Shown here in pieces: positions 1 through 64,000 of a stretch of 64,000 nucleotides of DNA. Within the stretch, counting starts at the first letter, position 1. Every line of letters starts with the position of its first letter. Where the stretch lies: the NCBI RefSeq assembly GCF_024223415.1, contig NZ_CP100500.1. One strand, written 5' to 3'. Origin of the DNA: Escherichia coli. GTDB lineage: Bacteria; Pseudomonadota; Gammaproteobacteria; Enterobacterales; Enterobacteriaceae. The position numbers were made by a program, and so were the translations under genes. The notes under the pieces were generated by a model. That model was not told the origin of the DNA. It saw only the letters and a list, made by a program, of their open reading frames with translations, and did no database searches.

Positions 1-794
1 TTTTCTGCCAGAACCGCGCGCTGGATATCCGGGTAATCATAACCCTTGAGATTCAACAGAATTAACGCTCCCTGCAACGGTGGCAGAGTCGGGTTGAATG
101 CGGCGTTTTCAGCGTAGCTGCCACTGAAAATACGACCGTCTTTACATTCCAGCGCGACACCGCTTGGCGACTTACTGTAAGGCATGTGCGAACGGTTTGC
201 CGCCGCAATCGCTGCCTGAGAAAGCGCATCACCCGTCAGCGCATAGCCGTGATCCTGTTCGTCCATCAGCAGCGTTTTAATCTCCAGATCTTTCGGCCCA
301 AAGGCATCTGGCAGATAGTCACGCAGCGCGTGTGCCTCGCGGCCCGGCAGATGAATACGCAGATCCAGACCGCTGTTCAGTTCATTCATAAACTGACGGC
401 AGTGACCACAAGGCGTGTAGTTAACGGTGATGGCTGCAAGCGCTTTTTCACCACTCAACCAGGCGTGGCTGATCGCGCTTTGTTCGGCATGAACGGTTTG
501 CTGCATTGTCGCACCAATAAATTCCATATTGGCACCGAAATACCAGGTTCCGCTCACACCGCGCGCAATTGCGCCAACATTAAAATTCGACAATGGCGTA
601 CGCGCACAGGCCGCCGCCAGCGGAAGTAGTGCGAATGCCAGCGCGTCTTCGTCCAGCCCCGTTGCGCTCTTCAGCGATGAGACTTGCTCCCCGGTCAACA
701 AAGCGGGGAAGTACTTGTCTGCCAGAATAGGTTCCAGTGCAGATTGCAAGTTATCCGCAAGTTGGGCAAAAGCGGTTTGAAAACGTGGATGCAT
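1..794 (-). CDS. cdd: cytidine deaminase, partial (3' end lies beyond window start)
   Basis: Reverse-strand translation begins [33 protein letters not shown]... and contains the Zn-binding [10 protein letters not shown] motif; matches E. coli Cdd from memory. Confidence 0.9.
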
Positions 795-923
795 GGCGTT
801 GCCTCATAATCATGTAATGGGATAACAGTTTACGAACCCGTTATGGCTTTATATGTGATCTGAATCTCATTAATTATGCAACGCGTGAAACATACATCAA
901 AAATGCGCGACGCATCGCAAATT

Positions 924-2050
<1,127 letters not shown>

Positions 2051-2252
2051 TTAATTCGTAAAACGTGCTACCGATCACATTAAGAAATCAGCGCTTATTT
2101 TTTCGCTCCCCGGCATTACGCAATGCGCAGCGAACTCAGGCATACATCAAGCATAGAGAGGGATTGCAGTTTGCAGCAATCCCTCTTTGCAGACCTTTAA
2201 TCCGCTGACCATAGGCGCTAACATAGCGCCTCATTTTTTTGCGGGTGATGAT

Positions 2253-3200
2253 ATGCGTGTGTTACTGGCACCGATGGAGGGAGTGCTTGACTCTCTGGTG
2301 CGTGAATTGCTGACCGAAGTTAACGACTACGATCTGTGCATCACCGAGTTTGTCCGCGTGGTGGATCAACTGCTGCCGGTAAAAGTCTTTCATCGCATTT
2401 GCCCTGAGCTACAAAACGCCAGCCGGACACCATCTGGTACGCTGGTGCGCGTGCAGTTGTTAGGTCAGTTCCCACAATGGCTGGCAGAGAACGCCGCCCG
2501 TGCGGTGGAGTTAGGTTCCTGGGGCGTGGATCTCAATTGCGGCTGCCCGTCGAAAACGGTTAACGGTAGCGGCGGCGGGGCGACGTTACTCAAAGATCCT
2601 GAACTCATCTACCAGGGTGCAAAAGCGATGCGTGAAGCTGTACCGGCGCATTTGCCCGTCAGCGTGAAAGTGCGTCTGGGCTGGGACAGCGGTGAGAAGA
2701 AATTTGAAATCGCCGATGCGGTTCAACAGGCTGGCGCTACGGAGCTGGTGGTGCATGGGCGGACGAAAGAGCAGGGTTACCGCGCGGAGCATATTGACTG
2801 GCAGGCGATTGGCGATATTCGCCAGCGGCTGAATATTCCGGTGATTGCCAACGGTGAAATCTGGGACTGGCAGAGCGCGCAACAATGCATGGCGATCAGC
2901 GGCTGCGACGCAGTGATGATTGGTCGCGGGGCGCTCAATATTCCCAACCTGAGCCGGGTGGTAAAATATAACGAACCGCGAATGCCGTGGCCGGAGGTGG
3001 TTGCTTTGCTGCAAAAATATACCCGTCTGGAAAAGCAGGGCGATACCGGGTTATATCACGTTGCGCGGATTAAACAGTGGTTGAGTTATTTGCGTAAAGA
3101 ATACGATGAAGCAACGGAATTATTTCAGCATGTTCGGGTGTTGAATAATTCCCCTGATATTGCAAGGGCTATTCAGGCAATTGATATCGAGAAACTCTAA
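2253..3200 (+). CDS. dusC: tRNA-dihydrouridine synthase C
   Basis: Track ORF 2187..3200; start taken at [13 protein letters not shown]...; Dus-family TIM-barrel motifs (LNCGCPS, VHGRT). Confidence 0.9.
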
Positions 3201-3241
3201 AAAACCATAGTGATGTTTTTTGACAATGTGTTAGCTCTTTA

Positions 3242-3502
3242 TCAATAGGCCGCACGGTTGTTTGGTGGCGTCAAAATTGCCGAGGCGTTCCCTGAAGGCC
3301 GGGGCAGCCCACATGGATGTGGGCTGAGGGCGCGTTTTACAGGGATGTTACCTCGCGCCCGACCCGGTAGCCGTAAGGGATAAGCCGAGGGCACCGCGCA
3401 GCGGCGATTTTGTTCGCCAGAGCCCGGGGGTGCAGGGGGCGGCGGCGATTGGCCGCCCCCTGCGCGCTCCTTGCGCCAGTGATTATATGAAGCAATGCAC
3501 AT
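3242..3502. repeat. GC-rich palindromic intergenic element (unclassified structured repeat)
   Basis: Very GC-rich stretch between dusC and yohP with a perfect 12-bp inverted repeat gcagggggcggc...gccgccccctgc and a second hairpin gcccacatggatgtgggc; the overlapping 86-aa Pro/Gly-rich ORF is not credible as coding. Confidence 0.4.
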
Positions 3503-3572
3503 GACAGGAGCGCAACAGGATGAGAGACTGAAATATTCTCGTTATTTTCGGACCTGATGACATTAATTAATT

Positions 3573-3656
3573 TTAAAATATCATCTTAAATACGCCAGTC
3601 ACCACCAGTAGCCCAATCAGGAAAATAATCAATACAGCCCAGAGTATAATTTTCAT
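3573..3656 (-). CDS. yohP: 27-aa small membrane protein
   Basis: Reverse-strand ORF MKIILWAVLIIFLIGLLVVTGVFKMIF; matches the K-12 small protein YohP from memory; too short for the ORF track. Confidence 0.7.
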   Translation of the reverse strand: MKIILWAVLIIFLIGLLVVTGVFKMIF

Positions 3657-3879
3657 TGGCGTTCCTTTATTTGTGAGTGCTGAATAAGTATAGGAAAAAA
3701 CGAAGCCCTTTGCCGTTATCCATAAACGATTAAGATAAATCGGAAGATATCATTCACTTAGTGTATATTTTTCTGGATATGTCGTTTTATTGCCACTGAT
3801 GTATTGCCACGCGAAACTAAAAAATATATCGCAACACACGGTAATCTCCGCGCACCTTTTCTTACCTGATTATTCCCCC

Positions 3880-5316
3880 ATGAATCGTGATTCCTTTTAT
3901 CCAGCCATCGCCTGTTTTCCGCTGTTACTGATGCTGGCCGGGTGTGCGCCTATGCATGAAACCCGCCAGGCGTTAAGCCAGCAAACGCCCGCTGCACAAG
4001 TTGACACCGCATTACCCACGGCGCTGAAAAATGGTTGGCCAGACAGCCAATGGTGGCTGGAGTATCACGATAATCAACTCACTTCCTTAATTAACAATGC
4101 ACTACAGAACGCACCGGATATGCAGGTGGCTGAACAGCGCATTCAGCTAGCTGAAGCCCAAGCGAAGGCAGTTGCCACTCAGGATGGTCCGCAGATCGAC
4201 TTTTCGGCGGATATGGAGCGGCAAAAAATGTCGGCAGAAGGCTTAATGGGGCCGTTTGCTCTGAACGATCCGGCCGCAGGTACGACCGGCCCGTGGTACA
4301 CCAACGGTACTTTTGGCTTAACGGCGGGCTGGCATCTCGATATCTGGGGAAAGAATCGGGCGGAGGTTACTGCCCGCCTGGGTACGGTTAAAGCACGGGC
4401 GGCGGAACGCGAGCAAACCCGCCAATTGCTGGCTGGCAGCGTAGCCCGCCTGTACTGGGAGTGGCAAACCCAGGCGGCGTTAAACACGGTCTTGCAGCAA
4501 ATAGAAAAAGAGCAGAACACCATTATCGCGACCGATCGCCAGCTATATCAGAACGGGATTACTTCTTCAGTTGAAGGTGTGGAAACCGATATTAATGCCA
4601 GCAAAACCCGGCAGCAGCTCAACGATGTCGCGGGGAAAATGAAAATTATTGAGGCACGGTTAAGCGCACTTACAAATAACCAGACAAAGTCATTGAAGCT
4701 TAAACCGGTCGCGTTGCCGAAAGTGGCAAGCCAGCTTCCTGATGAACTGGGGTACTCCTTACTGGCCCGGCGGGCAGATTTGCAGGCGGCGCACTGGTAC
4801 GTTGAGTCATCGCTAAGCACCATTGATGCGGCAAAAGCGGCATTTTATCCTGACATCAACCTGATGGCCTTCCTGCAACAGGATGCGTTGCACTTAAGCG
4901 ATCTGTTCCGTCATTCCGCGCAGCAAATGGGCGTTACGGCAGGCCTGACGCTACCCATTTTCGATAGTGGTCGTCTTAACGCCAATCTCGATATCGCAAA
5001 AGCCGAAAGCAACTTGTCTATCGCCAGCTACAACAAAGCGGTGGTTGAAGCGGTGAATGACGTGGCGCGGGCAGCCAGTCAGGTTCAGACACTGGCGGAG
5101 AAAAACCAGCATCAGGCGCAAATTGAGCGCGATGCCTTGCGTGTGGTAGGTCTTGCGCAGGCGCGCTTTAACGCGGGCATCATTGCTGGTTCCCGCGTCA
5201 GCGAAGCCAGAATCCCCGCGCTGCGTGAGCGGGCCAATGGCCTGTTATTGCAAGGGCAGTGGCTGGATGCCTCCATTCAACTCACTGGTGCGTTGGGCGG
5301 GGGTTACAAACGCTGA
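3880..5316 (+). CDS. mdtQ: outer membrane efflux lipoprotein (OMF family), apparently intact
   Basis: Track ORF 3790..5316; start taken at MNRDSFYPAIACFPLLLMLAGCAP (lipobox LAGC); OprM/TolC-like; uninterrupted 478-aa frame. Confidence 0.8.
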   Translation: MNRDSFYPAIACFPLLLMLAGCAPMHETRQALSQQTPAAQVDTALPTALKNGWPDSQWWLEYHDNQLTSLINNALQNAPDMQVAEQRIQLAEAQAKAVATQDGPQIDFSADMERQKMSAEGLMGPFALNDPAAGTTGPWYTNGTFGLTAGWHLDIWGKNRAEVTARLGTVKARAAEREQTRQLLAGSVARLYWEWQTQAALNTVLQQIEKEQNTIIATDRQLYQNGITSSVEGVETDINASKTRQQLNDVAGKMKIIEARLSALTNNQTKSLKLKPVALPKVASQLPDELGYSLLARRADLQAAHWYVESSLSTIDAAKAAFYPDINLMAFLQQDALHLSDLFRHSAQQMGVTAGLTLPIFDSGRLNANLDIAKAESNLSIASYNKAVVEAVNDVARAASQVQTLAEKNQHQAQIERDALRVVGLAQARFNAGIIAGSRVSEARIPALRERANGLLLQGQWLDASIQLTGALGGGYKR

Positions 5317-5368
5317 TGATATGCGCCTTCTATACTTAACGTTTATTCAGCGTTAAGTGGAGAACTCG

Positions 5369-6130
5369 ATGGCACAGGTTGCGATTATTACCGCCTCCGA
5401 TTCGGGGATCGGCAAAGAGTGCGCGTTATTACTGGCGCAGCAGGGGTTTGATATTGGTATTACCTGGAACTCAGATGAAGAAGGGGCAAAAGATACCGCG
5501 CGTGAGGTAGTTAGCCACGGCGTACGTGCGGAGATCGTGCAGCTGGATCTCGGTAAACTGCCAGAAGGTGCGCAGGCGCTGGAGAAACTCATTCAACGGC
5601 TGGGGCGTATTGATGTGCTGGTGAATAATGCGGGCGCAATGACCAAAGCGCCGTTTCTTGATATGGCTTTCGATGAGTGGCGCAAGATTTTTACCGTTGA
5701 TGTCGATGGTGCATTTTTATGCTCACAAATTGCGGCCCGCCAGATGGTGAAACAAGGGCAGGGCGGTCGCATCATCAACATTACGTCGGTACATGAACAT
5801 ACGCCGCTGCCGGATGCCAGCGCCTACACAGCCGCTAAACATGCGCTCGGTGGGTTAACCAAAGCGATGGCGCTGGAGCTGGTCAGGCATAAGATTTTGG
5901 TGAACGCAGTCGCGCCTGGGGCGATCGCCACGCCAATGAATGGCATGGATGACAGCGACGTGAAGCCCGACGCGGAGCCTTCGATTCCTCTGCGGCGTTT
6001 TGGCGCAACGCATGAGATTGCCAGCCTGGTAGCGTGGCTGTGCTCAGAGGGCGCAAATTACACCACCGGGCAGTCGTTGATAGTGGATGGCGGCTTTATG
6101 TTGGCGAATCCGCAGTTCAACCCAGAATAG
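5369..6130 (+). CDS. yohF: short-chain dehydrogenase/reductase
   Basis: MAQVAIITASDSGIGKE... Rossmann TASxxGIG motif, NNAG, YxxxK; RBS GTGGAG upstream. Confidence 0.9.
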   Translation: MAQVAIITASDSGIGKECALLLAQQGFDIGITWNSDEEGAKDTAREVVSHGVRAEIVQLDLGKLPEGAQALEKLIQRLGRIDVLVNNAGAMTKAPFLDMAFDEWRKIFTVDVDGAFLCSQIAARQMVKQGQGGRIINITSVHEHTPLPDASAYTAAKHALGGLTKAMALELVRHKILVNAVAPGAIATPMNGMDDSDVKPDAEPSIPLRRFGATHEIASLVAWLCSEGANYTTGQSLIVDGGFMLANPQFNPE

Positions 6131-6177
6131 CGCAGTGAGGTGCGTGGTTATTTCAATGGGTAAAATTTTGGTAGGCA

Positions 6178-6250
6178 TGATAAGACGCACAAGCGTCGCA
6201 TCAGGCATGGTGCACCGGATGTCGGATGCGGCGCGAACGCCTTACCCAGG
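6178..6250. repeat. REP/BIME-type palindromic repeats
   Basis: Intergenic gatgcgacgc / ggatgcggcg-type REP consensus copies between yohF and yohD. Confidence 0.55.
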
Positions 6251-6259
6251 GCAATGGTT

Positions 6260-6838
6260 TTACGCCTGATGATCCGGCTTTTTCTTCCCGCGCCGTTTCA
6301 GCCACCAGCGCACGCCTACCACCAGAACCACGACCAGAATCAACCAGACCCAGTGCTTCAAATGCTGGTCGAGAGTGTGCAACCACGGCGCAATCACCTG
6401 ACCACCAGCGTAACCGATAGTGGTAAAAATCAACGCCCAGGCAAATGCGCCGAGAATATTAAGCGGCAGAAAGATTTTCGGCGGCAGCTGGCTGGCACCA
6501 ATCAGCGTCGGGCCAATCACCCGAAAGCCATACATAAAGCGCGTACCAATGACAAACAGATACGGATGGCGTTGGATAAGTTTCTGCGCCCGCTCAATTT
6601 TATCCTGATGTTTCGAGAAACGGCGTAACAGCTTGCCGCCAAACCGCCGCCCGCACAGATAAAGCACCTGGTCGCCAATCATGCCGCCAAGCGCCACAGA
6701 AAGTACCACCAGCGGGAACTTTAATAGCCCCTGATGTGCCGCAACGCCTCCCAGCAAAGTCACGGTTTCACCTTCCGCCAGGCTACCGATCACCAGCGCG
6801 GCATAACCATATTGTGAGATGAGTGTATTGAGATCCAT
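6260..6838 (-). CDS. yohD: DedA-family inner membrane protein
   Basis: Track ORF 6260..6874; start taken at MDLNTLISQYGYAALVIGSLAEGETVTL... (192 aa). Confidence 0.85.
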   Translation of the reverse strand: MDLNTLISQYGYAALVIGSLAEGETVTLLGGVAAHQGLLKFPLVVLSVALGGMIGDQVLYLCGRRFGGKLLRRFSKHQDKIERAQKLIQRHPYLFVIGTRFMYGFRVIGPTLIGASQLPPKIFLPLNILGAFAWALIFTTIGYAGGQVIAPWLHTLDQHLKHWVWLILVVVLVVGVRWWLKRRGKKKPDHQA

Positions 6839-7007
6839 AGGCCAGTCTGTCTCCCTTTGGTTGCCTTTAAGCATACACCCTGGAAATCATTCACGCTGAA
6901 AAAGGACGTACATCAGACGGTGCAAATTACATGAGCGAACAAAAAATAATCACAAGCTGAATTATACTTGAACTGTCAGGTTCATGAACTCACAACAAGG
7001 GGGCGGT

Positions 7008-7595
7008 ATGAGCCATGTCTGGGGACTGTTTTCCCATCCCGATCGTGAAATGCAGGTGATTAATCGCGAAAACGAAACGATTTCTCACCATTACACCCAC
7101 CACGTTTTGCTGATGGCGGCGATTCCGGTGATTTGCGCCTTCATTGGCACTACACAGATTGGCTGGAATTTTGGCGATGGCACTATCCTGAAGTTATCCT
7201 GGTTTACCGGACTGGCGCTGGCTGTCCTGTTTTATGGCGTTATGCTGGCTGGGGTTGCGGTAATGGGGCGGGTCATCTGGTGGATGGCGCGTAATTATCC
7301 GCAGCGTCCGTCACTTGCGCACTGCATGGTCTTCGCGGGCTACGTTGCAACTCCGCTGTTTTTAAGCGGTCTGGTGGCGCTTTATCCACTGGTCTGGTTG
7401 TGTGCGCTGGTCGGCACGGTGGCGCTGTTTTACACCGGCTACCTGCTTTACCTTGGTATTCCGAGCTTCCTGAATATCAACAAAGAGGAAGGCCTTAGCT
7501 TCTCTAGTTCGACGCTGGCGATTGGCGTGCTGGTACTGGAAGTGCTGCTCGCCCTAACCGTTATACTATGGGGCTACGGTTATCGTTTGTTCTAG
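7008..7595 (+). CDS. yohC: inner membrane protein (Yip1-like)
   Basis: Track ORF 6984..7595; start taken at MSHVWGLFSHPDREMQ...; multi-TM. Confidence 0.85.
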   Translation: MSHVWGLFSHPDREMQVINRENETISHHYTHHVLLMAAIPVICAFIGTTQIGWNFGDGTILKLSWFTGLALAVLFYGVMLAGVAVMGRVIWWMARNYPQRPSLAHCMVFAGYVATPLFLSGLVALYPLVWLCALVGTVALFYTGYLLYLGIPSFLNINKEEGLSFSSSTLAIGVLVLEVLLALTVILWGYGYRLF

Positions 7596-7768
7596 AAAGT
7601 TCTTTGACGTTGCATTGCTGGCGTAAATGTCAGCAATGCAGCATTTCCTCACGATTCTCCTTTGACGATCGCACTTTTTGCTCGTTATGATGGCGTCGCT
7701 AGCCTCAGTAAATCCTTACTCCGGCGGTGCGCAACCCGTGCGCGTGAACCACTATCTGAATGCTCATC

Positions 7769-8701
7769 ATGCCGAAATTTCGAGTTTCTTTATTTAGCCT
7801 GGCCCTGATGCTGGCTGTGCCTTTGGCACCGCAGGCCGTTGCGAAAACGGCAGCCGCTACCACCGCTTCACAACCGGAAATTGCCTCCGGTAGCGCGATG
7901 ATTGTTGATCTGAATACCAACAAAGTGATCTATTCGAACCACCCGGATCTGGTGCGTCCGATTGCGTCTATCAGCAAATTAATGACCGCGATGGTTGTGC
8001 TGGATGCACGACTGCCGCTGGATGAAAAACTAAAAGTGGATATCAGCCAGACGCCGGAGATGAAAGGGGTCTATTCGCGCGTACGACTGAATAGCGAAAT
8101 CAGCCGTAAAGATATGCTGTTGCTGGCGCTGATGTCTTCAGAAAACCGCGCGGCGGCAAGCCTTGCGCACCATTATCCCGGTGGTTACAAAGCCTTTATT
8201 AAGGCAATGAATGCGAAAGCGAAATCGCTCGGAATGAACAACACGCGCTTTGTTGAACCTACCGGATTGTCGGTGCATAACGTTTCAACTGCCCGTGACT
8301 TAACCAAACTGCTCATTGCCAGCAAACAATATCCGTTGATCGGGCAGTTAAGTACTACCCGGGAAGATATGGCAACCTTCTCTAATCCGACGTATACGCT
8401 GCCGTTCCGCAATACTAATCATCTGGTGTATCGCGATAACTGGAATATTCAGTTAACCAAAACCGGCTTTACCAATGCGGCGGGCCATTGTCTGGTGATG
8501 CGTACGGTTATCAATAATAAACCGGTGGCGCTGGTAGTGATGGACGCGTTTGGCAAATATACCCATTTTGCCGATGCCAGCCGCCTGCGTACCTGGATTG
8601 AAACCGGTAAAGTGATGCCTGTGCCGGCAGCAGCGTTGAGCTATAAAAAACAAAAAGCCGCCCAAATGGCGGCGGCGGGGCAGACGGCACAGAACGATTA
8701 A
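7769..8701 (+). CDS. pbpG: D-alanyl-D-alanine endopeptidase (PBP7)
   Basis: [17 protein letters not shown]... signal peptide; SISKLMT (SxxK) active site motif. Confidence 0.9.
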
Positions 8702-8738
8702 GTGAATTCGGATGGCGATACTCTGCCATCCGTAATTT

Positions 8739-10454
8739 TTACTCCACTTCCTGCCAGTTTTTCCGTTTACTGGTTTTACCGATCCCCGGATTCATGCTGT
8801 TGGTCGGATCGTTCTCGCGATAGAACTTCTGCAACGTCTCCGGTGCTTTATACAAATGACCGACGTTATGCTCGGCAGGGTACTGCGCGCCGCGCTGCTG
8901 TAGCAGTTCCAGCATCTGTTCTTTTAACGCATGCACATCCACGCCTTTTTTCACTATGTAATCCTGATGGAAGACATAGCACATAAAATGGCCGTAATAG
9001 AGCTTGTGCACCAGCTGGCTGTCGATCTCCGGCGGTAAATGCTCATACCACTCGGTGTCGTTACGCCGCAGAGCGATATCCAACGCCAGAATGTCTTCGA
9101 CTTCATCGGAATGCACCGCCTGATAACGAATTGCTGCGCCCGCAGCGGCGAAACGGTGTAAAAACGCTTTGCTGCCTTCCTCCGGCGTACAGACAAAGAA
9201 ATCGCCTTCGGCCTGTTTGAAATAATCCACCAGCCACGATTTGGCTTCGCCCACGCCATCGCCCGCCATTTTTAACAGCAGATGATGCTCGTATTTATCG
9301 CGCCAGTTTTTCATGCGCGGCGGTAAATGGCTGGGGAACAGGTGACCGAATTTTTGCATCGCACGGTCAGTAAAATGCGGACGGAAGAATTTCACTTTCT
9401 CCAGCATCGCATCGGTGCGTCCCTTGAGATTAAAGAAGAACGGCATCTTGTCGGTGCCTAACTTATCAATCATCAGGAAGGTGTCTTTGCCGTATTTTTC
9501 CGCAATATCGTAGATATCCCGGTGCATATATTCCCCGGCAACCGGCAGATTTTCGAAGTTAGCCAGAATATGACGGCGGATTTCGGTCAGCACTTCCGGC
9601 TGGTTGGTGCCGATATAAAACACCTGCTGATTTTTTTCCGCTTCGAAGGTATCAAGACGTACTGCAAAGACCGCCAGCTTCCCGGCGCAACCAGAAGATT
9701 CAAATAACCGATCAGGATCGGCGTTATAACGTGCGGGCGTGTCGGCTTCAATATCACGAACGCGGTGGACATAGTCATAATCGTGGGCGTGACGACCATC
9801 GTGACGCACATCGTCATCTTTGATGCGATCATCATCCAGCTTGCTAAGGATCTGCTCCGGCGTTTCGCCCAGATCAATCCCCAGATGGTTCACCAGCGTC
9901 AGTTTGCCGTCTTCATTTATACGCGCGAATAACGACATTTCGGTATACGCCGGGCCACGTTGCACCAGCGAGCCGCCGGAGTTGTTACAAATACCGCCGA
10001 TGACCGATGCGCCTATACACGATGATCCAATCACTGAGTGCGGTTCGCGTCCCAGCGGTTTGAGGGCTTTTTCCAGCGAATAGAGCGTGGTGCCCGGATA
10101 GGCCAGCACCTGTTCGCCCTTGCCAAGAACGTGCAGCTTGTCGAGACGCAGGGTGCTGATGATCACGATATCGCGATCATAGCCGTTACCGTTTGGCGTC
10201 GATCCTTCGGTCAGGCCTGTATTGGCAGCCTGCATCAGAATAATTTTGTCGGCGGTGACGCAGGCTTTCAGCACCCGCCACAATTCCAGTAGTGAGCCAG
10301 GGAAAACGACAGCCAGCGCGTCGCCCTGACCAGAACGGAAGCCCTTGCGATAGCGGGCCGTTTTTGCGGGATCGGTGAGCAGGTGTGAATGACCGACCAG
10401 ACGGGCAAGTTCATTCAAAAAGGCTTTATTATCAGTTGTTGTCATGGAAGACAT
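8739..10454 (-). CDS. dld: FAD-dependent D-lactate dehydrogenase
   Basis: Track ORF 8739..10487; start taken at MSSMTTTDNKAFLNELARLVG... (571 aa); matches Dld from memory. Confidence 0.9.
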   Translation of the reverse strand: MSSMTTTDNKAFLNELARLVGHSHLLTDPAKTARYRKGFRSGQGDALAVVFPGSLLELWRVLKACVTADKIILMQAANTGLTEGSTPNGNGYDRDIVIISTLRLDKLHVLGKGEQVLAYPGTTLYSLEKALKPLGREPHSVIGSSCIGASVIGGICNNSGGSLVQRGPAYTEMSLFARINEDGKLTLVNHLGIDLGETPEQILSKLDDDRIKDDDVRHDGRHAHDYDYVHRVRDIEADTPARYNADPDRLFESSGCAGKLAVFAVRLDTFEAEKNQQVFYIGTNQPEVLTEIRRHILANFENLPVAGEYMHRDIYDIAEKYGKDTFLMIDKLGTDKMPFFFNLKGRTDAMLEKVKFFRPHFTDRAMQKFGHLFPSHLPPRMKNWRDKYEHHLLLKMAGDGVGEAKSWLVDYFKQAEGDFFVCTPEEGSKAFLHRFAAAGAAIRYQAVHSDEVEDILALDIALRRNDTEWYEHLPPEIDSQLVHKLYYGHFMCYVFHQDYIVKKGVDVHALKEQMLELLQQRGAQYPAEHNVGHLYKAPETLQKFYRENDPTNSMNPGIGKTSKRKNWQEVE

Positions 10455-10649
10455 TTTCCACTCCTTGTGGTGGCGAAAAAATATCACAAACTAGAATAGC
10501 GCCTTGTATGACAATTCAGCGAGTGAATATTTTGAAAATTCAGACAATAAACTGAGCATTCTTTTTCTCTCTCCATCATGCTTATGGCAAACTACGGTTT
10601 TTGCACCATTTTCGCTGCCTCGTCGGGCAACAGAGGAAGAAAAATCCAT

Positions 10650-12947
10650 ATGAAATGGCTATGTTCAGTAGGAATCGCGGTGAGTCTGGCCCTGCAGCCA
10701 GCACTGGCGGATGATTTATTCGGCAACCATCCATTAACGCCCGAAGCGCGGGATGCGTTCGTCACCGAACTGCTTAAGAAAATGACAGTTGATGAGAAAA
10801 TTGGTCAGCTGCGCTTAATCAGCGTCGGCCCGGATAACCCGAAAGAGGCGATCCGCGAGATGATCAAAGACGGTCAGGTTGGGGCGATTTTCAACACCGT
10901 AACCCGTCAGGATATCCGCGCCATGCAGGATCAGGTGATGGAATTAAGCCGCCTGAAAATTCCTCTTTTCTTTGCTTACGACGTGCTGCACGGTCAGCGC
11001 ACGGTGTTCCCGATTAGCCTCGGTCTGGCCTCGTCTTTTAACCTCGATGCAGTGAAAACGGTCGGACGTGTCTCTGCTTATGAAGCGGCAGATGATGGCC
11101 TGAATATGACCTGGGCACCGATGGTCGATGTCTCGCGCGATCCGCGCTGGGGACGTGCTTCCGAAGGTTTTGGCGAAGATACGTATCTCACCTCAACAAT
11201 GGGTAAAACCATGGTGGAAGCGATGCAGGGTAAAAGCCCGGCAGATCGCTACTCGGTGATGACCAGCGTCAAACACTTTGCCGCATACGGCGCGGTAGAA
11301 GGCGGTAAAGAGTACAACACCGTCGATATGAGTCCGCAGCGCCTGTTTAATGATTATATGCCGCCGTACAAAGCGGGGCTGGACGCAGGCAGCGGCGCGG
11401 TGATGGTGGCGCTGAACTCGCTGAACGGCACGCCAGCCACCTCCGATTCCTGGCTGCTGAAAGATGTTCTGCGCGACCAGTGGGGCTTTAAAGGCATCAC
11501 CGTTTCCGATCACGGTGCAATCAAAGAGCTGATTAAACATGGCACGGCGGCAGACCCGGAAGATGCGGTGCGCGTGGCGCTGAAATCCGGAATCAACATG
11601 AGCATGAGCGACGAGTACTACTCGAAGTATCTGCCTGGGTTGATTAAATCCGGCAAAGTGACGATGGCAGAGCTGGACGATGCTGCCCGCCATGTACTGA
11701 ACGTTAAATATGATATGGGGTTGTTTAACGACCCATACAGCCATTTGGGGCCGAAAGAGTCTGACCCGGTGGATACCAATGCCGAAAGCCGCCTGCACCG
11801 TAAAGAAGCGCGTGAAGTGGCGCGCGAAAGCTTGGTGTTGCTGAAAAACCGTCTCGAAACGTTACCGCTGAAAAAATCGGCCACCATTGCGGTGGTTGGG
11901 CCACTGGCGGACAGTAAACGTGACGTGATGGGCAGCTGGTCCGCAGCCGGTGTTGCCGATCAATCCGTGACCGTACTGACCGGGATTAAAAATGCCGTCG
12001 GTGAAAACGGTAAAGTGCTGTATGCCAAAGGGGCGAACGTTACCAGTGACAAAGGCATTATCGATTTCCTGAATCAGTATGAAGAAGCGGTCAAAGTCGA
12101 TCCGCGTTCGCCGCAAGAGATGATTGATGAAGCGGTGCAGACGGCGAAACAATCTGATGTGGTGGTGGCTGTAGTCGGTGAAGCACAGGGGATGGCGCAC
12201 GAAGCCTCCAGCCGGACCGATATCACTATTCCGCAAAGCCAACGTGACTTGATTGCGGCGCTGAAAGCCACCGGTAAACCGCTGGTGCTGGTGCTTATGA
12301 ACGGGCGTCCGCTGGCGCTGGTGAAAGAAGATCAGCAGGCTGATGCGATTCTGGAAACCTGGTTTGCGGGGACTGAAGGCGGTAATGCAATTGCCGATGT
12401 GTTGTTTGGCGATTACAACCCGTCCGGCAAGCTGCCGATGTCCTTCCCGCGTTCTGTCGGGCAGATCCCGGTGTACTACAGCCATCTGAACACCGGTCGT
12501 CCGTATAATGCCGACAAGCCGAACAAATACACTTCGCGTTATTTTGATGAAGCTAACGGGGCGCTTTATCCGTTCGGCTATGGTCTGAGCTATACCACTT
12601 TCACCGTCTCTGATGTGAAACTTTCTGCGCCGACCATGAAGCGTGACGGCAAAGTGACGGCCAGCGTGCAGGTGACGAACACCGGTAAGCGCGAGGGTGC
12701 CACGGTAGTGCAGATGTACTTGCAGGATGTGACGGCTTCCATGAGTCGCCCTGTGAAACAGCTGAAAGGCTTTGAGAAAATCACCCTGAAGCCGGGCGAA
12801 ACTCAGACCGTCAGCTTCCCGATTGATATTGAGGCGCTGAAGTTCTGGAATCAACAGATGAAATATGACGCCGAGCCTGGCAAGTTCAATGTCTTTATCG
12901 GCACTGATTCCGCACGCGTTAAGAAAGGCGAGTTTGAGTTGCTGTAA
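10650..12947 (+). CDS. bglX: periplasmic beta-glucosidase (GH3)
   Basis: Start MKWLCSVGIAVSLALQPALA (signal peptide) with GAGGAAG RBS; GH3 domain (765 aa). Confidence 0.9.
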   Translation: MKWLCSVGIAVSLALQPALADDLFGNHPLTPEARDAFVTELLKKMTVDEKIGQLRLISVGPDNPKEAIREMIKDGQVGAIFNTVTRQDIRAMQDQVMELSRLKIPLFFAYDVLHGQRTVFPISLGLASSFNLDAVKTVGRVSAYEAADDGLNMTWAPMVDVSRDPRWGRASEGFGEDTYLTSTMGKTMVEAMQGKSPADRYSVMTSVKHFAAYGAVEGGKEYNTVDMSPQRLFNDYMPPYKAGLDAGSGAVMVALNSLNGTPATSDSWLLKDVLRDQWGFKGITVSDHGAIKELIKHGTAADPEDAVRVALKSGINMSMSDEYYSKYLPGLIKSGKVTMAELDDAARHVLNVKYDMGLFNDPYSHLGPKESDPVDTNAESRLHRKEAREVARESLVLLKNRLETLPLKKSATIAVVGPLADSKRDVMGSWSAAGVADQSVTVLTGIKNAVGENGKVLYAKGANVTSDKGIIDFLNQYEEAVKVDPRSPQEMIDEAVQTAKQSDVVVAVVGEAQGMAHEASSRTDITIPQSQRDLIAALKATGKPLVLVLMNGRPLALVKEDQQADAILETWFAGTEGGNAIADVLFGDYNPSGKLPMSFPRSVGQIPVYYSHLNTGRPYNADKPNKYTSRYFDEANGALYPFGYGLSYTTFTVSDVKLSAPTMKRDGKVTASVQVTNTGKREGATVVQMYLQDVTASMSRPVKQLKGFEKITLKPGETQTVSFPIDIEALKFWNQQMKYDAEPGKFNVFIGTDSARVKKGEFELL

Positions 12948-12956
12948 TGCTTTTGT

Positions 12957-12980
12957 AAGGGCGCGACGTTTGCGCCCTTT
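12957..12980 (+). terminator. rho-independent terminator after bglX
   Basis: Hairpin gggcgcGACGTTtgcgccc followed by TTT directly after the bglX stop. Confidence 0.5.
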
Positions 12981-13022
12981 GCCTGATGTTCATATCTTAA
13001 CTTGCTGAATTTTCGCCCTTTG

Positions 13023-13060
13023 TAGGCCGGATAAGGCGCTCGCGCCGCATCCGGCAGGAA
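13023..13060. repeat. REP element
   Basis: gccggataaggcgctcgcgccgcatccggc matches the classic REP palindrome. Confidence 0.6.
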
Positions 13061-13198
13061 ACGCCGGACCGAATATGCCTCTTAAGTATTTATCTGATTC
13101 TGCAACTGAATCCTTCCGCTCAAGCTAACCCCGCCATTATCAACTATGCTTTTCTCTTAATTCGCTGAAAACAACAGTAAAAGAATGAGGAAAGCATC

Positions 13199-14116
13199 AT
13201 GCCACTCTTAAAGCTCTGGGCAGGTTCACTGGTTATGTTGGCAGCCGTGAGCCTGCCGCTACAGGCGGCTTCCCCCGTTAAAGTCGGTTCAAAAATCGAT
13301 ACCGAAGGTGCGCTACTCGGCAATATCATTTTGCAGGTGCTGGAAAGCCACGGCGTACCGACGGTGAATAAAGTGCAACTCGGAACGACTCCTGTGGTGC
13401 GCGGGGCGATTACTTCCGGTGAACTGGATATCTATCCGGAATATACCGGCAATGGCGCTTTCTTCTTTAAAGATGAAAACGATGCAGCGTGGAAAAACGC
13501 GCAGCAAGGTTACGAGAAAGTCAAAAAGCTCGATTCGGAGCACAACAAGTTAATCTGGCTGACGCCCGCGCCTGCAAATAACACCTGGACTATCGCCGTG
13601 CGTCAGGATGTGGCAGAGAAAAATAAACTCACTTCGCTTGCCGACCTGAGTCGTTATCTGCAAGAGGGCGGCACCTTCAAACTGGCAGCCTCGGCAGAGT
13701 TTATCGAACGCGCCGATGCGTTACCCGCGTTTGAAAAAGCCTATGGCTTTAAGCTCGGTCAGGATCAGTTGCTGTCACTGGCTGGTGGCGACACGGCGGT
13801 GACGATCAAAGCCGCTGCCCAGCAAACCTCTGGCGTTAATGCTGCAATGGCTTACGGCACTGACGGCCCGGTAGCGGCGCTGGGGCTGCAAACCTTAAGC
13901 GATCCGCAAGGTGTGCAACCTATCTACGCGCCTGCACCAGTGGTGCGTGAGTCGGTGTTGAGGGAGTATCCGCAAATGGCACAGTGGCTACAGCCAGTCT
14001 TCGCCAGCCTCGATGCAAAAACATTGCAGCAACTGAATGCCAGCATTGCTGTGGAAGGACTGGATGCCAAAAAAGTGGCTGCCGACTACCTGAAACAAAA
14101 AGGGTGGACGAAGTAA
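13199..14116 (+). CDS. osmF: glycine betaine ABC transporter periplasmic binding protein
   Basis: 305-aa ORF with signal peptide MPLLKLWAGSLVMLAAVSLPLQA; K-12 yehZ position. Confidence 0.9.
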   Translation: MPLLKLWAGSLVMLAAVSLPLQAASPVKVGSKIDTEGALLGNIILQVLESHGVPTVNKVQLGTTPVVRGAITSGELDIYPEYTGNGAFFFKDENDAAWKNAQQGYEKVKKLDSEHNKLIWLTPAPANNTWTIAVRQDVAEKNKLTSLADLSRYLQEGGTFKLAASAEFIERADALPAFEKAYGFKLGQDQLLSLAGGDTAVTIKAAAQQTSGVNAAMAYGTDGPVAALGLQTLSDPQGVQPIYAPAPVVRESVLREYPQMAQWLQPVFASLDAKTLQQLNASIAVEGLDAKKVAADYLKQKGWTK

Positions 14117-14122
14117 TTTCCC

Positions 14123-15280
14123 GTGACTTATTTCCGTATTAATCCTGTTCTGGCGCTGCTGCTGTTGCTGACGGCAATCGCAGCGGCGCTGCCGTTTATC
14201 AGTTACGCGCCTAATCGTTTAGTTTCGGGTGAGGGGCGTCATCTCTGGCAGCTGTGGCCGCAAACGATCTGGATGCTGGTGGGCGTTGGTTGCGCCTGGC
14301 TGACGGCCTGTTTTATTCCCGGTAAAAAAGGCAGCATTTGTGCACTCATTCTGGCGCAATTCGTCTTCGTATTGCTGGTGTGGGGAGCTGGAAAGGCGGC
14401 GACCCAACTGGCGCAAAATGGCAGTGCGCTGGCGCGTACCAGCCTCGGCAGTGGTTTCTGGCTGGCTGCGGCGCTGGCATTGCTGGCCTGTAGCGATGCC
14501 ATCCGCCGAATCTCCACGCATCCGCTGTGGCGCTGGTTGTTGCATATGCAGATTGCCATTATTCCGCTGTGGTTGCTGTACTCCGGCACGCTTAACGATC
14601 TCTCACTAATGAAAGAATACGCCAACCGTCAGGATGTGTTTGACGACGCGCTGGCACAACATCTGACGTTGCTGTTTGGTGCGGTGCTGCCTGCGTTAGT
14701 GATTGGTGTGCCGTTGGGCATCTGGTGCTACTTTTCCACTGCTCGGCAGGGGGCAATTTTTTCTCTGCTCAATGTCATTCAGACCGTGCCTTCGGTGGCG
14801 CTCTTTGGCCTGTTGATTGCGCCGCTTGCCGCGCTGGTGACGGCCTTTCCGTGGCTGGGGAAGCTCGGCATAGCAGGAACCGGAATGACACCCGCACTGA
14901 TTGCGCTGGTGCTCTATGCCTTGCTGCCGCTGGTGCGCGGCGTGGTAGTCGGCTTGAACCAGATCCCGCGCGATGTGCTGGAGAGCGCCAGAGCGATGGG
15001 CATGAGCGGGGCGCGGCGATTCCTGCATGTTCAGTTACCACTGGCGTTACCGGTATTTCTGCGCAGCCTGCGGGTGGTGATGGTGCAAACTGTAGGTATG
15101 GCGGTGATTGCGGCGTTAATCGGCGCAGGCGGTTTTGGTGCGCTGGTTTTCCAGGGGCTGCTAAGCAGCGCCATTGATTTAGTGTTGCTGGGGGTGATCC
15201 CGGTAATTGTTCTGGCGGTGCTTACCGACGCGCTGTTCGATTTGCTTATCGCACTGCTGAAGGTGAAACGTAATGATTGA
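14123..15280 (+). CDS. yehY: ABC transporter permease
   Basis: 385-aa multi-TM permease; overlaps the yehX start. Confidence 0.9.
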
Positions 15281-16199
15281 ATTTAGCCATGTCAGCAAAC
15301 TGTTCGGCGCACAAAAAGCCGTTAACGATCTCAATCTCAATTTTCAGGAAGGGAGTTTTTCGGTGCTGATTGGCACATCTGGCTCCGGCAAATCCACCAC
15401 CCTGAAAATGATTAACCGCCTGGTGGAGCATGACAGCGGAGTGATCCGCTTTGCCGGAGAAGAAATTCGCTCGCTGCCAGTACTGGAGTTGCGCCGCCGG
15501 ATGGGCTATGCCATTCAATCTATTGGCCTGTTCCCCCACTGGAGCGTGGCGCAAAACATCGCTACCGTGCCGCAATTACAAAAATGGTCGCGGGCGCGGA
15601 TTGACGATCGTATCGACGAATTAATGGCGCTACTGGGGCTGGAGTCAAATTTGCGTGAGCGTTATCCGCATCAGCTTTCCGGTGGTCAGCAGCAACGTGT
15701 GGGAGTGGCGCGTGCACTGGCTGCCGATCCGCAAGTCTTACTAATGGATGAACCTTTTGGCGCACTGGACCCGGTAACGCGCGGCGCGTTGCAACAAGAG
15801 ATGACGCGCATTCACCGTTTGCTGGGGCGTACCATTGTGCTGGTCACTCATGATATTGATGAGGCGCTACGGCTGGCAGAACATCTGGTATTGATGGATC
15901 ACGGTGAAGTAGTGCAGCAGGGCAATCCGCTGACGATGCTGACTCGTCCGGCGAATGATTTTGTCCGCCAGTTTTTTGGACGTAGTGAACTGGGTGTGCG
16001 CCTGCTTTCGTTACGTAGTGTGGCGGATTACGTGCGTCGCGAAGAACGAGCAGATGGTGAGGCACTGGCAGAAGAGATGACGCTACGCGATGCGCTCTCT
16101 CTGTTTGTTGCGCGGGGATGCGAGGTGCTGCCGGTGGTGAACATGCAGGGCCAGCCTTGCGGCACGCTGCATTTTCAGGATCTGCTGGTGGAGGCGTAA
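15273..16199 (+). CDS. yehX: ABC transporter ATP-binding protein
   Basis: Walker [13 protein letters not shown] signature LSGGQQQRV, Walker B LLMDEP. Confidence 0.92.
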
Positions 16200-16203
16200 G
16201 CGT

Positions 16204-16935
16204 ATGAAGATGTTGCGCGATCCGCTGTTCTGGCTCATTGCTCTGTTTGTGGCGCTGATTTTCTGGCTGCCTTACAGCCAGCCGCTGTTTGCTGCCTTGT
16301 TCCCACAACTGCCACGACCCGTTTATCAGCAAGAAAGTTTTGCAGCTCTGGCACTGGCTCATTTCTGGCTGGTGGGAATTTCGAGTTTGTTTGCGGTGAT
16401 CATTGGCACTGGTGCCGGAATTGCTGTCACTCGCCCGTGGGGCGCGGAATTTCGCCCACTGGTGGAAACTATTGCCGCCGTTGGACAGACTTTTCCGCCC
16501 GTCGCAGTGCTGGCGATCGCCGTTCCGGTGATCGGCTTTGGTCTGCAACCAGCGATTATCGCCTTGATCCTTTACGGTGTGCTGCCCGTCCTGCAGGCGA
16601 CACTTGCCGGGCTGGGAGCGATTGATGCCAGCGTGACAGAAGTTGCGAAAGGTATGGGAATGAGTCGTGGTCAGCGACTGCGTAAGGTCGAGCTACCGCT
16701 GGCGGCTCCGGTGATTCTGGCGGGCGTGCGAACTTCGGTGATTATCAACATTGGTACGGCGACGATCGCCTCAACGGTAGGGGCCAGCACGCTGGGTACG
16801 CCCATCATCATCGGGCTTAGCGGATTTAATACCGCGTATGTGATCCAGGGGGCGTTACTGGTGGCACTGGCGGCGATCATCGCAGACCGCCTGTTTGAAA
16901 GGCTGGTGCAGGCGCTTAGCCAGCACGCAAAATAA
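16204..16935 (+). CDS. yehW: ABC transporter permease
   Basis: 243-aa multi-TM permease completing the osmF-yehYXW operon. Confidence 0.9.
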
Positions 16936-17023
16936 AGGTATAACCTGCGAGCATGACGCCACCAATTCCGCCTAACGCCATAAACAGGAACAGGGCGATG
17001 ACCCCAATTTTAGCTATGCGCAT
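16916..17023 (-). CDS. yohO: 35-aa small membrane protein
   Basis: Reverse [38 protein letters not shown]; matches K-12 YohO from memory; overlaps the yehW 3' end. Confidence 0.65.
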
Positions 17024-17082
17024 AATGCACTCCTTATGTTAACGAAAGGATTGTACAGTAAAGCGCATTTGTTAACGAATCA

Positions 17083-17766
17083 TTAAATGCCGAGTGGGAA
17101 AATATCATGGCCTTGTTCTTGCCAACTGGTGAGTTGCTGCTGTTGGGCGGAGGTTCGATTTTCACCGCACCACACCAGCAATGTACGGCCTTCGAATAGT
17201 TCAGGGCGTAGTTGATTGAGCGAGTGGGCGAGGACATCAATGCGCCATCCTTGTTGACTGGCAATCCAGCCCTCCAGCCACAGACGGGTGGTATCCTGAA
17301 TATTCCAGCCAACCACCAGCGCATCTTTACCCTGTTTTTTACGTGCCGAAGCCAGACAAATGGCGATGTAGTTGATCAGTACGCCGTCGAGGATCGCCAG
17401 CAGCGCCTGGAGAGTCGGTTGTTGGCACTGAAGCCGTCGGCGCAGAGGAATAAACAGATGTGTGGTGAGTGTCTGGGCGGGGTAATCCTGACCGCGCTCT
17501 TTGATCCACGTTCGCAGGCTATGTAGATTGCCGCTTTGCAGGTAAGTCAGTAATGTTTCTTGCTGATCGCGCCAGCCGTTCTGCACATCAACATTTTCAT
17601 TACTGAGCAGCATTTTAACTTTGCTGACCTGCACGCCGTTGTCGATCCAGCGTTTGATCTCGCGGATCCGGTCAATATCGGCATCGTTGAACAGCCGATG
17701 ACCGCCGTCTGTCCGTTGCGGTTTCAGCAATCCGTAACGCCTCTGCCACGCGCGTAACGTGACAGG
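17083..17766 (-). pseudogene. mlrA: mlrA (yehV) 3' portion, separated from its 5' end by prophage insertion
   Basis: Reverse translation ...LKPQRTDGGHRLFNDADIDRIREIKRWIDNGVQVSKVKMLL... is the MerR-family curli regulator MlrA lacking its first ~22 codons, which lie at 63009..63074. Confidence 0.88.
17747..17766. repeat. attL core (direct repeat with 63007..63026)
   Basis: cacgcgcgtaacgtgacagg is identical at both prophage ends and lies inside the mlrA reading frame (encodes PVTLRAW). Confidence 0.8.
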
Positions 17767-17804
17767 GATTAAGGGTAAACTAACTGATTTTACAAGTTTT
17801 TATT

Positions 17805-19091
17805 TTACCCCACTTTCTTATGGGGCATACATGGGACACTTTCAGATAGTCTTTTGTTAAGGAGTTCTATCTGTTCGTGATTGTTGTCTTTCATCCATGC
17901 TCCGTAAACATTGAATACCATTTGTGCGTTTGTGTGGCCCATCTGGCTTGCGATAAAACTAGGATTAGCTCCAGCGGCAAGTGACCAGCATGCATAAGTA
18001 TGCCTGGATTGGTACGATTTTCTGTGTCTCAGACCTGCGCGTTTTAAGATACTTGTCCATGACTCCCTGATGGAGTCAACCTTATAGTGCGGTCCGGAAA
18101 ACTGCCGCTGTTTTATTACCTGAGGACTAAAAACAAAAGTGCATTTATGCACAGTACTTCTCCCATATTCCCTCTGCTTTACCTCTACAGAATGTTGCTT
18201 TCCAAGCATGGTCATTTCCGCCTGACTTTTAAGAGCATCAATAGCTGGTTGAACCAGATGAATTGTCCTTCCGGTGCCAGCATCGGTTTTTGGTGGAGTG
18301 AATTCGCCAAGTTTTGTATAATTCCTACGGATGGTTATAGTCCTTGCTTTAAGGTCTATATCTTCCCATGCCAGCGATACCAACTCCCCGTGACGAATAC
18401 CCGTGTATACAGCGAGAATCCACAGGTTTTTTGTTTGTTGATGACGGCAAGCCTCAATAAAACGAATAAATTCGTCACGGGTGAGAGGATCTGGTTTTAC
18501 CTTGGACTTTTTTAAGGGAGCCAGACCGTTAAATGGGTTTCCTGAGGTATAACCATTATCTGTTGCAAATTGAAACATTCCAGCTATGGTTGTCATATAG
18601 TAGTTTACCGTGACCACTGAGCGCCCTTTTATGGAAGAAGTCTTTCCATTAGAAAGCTTTTGGTAACCGGTCAACAAATCTCTCCTTACGAAAAGTAAAT
18701 CCTCTTTTGTTATGGATGAAACCAGTTTTTTTTCACCTAACATTGGTAACATGTTTTTAATTACTGACTGGTAACGGTTAAGTGCATTCGCACAAATCTC
18801 AATTTTCTTAAGGTCCAACCATTTTTCCGAAAGTGCCTTAACGGTTATCTCTCTTTTTCCCAGACCAAAGTGTTTCAGGTTAGGGGAATTAGGGAACTGC
18901 GCGGCGTAGTCGAAACTCCCCATTCTGATTGCAAAACAAACGGAAGTGCGAAGTTCACCTGCGATCTTCCGGTTTTTGGCGGTGTCAGGAACACCGAGGT
19001 TTTCTCTGACACGTTTGCCATTATAGTGAAACCATATACGGAGTGATCCTCCATGGTTTTCAACGCCTGTCGGGTATGATACGTTACTCAT
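17805..19091 (-). CDS. int: phage integrase (tyrosine recombinase)
   Basis: 428 aa; C-terminal catalytic region ...RHTYACWSLAAGANPSFIASQMGHTNAQMVFNVYGAWM; adjacent to attL. Confidence 0.9.
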   Translation of the reverse strand: MSNVSYPTGVENHGGSLRIWFHYNGKRVRENLGVPDTAKNRKIAGELRTSVCFAIRMGSFDYAAQFPNSPNLKHFGLGKREITVKALSEKWLDLKKIEICANALNRYQSVIKNMLPMLGEKKLVSSITKEDLLFVRRDLLTGYQKLSNGKTSSIKGRSVVTVNYYMTTIAGMFQFATDNGYTSGNPFNGLAPLKKSKVKPDPLTRDEFIRFIEACRHQQTKNLWILAVYTGIRHGELVSLAWEDIDLKARTITIRRNYTKLGEFTPPKTDAGTGRTIHLVQPAIDALKSQAEMTMLGKQHSVEVKQREYGRSTVHKCTFVFSPQVIKQRQFSGPHYKVDSIRESWTSILKRAGLRHRKSYQSRHTYACWSLAAGANPSFIASQMGHTNAQMVFNVYGAWMKDNNHEQIELLNKRLSESVPCMPHKKVG

Positions 19092-19124
19092 TAAACCTCC
19101 CAGACGTCCAGGAGCATTAACAGG

Positions 19125-19379
19125 TTAACCGGAACTTGCATTTTTGGCACCTGGTTGTTTCTGGTTTTCGATCCATCGCATAATTTCTTCGATGTTGTAC
19201 AGGCATTCACTGTAGTGCCCCGGATCACCTTCTACAGCGTAATGGCGGTATTCTTTTCCCTGCATCCATGACTTTCTTCTTGCCCGCTCAATGGTGCCAG
19301 GCTTTAGCCCTGTTGATGCAATGAGGACTCTCTCCGTACACCATTTGCTGGGGGTTATCTGATAGATGATTGTTTGCAT
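19125..19379 (-). CDS. excisionase-like protein (putative)
   Basis: 84-aa ORF immediately upstream of int on the same strand; assignment is by position and size only. Confidence 0.45.
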   Translation of the reverse strand: MQTIIYQITPSKWCTERVLIASTGLKPGTIERARRKSWMQGKEYRHYAVEGDPGHYSECLYNIEEIMRWIENQKQPGAKNASSG

Positions 19380-19535
19380 GCCAACCTCATAAAATTTTCA
19401 TCCACGGCAGTGGCACCACACATCAAACATTCGCTTCACAACTTCACGACAGTAGAAGCCGTCAACATCTCGCGTCAGGTCATAGCGATTGCCATAACGC
19501 TGGCGCACCCATAGTTCAAATGCTTTATTCATTCT

Positions 19536-19778
19536 TTACTTCCTTTTCATGGCCCGTAATTTTTTCAGATGAGCTTCCTGCTCTGTTTCTGCCAGAATTT
19601 GTCGGTATTCCTGGTGATCGAGCCGTTCAAACAGTTCATTAAAATCGTTTATTTTTACCGACTGTGTTCTCCCATCCATTCTTCTGTACAACACAGTGTT
19701 GTTTATGCAGCGAATAATTTTTACCGGGTAGCCAGCACTATCGGTGTATATCTGACCACGTTGAATCAGAGCGAACAT
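19536..19778 (-). CDS. hypothetical phage protein (80 aa)
   Basis: ORF in the leftward early operon; no family recognised. Confidence 0.4.
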   Translation of the reverse strand: MFALIQRGQIYTDSAGYPVKIIRCINNTVLYRRMDGRTQSVKINDFNELFERLDHQEYRQILAETEQEAHLKKLRAMKRK

Positions 19779-19865
19779 TCCTTTATCCCCAGCGGAAAAG
19801 CGAATACAGAATAAATGCCACCGCTATTGCAACTCCTACTGCGGTGAATGCTTCAGGCCAATTCA

Positions 19866-20495
19866 TCATTTCACCTCCACGCCGATCCCGGCAATAACAC
19901 AATCCCGTTTGATAGCTTCTTTCACCCAGCGTTTATAGGTTTCCGGATGGAATTTTGCGTTTTTTCCGGTACCGCTCCAGAATGCCTTTGATGTGATATC
20001 GGGCAGGGTGATGGTCAGGCCTTTCTTCTTGCTGCCTTCAGAACTTTTGCAAAAAGTTAATGCGTCGCGTAGTTCTTTAACACACGCATAGTTTTCTGCT
20101 TTCTCTGGGTCGCCGGTACGGTGTTCAGCTTCTTGTCTGCACCATTTGATGACTTTCTCTGCGGCTGCGTGGAGACGCTGACGTTGCCAGTCGTATGTGT
20201 CGACCAGCCCATATGCGTGATTCTTTGCTTTGCTTAATTCAGCGACGAGGCATTCGGAATCAATCAAATTATTTTCCGCAGCGGACAGCGCTTGTTTAAG
20301 TCGCTCGATTTCTTGAGCCATGTAGTAGCCGGTTTTACTCCAGGTATCGACATCATCGTCACTCATATCCAGTTCCATCGACGCCATCAGAACGGCGTCG
20401 TGATAGTTCTGGCTACCGCAGGTGATTGCAACGACGTAGGAGTCACTATTTTCTCGTTTATGGATAAGTACAACTGGGTTTTTGATCTTGCTCAT
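19866..20495 (-). CDS. hypothetical phage protein (209 aa)
   Basis: MSKIKNPVVLIHKREN...; RBS GAGGTG upstream; no family recognised. Confidence 0.5.
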   Translation of the reverse strand: MSKIKNPVVLIHKRENSDSYVVAITCGSQNYHDAVLMASMELDMSDDDVDTWSKTGYYMAQEIERLKQALSAAENNLIDSECLVAELSKAKNHAYGLVDTYDWQRQRLHAAAEKVIKWCRQEAEHRTGDPEKAENYACVKELRDALTFCKSSEGSKKKGLTITLPDITSKAFWSGTGKNAKFHPETYKRWVKEAIKRDCVIAGIGVEVK

Positions 20496-20503
20496 TCCGC
20501 ACC

Positions 20504-20599
20504 TCAGTAATTCATTAAAAATTTATATTCAATCAGCGCACCGAAAACGACGGACGCCAGCAGCAGACCAAACAGCATGGACAGGAGGAATGACTTCAT
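20504..20599 (-). CDS. candidate 31-aa hydrophobic peptide
   Basis: MKSFLLSMLFGLLLASVVFGALIEYKFLMNY; its start overlaps the stop of the upstream 74-aa gene (ATGA); below the track size cutoff. Confidence 0.3.
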   Translation of the reverse strand: MKSFLLSMLFGLLLASVVFGALIEYKFLMNY

Positions 20600-20820
20600 C
20601 GCTTTGCCTCCCGCTGTACGATTTTGTAGGCGCGCAGGATGTCGCGTGTTTTTCCTGACAACGATGACTTAACCCAGAAAAAGCCGCTGCGGTTTTCATA
20701 GATCCCCTGTACATTAAACAGCACCGCATCAACAACGCGGTTATGCTTTTGCAATGTCAGGCAGGAACTGGTGATCACGATGTTCGCTACGGCGCCATAG
20801 TCCTGGTATTGGATTTTCAT
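20596..20820 (-). CDS. hypothetical phage protein (74 aa)
   Basis: ORF abutting the upstream gene in the early-left operon. Confidence 0.4.
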   Translation of the reverse strand: MKIQYQDYGAVANIVITSSCLTLQKHNRVVDAVLFNVQGIYENRSGFFWVKSSLSGKTRDILRAYKIVQREAKR

Positions 20821-21159
20821 TTACATGTTCCCCATAACGGTATCGCTCATGTCGTTAACCATGCTCTGCCAGATTTCTTTGCCGCTTTGCGTCAGCTCGT
20901 TTCCACGAACGCATTTGCTTAACAGCTGAATACCAACGGCTTCCCATTGGGGGTAATTTTCTTTGATAGCCTTCAGAGCATAACCATCGATTAAATCCCT
21001 GATACCTTTAACCCCACCGATGATGTTTACTCGTATGGATTGCCCATTGACATTAATCATGAAATGATCTCCGTTGGTGGCGGATATGTGGTTGTGCAGT
21101 GCAGCCGCATACTGATTTGCCAGCGCATTGAGGCGGAAATTTTGTGTAATGAGTGGCAT
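20821..21159 (-). CDS. hypothetical phage protein (112 aa)
   Basis: MPLITQNFRLNALANQYAAALHN...; start overlaps the upstream stop. Confidence 0.45.
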   Translation of the reverse strand: MPLITQNFRLNALANQYAAALHNHISATNGDHFMINVNGQSIRVNIIGGVKGIRDLIDGYALKAIKENYPQWEAVGIQLLSKCVRGNELTQSGKEIWQSMVNDMSDTVMGNM

Positions 21160-21905
21160 TATTTACCCTCCCAACCAATCACCTGAAACAGCCCCATTTT
21201 CGGGTGATACCAGCGGGTACCGCGTGGCTCTGCCTCTGACATCATCTGATGAAATGCTTTCATGAACGGCTCAAGCTCCACGATAGCCCGGCGAGAAAGA
21301 AGACCATCTGGCGTCATAAATTCGTGCGTATCGGTTGGGATGCTGTAGGCATTGACCAGATTGCGGCACTTGGCATCAGTCATTCCGCTTTTGGCGACCA
21401 CCTGGCGATAACCGACATATCCGGCGCGCATATTTCCGCGTTTGATGTTCTCCACAGCTTTGGTGACCGTTTCGATCTTCTCTTCAACATGACTCAGGCG
21501 CTTCTGCTGGCGAACGGCATCGGCGGCCATTGCAGCGATCATCTCCATTTCCGTCAGCGGCGCGTGAGTTCGGAAATAGCTGTTAACCAGTTCGCGCTGA
21601 ACCTGCCATGCAAGAGTATCGTTAAAAGGCTTCGTCAACATCAGGTAACCAGACTCGAAAAGAATGATCCCTTTGGCAGTTCGCGCGGCAAAGGCATCAG
21701 AAAGTGACTCCGTACGTATTACGTCCGCAGTCATTTCAAGAAAATCCACCCCTTCGATAAAGTGAGAACGGTTGCGGTTAAACGCAGCACGGGCGGTACC
21801 TTCCGGGCGCTGGTGGACGTCATCAATCATTGCAAATGTCACAACACGCTGACCGCGATATTCGATTACCGGAAACTGTTTGTTGTTGATGGTTACAGTA
21901 TTCAT
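21159..21905 (-). CDS. ORF6N/KilA-N-like domain protein (antirepressor-like)
   Basis: Track ORF 21159..21980; start taken at MNTVTINNKQFPVIEYRGQRVVTFAMIDDV... with GGAG RBS; N-terminal region resembles the ORF6N/Bro-N DNA-binding fold. Confidence 0.5.
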   Translation of the reverse strand: MNTVTINNKQFPVIEYRGQRVVTFAMIDDVHQRPEGTARAAFNRNRSHFIEGVDFLEMTADVIRTESLSDAFAARTAKGIILFESGYLMLTKPFNDTLAWQVQRELVNSYFRTHAPLTEMEMIAAMAADAVRQQKRLSHVEEKIETVTKAVENIKRGNMRAGYVGYRQVVAKSGMTDAKCRNLVNAYSIPTDTHEFMTPDGLLSRRAIVELEPFMKAFHQMMSEAEPRGTRWYHPKMGLFQVIGWEGK

Positions 21906-21948
21906 TTTTATCTCCAGACAGCCCGGCGTGTAATACCGGGCATATGTA

Positions 21949-22776
21949 TTACTTAACCTGAATAAATGGTGTGTTGGCACCGCTGGTCATGTATTGCGGC
22001 AGTGTACCGTTCCACTTGTTGATGGCTTCCAGCTCCATAACGTTTGGGTTCTGGCGCAGAGCTTCACCGCGTAAACGAATAGCATCGGCTTCGGCCTGGG
22101 CTTTTGTGCGAATCGCATCTGCCTGTCCGGCAGCTTCCGCGCGCAACATGTTGGCTTCCGCTTCGCGCTGTTTTACTTCCTGCTCGCGTTGCAGGGTTTT
22201 CTGGTTGGCCGTGACTTTGGCATTAATGCTGTCGATAACGGTTGGCGGGTACTCCGGCTTACCCACATATGAGAGGCTCATTACCTGAATACCGATAGGT
22301 GTCATCTCTGCCTGAATGTCTTTAAGAGCTTCATCCAGCAGCTCAGACTTGCCGCCGTCGATAAATTTGTCAGTGGTCATTTTGCTGGCCAGTCGGTTGA
22401 GTGCGTCGGCGATCTTCTGGCGCAGGTCAGTGTCGGTAATGTCATCCACGCCTTTGCGGTAGGTCTGAAACACCGTGGTAACTTTGGATGGATCAACTTT
22501 GTAGGCCACGCCAATGTGATAGCCGATGGTTGTACCGTCACTCATCTGGAAACTGAACGGTTCATCGTAGGTCTTCATTTGTTTGAAGGTGGGGAAGATA
22601 TAAACTTCAGTATTCCAGCCAGTCCAGTAGCGACCAACACCGACCACCTCACCGACGCCTTTGTCGTCGCCCAGTTTATTTACCTTGATGCCAACATTAC
22701 CTGGTTCAACGCGATCGCAACCGACAAGGCCAATAGTCGGCAGAACAATGGCTAAAGCAAAAATAATTTTTTTCAT
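21949..22776 (-). CDS. SPFH/band-7 (prohibitin-like) domain lipoprotein
   Basis: MKKIIFALAIVLPTIGLVGC lipoprotein signal (lipobox LVGC); central SPFH-like domain and Ala/Glu/Gln-rich coiled coil (QREQEVKQREAEANMLRAEAAGQADAIR). Confidence 0.7.
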   Translation of the reverse strand: MKKIIFALAIVLPTIGLVGCDRVEPGNVGIKVNKLGDDKGVGEVVGVGRYWTGWNTEVYIFPTFKQMKTYDEPFSFQMSDGTTIGYHIGVAYKVDPSKVTTVFQTYRKGVDDITDTDLRQKIADALNRLASKMTTDKFIDGGKSELLDEALKDIQAEMTPIGIQVMSLSYVGKPEYPPTVIDSINAKVTANQKTLQREQEVKQREAEANMLRAEAAGQADAIRTKAQAEADAIRLRGEALRQNPNVMELEAINKWNGTLPQYMTSGANTPFIQVK

Positions 22777-22961
22777 CTTTTATCCTTAGTGAAAGAAAGA
22801 CCCTTGTAAATGGCATAAATGCAGGGCGGGGTCAGAAACGCCAGTGCAAAGCCAGAAATAACTGCTATCGTATCCTTCATGGATATAAGGAACGGAACGA
22901 TTAATCCGTAAATACATGTGATAATTGCCAGTGATATAACTATTCTGAAATAAATGTTCAT
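22773..22961 (-). CDS. small two-TM membrane protein (62 aa)
   Basis: MNIYFRIVISLAIITCIYGLIVPFLISMK...; its stop overlaps the start of the SPFH lipoprotein gene. Confidence 0.5.
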   Translation of the reverse strand: MNIYFRIVISLAIITCIYGLIVPFLISMKDTIAVISGFALAFLTPPCIYAIYKGLSFTKDKR

Positions 22962-23021
22962 GGTCCTCCTGATGTATTCGGCTTGCCTTATTTAATTGCG
23001 TCATAGTTAATTTCGTTTACG

Positions 23022-23267
23022 TCAGAATGGTTTTGTTGCCATCAGTTCGTAATATCCGGCGCTCCATGTGTCATATTTTCTGAACCATTTTTCTGTATAC
23101 TGTTTCCTGGCGATGAGTCTGCGCAGTCGTCTGATTGTTCGCTGGTGTGCGCGGGTATACTCTGTGGTTGATTCTCCACGTTTCCATATCTCATTCCTGT
23201 TGAAGATAAAACGCTTGTCAGGATAGCGTTGTCGGAATCCTGAACGTTCAAAAGCGCGGGTGGTCAT
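23022..23267 (-). CDS. hypothetical basic protein (81 aa), possibly a gene remnant
   Basis: Arg/Lys-rich ORF; upstream 23270..23420 holds an out-of-frame fragment (MIDNRTASAIDQALQKHDTPVGPLFFVTRHGR...) across an A8/T8 tract. Confidence 0.3.
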   Translation of the reverse strand: MTTRAFERSGFRQRYPDKRFIFNRNEIWKRGESTTEYTRAHQRTIRRLRRLIARKQYTEKWFRKYDTWSAGYYELMATKPF

Positions 23268-23601
23268 AAAGAATGCCAGGTAACGAATTGCCGTTTTTCG
23301 AGTGAGGCATTTTTTTTGTTCTTCCGTGGCGTGTTACAAAAAATAACGGGCCGACGGGTGTATCATGTTTCTGTAATGCCTGGTCAATGGCGCTGGCGGT
23401 GCGGTTGTCGATCATTTCTTTATTTCTCCCGAATAACGTTCATGACTCATTACTTCCCAGTTCCGGCCGTCGTCTTTCGATAACAGCCGCCAGCGACGGT
23501 TAACCTTCAGACTGAGATATCCGGTGCGCTGTATCCGATGCGGAAATATCCGTCGGCATCGGTACAACAACAGGACCTGCAATGCCTGCCGGTGGATCCG
23601 C

Positions 23602-23817
23602 TCAGGAATGCGTGTTGCTGTTAATGCCACCGGTTTCCTCCTGAGCAGGTGCTGTTATCTGATACCCCGCTCTTTCTGCCAGCCGTATGAATGTATCCAT
23701 GCTGGCAATCAGCTCGCCATCGCGGACTTTGCAGACACCTGTGACTTGGCCATTTTCAATTGTCATAACGATCTGCACTTTTTCGCGCACAACAGATACA
23801 GGGGATAAATTAGCCAT
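23602..23817 (-). CDS. hypothetical phage protein (71 aa)
   Basis: Start overlaps the upstream gene stop (ATGA). Confidence 0.35.
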   Translation of the reverse strand: MANLSPVSVVREKVQIVMTIENGQVTGVCKVRDGELIASMDTFIRLAERAGYQITAPAQEETGGINSNTHS

Positions 23818-24176
23818 CAGTTAATTCCTCCACTGGTATATTTTTCTTTTTCGTAATCAACAACCTCTTTTAAAAGGTTGTCTACAATTAACTTCCCCGA
23901 TTCAGTTAGATACTCAGTGTGTTGATTAATATTGATGGCATTGCGGTATGCGGCAAGTATTGCGGTCTCGCCATCCGTCCGTCCAAATTCAACACGGGTA
24001 AGACCTTCAAATCGTAATAACAGTTGTGTCATGAAGTGTTCCGTAATTTCGATGGTAGTTAACCCTCCGTCAGGAAGATTTACGATGAGAAGATTTCCTC
24101 CTGTTTTACGTTGCATCCGCTGTAATGCTGTTGTGACTATGCGGTGACGATATTTACCAATGATTTCATATGCCAT
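23817..24176 (-). CDS. hypothetical phage protein (119 aa)
   Basis: MAYEIIGKYRHRIVTTALQRMQRK...; no family recognised. Confidence 0.45.
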   Translation of the reverse strand: MAYEIIGKYRHRIVTTALQRMQRKTGGNLLIVNLPDGGLTTIEITEHFMTQLLLRFEGLTRVEFGRTDGETAILAAYRNAININQHTEYLTESGKLIVDNLLKEVVDYEKEKYTSGGIN

Positions 24177-24179
24177 TTG

Positions 24180-24278
24180 TTATTTCCCGTATGCTTTCCT
24201 AAGAAACAGTATTGCAACTGACCAGTATCCTGCATTAGCCATTAATAAGGCGGTTTTATAAGCGCTTCTATTTTTCAT
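24180..24278 (-). CDS. candidate 32-aa hydrophobic peptide
   Basis: MKNRSAYKTALLMANAGYWSVAILFLRKAYGK with GGTGA upstream; below the track cutoff. Confidence 0.3.
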   Translation of the reverse strand: MKNRSAYKTALLMANAGYWSVAILFLRKAYGK

Positions 24279-24360
24279 GTATCACCATTATTTTCTGGTT
24301 GTGAAAACTCCCGACCAGAGGCCGTCATGTTTTTATGTGTGATTTTTTATTGAGTATTCT

Positions 24361-24552
24361 TTATTCGTTACGTAGTGTTTCTATATACTCGTAAGCCATT
24401 TCACAGGTCTTATTCATGGACCTGATGAGACAACATAAATAATCGTCTAACTCTCCTGAGTCGGGCGAATTCTTAAATATAAATTCAAGCATTGATGTAT
24501 TCTCTTTTATTTGTGCCGCCACTTCCTCAAGAATATTTAATGGAGTTTTCAT
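24361..24552 (-). CDS. small acidic helical protein (63 aa), third gene of the module downstream of cI
   Basis: MKTPLNILEEVAAQIKENTSMLEF...; AAGGAG RBS; start overlaps the upstream stop (ATGA). Confidence 0.5.
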   Translation of the reverse strand: MKTPLNILEEVAAQIKENTSMLEFIFKNSPDSGELDDYLCCLIRSMNKTCEMAYEYIETLRNE

Positions 24553-24740
24553 GTTCTTTGCTCCTTTAATGTGTCTCTGGCGCTTCTGGCGTATTGTTGT
24601 GCAAGTAAAAAGATGTCATCCGAAAGTTCATCACATTCTTCATCACCTGAAGCCGAAATGATTAACCCCGCTTCAAGCAGTACGGCAATGTGATGAAAAG
24701 CTGTTTCCGGTTCGTTGGTGAGGCCTTTGAACATTTTCAT
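24549..24740 (-). CDS. small protein (62 aa) paralogous to the N-terminal domain of the adjacent HTH regulator
   Basis: MKMFKGLTNEPETAFHHIAVLLEAGLIISASGDEECDELSDDIFLLAQQYARSA aligns with residues ~8-60 of the 139-aa protein; AGGAGG RBS 9 nt upstream. Confidence 0.55.
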   Translation of the reverse strand: MKMFKGLTNEPETAFHHIAVLLEAGLIISASGDEECDELSDDIFLLAQQYARSARDTLKEQRT

Positions 24741-24741
24741 T

Positions 24742-25161
24742 TTATGCTTCCTCCTGATTTTGTTTATAAGCACCAGTCAGTAACCACATCGGATCACAGC
24801 CAAGAACATTAGCCAGAGGAATAATCTGGCTTGCCAGAGGCTCCCTCTTGCCACTTTCCCACTGGATGATAATTTCTTCATCGAGATTGAGCAGCCTGGC
24901 GAGTTCGGCGGTTGTTAAGCCGCAGTCTTCGCGTTGGGTGCGAATCCGATTCTGGGAATTAATAGCTAAATTTTGTTTGCATAAACGTGACGCGGTGAGG
25001 CTATATTTTTGAGTTACAGCCAGGATGGAGCTGGCAAGTTCAATTAACTCAGGGTTATTGCTGCTATACAGTAGTGCACCAGCCCCTACTAAGAGCTGAA
25101 TATTCTCAAGAGCATCGTGCTGATTTGTTGGTAACCCCATATACGATGACATTTTTCTCAT
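24742..25161 (-). CDS. XRE-family HTH regulator with an N-terminal helical domain (139 aa)
   Basis: C-terminal HTH CGLTTAELARLLNLDEEIIIQWESGKREPL; first gene after the promoter downstream of cI; GAGG RBS. Confidence 0.6.
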   Translation of the reverse strand: MRKMSSYMGLPTNQHDALENIQLLVGAGALLYSSNNPELIELASSILAVTQKYSLTASRLCKQNLAINSQNRIRTQREDCGLTTAELARLLNLDEEIIIQWESGKREPLASQIIPLANVLGCDPMWLLTGAYKQNQEEA

Positions 25162-25198
25162 CCTCTATAATTGCTTTGGTGAGTTCGATACCTATGTC

Positions 25199-25235
25199 AA
25201 GATAATAGGTTTACCGATTTCACCTGTCAATCGGT
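25199..25235 (-). promoter_or_regulatory. strong sigma70-type leftward promoter (pL-like) with overlapping inverted repeat
   Basis: Minus strand reads TTGACA-17 bp-TATTAT; inverted repeat ACCGAT(n11)ATCGGT overlaps the -35; TTATCG half-sites resemble the OR palindrome. Confidence 0.5.
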
Positions 25236-25250
25236 TTATCGATTTTTTCC

Positions 25251-25280
25251 AAAAAAAAGCCCACTTAAGAGTGGGCGGGT
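25251..25280 (-). terminator. rho-independent terminator downstream of cI
   Basis: Minus strand hairpin GCCCAC-tcttaa-GTGGGC followed by T8, 15 bp past the cI stop. Confidence 0.55.
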
Positions 25281-25294
25281 TAAATGATTTTTGC

Positions 25295-25987
25295 TTATGC
25301 AAAACGGTGTAGTGTCATAGGCCAACTGACAATTACTTTTCCGTCAATGTGAAGTTGTTCGAAGTCTTCCGGTTCGATAGCCCAATCCTTGTAAGCTGGG
25401 TTGTCAGATATCACCGTTAGAGTATCTTTGATTTTTTGAAGTCTTTTGATGTGCGATGTTCCAGAGTATGTAAAGGCGTATATACCATCACCATTAAATG
25501 TGCGAACTGATACATCTACAAATACCAAGTCTTCAGGGTCTATTGTGCCTTTCATACTGTCGCCGTGGGCGTTTATTGCTTTGATTGCTGATGCTGGTCT
25601 GCCGCCAAAAACTCTTGATGCGTATCCTGGCTCTATCGCTATAGATCTGACAATGTCAGGAAAATCAGAGTTATAACTACCAGGTCCGCAACTATATCTG
25701 ATGTCTAAAACATCCACGACATACGAATCAGTAACCCAATCTTCAGAAATGTTACGTATTTGGTGTGAGTCTGCAGAGGTCACGATTTCCATTGGGCCAA
25801 CACCCGATGCGAGCCATTCCGGGTTAACGCCCAAAACTTTTGCTATTTCGACTGTTTTTCTGGAACCGTTGGCTTTGTTAAGTAGTTGGTTAACACTGGA
25901 CTGAGCCATACCCACTTCTTTGGCCAGCCTACCTTGCGTAAATTTTGCGTTGCGCATAGCTAAATCAAGTCGTTCTGAAAATGTCAT
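25295..25987 (-). CDS. cI: CI-like repressor (HTH + S24 LexA-type peptidase domain)
   Basis: N-terminal HTH (FTQGRLAKEVGMAQSSVNQL) and C-terminal S24 autocleavage domain (AHGDSMKG...IKRL); divergent from the cro-like gene. Confidence 0.85.
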   Translation of the reverse strand: MTFSERLDLAMRNAKFTQGRLAKEVGMAQSSVNQLLNKANGSRKTVEIAKVLGVNPEWLASGVGPMEIVTSADSHQIRNISEDWVTDSYVVDVLDIRYSCGPGSYNSDFPDIVRSIAIEPGYASRVFGGRPASAIKAINAHGDSMKGTIDPEDLVFVDVSVRTFNGDGIYAFTYSGTSHIKRLQKIKDTLTVISDNPAYKDWAIEPEDFEQLHIDGKVIVSWPMTLHRFA

Positions 25988-26019
25988 TGCGATTTTCCTC
26001 CCCTCTCTATCTTGGCTAG

Positions 26020-26039
26020 TTTATCGGCTTTCCGATAAA
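26020..26039. promoter_or_regulatory. operator-like palindrome in the cI/cro intergenic region
   Basis: TTTATCGG-cttt-CCGATAAA perfect inverted repeat. Confidence 0.5.
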
Positions 26040-26055
26040 TATTCTAGGTTTAACG

Positions 26056-26084
26056 TTGAATATCGCTTTTCCTGTTGTTATTAT
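26056..26084 (+). promoter_or_regulatory. pR-like promoter
   Basis: TTGAAT-17 bp-TATTAT followed by AGGAGA RBS and the cro-like ATG at 26107. Confidence 0.45.
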
Positions 26085-26106
26085 GCGTTCAATAGGAGAT
26101 GCGATT

Positions 26107-26394
26107 ATGAAACATAAAGCCATAGAGAAAGCTATTGAGATTCTTGGAAGTCAGCAAGCCTTAGCCAAGCGATGCGGAAAGGCCCAGTCAACAGTCTGCG
26201 ATTGGTTGAACTGCAAGAACAAGATTTCACCAGAATTTGTGCCGTTATTGGTTGCAGCTGTCGACGGAAAGATCCAAGCGTATGAATTTCGTCCAGACCT
26301 ACCAGAGCTTTTTCCACATCCAAGCTTAGCGCGCACGGGGGAGGTGAAGGGCTTGTATGTCCCAGAATTACGTTCAGACAGAGATGCCATCTAG
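26107..26394 (+). CDS. Cro-like HTH regulator
   Basis: MKHKAIEKAIEILGSQQALAKRCGKAQSTVCDWLN... HTH; divergent from cI; track ORF 26056..26394 starts at an upstream alternative codon. Confidence 0.65.
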   Translation: MKHKAIEKAIEILGSQQALAKRCGKAQSTVCDWLNCKNKISPEFVPLLVAAVDGKIQAYEFRPDLPELFPHPSLARTGEVKGLYVPELRSDRDAI

Positions 26395-26650
26395 GTACTG
26401 CCAGGCAGACGAAGAGTGGATTCAGCAGCAGTTACAGAGGCTGCCTCCGTCACTGAGACGGAAGGTCGCCCTGAAATATGCGGAGGTATACGAAATCACT
26501 TTTGACGCTGAGCCTGTTTCATTCCGCAAGGAGAACAGAGCAAGGCACGAAGCAAACACAAGGCTCCGCCTGTTCGTGAGAAATCAGGGCAGAGCTTTAC
26601 AGGGGTATACAACTCAGCCGCCCCTGGCAGGAACGCAATCGCGCTCCTGA
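26357..26650 (+). CDS. hypothetical protein at the cII position
   Basis: 97-aa ORF overlapping the cro-like 3' end; start uncertain. Confidence 0.35.
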   Translation: MSQNYVQTEMPSRYCQADEEWIQQQLQRLPPSLRRKVALKYAEVYEITFDAEPVSFRKENRARHEANTRLRLFVRNQGRALQGYTTQPPLAGTQSRS

Positions 26651-26906
26651 TTGGTACCGGGCTTAAAGGTGTCCGGTGGCTGATTGAAAATGGTAAAAAT
26701 ATTTAGACGTCTATATGTCTGGATGTATTTACCACCCCCTAAATGTTTATGGGGGAAAGGGGGCGGTGTTGATCTTTTAGCGCGAAGCGCTGGAACAGGC
26801 TTTTCCAAGAAGACGGGTACATAGGTTAGGTAGATCTCTGTATAGGGAAATACCAGAAGACGCTCAGATGTTTAGACGTCCAGCCGTAAAGATTGGAGGT
26901 GATTTT

Positions 26907-27500
26907 ATGGTTAACAATTTTGCTGATGAAAAATGGATTCCGGTTCCTGTTGCTCCTTACGGCAACGCTTACCTCGTTAGTTCGGCTGGACGCATTCGCG
27001 GTGTTAATCGTGTAGCTGAATCAGAATTTTTTATTCGTCAAATCCGTGGAGTGATCCTCAAAGGGAGGGTGCGTCGGGATGGATATAAGACCGTTAACCT
27101 GAGCTACAAACGAAATCGTCAAACATTTGCCATTCATCGCCTGGTAGCGCTGGCTTTTTGCGACAACCCACACAATCACACTGAGGTTAATCACAAAGAC
27201 GGCAACAAACTAAATAACCACGCATCCAATCTGGAGTGGGTTAGCCACAAAGAAAATATTCAGCACTCAATTCTTACAGGACTCAATAAATCGCAGGGGG
27301 CTGACAACAAGCAATTTAAGGGCCTAATTGTCGCTACAAATCTTTCGACCGGGGAGGAGCAAACTTTTTGCGGGAAAAAGGCGCTAATTAGTGCTGGGTT
27401 TGATCACGGTAGTGTTTATGCGGTTATTGCTGGAAGAGTAAAGTCTCATCGTGGCCACTATTTCAAGCGCCTCCCACTGAACCATGAGGAGGCAGCTTAA
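26907..27500 (+). CDS. HNH endonuclease
   Basis: Start MVNNFADEKWIPV... with GGAGGTG RBS; HNH core EVNHKDGNKLNNHASNLEWVSHKEN. Confidence 0.7.
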   Translation: MVNNFADEKWIPVPVAPYGNAYLVSSAGRIRGVNRVAESEFFIRQIRGVILKGRVRRDGYKTVNLSYKRNRQTFAIHRLVALAFCDNPHNHTEVNHKDGNKLNNHASNLEWVSHKENIQHSILTGLNKSQGADNKQFKGLIVATNLSTGEEQTFCGKKALISAGFDHGSVYAVIAGRVKSHRGHYFKRLPLNHEEAA

Positions 27501-29155
27501 TGCTGAATATTGAACCGAATTTTGCACAGGAGCGAGCGCTAAACATGTTGCGCCGTGACTGGAAGGCAAACGACACCTTCATGGTGTATTCGCCAACCGG
27601 TAGCGGTAAAACGGGTCTGGCAGCCTTCATAGTTGCTGGTTTTGTCAGCCGTGGTATGCGCGTTCTGTTCTGTGTTCCGTACACCATCCTGATTGGTCAG
27701 ACGGCTAATCGGTTCGTGCAGTATGGTTTACCTGGAGATGAAATCGGTTATATCTGGGCGGATCACCCTAACTACGATCCGGACCGGAAAATTCAGATTG
27801 CCAGCGCTGACACGCTTATTCGTCGTGTTTTTCCTGAAAATATCGATCTGCTGATTATCGACGAAGCGCACCTGCGTAAAAAACGCATCCTGAAGGATAT
27901 CGAACGTCTGCGCGGCAAAGGCGTAAAGGTGATTGGCCTGTCGGGTACTCCGTTTTCTCCGTTCCTGGGCAAATACTATGACCGACTGATTAAGCCGACC
28001 ACCATCGGCGAGTTAATCCAGCGTGGCGATCTGAGTAAATACGAATTTTACGCGCCAACTAAGCCGGATCTGAAAGGTGTTAAAACCACATCTTCGCTTG
28101 AGTACGGCCGCGATTACAACGAAACACAGCTGGCTGAAATCATGTGCGGCTCTACGCTGGTGGGCGACATCGTACAGAACTGGCTGGAGAATGGTCGGGA
28201 TCTACCTACCATCGCTTTCTGCGTCAACGTAGCTCACGCCAATTATCTGACAATCCAGTTTAACCTGGCGGCTGTTAACGCTGAGGTAATGACCGCCGAC
28301 ACTCCGGTAGATGAGCACCAGACCATCATTCACCGCTTTGAAACCGGTGCAACGAAAATCATCGTTAGTGTGGGCGTTCTGGTAGCCGGATTCGATAGTG
28401 ACGTTCGTTGCATCATCTACGCCAGACCAACAAAAAGCGAAATTCGCTGGTTGCAGGCACTCGGGCGTGGACTTCGCACCGCACCGGGTAAAGAGTCCTG
28501 CCTTATCTTCGATCACAGCGGCACCGTGCACCGTCTGGGTTATCCGGATTCAATCGAGTACGACGATCTTCCCGGTAAGTCTGACGGCATGGAGGAAAGC
28601 ACGCGCCGCGCAGTTGAGGAACGGGCCGAAAAATTGCCACATGAATGCCCTCAATGCCACTACATGAAGCCAGCTGGCGTCTATGTTTGCCCGAAATGTG
28701 GACACAAGCCGCTGCGAGGTGAAGACGTTGATACTGACACTAGCCGCAAACTTAATAAGCTGGGTAAAAATCAGCATCAGTCCACGAAGGCAGAGAAACA
28801 GGCCTGGTGGAGTCAGATCAAATTTTATCAGCGCCAGCGTGCCTCACTGGGGCGTCCAGTCAGTGATGGATGGTGCGCTCACACTTTCAGGGAGAAATTC
28901 GGTGAATGGCCTGATGGGTTGAGTAGTTTCCCGATGGAAATAAGCCCAGAGGTAAGTAACTACATCAGACACAAGCTGATCCGGTTTGCTAAAGGTCGTG
29001 AACGGACACGGAGGATGACGAAAAACTCATCCGAAGTGCTTTCTCTGCCACTGGTTGTTGGTGGCCGGTATGTTCCACCGGAAGAAAGTGAGGCTTGGCG
29101 CATTATGCAGGCAAAGCAACAACTCCAGAAAAATATAAACAGTCTGAGTCAGTAA
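27500..29155 (+). CDS. SF2 DEAD/DEAH-type helicase (phage replication)
   Basis: Walker A SPTGSGKT, DEAH-like IIDEAH, motif VI QALGRGLR; C-terminal Cys4 (CPQCH...CPKCGH). Confidence 0.8.
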   Translation: MLNIEPNFAQERALNMLRRDWKANDTFMVYSPTGSGKTGLAAFIVAGFVSRGMRVLFCVPYTILIGQTANRFVQYGLPGDEIGYIWADHPNYDPDRKIQIASADTLIRRVFPENIDLLIIDEAHLRKKRILKDIERLRGKGVKVIGLSGTPFSPFLGKYYDRLIKPTTIGELIQRGDLSKYEFYAPTKPDLKGVKTTSSLEYGRDYNETQLAEIMCGSTLVGDIVQNWLENGRDLPTIAFCVNVAHANYLTIQFNLAAVNAEVMTADTPVDEHQTIIHRFETGATKIIVSVGVLVAGFDSDVRCIIYARPTKSEIRWLQALGRGLRTAPGKESCLIFDHSGTVHRLGYPDSIEYDDLPGKSDGMEESTRRAVEERAEKLPHECPQCHYMKPAGVYVCPKCGHKPLRGEDVDTDTSRKLNKLGKNQHQSTKAEKQAWWSQIKFYQRQRASLGRPVSDGWCAHTFREKFGEWPDGLSSFPMEISPEVSNYIRHKLIRFAKGRERTRRMTKNSSEVLSLPLVVGGRYVPPEESEAWRIMQAKQQLQKNINSLSQ

Positions 29156-29156
29156 G

Positions 29157-38168: not shown

Positions 38169-38675
38169 ATGGCCTTTTTATTGAATAAAAGTGATATGGC
38201 CTCCTCCATCGGTATCTCTGTTCAGGCATTTGATAAATGGGGCGTTCCTCCTGTCGAGCGTCGGGGGAGGGAAGTTTTTTATGACGTTAAAACTGTACTG
38301 GAGATAGATCGCGAGCGGCGACAACACAATCATAGAACACCTGATGACGGGGGCGATCTGGAGGAAAGGCTGCTTCGGGCCAGAGCTGAACTGACAGAAG
38401 AACAGGCCGTAGCTCAAAAACTTAAAAATCAGGTAACCGAAGGTAAGCTCATCGATTCAGACTTCTGCGTTTTCGCCCTCAGCAAGCTGGCAATGGCGTT
38501 ATCCAGTACGCTTGATTCCATCCCTTTATCCATGCAACGACAGTTTCCTGATTTAACACCGCGCCATCTTGACCATCTGAAAACCCTTATTGCGAAGGGG
38601 GCAAATCAGTGTGCGCGGGCAGGGGATAAATTACCGGATTTACTCGATGAATATATCAGAGCAACAACTGAATAA
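38169..38675 (+). CDS. nu1: terminase small subunit (Nu1-like)
   Basis: ...QAFDKWGVPPVERRG...FCVFALSKLAMALSSTLDSIPLSMQRQFPDLTPRHLDHLK resembles lambda Nu1; start codon uncertain (track ORF starts at 38064). Confidence 0.75.
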   Translation: MAFLLNKSDMASSIGISVQAFDKWGVPPVERRGREVFYDVKTVLEIDRERRQHNHRTPDDGGDLEERLLRARAELTEEQAVAQKLKNQVTEGKLIDSDFCVFALSKLAMALSSTLDSIPLSMQRQFPDLTPRHLDHLKTLIAKGANQCARAGDKLPDLLDEYIRATTE

Positions 38676-40575
38676 TATGATGAGTGCTGTCACAACAGCA
38701 TTACAGCCCCTGATAAGGGCATTGCCGGTGACGGCAGTTGAATGGGCTGACCAGTATTATTATCTGCCTAAAGAATCCTCATACGGTGACGGCGAATGGA
38801 AAACGCTGCCGTTCCAGATCGCCATCATGAACAGTATGGGTAATGACCTGATCCGCACTGTTAATCTGATTAAATCTGCCCGTATTGGTTATACAAAGAT
38901 GTTGCTGGGGGTGGTCGGGTATTTTATTGAGCATAAATCCCGAAACAGTCTGCTTTTTCAGCCCACGGATTCTGCCGCTGAAGATTTTATGAAGTCTCAC
39001 GTGGAGACGACGATTAGGGACGTGCCATGCCTGAAAGACCTTTCCCCATGGCTGGGTCGTAAACATCGTGATAATACCCTCACGCTGAAACGCTTTTCAT
39101 CGGGCGTCGGTTTCTGGTGCCTGGGCGGCGCTGCCGCCAAAAACTACCGTGAAAAATCCGTGGACGTGGTCTGCTATGACGAACTCTCATCGTTTGAACC
39201 TGATGTTGAAAAAGAGGGCTCGCCAACCCTGCTGGGGGATAAGCGTATTGAGGGCTCTGTATGGCCAAAATCCATTCGCGGCTCGACGCCTAAAATCAAA
39301 GGCTCCTGCCAGATCGAAAAAGCCGCTAACGAGTCGGCACATTTCATGCGTTTTTATGTGCCCTGTCCGCACTGTGGGGAGGAGCAGTATCTGAAATTTG
39401 GTGATGATGCCTCGGCTTTCGGTCTTAAGTGGGAGAAGAATAAGCCAGAAAGTGTTTTCTACCTTTGTGAGCATCATGGCTGTGTGATCCATCAGTCTGA
39501 GCTTGACCAGAGTAACGGGCGGTGGATCTGTGAAAACACGGGGATGTGGACCCGTGACGGTCTGACGTTTTTCAGCGCCCGGGGTGATGAAATTCCGCCG
39601 CCGCGCTCCATCACTTTCCATATCTGGACGGCGTACAGTCCGTTCACCACCTGGGTACAGATAGTCTATGACTGGCTGGATGCACTGAAAGATCCCAACG
39701 GCCTGAAAACCTTTGTGAACACCACGCTGGGCGAGACCTGGGAAGAGGCCGTGGGCGAAAAACTCGATCACCAGGTACTGATGGATAAGGTTGTGCGTTA
39801 CACGGCGGCGGTGCCTGCCCGGGTGGTTTATCTGACGGCGGGCATTGACTCGCAGCGAAACCGTTTTGAGATGTATGTCTGGGGATGGGCTCCGGGAGAG
39901 GAAGCCTTTCTGGTGGATAAAATCATCATTATGGGACGTCCCGATGAGGAAGAGACGCTGTTACGTGTGGATGCGGCGATCAACAAAAAATACTGCCATG
40001 CAGACGGAACCGAAATGACCATTTCCCGTGTCTGCTGGGACATCGGGGGGATCGATGGCGAAATCGTTTATCAGAGGTCAAAAAAACACGGTGTTTTCCG
40101 GGTGCTGCCGGTAAAAGGCGCATCTGTCTATGGCAAGCCGGTGATCACCATGCCAAAAACCCGCAATCAGCGGGGCGTGTATCTGTGTGAAGTGGGGACG
40201 GACACCGCAAAAGAAATTCTCTATGCCCGTATGAAAGCCGCTCCCACGCCTGCGGATGAATCCACGTCGTATGCCATCCGTTTTCCTGATGATCCGGAGA
40301 TTTTTTCGCAGACAGAGGCGCAGCAACTGGTCGCGGAAGAGCTTGTGGAGAAGTGGGAAAAAGGAAAGATGCGTCTGCTGTGGGATAACAAAAAGCGGCG
40401 TAACGAAGCGCTGGACTGCCTGGTGTATGCCTACGCGGCATTACGTGTGTCCGTGCAACGCTGGCAGCTTGATCTGGCTGTACTGGCAAAATCCCGGGAA
40501 GAAGAGACGACCCGGCCAACCCTTAAAGAACTGGCAGCGAAGCTGTCCGGAGGAGTGAATGGTTACAGTCGCTGA
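38647..40575 (+). CDS. A: terminase large subunit (gpA-like)
   Basis: MNISEQQLNN...; conserved blocks TAVEWAD, KNYREKSVDV, CPHCGEEQYLKFGD, YLTAGIDSQ, KRRNEALDC match lambda gpA. Confidence 0.9.
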   Translation: MNISEQQLNNMMSAVTTALQPLIRALPVTAVEWADQYYYLPKESSYGDGEWKTLPFQIAIMNSMGNDLIRTVNLIKSARIGYTKMLLGVVGYFIEHKSRNSLLFQPTDSAAEDFMKSHVETTIRDVPCLKDLSPWLGRKHRDNTLTLKRFSSGVGFWCLGGAAAKNYREKSVDVVCYDELSSFEPDVEKEGSPTLLGDKRIEGSVWPKSIRGSTPKIKGSCQIEKAANESAHFMRFYVPCPHCGEEQYLKFGDDASAFGLKWEKNKPESVFYLCEHHGCVIHQSELDQSNGRWICENTGMWTRDGLTFFSARGDEIPPPRSITFHIWTAYSPFTTWVQIVYDWLDALKDPNGLKTFVNTTLGETWEEAVGEKLDHQVLMDKVVRYTAAVPARVVYLTAGIDSQRNRFEMYVWGWAPGEEAFLVDKIIIMGRPDEEETLLRVDAAINKKYCHADGTEMTISRVCWDIGGIDGEIVYQRSKKHGVFRVLPVKGASVYGKPVITMPKTRNQRGVYLCEVGTDTAKEILYARMKAAPTPADESTSYAIRFPDDPEIFSQTEAQQLVAEELVEKWEKGKMRLLWDNKKRRNEALDCLVYAYAALRVSVQRWQLDLAVLAKSREEETTRPTLKELAAKLSGGVNGYSR

Positions 40576-40765
40576 ACTGCAGGCGCTGCGTCAGGCGCGC
40601 CTTGATTTATTAACCGGTAAACGGGTGGTGTCTGTCCAGAAAGATGGTCGCAGAATTGAATATACGGCGGCTTCTCTGGATGAGCTTAACCGGGCGATCA
40701 ATGATGCGGAGTCGGTACTGGGGACAACCCGACGTCGCCGTCGTCCGCTGGGAGTGAGGTTATGA
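40559..40765 (+). CDS. W: head-tail joining protein W
   Basis: 68 aa ...LTGKRVVSVQKDGRRIEYTAASLDELNRAI...; lambda gpW-like. Confidence 0.8.
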   Translation: MVTVAELQALRQARLDLLTGKRVVSVQKDGRRIEYTAASLDELNRAINDAESVLGTTRRRRRPLGVRL

Positions 40766-42354
40766 AAAGAACGCCTGTCCTGATTGATGTGAACGGCGTT
40801 CCGCTTCGTGAGAGTCTCAGCTACAACGGGGGCGGCGCAGGATTTGGCGGGCAAATGGCGGAGTGGTTGCCACCGGCGCAGAGTGTCGATGCGGCCCTGC
40901 TGCCCGCGTTGCGTCTGGGGAATGCCCGGGCAGATGATCTGGTGCGCAATAACGGAATAGCGGCTAATGCGGTGGCCCTGCATAAGGATCACATAGTCGG
41001 GCATATGTTTCTGATCAGCTACCGTCCGAACTGGCGCTGGCTGGGGATGCGGGAGACCGCAGCAAAAAGCTTTGTCGATGAGGTGGAGGCGGCCTGGTCG
41101 GAATACGCCGAAGGGATGTCTGGCGAGATCGACGTGGAAGGAAAACGCACGTTCACGGAATTTATCCGGGAAGGCGTGGGCGTTCATGCGTTTAACGGCG
41201 AAATCTTTGTGCAGCCGGTCTGGGATGCGGAGACTACGCAGCTGTTTCGTACGCGTTTTAAAGCCGTGAGTCCGAAACGGGTGGACACGCCAGGATACGG
41301 TTTGGGGAACCGCTTTCTGCGGGCCGGGGTGGAGGTCGATCGGCATGGACGGGCCGTTGCGTACCATATCTGTGAGGATGATTTTCCGCTCTCTGGTAGT
41401 GGACGATGGGAACGGATCCCGCGTGAACTTCCCACCGGGCGTCCGGCCATGCTGCATATTTTCGAGCCGGTTGAGGACGGGCAGACCCGTGGGGCTAATC
41501 AGTTTTACAGCGTCATGGAACGGCTGAAAATGCTCGATTCCCTGCAGGCAACACAGCTTCAGTCAGCCATAGTGAAGGCGATGTATGCAGCGACGATTGA
41601 AAGTGAACTTGATACCGAAAAGGCCTTTGAATATATCGCCGGTGCGCCGGAGGGGCAGAAGGATAATCCGCTTATTAATATTCTGGAGAAGTTCTCCAGC
41701 TGGTATGACACGAATAACGTGACACTGGGCGGTGTCAAAATTCCGCACCTTTTCCCCGGTGATGATCTGAAACTACAGACTGCGCAGGATTCAGACAATG
41801 GATTTTCTGCGCTTGAACAGGCGCTGCTGCGGTATATCGCCGCCGGTCTTGGCGTTTCCTACGAACAGTTGTCCCGTGATTACTCGAAGGTCAGCTATTC
41901 AAGTGCCCGCGCCTCCGCCAATGAGTCGTGGCGCTATTTTATGGGGCGGCGAAAATTTATTGCGGCCCGGCTGGCCACGCAGATGTTTTCCTGCTGGCTG
42001 GAAGAGGCTCTTCTGCGGGGGATTATTCGTCCGCCACGGGCGCGTTTTGATTTTTATCAGGCGCGTTCATCCTGGTCACGGGCAGAGTGGATTGGAGCCG
42101 GAAGAATGGCCATTGACGGGCTCAAGGAGGTCCAGGAATCGGTGATGCGCATTGAGGCCGGACTGAGCACGTATGAGAAAGAGCTGGCGCTGATGGGTGA
42201 GGATTATCAGGACATTTTCCGCCAGCAGGTCAGGGAATCTGCAGAGCGGGAAAAAGCCGGACTCTCACGTCCGGTGTGGATAGCGCAGGCGTATCAGCAG
42301 CAGATAGCGGCGAGTCGCAGGCCGGAAGAGGAGACAACACCACGTGAGACGTAA
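40762..42354 (+). CDS. B: portal protein (gpB-like)
   Basis: MKRTPVLIDVNGVPLRESLSYNGGGAGFGGQMAEWLPPAQ...; lambda gpB-like, 530 aa. Confidence 0.9.
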   Translation: MKRTPVLIDVNGVPLRESLSYNGGGAGFGGQMAEWLPPAQSVDAALLPALRLGNARADDLVRNNGIAANAVALHKDHIVGHMFLISYRPNWRWLGMRETAAKSFVDEVEAAWSEYAEGMSGEIDVEGKRTFTEFIREGVGVHAFNGEIFVQPVWDAETTQLFRTRFKAVSPKRVDTPGYGLGNRFLRAGVEVDRHGRAVAYHICEDDFPLSGSGRWERIPRELPTGRPAMLHIFEPVEDGQTRGANQFYSVMERLKMLDSLQATQLQSAIVKAMYAATIESELDTEKAFEYIAGAPEGQKDNPLINILEKFSSWYDTNNVTLGGVKIPHLFPGDDLKLQTAQDSDNGFSALEQALLRYIAAGLGVSYEQLSRDYSKVSYSSARASANESWRYFMGRRKFIAARLATQMFSCWLEEALLRGIIRPPRARFDFYQARSSWSRAEWIGAGRMAIDGLKEVQESVMRIEAGLSTYEKELALMGEDYQDIFRQQVRESAEREKAGLSRPVWIAQAYQQQIAASRRPEEETTPRET

Positions 42355-43849
42355 TCTTTCACACATTATTGCCGCAGCATTCAATGAACCGCTGCTTCTG
42401 GAGCCCGCCTATGCGCGGGTTTTCTTTTGCGCGCTCGGGCGCGAGATGGGGGCAGCAAGTCTTTCGGTACCACAACAGCAGGTACAGCTTGATGCTCCCG
42501 GAATGCTGGCTGAAACGGACGAGTACATGGCCGGAGGTAAACGACCGGCCCGTGTTTACCGGGTGGTGAACGGTATTGCTGTACTGCCGGTGACCGGCAT
42601 GCTGGTGCACCGGCTGGGTGGTATGCGGCCATTTTCCGGAATGACAGGCTATGACGGCATTGTCGCCTGTCTTCAGCAGGCAATGGCGGACACCGCTGTC
42701 CGGGGCGTACTGCTGGACATTGACAGTCCGGGCGGGCAGGTCGCAGGCGCGTTTGACTGCGCTGACATGATTTACCGCCTCCGTCAGCAGAAGCCGGTCT
42801 GGGCACTGTGCAATGACACGGCCTGTTCTGCAGCCATGCTGCTGGCGTCGGCCTGCTCCCGACGGCTGGTTACCCAGACATCCCGTATCGGCTCCATTGG
42901 CGTGATGATGAGCCATCTCAGCTATGCCGGTCATCTGGCGCAGGCCGGTGTGGATATCACGCTGATTTATGCCGGGGCGCACAAGGTGGATGGCAATCAG
43001 TTTGAAGCCTTACCGGAAGAGGTGCGTCAGGACATGCAGCAGCGCATTGATGCGGCACACCGGATGTTTGCCGAAAAAGTGGCGATGTATACCGGGCTGT
43101 CTGTGGATGTGGTCACGGGAACAGAGGCCGCCGTTTTTGAAGGTCAGTCCGGCATTGAGGCCGGGCTGGCGGATGAATTAGTCAATGCGTCGGATGCCAT
43201 CAGTGTGATGACCACGGCGCTGTACACACATGATACAGGAGGCACTATGCCGCAATTAACTGCAACGGAAGCCGCCGCGCAGGAGAACCAGCGAGTGATG
43301 GGGATCCTGACGAGTAAGGAAGCGAAAGGACGTGAACAGCTTGCCACGATGCTGGCGGGACAACAGGGCATGAGCGTTGAACAGGCCCGGGAGATCCTGG
43401 CCGCGGCGGCACCACAGCAGCCGGTGGCATCCGCGCAGAGTGAAGCCGATCGCATTATGGCGTGTGAAGAGGCGAAAGGTCGTGAACAACTGGCGGCAAC
43501 GCTGGCGGCGATGCCGGAGATGACGGTGGAAAAAGCCCGCCCGATCCTGGCAGCTTCACCGCAGGCGGATGCCGGACCATCACTCCGTGATCAGATCATG
43601 GCCCTGGATGAGGCAAAAGGGGCTGAGGCGCAGGCTGAACAGCTGGCTGCCTGCCCGGGAATGACCGTGGAGAACGCCCGGGCTGTGCTGGCTGCGGGAT
43701 CAGGTAAGGCAGAACCGGTCTCTGCATCCACAACCGCCATGTTTGAACATTTCATGGCGAACCATTCACCGGCAGCGGTACAGGGTGGCGTGCCACAGAC
43801 GTCAGCAGACGGTGATGCGGACGTGAAAATGCTCATGGCCATGCCATGA
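42344..43849 (+). CDS. C: head protease/scaffold (gpC-like, S49 peptidase) with C-terminal tandem repeats
   Basis: ...AAFNEPLLLEPAYARVFFCALG..., S49 block GSIGVMMSH; C-terminal part carries three ~35-aa repeats (EAKGREQLA...MSVEQAREILAA). Confidence 0.85.
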   Translation: MRRNLSHIIAAAFNEPLLLEPAYARVFFCALGREMGAASLSVPQQQVQLDAPGMLAETDEYMAGGKRPARVYRVVNGIAVLPVTGMLVHRLGGMRPFSGMTGYDGIVACLQQAMADTAVRGVLLDIDSPGGQVAGAFDCADMIYRLRQQKPVWALCNDTACSAAMLLASACSRRLVTQTSRIGSIGVMMSHLSYAGHLAQAGVDITLIYAGAHKVDGNQFEALPEEVRQDMQQRIDAAHRMFAEKVAMYTGLSVDVVTGTEAAVFEGQSGIEAGLADELVNASDAISVMTTALYTHDTGGTMPQLTATEAAAQENQRVMGILTSKEAKGREQLATMLAGQQGMSVEQAREILAAAAPQQPVASAQSEADRIMACEEAKGREQLAATLAAMPEMTVEKARPILAASPQADAGPSLRDQIMALDEAKGAEAQAEQLAACPGMTVENARAVLAAGSGKAEPVSASTTAMFEHFMANHSPAAVQGGVPQTSADGDADVKMLMAMP

Positions 43850-43885
43850 AGCCAGTGCTGACCATCAATAGGAGGTTTTTACAAT

Positions 43886-44233
43886 ATGGTAACGAAAACC
43901 ATCACTGAACAGCGTGCGGAAGTACGTATTTTTGCCGGTAATGATCCGGCTCATACCGCCACAGGCAGCAGCGGGATTTCCTCGCCAACACCGGCACTGA
44001 CGCCCCTGATGCTGGATGAAGCCACCGGGAAACTGGTGGTCTGGGACGGACAGAAAGCCGGTAGTGCGGTTGGCATACTGGTACTGCCGCTTGAAGGCAC
44101 AGAGACGGTGCTGACGTATTACAAGTCGGGAACCTTTGCGACGGAGGCAATCCGCTGGCCTGACAGTGTGGATGAACACAAAAAGGCCAACGCCTTTGCC
44201 GGTAGTGCCCTGAGTCACGCGGCGCTGCCGTAA
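43886..44233 (+). CDS. D: head decoration protein D
   Basis: ...DPAHTATGSSGISSPTPALTPLMLDEATGKLVVWDG...YKSGTF... lambda gpD-like. Confidence 0.85.
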   Translation: MVTKTITEQRAEVRIFAGNDPAHTATGSSGISSPTPALTPLMLDEATGKLVVWDGQKAGSAVGILVLPLEGTETVLTYYKSGTFATEAIRWPDSVDEHKKANAFAGSALSHAALP

Positions 44234-44290
44234 CACGTTATCAGGCCACCGCGGTGGCCTGACTGATTTCTGAATGAAAGGAACTGATTT

Positions 44291-45318
44291 ATGGGATTGT
44301 TTACGACCCGCCAGTTACTCGGTTATACCGAACAAAAAGTGAAATTTCGTGCGCTGTTTCTGGAGCTGTTTTTCCGTCGTACGGTGAATTTCCATACCGA
44401 AGAGGTGATGCTGGACAAAATTACCGGAAAAACGCCGGTGGCGGCCTATGTCTCCCCGGTTGTTGAAGGAAAAGTGCTGCGTCATCGTGGTGGTGAAACC
44501 CGCGTGTTGCGTCCGGGCTACGTCAAGCCGAAACACGAATTTAATTCCCGGCAGGCGGTTGAGCGCCTTCCTGGTGAAGATCCGGCTCAACTGAACGATC
44601 CGGCTTACCGCCGTCTGCGTATCATTACCGATAACCTCAAACAGGAAGAGCACGCGATTGTCCAGGTGGAAGAAATGCAGGCGGTAAATGCCGTGCTGTA
44701 TGGCAAATACACCATGGAAGGAGACCAGTTCGAGAAAATTGAGGTCGATTTTGGCAGGTCGACGAAGAATAACATTACGCAGGCCAGTGGTAAAAAATGG
44801 TCTGAGCACGATCGTGACACGTTCGATCCTGCGCATGATATTGACCTCTACTGCGACCAGGCCAGCGGCCTTGTGAATATTGCCATTATGGACGGTACCG
44901 TCTGGCGTCTGCTGAATGGTTTTAAGCTGTTCCGCGAAAAACTGGATACCCGTCGCGGTTCAAATTCGCAACTCGAAACGGCAGTGAAAGACCTGGGGGC
45001 GGTGGTGTCTTTCAAAGGGTATTACGGTGATCTGGCCATTGTGGTGGCGAAAACGTCTTATGTGGCAGAGGACGGTACCGAAAAACGTTATCTGCCAGAC
45101 GGCACGCTGGTCCTGGGGAATACTGCTGCAGATGGGATCCGTTGTTACGGTGCCATTCAGGATGCACAGGCGTTGTCTGAAGGAGTGGTGCCTCTTCCCG
45201 TTATCCGAAACACTGGCTGACGGTGGGGGATCCCGCCCGTGAATTTACCATGACGCAGTCCGCGCCGCTGATGGTGTTGCCGGACCCGGATGAGTTTGTG
45301 GTGGTACAGGTGAAATAA
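44291..45318 (+). pseudogene. E: major capsid protein (gpE-like), frameshifted near the 3' end
   Basis: Main frame ends ...EGVVPLPVIRNTG* at 45220; the conserved gpE C-terminus (YPKHWLTVGDPAREFTMTQSAPLMVLPDPDEFVVVQVK) continues in another frame from about 45200 to a stop at 45316..45318; shift sits at a CCC run 45197..45199. Confidence 0.8.
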
Positions 45319-45369
45319 TCCGTGAGCGGGGGCGAAATGCCCCCGTGTCTTTTTTCACAGGGGGCTGAT

Positions 45370-45732
45370 ATGGCAACGAAAGAGCAAAATCTGAAACGGC
45401 TTGATGAACTGGCCCTGATTCTGGGGCGTGAGCCGGATATATCCGGGAGTGCCGCAGAGATAGCGCAGCGGGTGGCGGAATGGGAAGAGGAAGCAGAGGA
45501 CAAAAACCAGGAGAGTGATGAGAACGAAAGGCATTTGATGACGTATAGCCACTCCACTGGCGGGGATGAAATGAGCACTGTTCGTGTACTCAAAACCCTG
45601 CATGTGGCGGGAAAACATCCGCATGATGACAGTGATATGGAGATTGTTGTTACAGGTATGACTGTCAGAGTTGATCCAGTGAATGTTGCGGAACTTGTCC
45701 TGGAGGGGCTTGTTACAGATGAAAGTTATTAA
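45370..45732 (+). CDS. DNA packaging protein FI-like (tentative)
   Basis: MATKEQNLKRLDELALILG...; acidic; called by position between E and FII. Confidence 0.5.
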   Translation: MATKEQNLKRLDELALILGREPDISGSAAEIAQRVAEWEEEAEDKNQESDENERHLMTYSHSTGGDEMSTVRVLKTLHVAGKHPHDDSDMEIVVTGMTVRVDPVNVAELVLEGLVTDESY

Positions 45733-46081
45733 TATCAGGGATAACGGTTTTGATACAGCCATTGCCCGGGCTGATGAAACGATACGCGGGCATATGGGAA
45801 CGTCAGCCACCATTACATCCGGTGAGCAGCCCGGCGCAGTAATACGTGGTGTTTTTGATGACCCTGAAAATATCAGCTATGCCGGACAGGGCGTGCGCGT
45901 TGAAGGCTCCAGCCCGTCCCTGTTTGTCCGGACTGATGATGTGCGGCAACTGCGGCGTGGAGACACGCTGACCATCGGTGAGGAAAACTTCTGGATAGAC
46001 CGGGTTTCGCCGGATGATGGCGGAAGCTGTCATCTCTGGCTTGGGCGGGGCGTACCGCCTGCCGTTAATCGTCGCCGCTGA
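45719..46081 (+). CDS. FII: head-tail connector FII
   Basis: ...FDTAIARADETIRGHMGTSATITSGEQPGAVIRGVFDDPENISYAGQGVRVEGSSPSLFVRTDDVRQLRRGDT... near-identical to lambda FII. Confidence 0.88.
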   Translation: MKVINIRDNGFDTAIARADETIRGHMGTSATITSGEQPGAVIRGVFDDPENISYAGQGVRVEGSSPSLFVRTDDVRQLRRGDTLTIGEENFWIDRVSPDDGGSCHLWLGRGVPPAVNRRR

Positions 46082-46092
46082 AAGGGGGATGT

Positions 46093-46668
46093 ATGGCCAT
46101 ACAGGGTCTTGAGCAGGCCGTTGAAAACCTCAGCCGTATCAGCAGAACGGCGGTGCCTGGTGCCGCCGCAATGGCCATTAACCGCGTGGCCACAACGGCG
46201 ATTAATCAGTCTTCGTCTCAGGTCGCCCGTGAAACCCGGGTGCCGAGAAAACTTGTTAAAGAGCGATCCAGACTGAAACGGGCTACGGTCAGAAATCCGA
46301 ACGCAAAAATTATCGTTAACCGCGGCGATCTTCCTGTGATTAAGCTGGGGATCAGGATGCTGGGACGTCGCCCGAACAGCATACTCAAAGCCGGTCAGCA
46401 TCGTTATCAGCGGGCATTCATCCAGCGACTGAATAATGGGCGCTGGCATGTTATGCAACGTCTGCCAGAAGCCAGGTATGCGAAGGGCAATGACGATAAG
46501 GGAAGGAAAAAGCGTAATCGTCTTCCCATTCAGGTGGTGAAAATTCCGATGTCGGCCCCACTGAAACAGGCTTTTGATGAGAACGTTAACCGTATCCGAC
46601 GCGAACGTCTGCCAAAAGAACTGAGCTATGCGCTGAAACAACAACTGAGGATTGTGATAAAGCGATGA
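46093..46668 (+). CDS. Z: tail completion protein Z
   Basis: MAIQGLEQAVENLSRISRTAVPGAAAMAINRVA... lambda gpZ-like. Confidence 0.85.
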   Translation: MAIQGLEQAVENLSRISRTAVPGAAAMAINRVATTAINQSSSQVARETRVPRKLVKERSRLKRATVRNPNAKIIVNRGDLPVIKLGIRMLGRRPNSILKAGQHRYQRAFIQRLNNGRWHVMQRLPEARYAKGNDDKGRKKRNRLPIQVVKIPMSAPLKQAFDENVNRIRRERLPKELSYALKQQLRIVIKR

Positions 46669-47060
46669 AAAATACTGATATCCGTACAGCCGTACTGGAT
46701 GCACTGGAGAAGCATGACACCGGGGCGACGTTTTTTGATGGTCGCCCCGCTGTTTTTGATGAGGCGGATTTTCCGGCAGTTGCCGTTTATCTCACCGGCG
46801 CTGAATACACGGGCGAAGAGCTGGACAGCGATACCTGGCAGGCGGAGCTGCATATTGAAGTTTTCCTGCCTGCTCAGGTGCCGGATTCAGAGCTGGATTC
46901 GTGGATGGAGTCCCGGATTTATCCGGTGATGAGCGATATCCCGGCACTGTCAGATTTGATCACCAGTATGGTGGCCAGTGGCTATGACTACCGGCGCGAC
47001 GATGATGCGGGCCTGTGGAGTTCAGCCGATCTGACTTATGTCATTACCTATGAAATGTGA
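46665..47060 (+). CDS. U: tail terminator protein U
   Basis: 131-aa ORF ATGA-coupled to Z; lambda gpU position and size. Confidence 0.8.
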
Positions 47061-47067
47061 GGACGAT

Positions 47068-47808
47068 ATGCCAACACCAAATCCTCTGGCACCGGTGAAA
47101 GGGGCCGGGACCACACTGTGGGTTTATAAGGGGAACGGTGACCCTTATGCGAACCCGCTTTCAGACAATGACTGGTCGCGTCTGGCTAAAGTTAAAGACC
47201 TGACGCCCGGCGAACTGACCGCAGATTTCTATGACGACAGCTATCTCGATGATGAAGATTCGGACTGGGCCGCGACCGGACAGGGGCAGAAATCCGCCGG
47301 AGATACCAGCTTCACGCTGGCGTGGATGCCCGGAGAGCAGGGGCAGCAGGCGCTGCTGGCGTGGTTTAATGAAGGTGATACCCGTGCCTATAAAATCCGC
47401 TTCCCGAACGGCACGGTCGATGTGTTCCGCGGCTGGGTCAGCAGCATCGGTAAGGCGGTGACAGCGAAGGAAGTGATCACCCGCACGGTGAAAGTCACCA
47501 ACGTGGGACGTCCGTCGATGGCAGAAGATCGCAGCACGCTAACAGCGGCAACCGGCATGACCGTGACGCCTGCCAGCACCTCGGTGGTGAAAGGGCAGAG
47601 CACCACGCTGACCGTGGCATTCCAGCCGGAAGGCGCAACCGACAAGAGCTTCCGTGCGGTGTCTGCGGATAAAACAAAAGCCACCGTGTCGGTCAGTGGT
47701 ATGACCATCACCGTGAAGGGCGTTGCTGCAGGCAGGGTCAACATTCCGGTCGTATCCGGTAATGGTGAACTTGCTGCGGTTGCAGAAATCAACGTCACCG
47801 CCAGTTAA
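47068..47808 (+). CDS. V: major tail protein V
   Basis: [33 protein letters not shown]... with C-terminal Ig-like domain; near-identical to lambda gpV. Confidence 0.9.
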
Positions 47809-47823
47809 TCCGGAGAGTCAGCG

Positions 47824-48246
47824 ATGTTCCTGAAAAACGAATCATTTGAACATAACGGCGTGACCGTCACGCTTTCTGAACTGTCAGCCCTGCAGCGTAT
47901 TGAGCATCTTGCCTGGTTGAAAGAGCAGGAAAAAAAGGCTGAATCCAGTGGCAACCTGCAGGTGTCTGTAGAGGATCTTATCAGAGGCGGGGCGTTTCTG
48001 GTGGCGATGTCTCTGTGGCATAACCATCCGCAGAAGACAAAGCTGCTGCCCATGAATGAAGCCATTACGCAGATTGAGCAGGAAGTGCTTACCACCTGGC
48101 CCACGGAGGCAATTGCTCAGGCTGAAAACGTGGTGTTACGTCTGTCCGGAATGTCTGAGTTTGTTGTGAATAATGCCCCTGAACAGGCAGATGACGCCGG
48201 GCCTGCAGAGCCTGTTTCTGCGGGAAAGTGTTCGACGGTGAGCTGA
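47824..48246 (+). CDS. G: tail assembly chaperone G
   Basis: MFLKNESFEHNGVTVTLSELSALQRIEHLAW...; ends just after the slippery heptamer. Confidence 0.85.
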   Translation: MFLKNESFEHNGVTVTLSELSALQRIEHLAWLKEQEKKAESSGNLQVSVEDLIRGGAFLVAMSLWHNHPQKTKLLPMNEAITQIEQEVLTTWPTEAIAQAENVVLRLSGMSEFVVNNAPEQADDAGPAEPVSAGKCSTVS

Positions 48247-48662
48247 GTTTTGCCCTGAAACTGGCGCGTGAGATGGGGCGACCCGACTGGCGCGCCATGC
48301 TTGCCGGGATGTCATCCACGGAGTATGCCGACTGGCACCGCTTTTACAGTACCCATTATTTTCATGATGTTCTGCTGGATATGCACTTTTCCGGGCTGAC
48401 GTACACCGTGCTCAGCCTGTTTTTCAGCGATCCGGATATGCATCCGCTGGATTTCAGTCTGCTGAACCGGCGCGAGGCTGACGAAGAGCCTGAAGATGAT
48501 GTGCTGATGCAGAAAGCGGCAGGGCTTGCCGGAGGCGTCCGCTTTGGCCCGGACGGGAATGAAGTTATCCCTGCATCCCCGGATGTGGCGGACATGACGG
48601 AGGATGACGTAATGCTGATGACAGTATCAGAAGGGATCGCAGGAGGAGTCCGGTATGGCTGA
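47824..48662 (+). CDS. GT: G-T fusion product via programmed -1 frameshift
   Basis: Slippery GGGAAAG at 48222..48228; the -1 frame continues as track ORF 48228..48662 (T). Confidence 0.7.
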
Positions 48663-51216
48663 ACCGGTAGGCGATCTGGTCGTTGATTTAAGTCTGGATG
48701 CGGCCAGGTTTGACGAGCAGATGGCCAGAGTCAGGCGTCATTTTTCCGGTACGGAAAGTGATGCGAAAAAAACAGCGGCAGTCGTTGAACAGTCAATGAA
48801 CCGGCAGGCGCTGGCTGCACAGAAAGCGGGGATTTCCGTCGGACAGTATAAAGCCGCCATGCGTATGCTGCCTGCACAGTTCACCGACGTGGCCACACAG
48901 CTTGCAGGCGGGCAGAGTCCGTGGCTGATCCTGCTGCAACAGGGTGGTCAGGTGAAGGACTCCTTCGGCGGGATGATCCCCATGTTCAGGGGGCTTGCCG
49001 GTGCGATCACCCTGCCGATGGTCGGGGCCACCTCGCTGGCGGTGGCGACCGGTGCGCTGGCGTATGCCTGGTATCAGGGCAACTCAACCCTGTCCGATTT
49101 CAACAAAACGCTGGTCCTTTCCGGCAATCAGGCGGGACTGACGGCAGATCGTATGCTGGTCCTGTCCAGAGCCGGGCAGGCGGCAGGGCTGACGTTTAAC
49201 CAGACCAGCGAGTCACTCAGCGCACTGGTTAAGGCGGGGGTAAGCGGTGAGGCTCAGATTGCGTCCATCAGCCAGAGTGTGGCGCGTTTCTCCTCTGCAT
49301 CCGGCGTGGAGGTGGACAAGGTCGCTGAAGCCTTCGGGAAGCTGACCACAGACCCGACGTCGGGGCTGACGGCGATGGCGCGCCAGTTCCATAACGTGAC
49401 GGCGGAGCAGATTGCGTATGTTGCTCAGTTGCAGCGTTCCGGCGATGAGGCAGGGGCATTGCAGGCGGCGAACGAGGCCGCAACGAAAGGGTTTGATGAC
49501 CAGACCCGCCGCCTGAAAGAGAACATGGGCACGCTGGAAACCTGGGCAGACAGGACAGCACGGGCATTCAAATCCATGTGGGATGCGGTGCTGGATACTG
49601 GTCGTCCTGATACCGCGCAGGAGATGCTGATTAAGGCAGAGGCCGCGTTTAAGAAAGCGGACGATATCTGGAATCTGCGCAAGGATGATTATTTTGTTAA
49701 CGATGAAGCGCGGGCGCGTTACTGGGATGATCGTGAAAAGGCCCGTCTTGCGCTTGAAGCCGCCCGAAAGAAGGCTGAGCAGCAGAGTCAACAGGACAAA
49801 AATGCGCAGCAGCAGAGCGATACCGAAGCGTCACGGCTGAAATATACCGAAGAGGCGCAGAAGGCTTACGAACGCCTGCAGACACCGCTGGAGAAATATA
49901 CCGCCCGTCAGGAAGAACTGAACAAGGCACTGAAAGACGGAAAAATCCTGCAGGCAGATTACAACACGCTGATGGCGGCGGCGAAAAAGGATTATGAAGC
50001 GACGCTGAAAAAGCCGAAACAGTCCGGCGTGAAGGTGTCTGCGGGCGATCGTCAGGAAGACAGTGCTCATGCCGCCCTGCTGACGCTTCAGGCAGAACTC
50101 CGGACGCTGGAGAAGCATGCCGGAGCAAATGAGAAAATCAGCCAGCAGCGCCGGGATTTGTGGAAGGCGGAGAGTCAGTTCGCGGTACTGGAGGAGGCGG
50201 CGCAACGTCGCCAGCTGTCTGCACAGGAGAAATCCCTGCTGGCGCATAAAGATGAGACGCTGGAGTACAAACGCCAGCTGGCTGCACTTGGCGACAAGGT
50301 TACGTATCAGGAGCGCCTGAACGCGCTGGCGCAGCAGGCGGATAAATTCGCACAGCAGCAACGGGCAAAACGGGCCGCCATTGATGCGAAAAGCCGGGGG
50401 CTGACTGACCGGCAGACAGAACGGGAAGCCACGGAACAGCGCCTGAAGGAACAGTATGGCGATAATCCGCTGGCGCTGAATAACGTCATGTCAGAGCAGA
50501 AAAAGACCTGGGCGGCTGAAGACCAGCTTCGCGGGAACTGGATGGCAGGCCTGAAGTCCGGCTGGAGTGAGTGGGAAGAGAGCGCCACGGACAGTATGTC
50601 GCAGGTAAAAAGTGCAGCCACGCAGACCTTTGATGGAATTGCACAGAATATGGCGGCGATGCTGACCGGCAGTGAGCAGAACTGGCGCAGCTTCACCCGT
50701 TCCGTGCTGTCCATGATGACAGAAATTCTGCTTAAGCAGGCAATGGTGGGGATTGTCGGGAGTATCGGCAGCGTCATTGGCGGTGCTGCCGGTGGTGGCG
50801 CATCAGTGTCAGGCGGTACAGCCATTCAGGCTGCTGCGGCAAAATTCCATTTTGCGACCGGGGGATTTACGGGAACCGGCGGCAAATATGAGCCAGCGGG
50901 GATTGTTCACCGTGGTGAGTTTGTCTTCACGAAGGAGGCAACCAGCCGGATTGGCGTGGGAAATCTCTACCGGCTGATGCGCGGCTATGCCACTGGTGGT
51001 TATGTCGGTGGCACCGGAAGTCCGGCACAAATGCGGCGTTCAGAGGGTATCAGGTTTGAGCAGAACAACAACGTGGTGATTCAGAACGACGGTACGAATG
51101 GTCTGCCAGGTCCACAGATGCTGAAGGCGGTGTATGACATGGCCCGCAAGGGTGCCCGTGATGAAATTCAGACACAGATGCGTGATGGTGGTCTGTTCTC
51201 CGGAGGTGGACGATGA
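48655..51216 (+). CDS. H: tail tape measure protein H
   Basis: 853-aa alpha-helical protein in the gpH position. Confidence 0.9.
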   Translation: MAEPVGDLVVDLSLDAARFDEQMARVRRHFSGTESDAKKTAAVVEQSMNRQALAAQKAGISVGQYKAAMRMLPAQFTDVATQLAGGQSPWLILLQQGGQVKDSFGGMIPMFRGLAGAITLPMVGATSLAVATGALAYAWYQGNSTLSDFNKTLVLSGNQAGLTADRMLVLSRAGQAAGLTFNQTSESLSALVKAGVSGEAQIASISQSVARFSSASGVEVDKVAEAFGKLTTDPTSGLTAMARQFHNVTAEQIAYVAQLQRSGDEAGALQAANEAATKGFDDQTRRLKENMGTLETWADRTARAFKSMWDAVLDTGRPDTAQEMLIKAEAAFKKADDIWNLRKDDYFVNDEARARYWDDREKARLALEAARKKAEQQSQQDKNAQQQSDTEASRLKYTEEAQKAYERLQTPLEKYTARQEELNKALKDGKILQADYNTLMAAAKKDYEATLKKPKQSGVKVSAGDRQEDSAHAALLTLQAELRTLEKHAGANEKISQQRRDLWKAESQFAVLEEAAQRRQLSAQEKSLLAHKDETLEYKRQLAALGDKVTYQERLNALAQQADKFAQQQRAKRAAIDAKSRGLTDRQTEREATEQRLKEQYGDNPLALNNVMSEQKKTWAAEDQLRGNWMAGLKSGWSEWEESATDSMSQVKSAATQTFDGIAQNMAAMLTGSEQNWRSFTRSVLSMMTEILLKQAMVGIVGSIGSVIGGAAGGGASVSGGTAIQAAAAKFHFATGGFTGTGGKYEPAGIVHRGEFVFTKEATSRIGVGNLYRLMRGYATGGYVGGTGSPAQMRRSEGIRFEQNNNVVIQNDGTNGLPGPQMLKAVYDMARKGARDEIQTQMRDGGLFSGGGR

Positions 51217-51542
51217 AAACCTTCCGCTGGAAAGTGAAACCCGGTATGGATGTGGCTTCGGTCCCTTCTGTAAGAAAGGTGCGCTTTGGTGATGGCTATT
51301 CCCAGCGAGCGCCTGCCGGGCTGAATGCCAACCTGAAAACGTACAGCGTGACGCTTTCTGTCCCCCGTGAGGAGGCCACGGTACTGGAGTCGTTTCTGGA
51401 AGAGCACGGGGGCTGGAAATCCTTTCTGTGGACGCCGCCTTATGAGTGGCGGCAGATAAAGGTGACCTGCGCAAAATGGTCGTCGCGGGTCAGTATGCTG
51501 CGTGTTGAGTTCAGCGCAGAGTTTGAACAGGTGGTGAACTGA
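51213..51542 (+). CDS. M: minor tail protein M
   Basis: 109 aa, ATGA-coupled to H; lambda gpM-like. Confidence 0.85.
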   Translation: MKTFRWKVKPGMDVASVPSVRKVRFGDGYSQRAPAGLNANLKTYSVTLSVPREEATVLESFLEEHGGWKSFLWTPPYEWRQIKVTCAKWSSRVSMLRVEFSAEFEQVVN

Positions 51543-52240
51543 TGCAGGATATCCGGCAGGAAACACTGAATGAATGCACCCGTGCGGAGCAGTCGGCCAG
51601 CGTGGTGCTCTGGGAAATCGATCTGACAGAGGTCGGTGGAGAACGTTATTTTTTCTGTAATGAGCAGAACGAAAAAGGTGAGCCGGTCACCTGGCAGGGG
51701 CGACAGTATCAGCCGTATCCCATTCAGGGGAGTGGTTTTGAACTGAATGGCAAAGGCACCAGTACGCGCCCCACGCTGACGGTTTCTAACCTGTACGGTA
51801 TGGTCACCGGTATGGTGGAAGATATGCAGAGTCTGGTCGGCGGAACGGTGGTCCGGCGTAAAGTTTATGCCCGTTTTCTGGATGCGGTGAACTTCGTCAA
51901 CGGAAACAGTGACGCCGATCCGGAGCAGGAGGTTATCAGCCGCTGGCGCATCGAGCAGTGCAGTGATTTGACAGCGGTCAGCGCGACCTTTGTACTGGCC
52001 ACGCCGACGGAAACGGACGGCGCTGTTTTTCCGGGACGTATCATGCTGGCCAACACCTGCACCTGGACCTATCGCGGCGATGAGTGCGGTTATAGCGGTC
52101 CGGCTGTCGCGGATGAATATGACCAGCCAACGTCCGATATCACGAAGGATAAATGCAGCAAATGCCTGAGTGGCTGTAAGTTCCGCAATAACGTCGGCAA
52201 CTTTGGCGGTTTTCTTTCCATTCACAAACTTTCGCAGTAA
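51542..52240 (+). CDS. L: minor tail protein L
   Basis: 232 aa with C-terminal Cys cluster (CTWTYRGDECGY...CSKCLSGC); lambda gpL-like. Confidence 0.85.
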   Translation: MQDIRQETLNECTRAEQSASVVLWEIDLTEVGGERYFFCNEQNEKGEPVTWQGRQYQPYPIQGSGFELNGKGTSTRPTLTVSNLYGMVTGMVEDMQSLVGGTVVRRKVYARFLDAVNFVNGNSDADPEQEVISRWRIEQCSDLTAVSATFVLATPTETDGAVFPGRIMLANTCTWTYRGDECGYSGPAVADEYDQPTSDITKDKCSKCLSGCKFRNNVGNFGGFLSIHKLSQ

Positions 52241-52244
52241 TTCC

Positions 52245-52988
52245 ATGACAGAGACAGAATCAGCGATTCTGGCGCACGCCCGGCGATGTGCGCCAGCGGA
52301 GTCGTGCGGCTTCGTGGTGAGAGCGCCGGAGGGGGAAAGATATTTCCCCTGCGTGAATATCTCCGGTGAGCCGGAGGCGTATTTCCGGATGTCGCCGGAG
52401 GACTGGCTGCAGGCAGAGATGCAGGGTGAGATTGTGGCGCTGGTCCACAGTCACCCCGGTGGTCTGCCCTGGCTGAGTGAGGCCGACCGGCGGCTGCAGG
52501 TGCAGAGTGATTTGCCGTGGTGGCTGGTCTGCCGGGGGGCGATTCACAAGTTCCGCTGTGTGCCGCATCTCACCGGGCGGTGCTTTGAGCACGGGGTGAC
52601 GGACTGTTACACGCTGTTCCGGGATGCTTACCATCTGGCGGGAATTGAGATGCCGGATTTTCATCGCGGGGATGACTGGTGGCGTAACGGTCAGAATCTC
52701 TATCTTGACAATATGGAGGCGACTGGTTTTTACCGTGTCGCACTGACAGAGGCGCAGCCCGGCGACGTGCTGCTGTGCTGTTTTGGTTCATCGGTGCCGA
52801 ATCATGCCGCCATTTACTGCGGCGACGGCGGGCTGCTGCACCATATTCCTGAACAACTGAGCAAACGAGAGAGGTATACCGACAAATGGCAGCGACGCAC
52901 ACACTCCCTCTGGCGTCACCGGGCATGGCACGCATCTGCCTTTACGGGGATTTGCAACGATTTGGCCGCCGCATCGACCTTCGTGTGA
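52245..52988 (+). CDS. K: tail assembly protein K (JAB/MPN + NlpC/P60-like)
   Basis: MTETESAILAHARRCAPAESCGFVV...HSHPGG (JAMM-like motif); lambda gpK-like. Confidence 0.85.
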   Translation: MTETESAILAHARRCAPAESCGFVVRAPEGERYFPCVNISGEPEAYFRMSPEDWLQAEMQGEIVALVHSHPGGLPWLSEADRRLQVQSDLPWWLVCRGAIHKFRCVPHLTGRCFEHGVTDCYTLFRDAYHLAGIEMPDFHRGDDWWRNGQNLYLDNMEATGFYRVALTEAQPGDVLLCCFGSSVPNHAAIYCGDGGLLHHIPEQLSKRERYTDKWQRRTHSLWRHRAWHASAFTGICNDLAAASTFV

Positions 52989-53533
52989 AAACGGGAGCCG
53001 AAGCCATCCGGGCGCTGGCCACGCAGCTCCCTGCGTTTCGTCAGAAACTGAGCGACGGCTGGTATCAGGTGCGTATTGCCGGGCGTGATACAGGCGAAAA
53101 CGAATTATCAGCCCGTCTTAATGAACCGCTGGCAAATGGTGCCGTGATCCACATCGTGCCGCGTCTGGCGGGAGCCAAACGTGGTGGTGTGTTTCAGGCA
53201 GTGCTGGGCGCGGCGCTGATTGCGGTGGCATGGTGGAACCCTGCAGGCTGGCTGGGGGCTGCGGCTTTATCGGGCATGTATGCGGCAGGGGCCAGTATGG
53301 TGCTCGGTGGTGTGGCGCAGATGCTGGCACCGAAAGCCAAAACCCCCCGCACACAGACAACGGATAACGGCAAACAGAACACCTATTTTTCTTCACTGGA
53401 TAACATGGTTGCCCAGGGGAATGCTCTGCCCGTTCTGTACGGTGAAATGCGCGTGGGGTCACGGGTAATTTCGCAGGAGATCAGCACAGCGGATGAGGGG
53501 GATGGCGTCCGGGTTGTGGTGATTGGTCGCTGA
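52886..53533 (+). CDS. I: tail assembly protein I
   Basis: MAATHTLPLASPGMARICLYGDLQRFGRRIDLRVKTG...; lambda gpI-like; overlaps the K 3' end. Confidence 0.85.
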   Translation: MAATHTLPLASPGMARICLYGDLQRFGRRIDLRVKTGAEAIRALATQLPAFRQKLSDGWYQVRIAGRDTGENELSARLNEPLANGAVIHIVPRLAGAKRGGVFQAVLGAALIAVAWWNPAGWLGAAALSGMYAAGASMVLGGVAQMLAPKAKTPRTQTTDNGKQNTYFSSLDNMVAQGNALPVLYGEMRVGSRVISQEISTADEGDGVRVVVIGR

Positions 53534-53593
53534 TGAAAAACGTTTTATGTGAAACCGCCTCCGGGCGGTTTTGTCGTTTATGGAGCGTGAGGA

Positions 53594-56500
53594 ATGGGTA
53601 AAGGCAGCAGTAAGGGGCATACCCCGCGCGAAGCGAAGGACAACCTGAAGTCCACGCAGTTGCTGAGTGTGATCGATGTCATCAGCGAAGGGCCGATACA
53701 AGGACCGGTGGATGGATTAAAAAGCGTGCTGCTGAACGGTACGCCGGTGCTGGACAGTGAGGGGAATACCAATATATCCGGCGTCACGGTGGTATTCCGG
53801 GCCGGTGAGCAGGAGCAGACGCCGCCGGAGGGATTTGAATCCTCCGGCTCCGAGACGGTGCTGGGTACGGAAGTGAAGTACGACACGCCGATTACCCGGA
53901 CCATCACGTCGGCAAACATCGACCGTCTGCGCCTGACCTTCGGTGTGCAGGCACTGGTGGAAACCACCTCAAAGGGGGACCGGAATCCGTCGGAAGTCCG
54001 CCTGCTGGTTCAGATACAGCGTAACGGTCGCTGGTTAACGGAAAAAGACATCACCATTAAGGGCAAAACCACTTCACAGTATCTGGCTTCGGTGGTGGTG
54101 GATAACCTGCCGCCGCGCCCGTTCAGTATCCGGATGCGCAGGATGACACCGGACAGCACCACAGACCAGCTGCAGAACAAAACGCTCTGGTCGTCATACA
54201 CCGAAATCATCGATGTGAAACAGTGCTACCCGAACACGGCACTGGTCGGTGTGCAGGTGGATTCGGAGGAGTTCGGCAGCCAGCAGGTGAGCCGTAATTA
54301 TCATTTTCGCGGGCGCATTCTGCAGGTGCCGTCGAACTATAACCCGCAGACGCGGCAATACAGCGGTATCTGGGACGGAACGTTTAAACCGGCATACAGC
54401 GATAACCCGGCCTGGTGTCTGTGGGATATGCTGACCCACCCGCGCTACGGCATGGGGAAACGTGTTGGCGCAGCGGATGTGGACAAATGGGCGCTGTATG
54501 TCATCGGCCAGTACTGCGACCAGTCGGTGCCGGACGGCTCTGGTGGCACGGAGCCGCGCATCACCTGTAATGCCTGGCTGACCAGGCAGCGTAAGGCGTG
54601 GGATGTGCTCAGTGATTTCTGCTCGGCGATGCGCTGTATGCCGGTATGGAACGGGCAGACGCTGACGTTCGTGCAGGACCGACCGTCGGATAAGGTGTGG
54701 ACCTATAACCGCAGTAATGTGGTGATGCCGGATGATGGCGCGCCGTTCCGCTACAGCTTCAGCGCCCTGAAGGACCGCCATAATGCCGTTGAGGTGAACT
54801 GGAGTGACCCGGATAACGGCCAGGAGACGGCGACAGAGCTTGTGGAGGACACGCAGGCCATTGCCCGTTACGGTCGTAACGTCACGAAGATGGATGCCTT
54901 TGGCTGTACCAGCCGGGGGCAGGCACACCGCGCCGGGCTGTGGCTGATTAAAACGGAGCTGCTGGAAACGCAGACCGTGGACTTCAGCGTGGGTGCCGAA
55001 GGGCTTCGCCATGTGCCGGGCGATGTCATTGAAATCTGTGATGATGACTATGCCGGTATCAGCACCGGTGGGCGCGTGCTGGCGGTGAACAGCCAGACCC
55101 GGACGCTGACGCTCGATCGTGAAATCACGCTGCCATCCTCCGGTACCACGCTGATAAGCCTGGTTGACGGAAGTGGCAATCCGGTCAGCGTGGAGGTTCA
55201 GTCCGTCACTGACGGCGTGAAGGTGAAAGTGAGCAGTGTTCCTGACGGCGTTGCTGAATACAGCGTGTGGGGGCTGAAGCTGCCGACGCTGCGCCAGCGC
55301 CTGTTCCGCTGCGTGAGTATCCGTGAGAACGACGACGGCACGTATGCCATCACTGCCGTGCAGCATGTACCGGAAAAAGAGGCCATCGTGGATAACGGGG
55401 CGCACTTTGACGGCGACCAGAGCGGAACGGTGAATGGTGTCACGCCGCCAGCGGTGCAGCACCTGACCGCAGAAGTCACCGCAGACAGCGGGGAATATCA
55501 GGTGCTGGCGCGCTGGGACACGCCGAAGGTGGTGAAGGGCGTGAGCTTCCTGCTTCGCCTGACCGTGGCAGCGGATGACGGCAGTGAGCGGCTGGTCAGC
55601 ACGGCCCGGACGACGGAAACCACATACCGCTTCAGGCAACTGGCGCTGGGGCGTTACACGCTGACGGTCCGGGCGGTAAATGCCCGGGGGCAGCAGGGAG
55701 ACCCGGCGTCGGTATCGTTCCGGATTGCCGCACCGGCAGCGCCGTCGCGGATTGAGCTGACGCCGGGCTATTTTCAGATAACCGCCACGCCGCATCTTGC
55801 GGTTTACGATCCGACGGTACAGTTTGAGTTCTGGTTTTCGGAAAAGCGGATTACCGATATCAGGCAGGTTGAAACCACAGCCCGTTATCTTGGTACCGGA
55901 AGGCAGTGGCTTGTCTCCGGCCAGAATATTAAACCTGGCCATGATTATTACTTTTATATCCGCAGTGTTAACACTGTCGGTAAATCGGCATTCGTGGAGG
56001 CAGTCGGTCGGGCGAGTAATGATCCTGCCGGTTACCTTAATTTTTTCAGGGGGGCGATAAATAAAACGCATCTGGGACGGGAGATCAATGAACGCATTGA
56101 TGCCTCTGCACGGCGCACTGAAGTTGAGCAACTGGAGAATGCGATTAACCGCGAAATGACGCAGCTGGAGAAAGATGTGAGGCAGCGTGCGGAGCGTGAT
56201 ATCGCAGAGGTGACGAAAAAAATCACGGCGTCTGAAAACAGCATAACGGAACTGGTGGCGAAAAAGAGCGGTGAACAGTCAATGGCCATTGCGGAAGTTG
56301 ACAGAAAAGTTGACAGGATGGGAAGCGAAATCCGGCAGACAGTAAGCAGGAGCACGGAGGAGAACAGCCGACAGATAGCGCAGATCAGACAGTATGTTGA
56401 TGATAAGGGAAGTCAGATCACACAGAGCACGGATAAAAAACTGGGATCCTGGAATGCCAGCATTGAGCAGATACAGAAAGTTCAGGAGGACACGCGCCGG

Positions 56501-57325
56501 AACCTGAACAGCATGTGGGCTGTGAAGCTGCAGCAGACACGGGATGGACGTCTCTATATTGCAGGTATTGGTGCCGGAATCGAAAATACGTCTGACGGAA
56601 TTCAGAGTCAGATCCTGATGCAGGCAGATCGTATTGCGATGATTAACCCGGAAAATGGCAATACAACACCTTTGTTTGTAGCTCAGGGTGATCAGCTGTT
56701 CATGAATGATGTTTTCATGAAGCGACTGTTTGCGGTGAGTATCACCTCATCCGGCAATCCCCCGGCATTTTCCCTGACACCGGACGGGCGTCTGACGGCG
56801 AAAAATGTCGATATCAGTGGTAACGTGAATGCGAATTCGGGCTCGCTCAACAACGTCACGATTAACGAGAACTGTCGGGTTCTGGGAAAACTGTCTGCAA
56901 ACCAGATTGAAGGCGATCTCGTTAAAACAGTGGGTAAGGCTTTCCCCCGTGACTCCCGTGCACCGGAGACGTGGCCATCAGGGACCATTACCGTCAGGGT
57001 TTATGACGATCAGCCGTTTGACCGGCAAATTGTTATTCCAGCGGTGGCTTTCAGGGGGGCCAGACATCCGCGGAAGGATAAGGAGCCTTATTCGTCATGC
57101 CGCCTGATAGTGAAGAAAAACGGGGCTGAAATTTATAACCGAACGGCTCTGGATAATACGCTGATATACACGGGTGTTATTGATATGCCTGCAGGCAGTG
57201 GCGTAATGACACTGGAGTTTTCGGTATCAGCATGGTGGGTAAATGGCTGGTATCCCTCAGCAAGTATCAGCGATTTGCTGGTTGTTGTGATGAAGAAAGC
57301 CACTGCAGGCATCACGATTAGCTGA
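53594..57325 (+). CDS. J: host specificity / central tail fibre protein J
   Basis: [37 protein letters not shown]...; 1243 aa; lambda gpJ-like over most of its length, with a divergent coiled-coil segment near residues ~820-1000. Confidence 0.9.
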
Positions 57326-57383
57326 ATTTTATAACCCAGATACGGGCGCCAGAAATGGCGCCTTTTTTATTTGTGGAGCGAGT

Positions 57384-59198
57384 ATGGCGGCTGTAAAAAT
57401 TTCAGGCGTGCTGAGGGACGGAACCGGAAAACCGGTACCGGGATGCATTATTGAGCTGAAAGCGAAGAGAACCAGCGAGACAGTCATCGCCACGACAGTG
57501 GCTTATGGCATGCCGGAAGAGACGGGGAGTTACAGTATGGATGTGGAGCCAGGAATATACAGGGTGACACTCAATACAGAAGGTTACCGTCCTTCGTATG
57601 TGGGAGATATCGTGGTCAGGGAGGATTCTTCACCGGGAACACTGAATAAATTTCTGATGGAGATGGAAGATGCTCCTTATTATCCGAAGGCGTTGTCAGA
57701 GCTGGAGGCTGTGGTGCAGTCCATACTGCACAGAGCAGAGTCCGCGGCATCTGAGGCGGAGGAAGCCCGGAAACGAGCTGCATCTGCCCGGGGACCACGA
57801 GGAGAGAAAGGGGATACTGGTGCTCGTGGTGAAAGAGGCATTACCGGGCCACAGGGGCCAAAAGGTGAAACAGGAGCACGTGGCCCGGCAGGACCACAGG
57901 GACCAAAAGGTGAAACAGGTGAACGCGGTCCGGCAGGTCCACAGGGACTAAAGGGCGATACAGGTGAACGCGGCCCGGCAGGTCCACAGGGACCAAAGGG
58001 TGAAACAGGTGCACGCGGCCCGGCAGGTCCACAGGGAGCAAAGGGCGAAACAGGTGAACGCGGCCCGGCAGGTCCACAGGGAGCAAAGGGCGAAACAGGT
58101 GCACGTGGTCCGGAAGGCCCTCAGGGTCTGAAGGGAGAAAAGGGTGAGCGAGGAGAAAAAGGCCCTAAGGGGGATAAAGGAGATCCGGGAGGTCCACAGG
58201 GACCAAAGGGGGATACAGGTGAACGCGGCCCGGCAGGTCCACAGGGATCAAAGGGCGATACAGGTGAACGTGGCCCGGCAGGTCCTCAGGGACCAAAGGG
58301 GGATACAGGTGAACGTGGCCCGGAAGGTCCACAGGGAGCAAAGGGTGAAACAGGTGAACGCGGCCCGGCAGGACCACAGGGACCAAAAGGTGAAACAGGT
58401 GAACGCGGTCCGACAGGTCCACAGGGAGCAAAAGGTGAAACAGGAGCACGCGGTCCGGCAGGTCCTCAGGGACCAAGAGGAGAGTCAGCCCGTGGACAAC
58501 TGCTGAATGGTGATCTGAACCGACTGGGACGAGTGACCGATCAGGGTGATTATTATCAGCCATCAGACAGTGGGGCTACACGAGAAAATAATTATCCGAT
58601 TCAGAGAGCGGGTTATCTTCAGGTAAGAGTTGGTGCATGGGGATATTGCCAGCATGAATATACAACCTGGAACCCACCACGAAAGTTCGTAAGAACTGTT
58701 ACTGGTAATTTTACCGGTAATGGCCCCTGGTCTGAATGGAAAGAGCTGGGAGCCCAGGGGGAGCGTGGTCCACAGGGACCAAAAGGTGAAACAGGTGCAC
58801 GCGGTCCGGCAGGTCCACAGGGGCCAAGAGGGTATACAGGTGAACGCGGGCAGACAGGTCTACAGGGGCCAAGAGGGTATACAGGTGAACGCGGTCCGGC
58901 AGGTCCACAGGGGCCAAGAGGAGAAGCGGGGCGGCCAGCGAGCGTCGGAAGTGTTTATTCCGTGGGGTCTTATGTTCTGGGGATCATAGAACGAAATCAT
59001 GAGATAACAAATACCCGTCAAATACCCGGGTATCGTATCAGACAGGCCGTTATTGTGTCGTCGTCATCGGATAAACTTACAGATATCCGCTTTTTATTTG
59101 GCAATCCTATGCTTGGTACATGGATGTTATGCACAACTAACATGACGGTGAATAATATCATTGGGACGATTTGGGGCCTGTTTCAGAGAATACGGTGA
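57384..59198 (+). CDS. side tail fibre protein with collagen-like Gly-X-Y repeats
   Basis: Phage tail-fibre-like N-terminus then long (GxxGPxGxK/R)n collagen-like tracts ([16 protein letters not shown]...). Confidence 0.8.
57780..58930 (+). repeat. tandem DNA repeats encoding collagen-like triplets
   Basis: Repeated ~45-bp units (ggtgaaacaggtgaacgcggcccggcaggtccacagggaccaaaggg and variants). Confidence 0.75.
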
Positions 59199-59212
59199 CA
59201 GGGGAGAAATGA

Positions 59213-59788
59213 ATGAAGGTCGATAAAATCACGTCACCAGTGTGGGCTGACAGGGGTCATACGACCATAAACTGTATAGTGAAGTTTTCAGACGCGGAAA
59301 CAGAATGTGTATTTACAGCAAGTGCGGATGATCCTGAGTCTTACGGTCGTGAAATATTTGAAGCCTGCATAAGAGGTGATGCAGGGCCGGTAGGTGAGTA
59401 CCGGGCAAATGATGATATGGCTGTGGAAGAAGCACGCAGGATGAAAAACGCGGAGATAAATGCCTGGCGTGATGCGATGGAGGCGTCAGGGTATGTTTTT
59501 GAGCACAGAGGACGGAAATGGGATTATGGAAAGGAAACCATGACACGTCTTGGAATGTCGGCATCAGCGGCCAGAGGCGGTGTGTTGCCGGAAGGATTTT
59601 TCTGGACGGACGCAGAGAATAATGATGTACCGATGACGGCAGATGAACTGATATCCCTGAGTGATGCTGCTGGTAAAGCGATGTTCAGGAAAGGCCTTGA
59701 AATACATATAAGGCAAAGGGAGATGAAAAAGGCAATAGCAGAACTGAGTGACAGTGAAACCATTCTGGCGTACAGGGTTGGATGGTGA
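59213..59788 (+). CDS. hypothetical tail-fibre-associated protein (191 aa)
   Basis: ORF directly after the tail fibre gene with a GGAG-type RBS; not recognisably a lambda Tfa. Confidence 0.4.
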   Translation: MKVDKITSPVWADRGHTTINCIVKFSDAETECVFTASADDPESYGREIFEACIRGDAGPVGEYRANDDMAVEEARRMKNAEINAWRDAMEASGYVFEHRGRKWDYGKETMTRLGMSASAARGGVLPEGFFWTDAENNDVPMTADELISLSDAAGKAMFRKGLEIHIRQREMKKAIAELSDSETILAYRVGW

Positions 59789-60534
59789 AACTGATAAAAA
59801 AACCCCTCTGAAAATTCTGTCAGAGGGGGGCAAGGATCTATATTTATTATGCAGTAATGCTTTCACTCCGGTAATTAATTTCCGTGATTAACTGCTTTCG
59901 ATCAATAAAGGAATTGCAAAAAGGTGATCTTGTTCACGACATCGTGGATGATAATATGCCTGATGTCTGAATCCGGAAACAGTGATCTGGCGGGTTTCAT
60001 GTGAAGTTGACGGATAAAAAAATCCGCACGACCAGACAGACGTGCGGTTTACGAAATTCGTAACAAGAGGCTTTTCTACGGATCACGTGGTGCGTGCCAC
60101 GTGAAATTTTTGTAGCGCAAAATGTGTAATGTGTAAATACAAGGAAGGAAAAAGTTAAATCGGTGGAAGTCCATGCCTGCCACATGTATGTCTGCATTCC
60201 TCGTTTTGAACAGAATTCTCACCAGACATCGTGAATTTCTCATTCAATCATCAGAGATATTAACCAGGATTTTTATTGTTTTGTGATATCAGCAGTGCAG
60301 GTATACAGACATTAAAGTAATCAGGTTTATTATAACCACCTTTACAAAGTTGTATGTGTTTATAATTTAAGGATTTTAATCCCAGTCGTTTTCTGCTGCT
60401 TAAATTGAGGGCGCATATTATACACAATAATATTCCTGGCATTATTAAATTAATAAAAGAGGATTCTTATCACTGTATTTTTGCTCCGCACTACCGTTCT
60501 GGCTGGTGAAGTAATAATACAGGAGAATAACAGA

Positions 60535-64000: not shown

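What the first reader, a model, noticed from the sequence alone, without database searches (positions are those of the whole stretch)
26907..27500. HNH endonuclease embedded between the immunity region and the replication genes
A 197-aa protein with an HNH core (EVNHKDGNKLNNHASNLEWVSHKEN) sits between the cII-position gene and the helicase. HNH genes at this position are typically homing-type or selfish insertions and can mark a recombination hotspot. The 250-bp region upstream contains two copies of TTTAGACGTC and a G/C-rich inverted repeat.
Basis: partly seen in the sequence, partly recalled or inferred. Interest (0 to 1): 0.35.

Follow-up and report, generated by a model that had tools for sequence, protein, structure and literature searches.

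The report
Free-standing HNH homing endonuclease gene
This is a real I-HmuI-type HNH nuclease gene that is optional in a lambdoid prophage: it sits just upstream of the replication helicase gene in about 7% of related E. coli prophages and looks like a selfish "homing" gene, a common kind of element in phages.

Summary
ORF 26907-27500 (+) encodes a 197-aa protein with NUMOD4, HNH_3 and I-HmuI-type C-terminal domains. Its only significant solved relative is the nicking homing endonuclease I-HmuI (sequence E=2e-18, fold E=3e-11), and the catalytic His and Asn residues are conserved.

The slot between the 97-aa cII-position gene and the SF2 helicase has three states. Among about 88 complete E. 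coli genomes with this replication module:
- 42 are empty: a leader with a hairpin and a 19-codon mini-ORF coupled to the helicase start.
- 38 carry an unrelated 122-aa gene with a PD-(D/E)xK nuclease fold.
- 6 carry the HNH.

The HNH ORF replaces the hairpin and most of the mini-ORF, and takes over the translational coupling to the helicase. It is under strong purifying selection (dN/dS 0.09). Its synonymous divergence from the other E. coli HNH allele is about 20 times that of the flanking genes (0.62 against 0.03). All ten homologs examined with at least 52% identity, in four genera, occupy this same slot.

The two TTTAGACGTC copies are real. Units of this kind occur upstream of nearly all HNH alleles and of no HNH-less allele.

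Verdict: a free-standing homing-type endonuclease gene, a new member of a known kind. Nuclease activity, target and mobility are inferred, not shown.

The parts
26907..27500 (+). HNH endonuclease ORF, 197 aa: NUMOD4 (res 8-66), HNH_3 (76-117), I-HmuI-type C-terminal DNA-binding domain (147-187)
   Evidence: Catalytic H96, N104 and N117 align to I-HmuI H75, N83 and N96.
26896..26900 (+). Shine-Dalgarno GGAGG for the HNH ORF
   Evidence: Read directly from the sequence. The 26907 start is shared with relatives (L003 annotation).
27484..27502 (+). Right junction: helicase SD (GAGGAGG) inside the HNH 3' end, and the TAATG stop/start overlap. Homology to HNH-less alleles resumes here.
   Evidence: In TUM1886-type alleles the HNH ORF ends in the last codons (..AQCS*) of the mini-ORF found in HNH-less alleles.
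26697..26720 (.). Imperfect palindrome made of two inverted ~16-nt 'type A' units (AAATATTTAGACGTC / GACGTCTATATGTCT). It contains the first TTTAGACGTC (26702-26711) and is the centre of a 44-bp palindrome (26691-26734).
   Evidence: A TTTAGACGTC-like unit is present at this position in 11 of 13 unique HNH upstream regions and 0 of 66 HNH-less ones.
26866..26880 (+). Third type A unit AGATGTTTAGACGTC (second TTTAGACGTC at 26871-26880), 27 nt upstream of the HNH start
   Evidence: Conserved in the E. coli and Salmonella HNH alleles.
26731..26767 (.). G/C-rich inverted repeat ACCACCCCCT ... AGGGGGCGGT, part of a G-run tract that all alleles carry in some form
26779..26791 (+). Mini-hairpin AGCGC-GAA-GCGCT (GCGAAGC type). 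p1347 alleles and the Serratia L008 and L096 HNH alleles have AGTGC-GAA-GCACT, a compensatory C-G to T-A change.
26791..26838 (.). Conserved island shared by all three allele types and four genera: TGGAACAGGCTTTTCCA (GGAA-N7-TTCC) and CATAGGTTAGGTAGATCTC
26656..26677 (+). Hairpin with invariant loop CTTAAAGGTG and a covarying stem, just after the phrog_852 stop codon
26357..26650 (+). Left flanking gene: 97 aa, phrog_852, unknown function, cII position
27500..29155 (+). Right flanking gene: SF2 (DEAD/ResIII) helicase, followed by a P4-type primase at 29157-30125

Best explanation
The ORF is a free-standing (not intron- or intein-borne) homing endonuclease gene of the I-HmuI type.

The protein: a monomeric, extended, three-domain protein. 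It has an N-terminal NUMOD4 domain, a beta-beta-alpha-metal HNH/N catalytic domain and a C-terminal helix-turn-helix domain. Enzymes of this type bind a long site and nick DNA.

The gene: it lies in the early rightward operon of a lambdoid prophage, in an optional slot directly upstream of the helicase-primase genes. It has no detectable promoter of its own. It is inserted in frame into the tail of a 19-codon leader mini-ORF, so helicase translation is now coupled to HNH translation instead.

Inferred mechanism: during co-infection, or infection of a lysogen carrying an HNH-less relative, the enzyme nicks or cuts the HNH-less allele near this slot. Candidate targets are the leader hairpin and mini-ORF that the insertion destroys, or the GTACTAG..CTAGTAC palindrome that HNH alleles lack. 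Recombinational repair from the HNH-bearing copy then copies the gene in, together with short flanks.

The TTTAGACGTC units travel with the HNH. They are most likely its own recognition sites or the cut-resistant version of the target.

Shown here: domain architecture, I-HmuI homology, conserved catalytic residues, presence/absence polymorphism with defined junctions, purifying selection, discordant history of gene and flanks, and fidelity to this locus across genera. Inferred: catalytic activity, the target, and gene-drive behaviour.
For: Family: Pfam NUMOD4 + HNH_3 + I-HmuI_NUMOD-like; PHROG 59 2e-39; PADLOC HEase 7e-24; I-HmuI 1u3e phmmer 2e-18 over residues 47-187. The AF2 model (pLDDT 84.5) has I-HmuI as its only significant PDB match, E 3e-11 over 193 columns. 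H96, N104 and N108 are invariant and N117 nearly so across 20 homologs.

Optional gene: the slot has three states. In E. coli complete genomes the counts are 42 empty, 38 p1347 and 6 HNH. In IMG/VR they are 49, 17 and 2.

Junctions: the left junction is in the empty-type leader and the right junction is in the mini-ORF tail.

Selection and history: dN/dS is 0.08-0.10. dS for the HNH, window against TUM1886-type, is 0.62, against 0.03 for p852, helicase and primase. An identical HNH allele sits next to helicases that differ from each other (L016 and L048). Helicase 5' clusters at 1% divergence or less contain mixed slot states.

Locus fidelity: all 10 homologs examined at 52-88% identity, from Escherichia, Salmonella, Serratia and Yersinia, overlap the helicase start. 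A 42% homolog lies elsewhere.

Fit to known free-standing endonuclease genes: they are intergenic, in the same orientation as their neighbours, often promoter-less cassettes, and cut at some distance in or near a conserved neighbouring gene (PMC2988022). No promoter or terminator consensus was found in 26650-26906.
Against: No activity, target or biased inheritance is shown.

The residue equivalent to I-HmuI D74 is Asn (N95) throughout this clade. From my recollection of Shen et al. 2004, not retrieved here, D74 is a metal ligand. Catalysis is therefore plausible but not assured.

The lineage is old, always at this one locus and always translationally coupled to the helicase. That also fits a beneficial accessory gene kept by selection.

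The TTTAGACGTC-type units are conserved across clades whose synonymous sites are saturated. They therefore have a function of their own, which a purely selfish model does not require.

Ordinary homologous recombination between mosaic lambdoid phages could produce the same patchy distribution without any endonuclease-driven step.
Confidence: 0.62

Rival explanations
1. Accessory replication nuclease. The HNH, and in other phages the PD-(D/E)xK-fold p1347 protein, works with the helicase-primase. For example, it could nick at the TTTAGAC/GTCTAAA palindrome in a putative origin or control region to help start or redirect replication, or act as a nuclease partner of the SF2 helicase.
Against: About half of close relatives have neither nuclease and keep near-identical helicase and primase genes, so no nuclease is required. 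The coupling device (the mini-ORF) predates the insertion and was simply inherited. No origin has been mapped here.
Confidence: 0.13
2. Inter-phage competition nuclease without self-mobility. The prophage uses a site-specific nickase to damage the replication region of superinfecting relatives that carry the other motif type, giving exclusion rather than homing. The precedent is the I-HmuI-like nickase NixI of Vibrio PLE.
For: NixI is an I-HmuI-like nicking nuclease used to block a rival phage's replication (PMC9410903). HNH alleles carry a different motif from HNH-less alleles at the corresponding upstream position, and the window's clade differs at both positions. The gene sits in a prophage early operon.
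Against: The gene lies downstream of cro in the lytic early operon, so it should be silent in a repressed lysogen. The discordant dS and the same HNH allele on different backbones show that the gene itself moves. In phage crosses, exclusion and homing are two outcomes of one mechanism, so this rival is not cleanly separable from the best explanation.
Confidence: 0.12
3. Passive mosaic cassette. The gene is shuffled only by general or illegitimate recombination typical of lambdoid phages. The nuclease is inactive or irrelevant to its spread.
For: Lambdoid genomes are mosaic. A mosaic boundary lies nearby at about 26345, where the immunity region meets the replication genes. Conserved flanks provide homology for ordinary exchange.
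Against: dN/dS of about 0.09 and conserved catalytic residues argue for an active protein. The slot attracts two unrelated nuclease-fold genes, and a relative carries an intein in the adjacent helicase. That pattern is typical of homing elements.
Confidence: 0.1

Closest known systems
I-HmuI (Bacillus phage SPO1, PDB 1u3e), an HNH/N nicking homing endonuclease
   Same: It has the same three-part layout and an aligned HNH/N motif (H75/H96, N83/N104, N96/N117). Sequence E is 2e-18 and fold E is 3e-11 over nearly the full length.
   Different: I-HmuI is encoded inside a group I intron of the DNA polymerase gene. This gene is free-standing between two genes, and Rfam finds no intron. Overall identity in the fold alignment is about 27%. 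The D74 position is Asn here. The target is unknown.
Free-standing HNH endonucleases of T-even phages (T4 mobA-E; 'intronless homing')
   Same: The gene is intergenic between conserved genes, in the same orientation as its neighbours, and has no detectable promoter of its own. It is polymorphic among close relatives and lies next to an essential replication or nucleotide-metabolism gene (PMC2988022; PMC2790892, title and abstract).
   Different: The host is a temperate lambdoid prophage of Enterobacterales. The insertion is in frame with a leader mini-ORF and takes over translational coupling to the helicase. It comes with its own conserved palindromic units upstream. No activity data exist.
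NixI of Vibrio cholerae PLE, an I-HmuI-like nickase
   Same: It is an I-HmuI-related HNH/N nuclease carried by a mobile element, and it acts on a competitor's DNA (PMC9410903).
   Different: NixI is only about 10% identical to I-HmuI, is not a homing gene and is encoded by a satellite. The present protein is a much closer I-HmuI relative and shows the population pattern of a mobile gene.
Terminase-associated HNH proteins of cos phages (HK97 gp74 type)
   Same: They share the HNH catalytic motif and occur in a siphovirus or lambdoid genome.
   Different: Those are small HNH proteins located next to the terminase and cos site (PMC3592412, abstract). This one has NUMOD4 and helix-turn-helix domains and lies in the replication region. 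It is not a member of that group.

Membership tests
I-HmuI-like HNH/N endonucleases | Beta-beta-alpha-metal HNH/N motif with the general-base His and the catalytic or metal-binding Asn | tested here: met
   H96 aligns to H75, N104 to N83 and N117 to N96. H96 and N104 are invariant and N117 is conserved in at least 90% of 20 homologs. The I-HmuI catalytic Asn is experimentally validated according to PMC9410903.
I-HmuI-like HNH/N endonucleases | Acidic residue preceding the catalytic His (I-HmuI D74, a metal ligand from my recollection of Shen et al. 2004, not retrieved here) | tested here: not met
   The position is N95, nearly invariant as Asn in this clade. The effect on catalysis is unknown. 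Asn can ligate metal in other beta-beta-alpha-Me nucleases (general knowledge).
I-HmuI-like HNH/N endonucleases | Extended three-domain architecture: N-terminal beta-sheet DNA-binding domain, HNH domain, C-terminal helix-turn-helix | tested here: met
   Pfam NUMOD4 8-66, HNH_3 76-117 and I-HmuI_NUMOD-like 147-187. The AF2 model aligns to 1u3e over 193 columns, probability 1.00.
I-HmuI-like HNH/N endonucleases | Site-specific single-strand nicking of a long asymmetric target | not testable with these tools
   This needs an in vitro assay.
Free-standing homing endonuclease genes (intronless homing) | Separate ORF in an intergenic position between conserved genes, not inside an intron or intein | tested here: met
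   The ORF lies between phrog_852 and the helicase. Rfam finds no intron.
Free-standing homing endonuclease genes (intronless homing) | Presence/absence polymorphism among close relatives, with definable junctions | tested here: met
   Empty alleles have helicase protein 99% identical (L015). Counts are 42/38/6 in E. coli genomes. Junctions are mapped.
Free-standing homing endonuclease genes (intronless homing) | Evolutionary history of the endonuclease gene discordant with its flanks (horizontal spread) | tested here: met
   dS is 0.62 in the HNH against 0.03 in the flanks. An identical HNH allele lies on divergent backbones. Helicase clusters contain mixed slot states.
Free-standing homing endonuclease genes (intronless homing) | The enzyme cuts the endonuclease-less allele near the insertion site while its own genome is resistant | not testable with these tools
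   Only circumstantial evidence exists. The insertion removes the leader hairpin and mini-ORF, and HNH alleles lack the GTACTAG..CTAGTAC palindrome.
Free-standing homing endonuclease genes (intronless homing) | Nuclease-dependent super-Mendelian inheritance in mixed infection | not testable with these tools
   This needs phage crosses.
Terminase-associated HNH (cos-cleavage helper) | Adjacency to the terminase genes and cos site | tested here: not met
   The gene lies between the immunity and replication genes.

The most novel reading that the evidence does not exclude
The HNH and its conserved TTTAGAC/GTCTAAA units could form a self-contained origin- or control-site specificity module. In this reading the nuclease binds or nicks its own palindrome in the region upstream of the helicase-primase genes. 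That would replace the GTACTAG..CTAGTAC site used by HNH-less phages. The three slot states (empty, PD-(D/E)xK, HNH) would then be alternative ways of starting or protecting replication, rather than simply selfish DNA.
Probability: 0.07. Interest if true: 0.7.

Novelty: new member of a known kind. Interest (0 to 1): 0.35.

Why it matters
The gene itself is an ordinary kind of phage element. Its setting makes it a tractable natural system for studying intronless homing in temperate enterobacterial phages.

- One short slot upstream of a conserved helicase has three well-sampled states: empty, HNH and a PD-(D/E)xK-fold gene.
- The junctions are defined, and near-isogenic HNH+ and HNH- backbones exist.
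- Candidate cis sites are identified.
- An intein sits in the same helicase in one relative.

It also explains a local mosaic breakpoint in this family of prophages, which includes Fels-1 and phi467. If the linked palindromic units prove to be the enzyme's own sites, this would be a case of a homing-type nuclease carrying its recognition elements with it.

Tried and rejected
- Intron- or intein-borne endonuclease: rejected. It is a separate ORF with its own SD, and Rfam gave no intron hit.
- Terminase-associated HNH: rejected on position and domain content.
- Pseudogene or remnant: rejected by dN/dS 0.09 and conserved catalytic residues.
- Essential member of the replication module: rejected, because 42 of about 88 E. 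coli modules and 49 of 68 IMG/VR loci are empty.
- Strict co-switching of both upstream motif copies with the HNH: only partly true. It holds for the window's own clade (E. coli, Salmonella and L095). L014 and Serratia L008 keep a type A unit at the first position but only a degenerate copy at the second. L097 and L098 combine a TTTAGACGTC-type palindrome with a GTAGTAC-type second site. The Yersinia HNH alleles have the GTACTAG type.
- CI, Cro, p852, helicase or primase as the factor matching motif type: rejected for the local genes. L003 and L001 share them at 95-97% yet differ in motif type.
- Promoter and terminator consensus scan of the intergenic region: nothing found.
- Rfam: no family matched.
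- NCBIfam: no model for the HNH, p1347 or p852.
- A MAFFT helicase alignment timed out and was replaced by an ungapped comparison.
- A MAFFT alignment across the three alleles was distorted by the large indels. Junctions were therefore taken from BLAST pieces and a leader-only alignment.

Full report
**1. The observation.** The ORF is there as described. It runs from ATG 26907 to TAA 27498-27500, is 197 aa long, and is preceded by GGAGG at 26896-26900. Its stop overlaps the start of the next gene as TAATG. The quoted HNH core is residues 93-117.

The surrounding genes give a lambdoid early-right layout:
- an S24-type CI repressor (25295-25987, minus strand);
- a YdaS/Cro-like gene (26056-26394);
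- a 97-aa gene of unknown function (phrog_852, 26357-26650);
- the HNH gene;
- an SF2 DEAD/ResIII helicase (27500-29155);
- a P4-type zinc-ribbon/Toprim primase (29157-30125).

An exactly identical protein, annotated from the upstream ATG at 26868, is on record from E. coli (P0001).

**2. What the protein is.** Several searches agree.
- Pfam gives NUMOD4 (8-66, 2.6e-10) and HNH_3 (76-117, 2.1e-7), both above their gathering scores. It also gives the I-HmuI NUMOD-like C-terminal domain (147-187, 1.2e-3), which is below its gathering score.
- PHROG 59 'HNH endonuclease' scores 2.4e-39.
- The PADLOC 'homing endonuclease' model scores 6.9e-24.

Among all PDB sequences the only match is I-HmuI (1u3e), at E 2.2e-18 over residues 47-187. 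An AlphaFold2 model built on 20 homologs has mean pLDDT 84.5. Its only significant PDB hit is again I-HmuI, at E 3.3e-11 and probability 1.00 over 193 columns. The modest TM-score (about 0.5) is expected for an extended multi-domain protein.

The active-site residues map as follows: H96 to I-HmuI H75, N104 to N83 and N117 to N96. H96, N104 and N108 are invariant and N117 is nearly invariant in the family alignment. One departure is N95 in place of I-HmuI D74.

**3. Is it optional?** Yes. The space between the phrog_852 gene and the helicase has three discrete states.
- **Empty** (gap about 438 bp). The leader contains a hairpin (GGCTGGCAGCC...CCACCAGCC) and a 19-codon mini-ORF (MKTTSQNYYLIS..AQ(W/C)S*). 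The mini-ORF's stop lies just past the helicase ATG, which is a translational-coupling device.
- **p1347** (gap about 738 bp). A 122-aa gene is inserted between the second upstream motif and the hairpin. It replaces 57 bp.
- **HNH** (gap 797-992 bp across clades).

I queried the 5,426 complete E. coli genomes with each allele in turn. About 88 genomes carry this module: 42 match the empty allele over at least 80% of its length, 38 match the p1347 allele and 6 match the HNH allele. Among 80 IMG/VR loci found with the helicase, the counts are 49 empty, 17 p1347, 2 HNH and 12 too short to classify.

Known phages Fels-1 and phi467 carry p1347.

**4. Junctions.** In HNH alleles of the more distant clades (L097, L098, Yersinia, Serratia L096) the empty-type leader is kept up to '...GAGTGATTTTT.AGAGG', and the HNH ORF begins a few bases later.

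At the 3' end, the HNH ORF of the TUM1886-type alleles runs in frame into the last codons of the mini-ORF. The HNH ends ...GEAAQCS*, and the mini-ORF ends ...AGTAQCS*. Both share the sequence GCACAATGCAGCTGA, which contains the helicase ATG.

The ancestral event therefore replaced about 110 bp, comprising the hairpin and the 5' part of the mini-ORF, with the HNH ORF. The HNH inherited the coupling to the helicase. In the window this junction has been remodelled further: the HNH stop is now TAA in TAATG, there is a 3-bp deletion, and the helicase N-terminus reads MLNIEP instead of MQLTITP.

Relative to the nearest HNH-less relatives, the window-specific DNA falls in two blocks: about 26676-26786, and about 26842 (or 26855) to 27484-27501.

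**5. History.** The HNH is under strong purifying selection, with dN/dS 0.09 against the other E. coli allele and 0.08 against Salmonella.

Its synonymous divergence from the TUM1886-type allele is 0.62. The flanking p852, helicase and primase genes of the same two genomes differ by only about 0.03. The HNH allele was therefore exchanged independently of its backbone.

The reverse pattern also occurs. An identical HNH allele (L003 = L016 = L048) lies next to helicases that differ from each other. Clusters of the first 960 nt of the helicase at 1% divergence or less contain mixtures of HNH, p1347 and empty states.

At the same time the lineage is faithful to this locus. All ten homologs looked up, at 52-88% identity, overlap the start of the same helicase-primase pair. 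They come from Escherichia, Salmonella, Serratia, Yersinia and metagenomes. A 42% homolog lies elsewhere.

Two of these homologs (P0008 and Serratia P0009) have a degenerate HNH motif. Some decay is expected in a homing-endonuclease life cycle.

The same slot therefore hosts two unrelated nuclease-fold genes. One relative (L095) also carries an intein in the adjacent helicase. The neighbourhood attracts homing-type elements.

**7. The upstream region.** The two TTTAGACGTC copies are real and are the only exact copies in 64 kb. They belong to three copies of a ~16-nt unit. Two inverted copies form a palindrome at 26697-26720, which is the centre of a 44-bp palindrome. The third copy is at 26866-26880.

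A TTTAGACGTC-like unit occurs upstream of the HNH in 11 of 13 unique HNH upstream regions, the exceptions being the Yersinia alleles. It occurs in none of 66 unique HNH-less regions. HNH-less alleles instead carry GTACTAG..TAGTAC and (C/G)TAGTAC at the corresponding two positions.

A TUM1886 prophage (HNH, type A units) and phi467 (p1347, the other motif) are 95-97% identical across the immunity and replication genes. The HNH is therefore the only local gene that covaries with the unit.

The units persist across HNH clades whose synonymous sites are saturated. I infer that they are functional and linked to the HNH. They could be its recognition sites, or a cut-resistant replacement of its target. 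This is inference only.

The association is not perfectly 'concerted'. L097 and L098 combine a TTTAGACGTC-type palindrome with a GTAGTAC-type second site.

The same intergenic region contains other conserved elements:
- a G-run tract with the inverted repeat ACCACCCCCT/AGGGGGCGGT;
- a GCGAAGC mini-hairpin with a compensatory change between allele types;
- a box conserved in all alleles (TGGAACAGGCTTTTCCA ... CATAGGTTAGGTAGATCTC);
- a hairpin with an invariant loop YTTRAAGGTN and covarying stems.

As RNA, 26648-26912 folds better than all 200 shuffles (z = -3.8). No Rfam family, sigma-70 promoter or intrinsic terminator consensus was found there. Its function is unresolved; it could be a control region, a nut-like site or an origin.

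**8. Mechanism and comparison.** The anatomy matches what is described for free-standing endonuclease genes of T-even phages. Those genes are intergenic between conserved genes, share the orientation of their neighbours, and are often promoter-less cassettes within an existing operon. Their cleavage sites lie some distance away in or near a conserved neighbouring gene, and they spread by double-strand-break repair with co-conversion (PMC2988022).

I therefore rate a free-standing I-HmuI-type homing endonuclease as the best explanation (0.62). The rivals are:
- an accessory replication nuclease (0.13);
- a competition nickase in the manner of NixI (0.12; PMC9410903);
- a passively shuffled cassette (0.10).

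None of the decisive properties can be tested with these tools: cleavage, target, and nuclease-dependent biased inheritance.

**9. Verdict.** This is a new member of a well-known kind of element. The locus structure adds modest interest: three states, in-frame capture of a leader mini-ORF, and linked palindromic units.

Noticed in passing
window 26656-26677 (and one or two copies in relatives, e.g. L015 2568-2621): A hairpin sits immediately downstream of the phrog_852 gene. Its 10-nt loop is invariant (YTTRAAGGTN; CTTAAAGGTG here), while the stem differs between relatives (CCGGG/TCCGG, GCAGG/CCTGT, CTGA/TCAG, TTCGGG/CCCGAA). That is covariation with sequence-specific loop conservation. It has no Rfam match. 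It could be a nut/boxB-like site or a single-strand initiation signal.
   Followed up: partly
L001 2556-2924 (phi467); the same slot as window 26855-27484: The alternative cassette gene (122 aa, phrog_1347, no Pfam) is predicted with confidence to have a PD-(D/E)xK restriction-endonuclease-like fold, with conserved D58, E72 and D74. It is unannotated in all records seen.
   Followed up: yes
L015 2945-3004; absent from the window, where the HNH 3' end replaces it at about 27440-27500: HNH-less alleles have a conserved 19-codon mini-ORF (MKTTSQNYYLIS..AQWS*) with a strong SD. Its stop overlaps the helicase start. It is preceded by the hairpin GGCTGGCAGCC...CCACCAGCC. This is probably a translational-coupling or regulatory leader for the helicase.
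   Followed up: partly
L095 2248-4830 (GCA_902847105.1 contig): In this relative the helicase is 860 aa. An intein-like insert (it starts with C, ends with HN and is followed by C) interrupts the '...APGKES|CLIFDHSG' motif. The same locus has an HNH with a degenerate catalytic motif (P0008).
   Followed up: partly
window 26779-26791: The GCGAAGC-type mini-hairpin AGCGC-GAA-GCGCT shows a compensatory double change (AGTGC-GAA-GCACT) in p1347 alleles and in the Serratia L008 and L096 HNH alleles. It is absent from empty alleles.
   Followed up: partly
window ~26345: There is a sharp mosaic boundary. Relatives that are 96-97% identical from 26345 rightward (replication genes) carry unrelated immunity regions to the left. 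L016 shares the window's immunity region as well.
   Followed up: partly
window 26881-26912: In the minimum-free-energy RNA fold, the HNH start codon and SD lie inside a predicted local hairpin (CCGUAAAG...UUUUAUGG). The pairing is possible but weaker in the TUM1886-type and Salmonella alleles. It might limit HNH translation, as described for some T4 endonuclease genes.
   Followed up: no

What the first reader, a model, noticed from the sequence alone, without database searches (positions are those of the whole stretch)
56030..56560. Divergent coiled-coil segment in the J host-specificity protein
The J homologue is about 110 aa longer than lambda J as I recall it. Most of the protein tracks lambda J closely, but residues ~820-1000 form a charged, heptad-like segment ([47 protein letters not shown]...) that I cannot align to lambda J from memory. 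This could reflect a module swap affecting the tail tip. My lambda J recollection may be imperfect.
Basis: inference. Interest (0 to 1): 0.25.

Follow-up and report, generated by a model that had tools for sequence, protein, structure and literature searches.

The report
Lengthened helical stalk in phage J fibre
The tail-tip protein J of this E. coli prophage has about 113 extra residues that lengthen the short helical stalk of its central tail fibre, a common, length-variable but little-discussed natural variant of an otherwise ordinary lambda-type protein.

Summary
The J homologue (window 53594-57325, 1243 aa) is 111 aa longer than lambda J. Residues 1-836 match lambda 1-836 (93%) and 954-1243 match lambda 841-1132 (52%). 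Residues 837-953 (nt 56102-56452) have no lambda counterpart.

The insert sits inside lambda's AHS helix bundle (lambda 809-861), between the second FNIII/Ig domain and the beta-prism shaft. It stretches that bundle from about 53 to about 166 residues. AlphaFold2 predicts one continuous helix (aa 826-935, or 826-972 without an alignment).

Its hydrophobic period is 3.64 residues (hendecad-like), not the heptad 3.5.

The stalk varies in length between alleles. A conserved motif spacing is 47 aa in lambda, 75 in a second class, 148 in CFT073/PhiR49_2, 159 here, and 217 and 228 in near-identical relatives. The 11-, 58- and 73-aa steps keep the helical phase.

The insert is under purifying selection (dN/dS about 0.15). 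Homologous DNA occurs in J genes of 735 of 5426 complete E. coli genomes.

Most likely it is a rigid coiled-coil extension adding about 16 nm of reach. A large pyocin-F7-type helix-to-beta fold switch is possible, but its sequence motif is absent. This is a modest variant of a known protein.

The parts
53594..57325 (+). J (tip attachment / central tail fibre) gene, 1243 aa. The exact protein is WP_254539407.1.
   Evidence: ORF list and translation. Pfam domains FNIII-A_GpJ, Phage-tail_3, Ig_J, Ig_J_second, Phage_Tail_Tip and Ig_GpJ_C are all above cut-off. Exact-sequence look-up.
53594..55843 (+). Lambda-like hub and FNIII part, aa 1-750.
   Evidence: 91-99% nucleotide identity to lambda J in 150-nt bins.
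55739..56047 (+). Second Ig/FNIII domain (aa 716-818), immediately before the stalk. The mosaic junction with lambda lies inside it at about 55844.
   Evidence: Pfam Ig_J_second, 5e-40. Identity to lambda drops to 80% at aa 751-800.
56018..56515 (+). Whole expanded AHS helical stalk, aa 809-974 (equivalent to lambda 809-861).
   Evidence: The flanks align to lambda 809-836 and 841-861. AHS domain limits are from PMC11101478. Helix is predicted by AF2.
56102..56452 (+). Insert relative to lambda J, aa 837-953 (net +113 aa).
   Evidence: No BLASTP alignment to lambda J. No Pfam family above cut-off. No PDB sequence match to these residues. Period 3.64, with 0 of 5000 shuffles reaching the observed power. 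dN/dS 0.15-0.17.
56069..56398 (+). Continuous alpha-helix predicted both with and without an alignment, aa 826-935 (about 110 residues, about 16 nm).
   Evidence: AF2 with a 29-sequence MSA gives helix at model residues 26-135, pLDDT mostly 70-90. AF2 on the single sequence gives helix at 26-172, pLDDT about 90.
56408..56509 (+). Zone with alternative predictions, aa 939-972: helix from the single sequence, beta-hairpins with the MSA. It includes the equivalent of lambda 841-861.
   Evidence: Lambda 841-861 is shown to convert from helix to beta on LamB binding (PMC11101478). The MSA model matches lambda open-state structures best.
56132..56164 (+). 33-nt unit ([11 protein letters not shown]) that is tandemly duplicated in the strain GF60 allele. 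It is flanked by CTGGAGAA.
   Evidence: DNA alignment A3; protein alignment.
56255..56280 (+). 26-nt sequence GTGGCGAAAAAGAGCGGTGAACAGTC marking the site of a 174-nt (58-aa) tandem unit. The unit is present in TUM1886, GF60 and DG351-2 and absent here.
   Evidence: DNA alignment A3: apart from the 174-nt gap, a single mismatch to TUM1886 over the 561 aligned window bases.
56462..56845 (+). Beta-prism shaft (CSF), aa 957-1084.
   Evidence: Pfam Phage_Tail_Tip, 2e-28. Matches lambda CSF chains in the PDB.
56930..57322 (+). C-terminal Ig-like receptor-binding domain, aa 1113-1243. It is 89% identical to the CFT073/PhiR49_2 type.
   Evidence: Pfam Ig_GpJ_C, 1e-35. The best PDB match is 9wca 'A8 gpJ 713'. 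dS about 0.19.

Best explanation
The segment is the alpha-helical stalk (AHS) of the trimeric J central tail fibre. It has been expanded from about 53 residues in lambda to about 166 by roughly 113 extra residues.

Shown by analysis: the extra residues continue the lambda helix as a long amphipathic helix with a period of about 3.64 residues (hendecad-like). The stalk is a length-polymorphic module. Alleles differ by in-frame steps of 11, 58 and 73 aa that keep the helical phase. The two steps compared at DNA level (33 and 174 nt) begin at short direct repeats.

Inferred: three such helices form a nearly straight parallel coiled coil, because J is a trimer and lambda's AHS is a three-helix bundle. 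This bundle would move the beta-prism shaft and receptor-binding domain about 16-17 nm further from the tail tip (113 aa x 0.15 nm).

Inferred function: it acts as a rigid spacer that sets how far the receptor-binding tip reaches, for example through O-antigen or capsule to an outer-membrane protein. The lambda-type trigger, unwinding of the bundle's C-terminal end into beta strands on the shaft, is kept at aa about 939-974.
For: Position and homology of the flanks. The AHS definition and its refolding in lambda come from PMC11101478.

Helix prediction: aa 826-935 with an MSA and 826-972 without one.

Periodicity: 3.64-3.67, with 0 of 5000 shuffles reaching the observed power.

Allelic series: the spacing between the GYLxFFxG and xxMWAVK motifs is 47, 75, 148, 159, 217 and 228 aa. 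Spectral power rises from 2.9 to 4.3 to 4.6 as the stalk lengthens, so the added units are in phase. The 174-nt unit begins with a 26-nt sequence that is repeated at the start of the next copy. The 33-nt unit begins with CTGGAGAA, which recurs directly after it.

Constraint: dN/dS is 0.15-0.17 in the insert, as in the rest of J.

Prevalence: homologous insert DNA lies in annotated J genes of 735 of 5426 complete E. coli genomes, including CFT073 and ATCC 25922. It also occurs in two sequenced phages with a named host, PhiR49_2 and PhiR40_1.

O-antigen screening of outer-membrane receptors is stated in the abstract of PMC10743462.
Against: The trimeric state and the added length are inferred, not measured. 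Only monomers could be modelled (pTM 0.30-0.36).

No data link stalk length to host surface type. Phages with short stalks also list ECOR13 as host.

In lambda the AHS is not a passive rod: it flips by about 180 degrees and refolds on receptor binding. A purely passive spacer role may therefore be too simple.

Synonymous sites are near saturation (dS 1.5-1.7), so dN/dS is approximate.
Confidence: 0.6

Rival explanations
1. The expanded stalk is a metastable energy store like the one in the F7 pyocin central fibre. On receptor binding the whole coiled coil of about 166 residues would convert into extra layers of the beta-prism. That conversion would open the tail tip and help drive membrane penetration.
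For: The stalk has the same position (between the last FNIII domain and the beta-prism) and almost the same size as the 163-residue switching segment of the F7 pyocin. The preprint predicts such switches in 21 of 24 siphophage central fibres (PMC12874032). The period of about 11 residues equals the length of the F7 motif. Lambda's own AHS partly converts to beta. AF2 gives helix or beta for aa 939-972 depending on alignment depth, and the MSA model matches lambda's open state best.
Against: The motif SxSxxMxxLxS has 0 full matches in aa 809-975, against 1.2 expected. The same scan finds 11-12 matches against about 3 expected in distant Ala-rich J-like proteins. The insert is only 8.5% Ala. AF2 keeps aa 826-935 helical even with the alignment. 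The pyocin authors state that lambda does not show the extensive switch. My motif classes only approximate the paper's, and the models were monomers.
Confidence: 0.2
2. The extension is a tolerated, essentially neutral product of slippage or unequal recombination in a repetitive linker. Its exact length has no adaptive role.
For: Indels lie at direct repeats. Many lengths coexist among near-identical alleles. Lambda works with the shortest version.
Against: dN/dS is about 0.15, so the sequence is constrained. The 11-, 58- and 73-aa steps fall within about 0.1 turn of a whole number of helical turns, and periodic power grows with length. Reading frames are intact in 735 genomes' annotated J genes.
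Confidence: 0.12
3. The long helix bundle is a docking surface for another virion component, such as side-fibre tips or accessory tail-tip proteins.
For: The F7 pyocin has accessory proteins and side fibres arranged around its central fibre, and these are lost after the switch. The window has an unusual distal tail region: there is no lom gene, and the side fibre is collagen-like.
Against: No partner was identified. The same stalk occurs with different downstream gene sets: lom plus stf in DG351-2, and two small ORFs in TUM1886 and GF60.
Confidence: 0.06

Closest known systems
Lambda gpJ AHS (alpha-helical segment, residues 809-861) of the central tail fibre (PDB 8jvm, 8xck, 8xcj; Ge & Wang 2024, PMC11101478)
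   Same: The position between FNIII-2 and the beta-prism shaft is the same. The flanking sequences are homologous (GYLxFFxG...HLGxE and ...MWAVK). The C-terminal part is predicted to alternate between helix and beta, as is observed in lambda.
   Different: The segment is about three times longer (166 vs 53 aa). The added 113 aa have no sequence counterpart in lambda. The periodicity is hendecad-like. The shaft and receptor-binding domain beyond it are only 52% identical to lambda's.
F7 pyocin central fibre protein, 163-residue coiled coil that switches to a beta-prism (He et al. 2026 preprint, PMC12874032)
   Same: It is a trimeric central fibre of a non-contractile tail. The coiled coil is of similar length and lies directly N-terminal to a beta-prism. 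The sequence period is 11 residues.
   Different: The SxSxxMxxLxS motif is not enriched here. The Ala content is low. AF2 does not predict beta for most of the insert. No direct sequence comparison with the F7 protein was made here.
J alleles of E. coli prophages and phages PhiR49_2 and PhiR40_1 (for example CFT073 WP_000514735.1, 1230 aa)
   Same: They carry a homologous long stalk (67% aa identity over the aligned residues of the insert, spacing 148 vs 159). Their receptor-binding domains are nearly the same (89% aa identity).
   Different: They have 11 aa fewer in the stalk. dS of 1.5-1.7 indicates an old split between the stalk alleles, while the receptor-binding domains are recent relatives (dS about 0.19).
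J alleles of strains TUM1886, GF60 and DG351-2
   Same: In the DNA aligned around the stalk (window 56000-56560) the TUM1886 and GF60 alleles are almost identical to the window (a single mismatch to TUM1886 outside the indels). DG351-2 differs at about 20 positions, mostly at the 5' end of that stretch.
   Different: They carry an extra 58-aa tandem unit, and GF60 a further 11-aa unit. TUM1886 and GF60 also replace the Ig-like receptor-binding domain with a short C-terminus followed by two small ORFs.

Membership tests
Lambda-type tip attachment protein J (central tail fibre) | Full J domain set: FNIII-A_GpJ, Phage-tail_3, Ig_J, Ig_J_second, Phage_Tail_Tip, Ig_GpJ_C | tested here: met
   All six Pfam families score above their curated cut-offs.
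Lambda-type tip attachment protein J (central tail fibre) | High sequence identity to lambda J over the hub and FNIII part | tested here: met
   93% identity over aa 1-836 without gaps.
Lambda-type tip attachment protein J (central tail fibre) | Gene position after the tape-measure and tail-assembly genes and before the side tail fibre | tested here: met
   TMP_2/Tape_meas_lam_C at 48655-51216, Lambda_tail_I at 52886-53533 and phage_tail_N at 57384-59198.
gpJ AHS helix bundle | Helical segment between FNIII-2 and the beta-prism shaft, with lambda-homologous ends | tested here: met
   Flanks align to lambda 809-836 and 841-861. AF2 predicts helix.
gpJ AHS helix bundle | Three helices forming a parallel bundle in the virion | not testable with these tools
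   Only monomer models were available. The trimer is inferred from the lambda structures.
Canonical heptad coiled coil | Hydrophobic periodicity of 3.5 residues | tested here: not met
   Power at 3.5 is 0.09, and 3053 of 5000 shuffles reach it. The peak is at 3.64, reached by 0 of 5000 shuffles.
F7-pyocin-type fold-switching coiled coil | Coiled coil directly N-terminal to a beta-prism seed in a central fibre protein | tested here: met
   The AHS is followed by the Phage_Tail_Tip beta region.
F7-pyocin-type fold-switching coiled coil | Repeated SxSxxMxxLxS pattern | tested here: not met
   0 full matches against 1.2 expected. Positive controls P0145, P0148 and P0159 give 11-12 against about 3 expected.
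F7-pyocin-type fold-switching coiled coil | Both helix and beta-prism predicted for the same residues at different alignment depths | tested here: inconclusive
   Only aa 939-972 differ between the two runs. Residues 826-935 are helical in both. Models were monomers and the MSA had 29 sequences.
F7-pyocin-type fold-switching coiled coil | Two experimentally observed states | not testable with these tools
   This needs cryo-EM of free and receptor-bound particles.

The most novel reading that the evidence does not exclude
[quoted passage not shown] This would contradict the view that lambda-like tails do not switch extensively. The natural series of stalk lengths (spacings 47, 75, 148, 159, 217, 228) would then be a tunable spring that sets the energy and reach of tail-tip opening.
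Probability: 0.12. Interest if true: 0.6.

Novelty: new variant of a known kind. Interest (0 to 1): 0.3.

Why it matters
J decides which cells a lambda-type phage can infect, and its stalk is the part that refolds to open the tail after receptor binding. A natural series of otherwise near-identical J alleles that differ only in stalk length is a ready-made experiment. It could show how fibre length affects reach through surface polysaccharide and the triggering of DNA ejection. It could also show whether the fold-switch mechanism just described for F-type pyocins extends to classical coliphages. The stalk and the receptor-binding domain recombine independently, which is relevant to engineering phage host range. 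In itself the feature is a modest structural variant of a well-known protein.

Tried and rejected
- Tandem Repeats Finder and the repeat finder found no meaningful DNA repeats inside the window's own segment. The repeat nature only appears by comparison with relatives.
- BLASTP of the two halves of the insert against each other found no similarity.
- Pfam gave only sub-threshold coiled-coil noise for the segment, such as DUF1542, Prominin and Apolipoprotein.
- A PDB sequence search with the segment matched only the lambda-homologous ends. An apparent alignment of 9l9p through the insert did not recur when the segment was searched alone, so I did not count it as similarity to the insert.
- The word-indexed protein search returned mostly short fragments of J genes from broken assemblies.
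- The heptad coiled-coil reading is rejected by periodicity.
- A foreign-DNA insertion judged by composition is rejected. The GC drop from 0.61 to 0.50 starts near 55800, and lambda J shows the same low GC (0.47) in that bin.
- Antisense ORFs overlapping the segment (56032-56355 and 54194-56131, minus strand) lie wholly inside the J reading frame, whose codons are under purifying selection. I did not pursue them.
- Literature searches found no description of long-stalk J alleles.
- The receptor of this receptor-binding domain could not be identified. No paper on PDB entry 9wca ('A8 gpJ 713') is in the library.
Full report
**What is there**

The finding lies in a 3732-nt ORF (window 53594-57325, + strand) encoding 1243 aa. 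Pfam finds the complete lambda J domain set: FNIII-A_GpJ, Phage-tail_3, Ig_J, Ig_J_second (aa 716-818), Phage_Tail_Tip (aa 957-1084) and Ig_GpJ_C (aa 1113-1243). No family covers aa 819-956.

The gene follows the tape-measure gene and a lambda I homologue and precedes a side tail fibre gene. The window is an E. coli chromosome segment (dld ... btsS) carrying a lambdoid prophage. The exact protein is already in NCBI as WP_254539407.1, 'phage attachment tail tip protein J'.

**Check of the observation**

Lambda J was fetched from NC_001416 (1132 aa). BLASTP gives three parts:
- aa 1-836 match lambda 1-836 at 93% identity, ungapped.
- aa 954-1243 match lambda 841-1132 at 52% identity.
- Nothing aligns to aa 837-953.

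The segment is 36% charged and has no proline. Its hydrophobic periodicity is 3.64-3.67, not 3.5. No shuffle out of 5000 reaches the observed power at 3.667, whereas 3053 of 5000 reach it at 3.5. 'Heptad-like' should therefore read 'hendecad-like'.

**Which part of J this is**

Ge & Wang (PMC11101478) divide the lambda fibre into FNIII domains, AHS, CSF and RBD. The AHS is a three-helix bundle at residues 809-861. The CSF is a beta-prism shaft, and the RBD is the receptor-binding domain.

On LamB binding, the lambda AHS flips and refolds. Residues 841-861 become beta strands on top of the CSF, which releases the FNIII domains and opens the tail tip.

The insert sits exactly between lambda residues 836 and 841, inside the AHS. 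The AHS is thus expanded from about 53 to about 166 residues (aa 809-974, nt 56018-56515).

**Structure prediction**

I modelled aa 801-1100 with AlphaFold2 as a monomer in two ways:
- With a 29-sequence alignment, one helix spans aa 826-935 (pLDDT mostly 70-90) and beta hairpins begin at aa 939.
- With the single sequence, one helix spans aa 826-972 at pLDDT about 90.

Most of the insert is helical in both runs. Only aa 939-972, which includes the equivalent of lambda 841-861, alternates between helix and beta.

By Foldseek, the alignment-based model matches the lambda open-state fibre (8xcj and 8xci, E about 1e-13) better than the closed-state fibre (8xck and 9wca, E about 1e-7).

A 110-residue helix is about 16 nm long. 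That the three chains form a coiled coil is inferred from the lambda structure, not modelled here.

**Length polymorphism**

I used the spacing between the conserved motifs GYLxFFxG and xxMWAVK as a ruler.

| Allele or class | Spacing (aa) |
|---|---|
| Lambda type | 47 |
| Second common class (17 of the 37 database representatives carrying both motifs) | 75 |
| CFT073 and PhiR49_2 | 148 |
| The window | 159 |
| TUM1886 and DG351-2 | 217 |
| GF60 | 228 |

At the DNA level, the window and the TUM1886 allele differ by one mismatch over the 561 aligned window bases, plus one clean 174-nt indel. The 174-nt unit begins with the 26-nt sequence GTGGCGAAAAAGAGCGGTGAACAGTC, and the same sequence follows the unit, at window 56255-56280.

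GF60 additionally duplicates the 33-nt unit at window 56132-56164. That unit begins with CTGGAGAA, and the same 8 nt follow it.

The steps of 11, 58 and 73 aa equal 3.0, 16.0 and 20.1 turns at 3.64 residues per turn. Periodic power rises from 2.9 to 4.3 to 4.6 as the stalk lengthens. The added units therefore stay in phase, as expected for a continuous coiled coil.

A database fragment (P0014) shows a further 29-aa (8.0-turn) duplication. That record also has an odd duplication elsewhere, so it counts as weak evidence.

**Constraint and mosaicism**

Against the CFT073 and PhiR49_2 alleles, the insert has dN/dS of 0.15-0.17, similar to the rest of J at 0.13-0.20. Because dS is 1.5-1.7, near saturation, the ratio is approximate.

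Nucleotide identity to lambda is 91-99% to aa 750, 80% at aa 751-800, and about 60% after aa 954.

The receptor-binding domain is a recent relative of the CFT073/PhiR49_2 type: 89% aa identity and dS about 0.19. The stalk and shaft are old splits, with dS of 1.0-1.7.

TUM1886 and GF60 join the same stalk to a short non-Ig C-terminus followed by two small ORFs. Stalk and receptor module therefore recombine independently.

**Prevalence**

DNA homologous to the insert core lies in annotated J genes of 735 of 5426 complete E. coli genomes, including CFT073 and ATCC 25922. The window's own allele (95% identity or more) occurs in 22 of them.

Among 50,697 phage records, only PhiR49_2 and PhiR40_1 carry the insert; both list ECOR13 as host.

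I found no paper describing these long-stalk alleles.

**How it most likely works**

The best-supported reading is a rigid coiled-coil extension of the AHS. It would place the shaft and receptor-binding domain about 16-17 nm further from the tail tip, with the lambda-type trigger retained at its C-terminal end.

A plausible use is reaching outer-membrane receptors through O-antigen or capsule, which are known to screen such receptors (abstract of PMC10743462). That functional step is inference.

**The main rival**

A January 2026 preprint (PMC12874032) reports that a 163-residue coiled coil at the same position in the F7 pyocin central fibre converts to a beta-prism and is needed for killing. 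It predicts similar switches in 21 of 24 siphophage fibres.

Size, position and the 11-residue period fit. However, the published motif SxSxxMxxLxS has no full match in aa 809-975, against 1.2 expected. The same scan finds 11-12 matches against about 3 expected in distant Ala-rich J-like proteins. AF2 also keeps aa 826-935 helical with the alignment.

I therefore rate the full switch at about 0.2. Neutral expansion and a docking role are less likely still, for the reasons given under the rival explanations.

**Verdict**

The feature is a common but undescribed length variant of a known domain in a known protein. It is of modest interest, mainly as a natural allelic series for testing how stalk length and refolding affect host reach and tail opening.

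Noticed in passing
L002:3695-8126 and L003:3695-8159 (relatives of window 53594-57325): The J alleles of strains TUM1886 and GF60 keep the same long stalk. About 80 aa after the conserved FMNDVFMK motif they end in a short non-Ig C-terminus, followed by two small hypothetical ORFs. This looks like an alternative receptor module, resembling the separate-RBP arrangement described for Dhillonvirus-type phages (PMC12309495).
   Followed up: partly
window 57325-57384: There is no lom gene between J and the side tail fibre gene. Lambda, CFT073, DG351-2 and PhiR49_2 all have lom at this position.
   Followed up: no
window 57384-59198: The side tail fibre protein (604 aa) has a prophage tail fibre N-terminal domain followed by collagen triple-helix repeats (Pfam Collagen, 6 stretches, E 5.5e-48).
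   Followed up: partly
window 60481-62160: Cargo genes sit at the right end of the prophage. One is a YadA-like trimeric autotransporter with a membrane anchor (matches PDB 2lme YadA at 1e-17). It is followed by a small protein with a sigma-70 region 4-like helix-turn-helix. The ORF lister begins the adhesin ORF at a TTG; the true start was not checked. The homologous gene in TUM1886 is annotated at 513 aa.
   Followed up: partly
window 56930-57322 versus 56018-56929: Within J, the receptor-binding domain is a recent relative of the CFT073/PhiR49_2 type (dS about 0.19). The stalk and shaft are anciently diverged from them (dS 1.0-1.7). This implies a recombination junction near aa 1112.
   Followed up: partly
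window 55750-56050: GC content drops from about 0.61 to about 0.50 within the J gene. Lambda J shows the same low GC (0.47) in the 150-nt bin where the drop begins, so this looks like a shared property of J genes rather than a sign of recent foreign DNA.
   Followed up: yes
window 54194-56131 (minus strand): A 645-aa antisense ORF with a TTG start lies entirely inside the J coding region. It is probably an accident of the GC-rich sense frame.
   Followed up: no
window 56408-56509 (aa 939-972): AlphaFold2 gives helix for this stretch from the single sequence and beta hairpins with an alignment. The alignment-based model resembles lambda's receptor-bound open state more than its closed state. 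This echoes the known refolding of lambda residues 841-861.
   Followed up: partly

Follow-up and report, generated by a model that had tools for sequence, protein, structure and literature searches.

Collagen-like shafts in the tail fibres of Escherichia coli prophages, and the variation of these shafts in length, have been in print since Ghosh et al. described a set of E. coli prophage collagen-like proteins with Col domains of variable length (2012, PLoS One 7:e37872, PMC3368898); the locus reported here is a real but ordinary example. Their experiments dealt with EPclA and EPclB, which are found in O157:H7 prophages and Stx phages (for example ECs2717, Z1483 and phi24B gp61) and combine an N-terminal PfN domain with a collagen-like shaft, a PCoil of 109-116 aa and a PfC C-terminus, with a Pf2 repeat between the Col domains of EPclB. 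For EPclA, circular dichroism, ultracentrifugation and electron microscopy established a trimeric collagen triple helix, a dumbbell shape and a C-terminal trimerisation domain (PMC3368898). The third class, EPclC, is represented by ORF-401 of P-EibA from E. coli ECOR-9. The other closely related system is the side fibre of Ur-lambda, gpStf (PDB 9E7M; Sci Adv 2025, PMC12617516), a trimer that speeds adsorption and whose N-terminal collar domain, resolved by cryo-EM, docks the fibre on the tail; the attachment site in the virion for lambda Stf-type fibres is the gpV/gpM junction.

The gene considered here lies at positions 57384-59198 of a 64,000-nucleotide stretch of E. coli DNA (the window; all features below are on its plus strand unless stated) and encodes a protein of 604 aa, whose relatives in RefSeq are annotated as 'prophage tail fiber N-terminal domain-containing protein'. 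On the strength of the open reading frame, the Pfam families PF08400 and PF01391 and the PHROG tail fibre families, we regard it as an stf-like side tail fibre gene of EPclC type. PF08400 matches aa 3-133 with 137 bits (cut-off 26.6). By phmmer, the first 94 residues, which form the collar or PfN domain (57384-57665), match residues 1-94 of Ur-lambda gpStf (9e7m_Ta; E=3.4e-30), with aa 3-94 of the fibre aligned to residues 2-93 of the gpStf collar at ~58% identity over 92 aa. In both phages, moreover, the gene follows J in a lambda-type tail operon. The naming of the product as a side tail fibre in the initial annotation is borne out by the collar match, PF08400 and the position after J, and assignment to the lambda Stf type is supported. 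Beyond the collar the two proteins part company. The lambda shaft is described as a gp37-like coiled coil, whereas here it is collagen-like; and the distal part of gpStf binds OmpC and needs Tfa, whereas the C-terminal domain here is unrelated.

The collagen-like portion consists of two blocks, both within the one intact reading frame. Col1 (57792-58487, aa 137-368) contains 77 Gly-X-Y triplets plus an extra Gly, and Col2 (58749-58937, aa 456-518) contains 21. In translation the runs are without interruption over aa 137-268 (44 triplets), 270-368 (33) and 456-518 (21), giving 98 triplets in all, with the one additional Gly at aa 269. Pfam Collagen (PF01391) is matched in 6 stretches with a score of 161 bits, the cut-off being 27.2. 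At the DNA level, Tandem Repeats Finder reports two arrays of period 45, at 57849-58476 (14.3 copies; score 599, rising to 731 at period 135) and at 58767-58921 (3.4 copies; score 240). The unit of 45 bp encodes 15 aa, or five triplets. When a 45-nt consensus unit was searched for with up to 3 mismatches, all 5 matches fell within the fibre gene, and none was found in any of 100 shuffles. The longest exact repeats between units are 51 bp, one such pair lying at 57882-57932 and 58362-58412, 480 bp apart. The collagen-like tandem repeats noted initially, including the motif then quoted, are thus present, although the interval given, 57780-58930, is ~10 nt off the block limits of 57792 and 58937 and encloses a non-collagen segment at 58488-58748. 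Pairwise identity of the units runs from 55 to 100% with a mean of 80%, the core units being 86-100% identical to one another. Open reading frames in other frames of the repeats (58144-58506 and 58720-58989 on the plus strand; 57841-58104, 58165-58563 and 58711-58917 on the minus strand) were set aside as by-products of stop-poor repetitive DNA rather than genes.

Col1 is itself made up of two sub-arrays, starting at 57837 (1a) and 58200 (1b), separated by a degenerate stretch in which the repeat spacing is 75 rather than 45 and by the sole Gly-Gly register break of the block, G-D-P-G-G-P-Q-G (58179-58202, aa 266-273). An interruption of the form G-X-P-G-G-P-X-G in the first Col domain is listed by Ghosh et al. 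(PMC3368898), and the motif recurs in P0017 and P0042, two distant relatives, as a conserved hallmark of this family of proteins. The commonest triplets are GPQ, GER, GPA, GET and GPK, with Pro at X and nearly absent at Y, which matches the usage that Ghosh et al. describe (PMC3368898).

In architecture and genomic setting the fibre fits the EPclC class, whose named members include ORF-401, ECED1_1681 and ECED1_2081 and which Ghosh et al. describe as PfN followed by one or two Col domains, often without a PCoil. Shared with EPclC are PfN (PF08400), the lack of a long PCoil, two collagen domains with the Gly-Gly break in the first, a C-terminus unrelated to PfC, a strain-variable collagen length and a prophage setting with a YadA-like gene just downstream. 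One difference is size, the listed Col1 domains of EPclC measuring 106-118 aa against 232 aa here, about twofold. The resemblance to EPclA and EPclB lies in PfN and the collagen-like shaft; by tblastn the Stx-phage tail fibre genes show 54-57% identity over aa 3-340. The PCoil, PfC and Pf2 modules of those proteins are absent here, neither PF06820 (PfC) nor PF03406 (Pf2) giving a Pfam match in the fibre protein, and the C-terminal domain differs from those on which the published experiments were done (PMC3368898). Between collar and Col1 there are only ~42 aa, a short Ala/Glu-rich neck (aa 95-136, 57666-57791) into which PF08400 extends as far as aa 133; to judge from lambda Stf and EPclA, it probably forms a trimeric helical bundle.

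Two further non-collagen domains complete the protein. The mid-shaft domain or knob (aa 369-455, 87 aa; 58488-58748, 261 nt) is predicted to be beta-rich; searched alone, it matches no Pfam family at E<=10, though a homologous module occurs in two non-collagen tail fibres (P0018 and P0019). The C-terminal domain (aa 519-604 plus the stop, 86 aa; 58938-59198), also beta-rich in its predicted fold, contains the motifs VGS(F/Y)VL, PGTW..C and G(L/I)F(Q/E)RI, which in a motif alignment are kept in four tail-fibre subfamilies. PF06820 was not matched by the whole protein at E<=0.01 or by aa 519-604 alone at E<=10, and NCBIfam, run on the whole protein, placed no family over either domain. Against 1.84 billion representatives, phmmer found only 6 matches to the 86-aa domain, 2 of them close, and because of this scarcity its kinship to other fibre C-termini rests on the motif alignment. 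An AlphaFold2 model of aa 369-604 from a 16-row alignment was of low confidence (mean pLDDT 47, pTM 0.33), and for that reason the folds and roles of both domains are inferred; the C-terminal domain is presumed to serve as trimerisation nucleus and receptor-binding tip. For the gene as a whole, megablast against the phage collection returned nothing, tblastn brought up partial or distant matches and no others, led by PhiR5_1 at 41% identity, and an exact look-up in a 15-billion-protein collection found neither the window protein nor any of eight alleles from complete genomes.

The gene is part of a complete lambda-like E. coli prophage, with integrase, gpA terminase, lambda portal, S49 protease, capsid E, tube, tape measure and lysozyme genes. 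Directly upstream is gene J (53594-57325), encoding the 1243-aa central tail fibre or tip attachment protein (Pfam Ig_J, FNIII-A_GpJ, Phage-tail_3 and Ig_GpJ_C). Downstream, starting 15 nt past the fibre stop, is a gene for a 191-aa DUF4376 protein (59213-59788; PF14301 over aa 73-180 with 73.7 bits, cut-off 25, and PHROG tail families), so that the order J, fibre, DUF4376 is that of a lambda-type tail operon; the fibre and DUF4376 genes are found as a pair at all related loci examined. Two DUF4376 proteins of Alteromonas phages, V22 gp27 and A5 gp9, are experimentally required fibre chaperones (PMC7289586, PMC10579305), and by analogy the neighbour here is a candidate tail-fibre chaperone of the V22 gp27 type. 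Pfam gives only DUF4376 for it, so it is apparently of a different type from lambda Tfa. Just beyond, in the position of eib, is a gene for a YadA-like adhesin, which had no match at E<=1e-5 to the solved EibD fragments. The gap between J and the fibre gene contains a terminator-like hairpin, and IS66-family insertions are seen in relatives, truncating the fibre gene at L006 and cutting the chaperone gene at L008.

We consider it very likely that the region encodes the shaft of this prophage's side tail fibre, and that its 45-bp units misalign and thereby change its length. Three chains would join in one fibre, their collar domains gripping the tail a little above its tip, as those of Ur-lambda Stf do, followed by the short helical neck and a shaft of collagen triple helix. 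At 0.286 nm per residue Col1 would extend ~66 nm, with one conserved Gly-Gly kink, and would lead through the globular knob to Col2, of ~18 nm, and to the C-terminal domain at the fibre end. That domain most likely nucleates the trimer and sets its register, aided by the adjacent DUF4376 chaperone, and most likely bears the receptor-binding surface as well. Misaligned pairing of units, whether by replication slippage or by unequal homologous recombination, would gain or lose whole units, preserving the frame and the Gly register and shifting the fibre length by ~4.3 nm per unit; pairing of sub-array 1a with 1b would delete the Gly-Gly break, and pairing of Col1 with Col2 would delete the knob.

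The comparison among related prophages, comprising 10 alleles from complete genomes and 31 from databases, shows that repeat number does differ between isolates, as had been foreseen. The non-collagen parts are of constant length (136, 87 and 86 aa), while the collagen blocks change in steps of 15 aa, or 45 bp: Col1 measures 57, 72, 87, 102, 117, 132, 157, 187, 232 or 247 aa and Col2 30, 33, 45, 48, 60 or 63 aa, with whole proteins spanning 282-616 aa. In some alleles Col1 and Col2 have fused and the mid-shaft domain has gone (it is missing from L009, L010, P0014 and P0015); the domain is dispensable in natural alleles. If the 480 bp separating the two 51-bp repeats of the window are deleted in silico, the Gly-Gly break goes with them and, the frame being kept, the product is a protein of 444 aa that is colinear with a real database allele (P0134) and identical to it at 437 of 444 positions. 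Change is concentrated in the arrays even where length is equal: the window and L001 differ at 40 of 885 nt of collagen DNA as against 3 of 930 nt elsewhere (Fisher p=6e-10). A diversity-generating retroelement was tentatively set aside as the source of the unit differences, the variable positions spanning several base types; no reverse transcriptase was noticed among those prophage ORFs that had been scanned for other purposes. Isolates from France, Ecuador and Germany share one allele without a single DNA difference, which means that change is not rapid; the array is variable, not hypermutable.

Could these length differences be mainly artefacts of assembly, produced by collapsed or mis-joined repeats rather than by biology? 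Short-read drafts certainly fragment the gene: of the 16 protein clusters nearest to it, 10 are represented solely by contigs of less than 2 kb, mostly annotated 'partial', and one scaffold (UDHK01000047.1) consists of scrambled N-joined fragments, with 4 N-gaps, four Gly-Gly motifs, two gene ends and no start. The intact short alleles (Col1 of 57-132 aa) also come mostly from drafts, and some of these could be collapsed repeats; the gene is present in 23 RefSeq complete genomes, not one of which has a short allele, and those retrieved have a Col1 of at least 157 aa. Yet complete genomes differ among themselves, with lengths of 457, 529, 556, 577, 586, 601, 604 and 616 aa; two independent complete assemblies of NRZ14408 give the same 1806-bp gene; and every variant retains frame, Gly register and domain boundaries. 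The 441-aa allele, absent though it is from the RefSeq complete genomes, is found with normal synteny on a 4.1-Mb contig and on many others of 0.2-1 Mb, which weakens the case for its being purely a product of collapse. Artefact as the main source of the differences is unlikely in our estimation, and the earlier warning that assembly is error-prone here is apt for short-read drafts but not for finished genomes. It is less likely still that the prophage is defective and the gene in it a relic in decay, its repeats drifting freely and its protein no longer made or used: the IS66-family insertions in relatives and the hairpin ahead of the gene could be read in that way, but the 604-codon frame is intact with its 98 triplets in perfect register, the non-collagen domains are 99-100% conserved between alleles, the prophage has a full lambda-type morphogenesis and lysis module, and the chaperone gene has been kept with the fibre gene.

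A quite different reading would make the protein a cell-surface collagen-like adhesin, a mimic of host collagen in the manner of streptococcal Scl1/Scl2, Legionella Lcl or Bacillus BclA, rather than a part of the virion. Like the fibre, those proteins do have tandem Gly-X-Y arrays that lack hydroxyproline and are specified by repetitive DNA, and their collagen-like regions too vary in length between strains. They are surface proteins with signal and anchor modules, however, whereas the N-terminus here is a phage collar domain and not an export or anchor module, and the gene sits in a tail operon between J and the fibre chaperone gene. NCBIfam does return Lcl, SclB and SclA at ~195 bits, but these matches are below threshold (184-196 bits for NF038329, NF038330 and NF046116, against cut-offs of 325-500), and the matches found in the PDB, to animal collagens and BclA, reflect Gly-X-Y composition. 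We regard this reading as extremely improbable.

For short-read assemblies of E. coli this means that the fibre gene is a predictable point of breakage or mis-joining, and that long reads should underlie any allele call, prophage typing or pangenome count made there. In the annotation of relatives, one intact variant without the mid-shaft domain was labelled a pseudogene by PGAP.

That repeat number is a length dial under selection, and not neutral noise, seems to us doubtful. Were it so, gain and loss of 15-aa units of ~4.3 nm, along with the removal of the Gly-Gly kink or the knob by recombination, would tune the reach and flexibility of the fibre in passing the O-antigen or capsule of different hosts, and the 45-bp periodicity would be maintained because it renders such changes frequent and always in register. 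The shafts of the natural alleles have a calculated range of ~17 to ~100 nm, and their series of 15-aa steps, together with the natural variants with and without the knob, offers a possible ready set for tests of fibre length and adsorption.

The fibre gene is an intact open reading frame (57384-59198, +; 604 aa) that encloses 57780-58930, where the initial annotation had placed near-identical collagen-like repeats of about 45 bp in two blocks; both that observation and its interpretation hold, the phenomenon is known from the literature, and RefSeq already annotates the gene in relatives. Tandem Repeats Finder detects two period-45 arrays, at 57849-58476 (14.3 copies, with a higher-scoring 135-bp super-period) and 58767-58921 (3.4 copies), and in translation the Gly-X-Y pattern is unbroken over aa 137-268, 270-368 and 456-518, giving 98 triplets and one additional Gly. 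The Pfam collagen model scores 161 bits against the protein (cut-off 27.2), and the consensus 45-mer, allowing up to 3 mismatches, matches five times, only in the fibre gene, and never in 100 shuffles. Pairwise identity of the repeat units is 55-100% overall and 86-100% among the core units, and the longest exact repeats in the gene are of 51 bp. The segments that actually code for collagen, 57792-58487 and 58749-58937, refine the original limits; they are separated by a 261-nt non-collagen domain, and collagen DNA has a G+C content of 62-66%, vs. 51% for the window. The first block consists of two sub-arrays flanking a degenerate stretch (spacing 75 rather than 45). The open reading frames of 68-132 aa found within the repeats on the opposite strand (57841-58104, 58165-58563 and 58711-58917, -) and in other frames (58144-58506 and 58720-58989, +) were rejected as genes, since repetitive G+C-rich DNA is poor in stop codons.

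The host is E. coli, as the bglX-dld flank of the window is 100% identical to many strains. The lambda-like prophage spans ~17.8 kb to ~62.8 kb and encodes an integrase, gpA-type terminase, lambda-family portal, S49 protease, capsid E, tail tube, tape measure, lysozyme and J; three tRNA genes (Met-CAT, Arg-TCT and Thr-TGT) lie within it at 33777-34009. The fibre ORF begins 58 nt downstream of J. PF08400 ('prophage tail fibre N-terminal') covers the initial 133 aa at 137 bits, and the collar domain of Ur-lambda gpStf (PDB 9E7M, cryo-EM) aligns with aa 3-94 (E=3.4e-30, ~58% identical); together with the place after J, these matches identify the product, by homology and position, as a side tail fibre, the name it had been given at the outset. 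The Ur-lambda collar, located at the gpV/gpM junction, is made of twelve such domains and holds four trimeric side fibres, which make adsorption faster (PMC12617516). A DUF4376 gene (59213-59788) starts 15 nt downstream of the fibre gene; proteins of this family are tail-fibre chaperones needed in experiments by Alteromonas phages V22 and A5 (PMC7289586, PMC10579305). J is directly followed by the fibre gene, the 58-nt gap (57326-57383) containing a terminator-like hairpin (57344-57363) and then a T-run; in related prophages this junction is occupied either by lom or by a pair of small ORFs of 225 and 663 nt.

The collar (aa 1-94, homologous to lambda gpStf residues 1-94) is followed by an Ala/Glu-rich neck (aa 95-136; probably a helical bundle), the collagen domain Col1 (aa 137-368, with G-D-P-G-G-P-Q-G at 266-273), a mid-shaft domain of 87 aa (369-455), Col2 (aa 456-518, 21 triplets) and a C-terminal domain of 86 aa (519-604). 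No Pfam or NCBIfam family was found for the mid-shaft and C-terminal domains. The former occurs, at up to 69% identity, in two non-collagen E. coli tail fibres (P0018 and P0019), followed there by a PF03406 repeat, while the latter has VGS(F/Y)VL, PGTW..C and G(L/I)F(Q/E)RI motifs common to three further fibre subfamilies. AlphaFold2 predicts beta structure in both (aa 369-604), in an unreliable model with a mean pLDDT of 47.

Ghosh et al. 2012 (PMC3368898) sorted the 'EHEC prophage collagen-like proteins', whose Col domains vary in length, into four architectures named EPclA to EPclD. EPclA proved in experiments to be a dumbbell-shaped trimer; its trimerisation domain is C-terminal, and its collagen triple helix is genuine and melts at 42 degrees C. 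With PF08400 and two Col domains, and lacking the long PCoil, PF06820 and PF03406, the protein studied here belongs to the EPclC class, an assignment made on architecture. The Gly-Gly interruption motif reported by those authors is exactly the one in Col1, and triplet usage agrees with their account, with Pro at X and nearly none at Y; the commonest triplets are GPQ, GER, GPA, GET and GPK.

Close relatives of the gene are present in 23 of 5,426 complete E. coli genomes, none of the 23 carrying an identical allele (best, 97.7%). Among the alleles compared, taken from 15 of these 23 records and from 31 intact protein-database entries, the non-collagen parts are constant in length (136, 87 and 86 aa), apart from four alleles without the mid-shaft part. 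Repeat number does differ between isolates, as had been suggested: Col1 measures 57, 72, 87, 102, 117, 132, 157, 187, 232 or 247 aa and Col2 30, 33, 45, 48, 60 or 63 aa, in steps of 15 aa, or 45 bp, the 3-aa offsets in Col2 being due to two alternative endings of the block. The four alleles lacking the mid-shaft domain (loci L009 and L010, proteins P0014 and P0015) have a fused single collagen domain of 60, 72, 235 or 355 aa, and the losses in L009 and L010 look independent because their junctions differ. The two 51-bp exact repeats of the window sit 480 bp apart, and an in-silico deletion between them is in frame, loses the Gly-Gly break and yields a 444-aa product colinear with a real allele, P0134 (437/444 identical), which illustrates a way in which length changes could come about. 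The alleles of the window and of locus L001, which are equally long, differ at 40 positions within 885 nt of collagen DNA vs. 3 in the remaining 930 nt (Fisher p=6e-10), the pattern expected from unit reshuffling; the repeats are therefore the hot spot of change within the gene. NRZ14408, F374 (France), LR-31 (Ecuador) and DG341-1 (Germany, chicken) nevertheless share one 1806-bp allele without any DNA difference, so the array is not hypermutable.

The proposed difficulty of assembly stands for short-read drafts and not for complete genomes. Ten of the 16 closest clusters in a large protein collection occur only on contigs below 2 kb, mostly under the label 'partial', so short-read contigs evidently end inside the repeats. 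The first 4.2 kb of UDHK01000047.1 (L012, GCA_900482235.1) is a scaffold end of scrambled, N-joined pieces of collagen repeat that derive from two or more copies of the fibre gene. It contains four N-gaps, the Gly-Gly motif four times, the end of the gene twice and its start nowhere, and a chimeric ORF (P0001) joins the first 17 codons of the DUF4376 chaperone to collagen. Two independent complete assemblies of NRZ14408, on the other hand, agree base for base over the fibre gene. Alleles that are intact but short (Col1 no longer than 132 aa) come mostly from drafts and occur in 0 of the 23 complete genomes; the series is probably real, at least partly, since a 441-aa allele lies in normal synteny on a 4.1-Mb contig and many 0.2-1 Mb contigs. 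Nothing in the window's own copy points to mis-assembly: the frame is intact, the register is perfect, and the copy matches complete genomes exactly in domain lengths and in sub-array 1a. Caution is warranted at this locus in short-read assemblies and also in pseudogene calls. In RefSeq the fibre gene of E. coli AR_0085 (NZ_CP029741.1; L009, 2501-4234) has pseudogene status ('missing C-terminus'), yet its ORF is intact (577 aa), and its 355-aa collagen domain exceeds the 322 aa given as the longest in the family (PMC3368898).

Beyond the fibre homology, synteny and allele series observed here, we infer a folding pathway, a receptor and a recombination route. Most likely, three chains would be brought into register at the C-terminal domain, aided by the DUF4376 chaperone, collagen helices would then form from that end, and the collar domains would afterwards dock on the tail. 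Mispairing of 45-bp units, whether in slippage or in unequal recombination, would change length while keeping frame and Gly register. The rise of collagen is 0.286 nm per residue, from which we calculate a shaft of ~66 nm plus 18 nm, ~4.3 nm per unit, and a range of ~17 to ~100 nm across natural alleles.

Just past the DUF4376 gene lies a strong G+C-rich hairpin (59803-59828), with an A-run on one side and a T-run on the other, that resembles a two-way terminator ending the tail operon before an adhesin cargo gene. This gene (60481-61644, +) encodes a YadA-like trimeric autotransporter of 387 aa with a YadA_anchor domain, in the position of the eib adhesin gene that follows the fibre genes in P-EibA, source of the EPclC type example (PMC3368898). 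One relative's equivalent is named 'immunoglobulin-binding protein' by PGAP. Immunoglobulin binding is at most putative for the present protein, as only its YadA anchor had matches in PDB, the solved EibD fragments being unmatched at E<=1e-5. Genes for a sigma-70 region-4-like HTH protein (61705-62160, +) and a DinI-like protein (62544-62792, -) follow, and related prophages conserve the block of cargo genes, with an adhesin gene of variable length. Among 11 related loci for which at least 2.5 kb of flank was retrieved, five (L001, L004, L006, L008 and L009) have IS66-family (ISCro1-like) elements no more than ~2.5 kb from the fibre gene; one such insertion truncates the fibre gene in L006 and another cuts the DUF4376 gene in L008, and the region may be an insertion hot spot.
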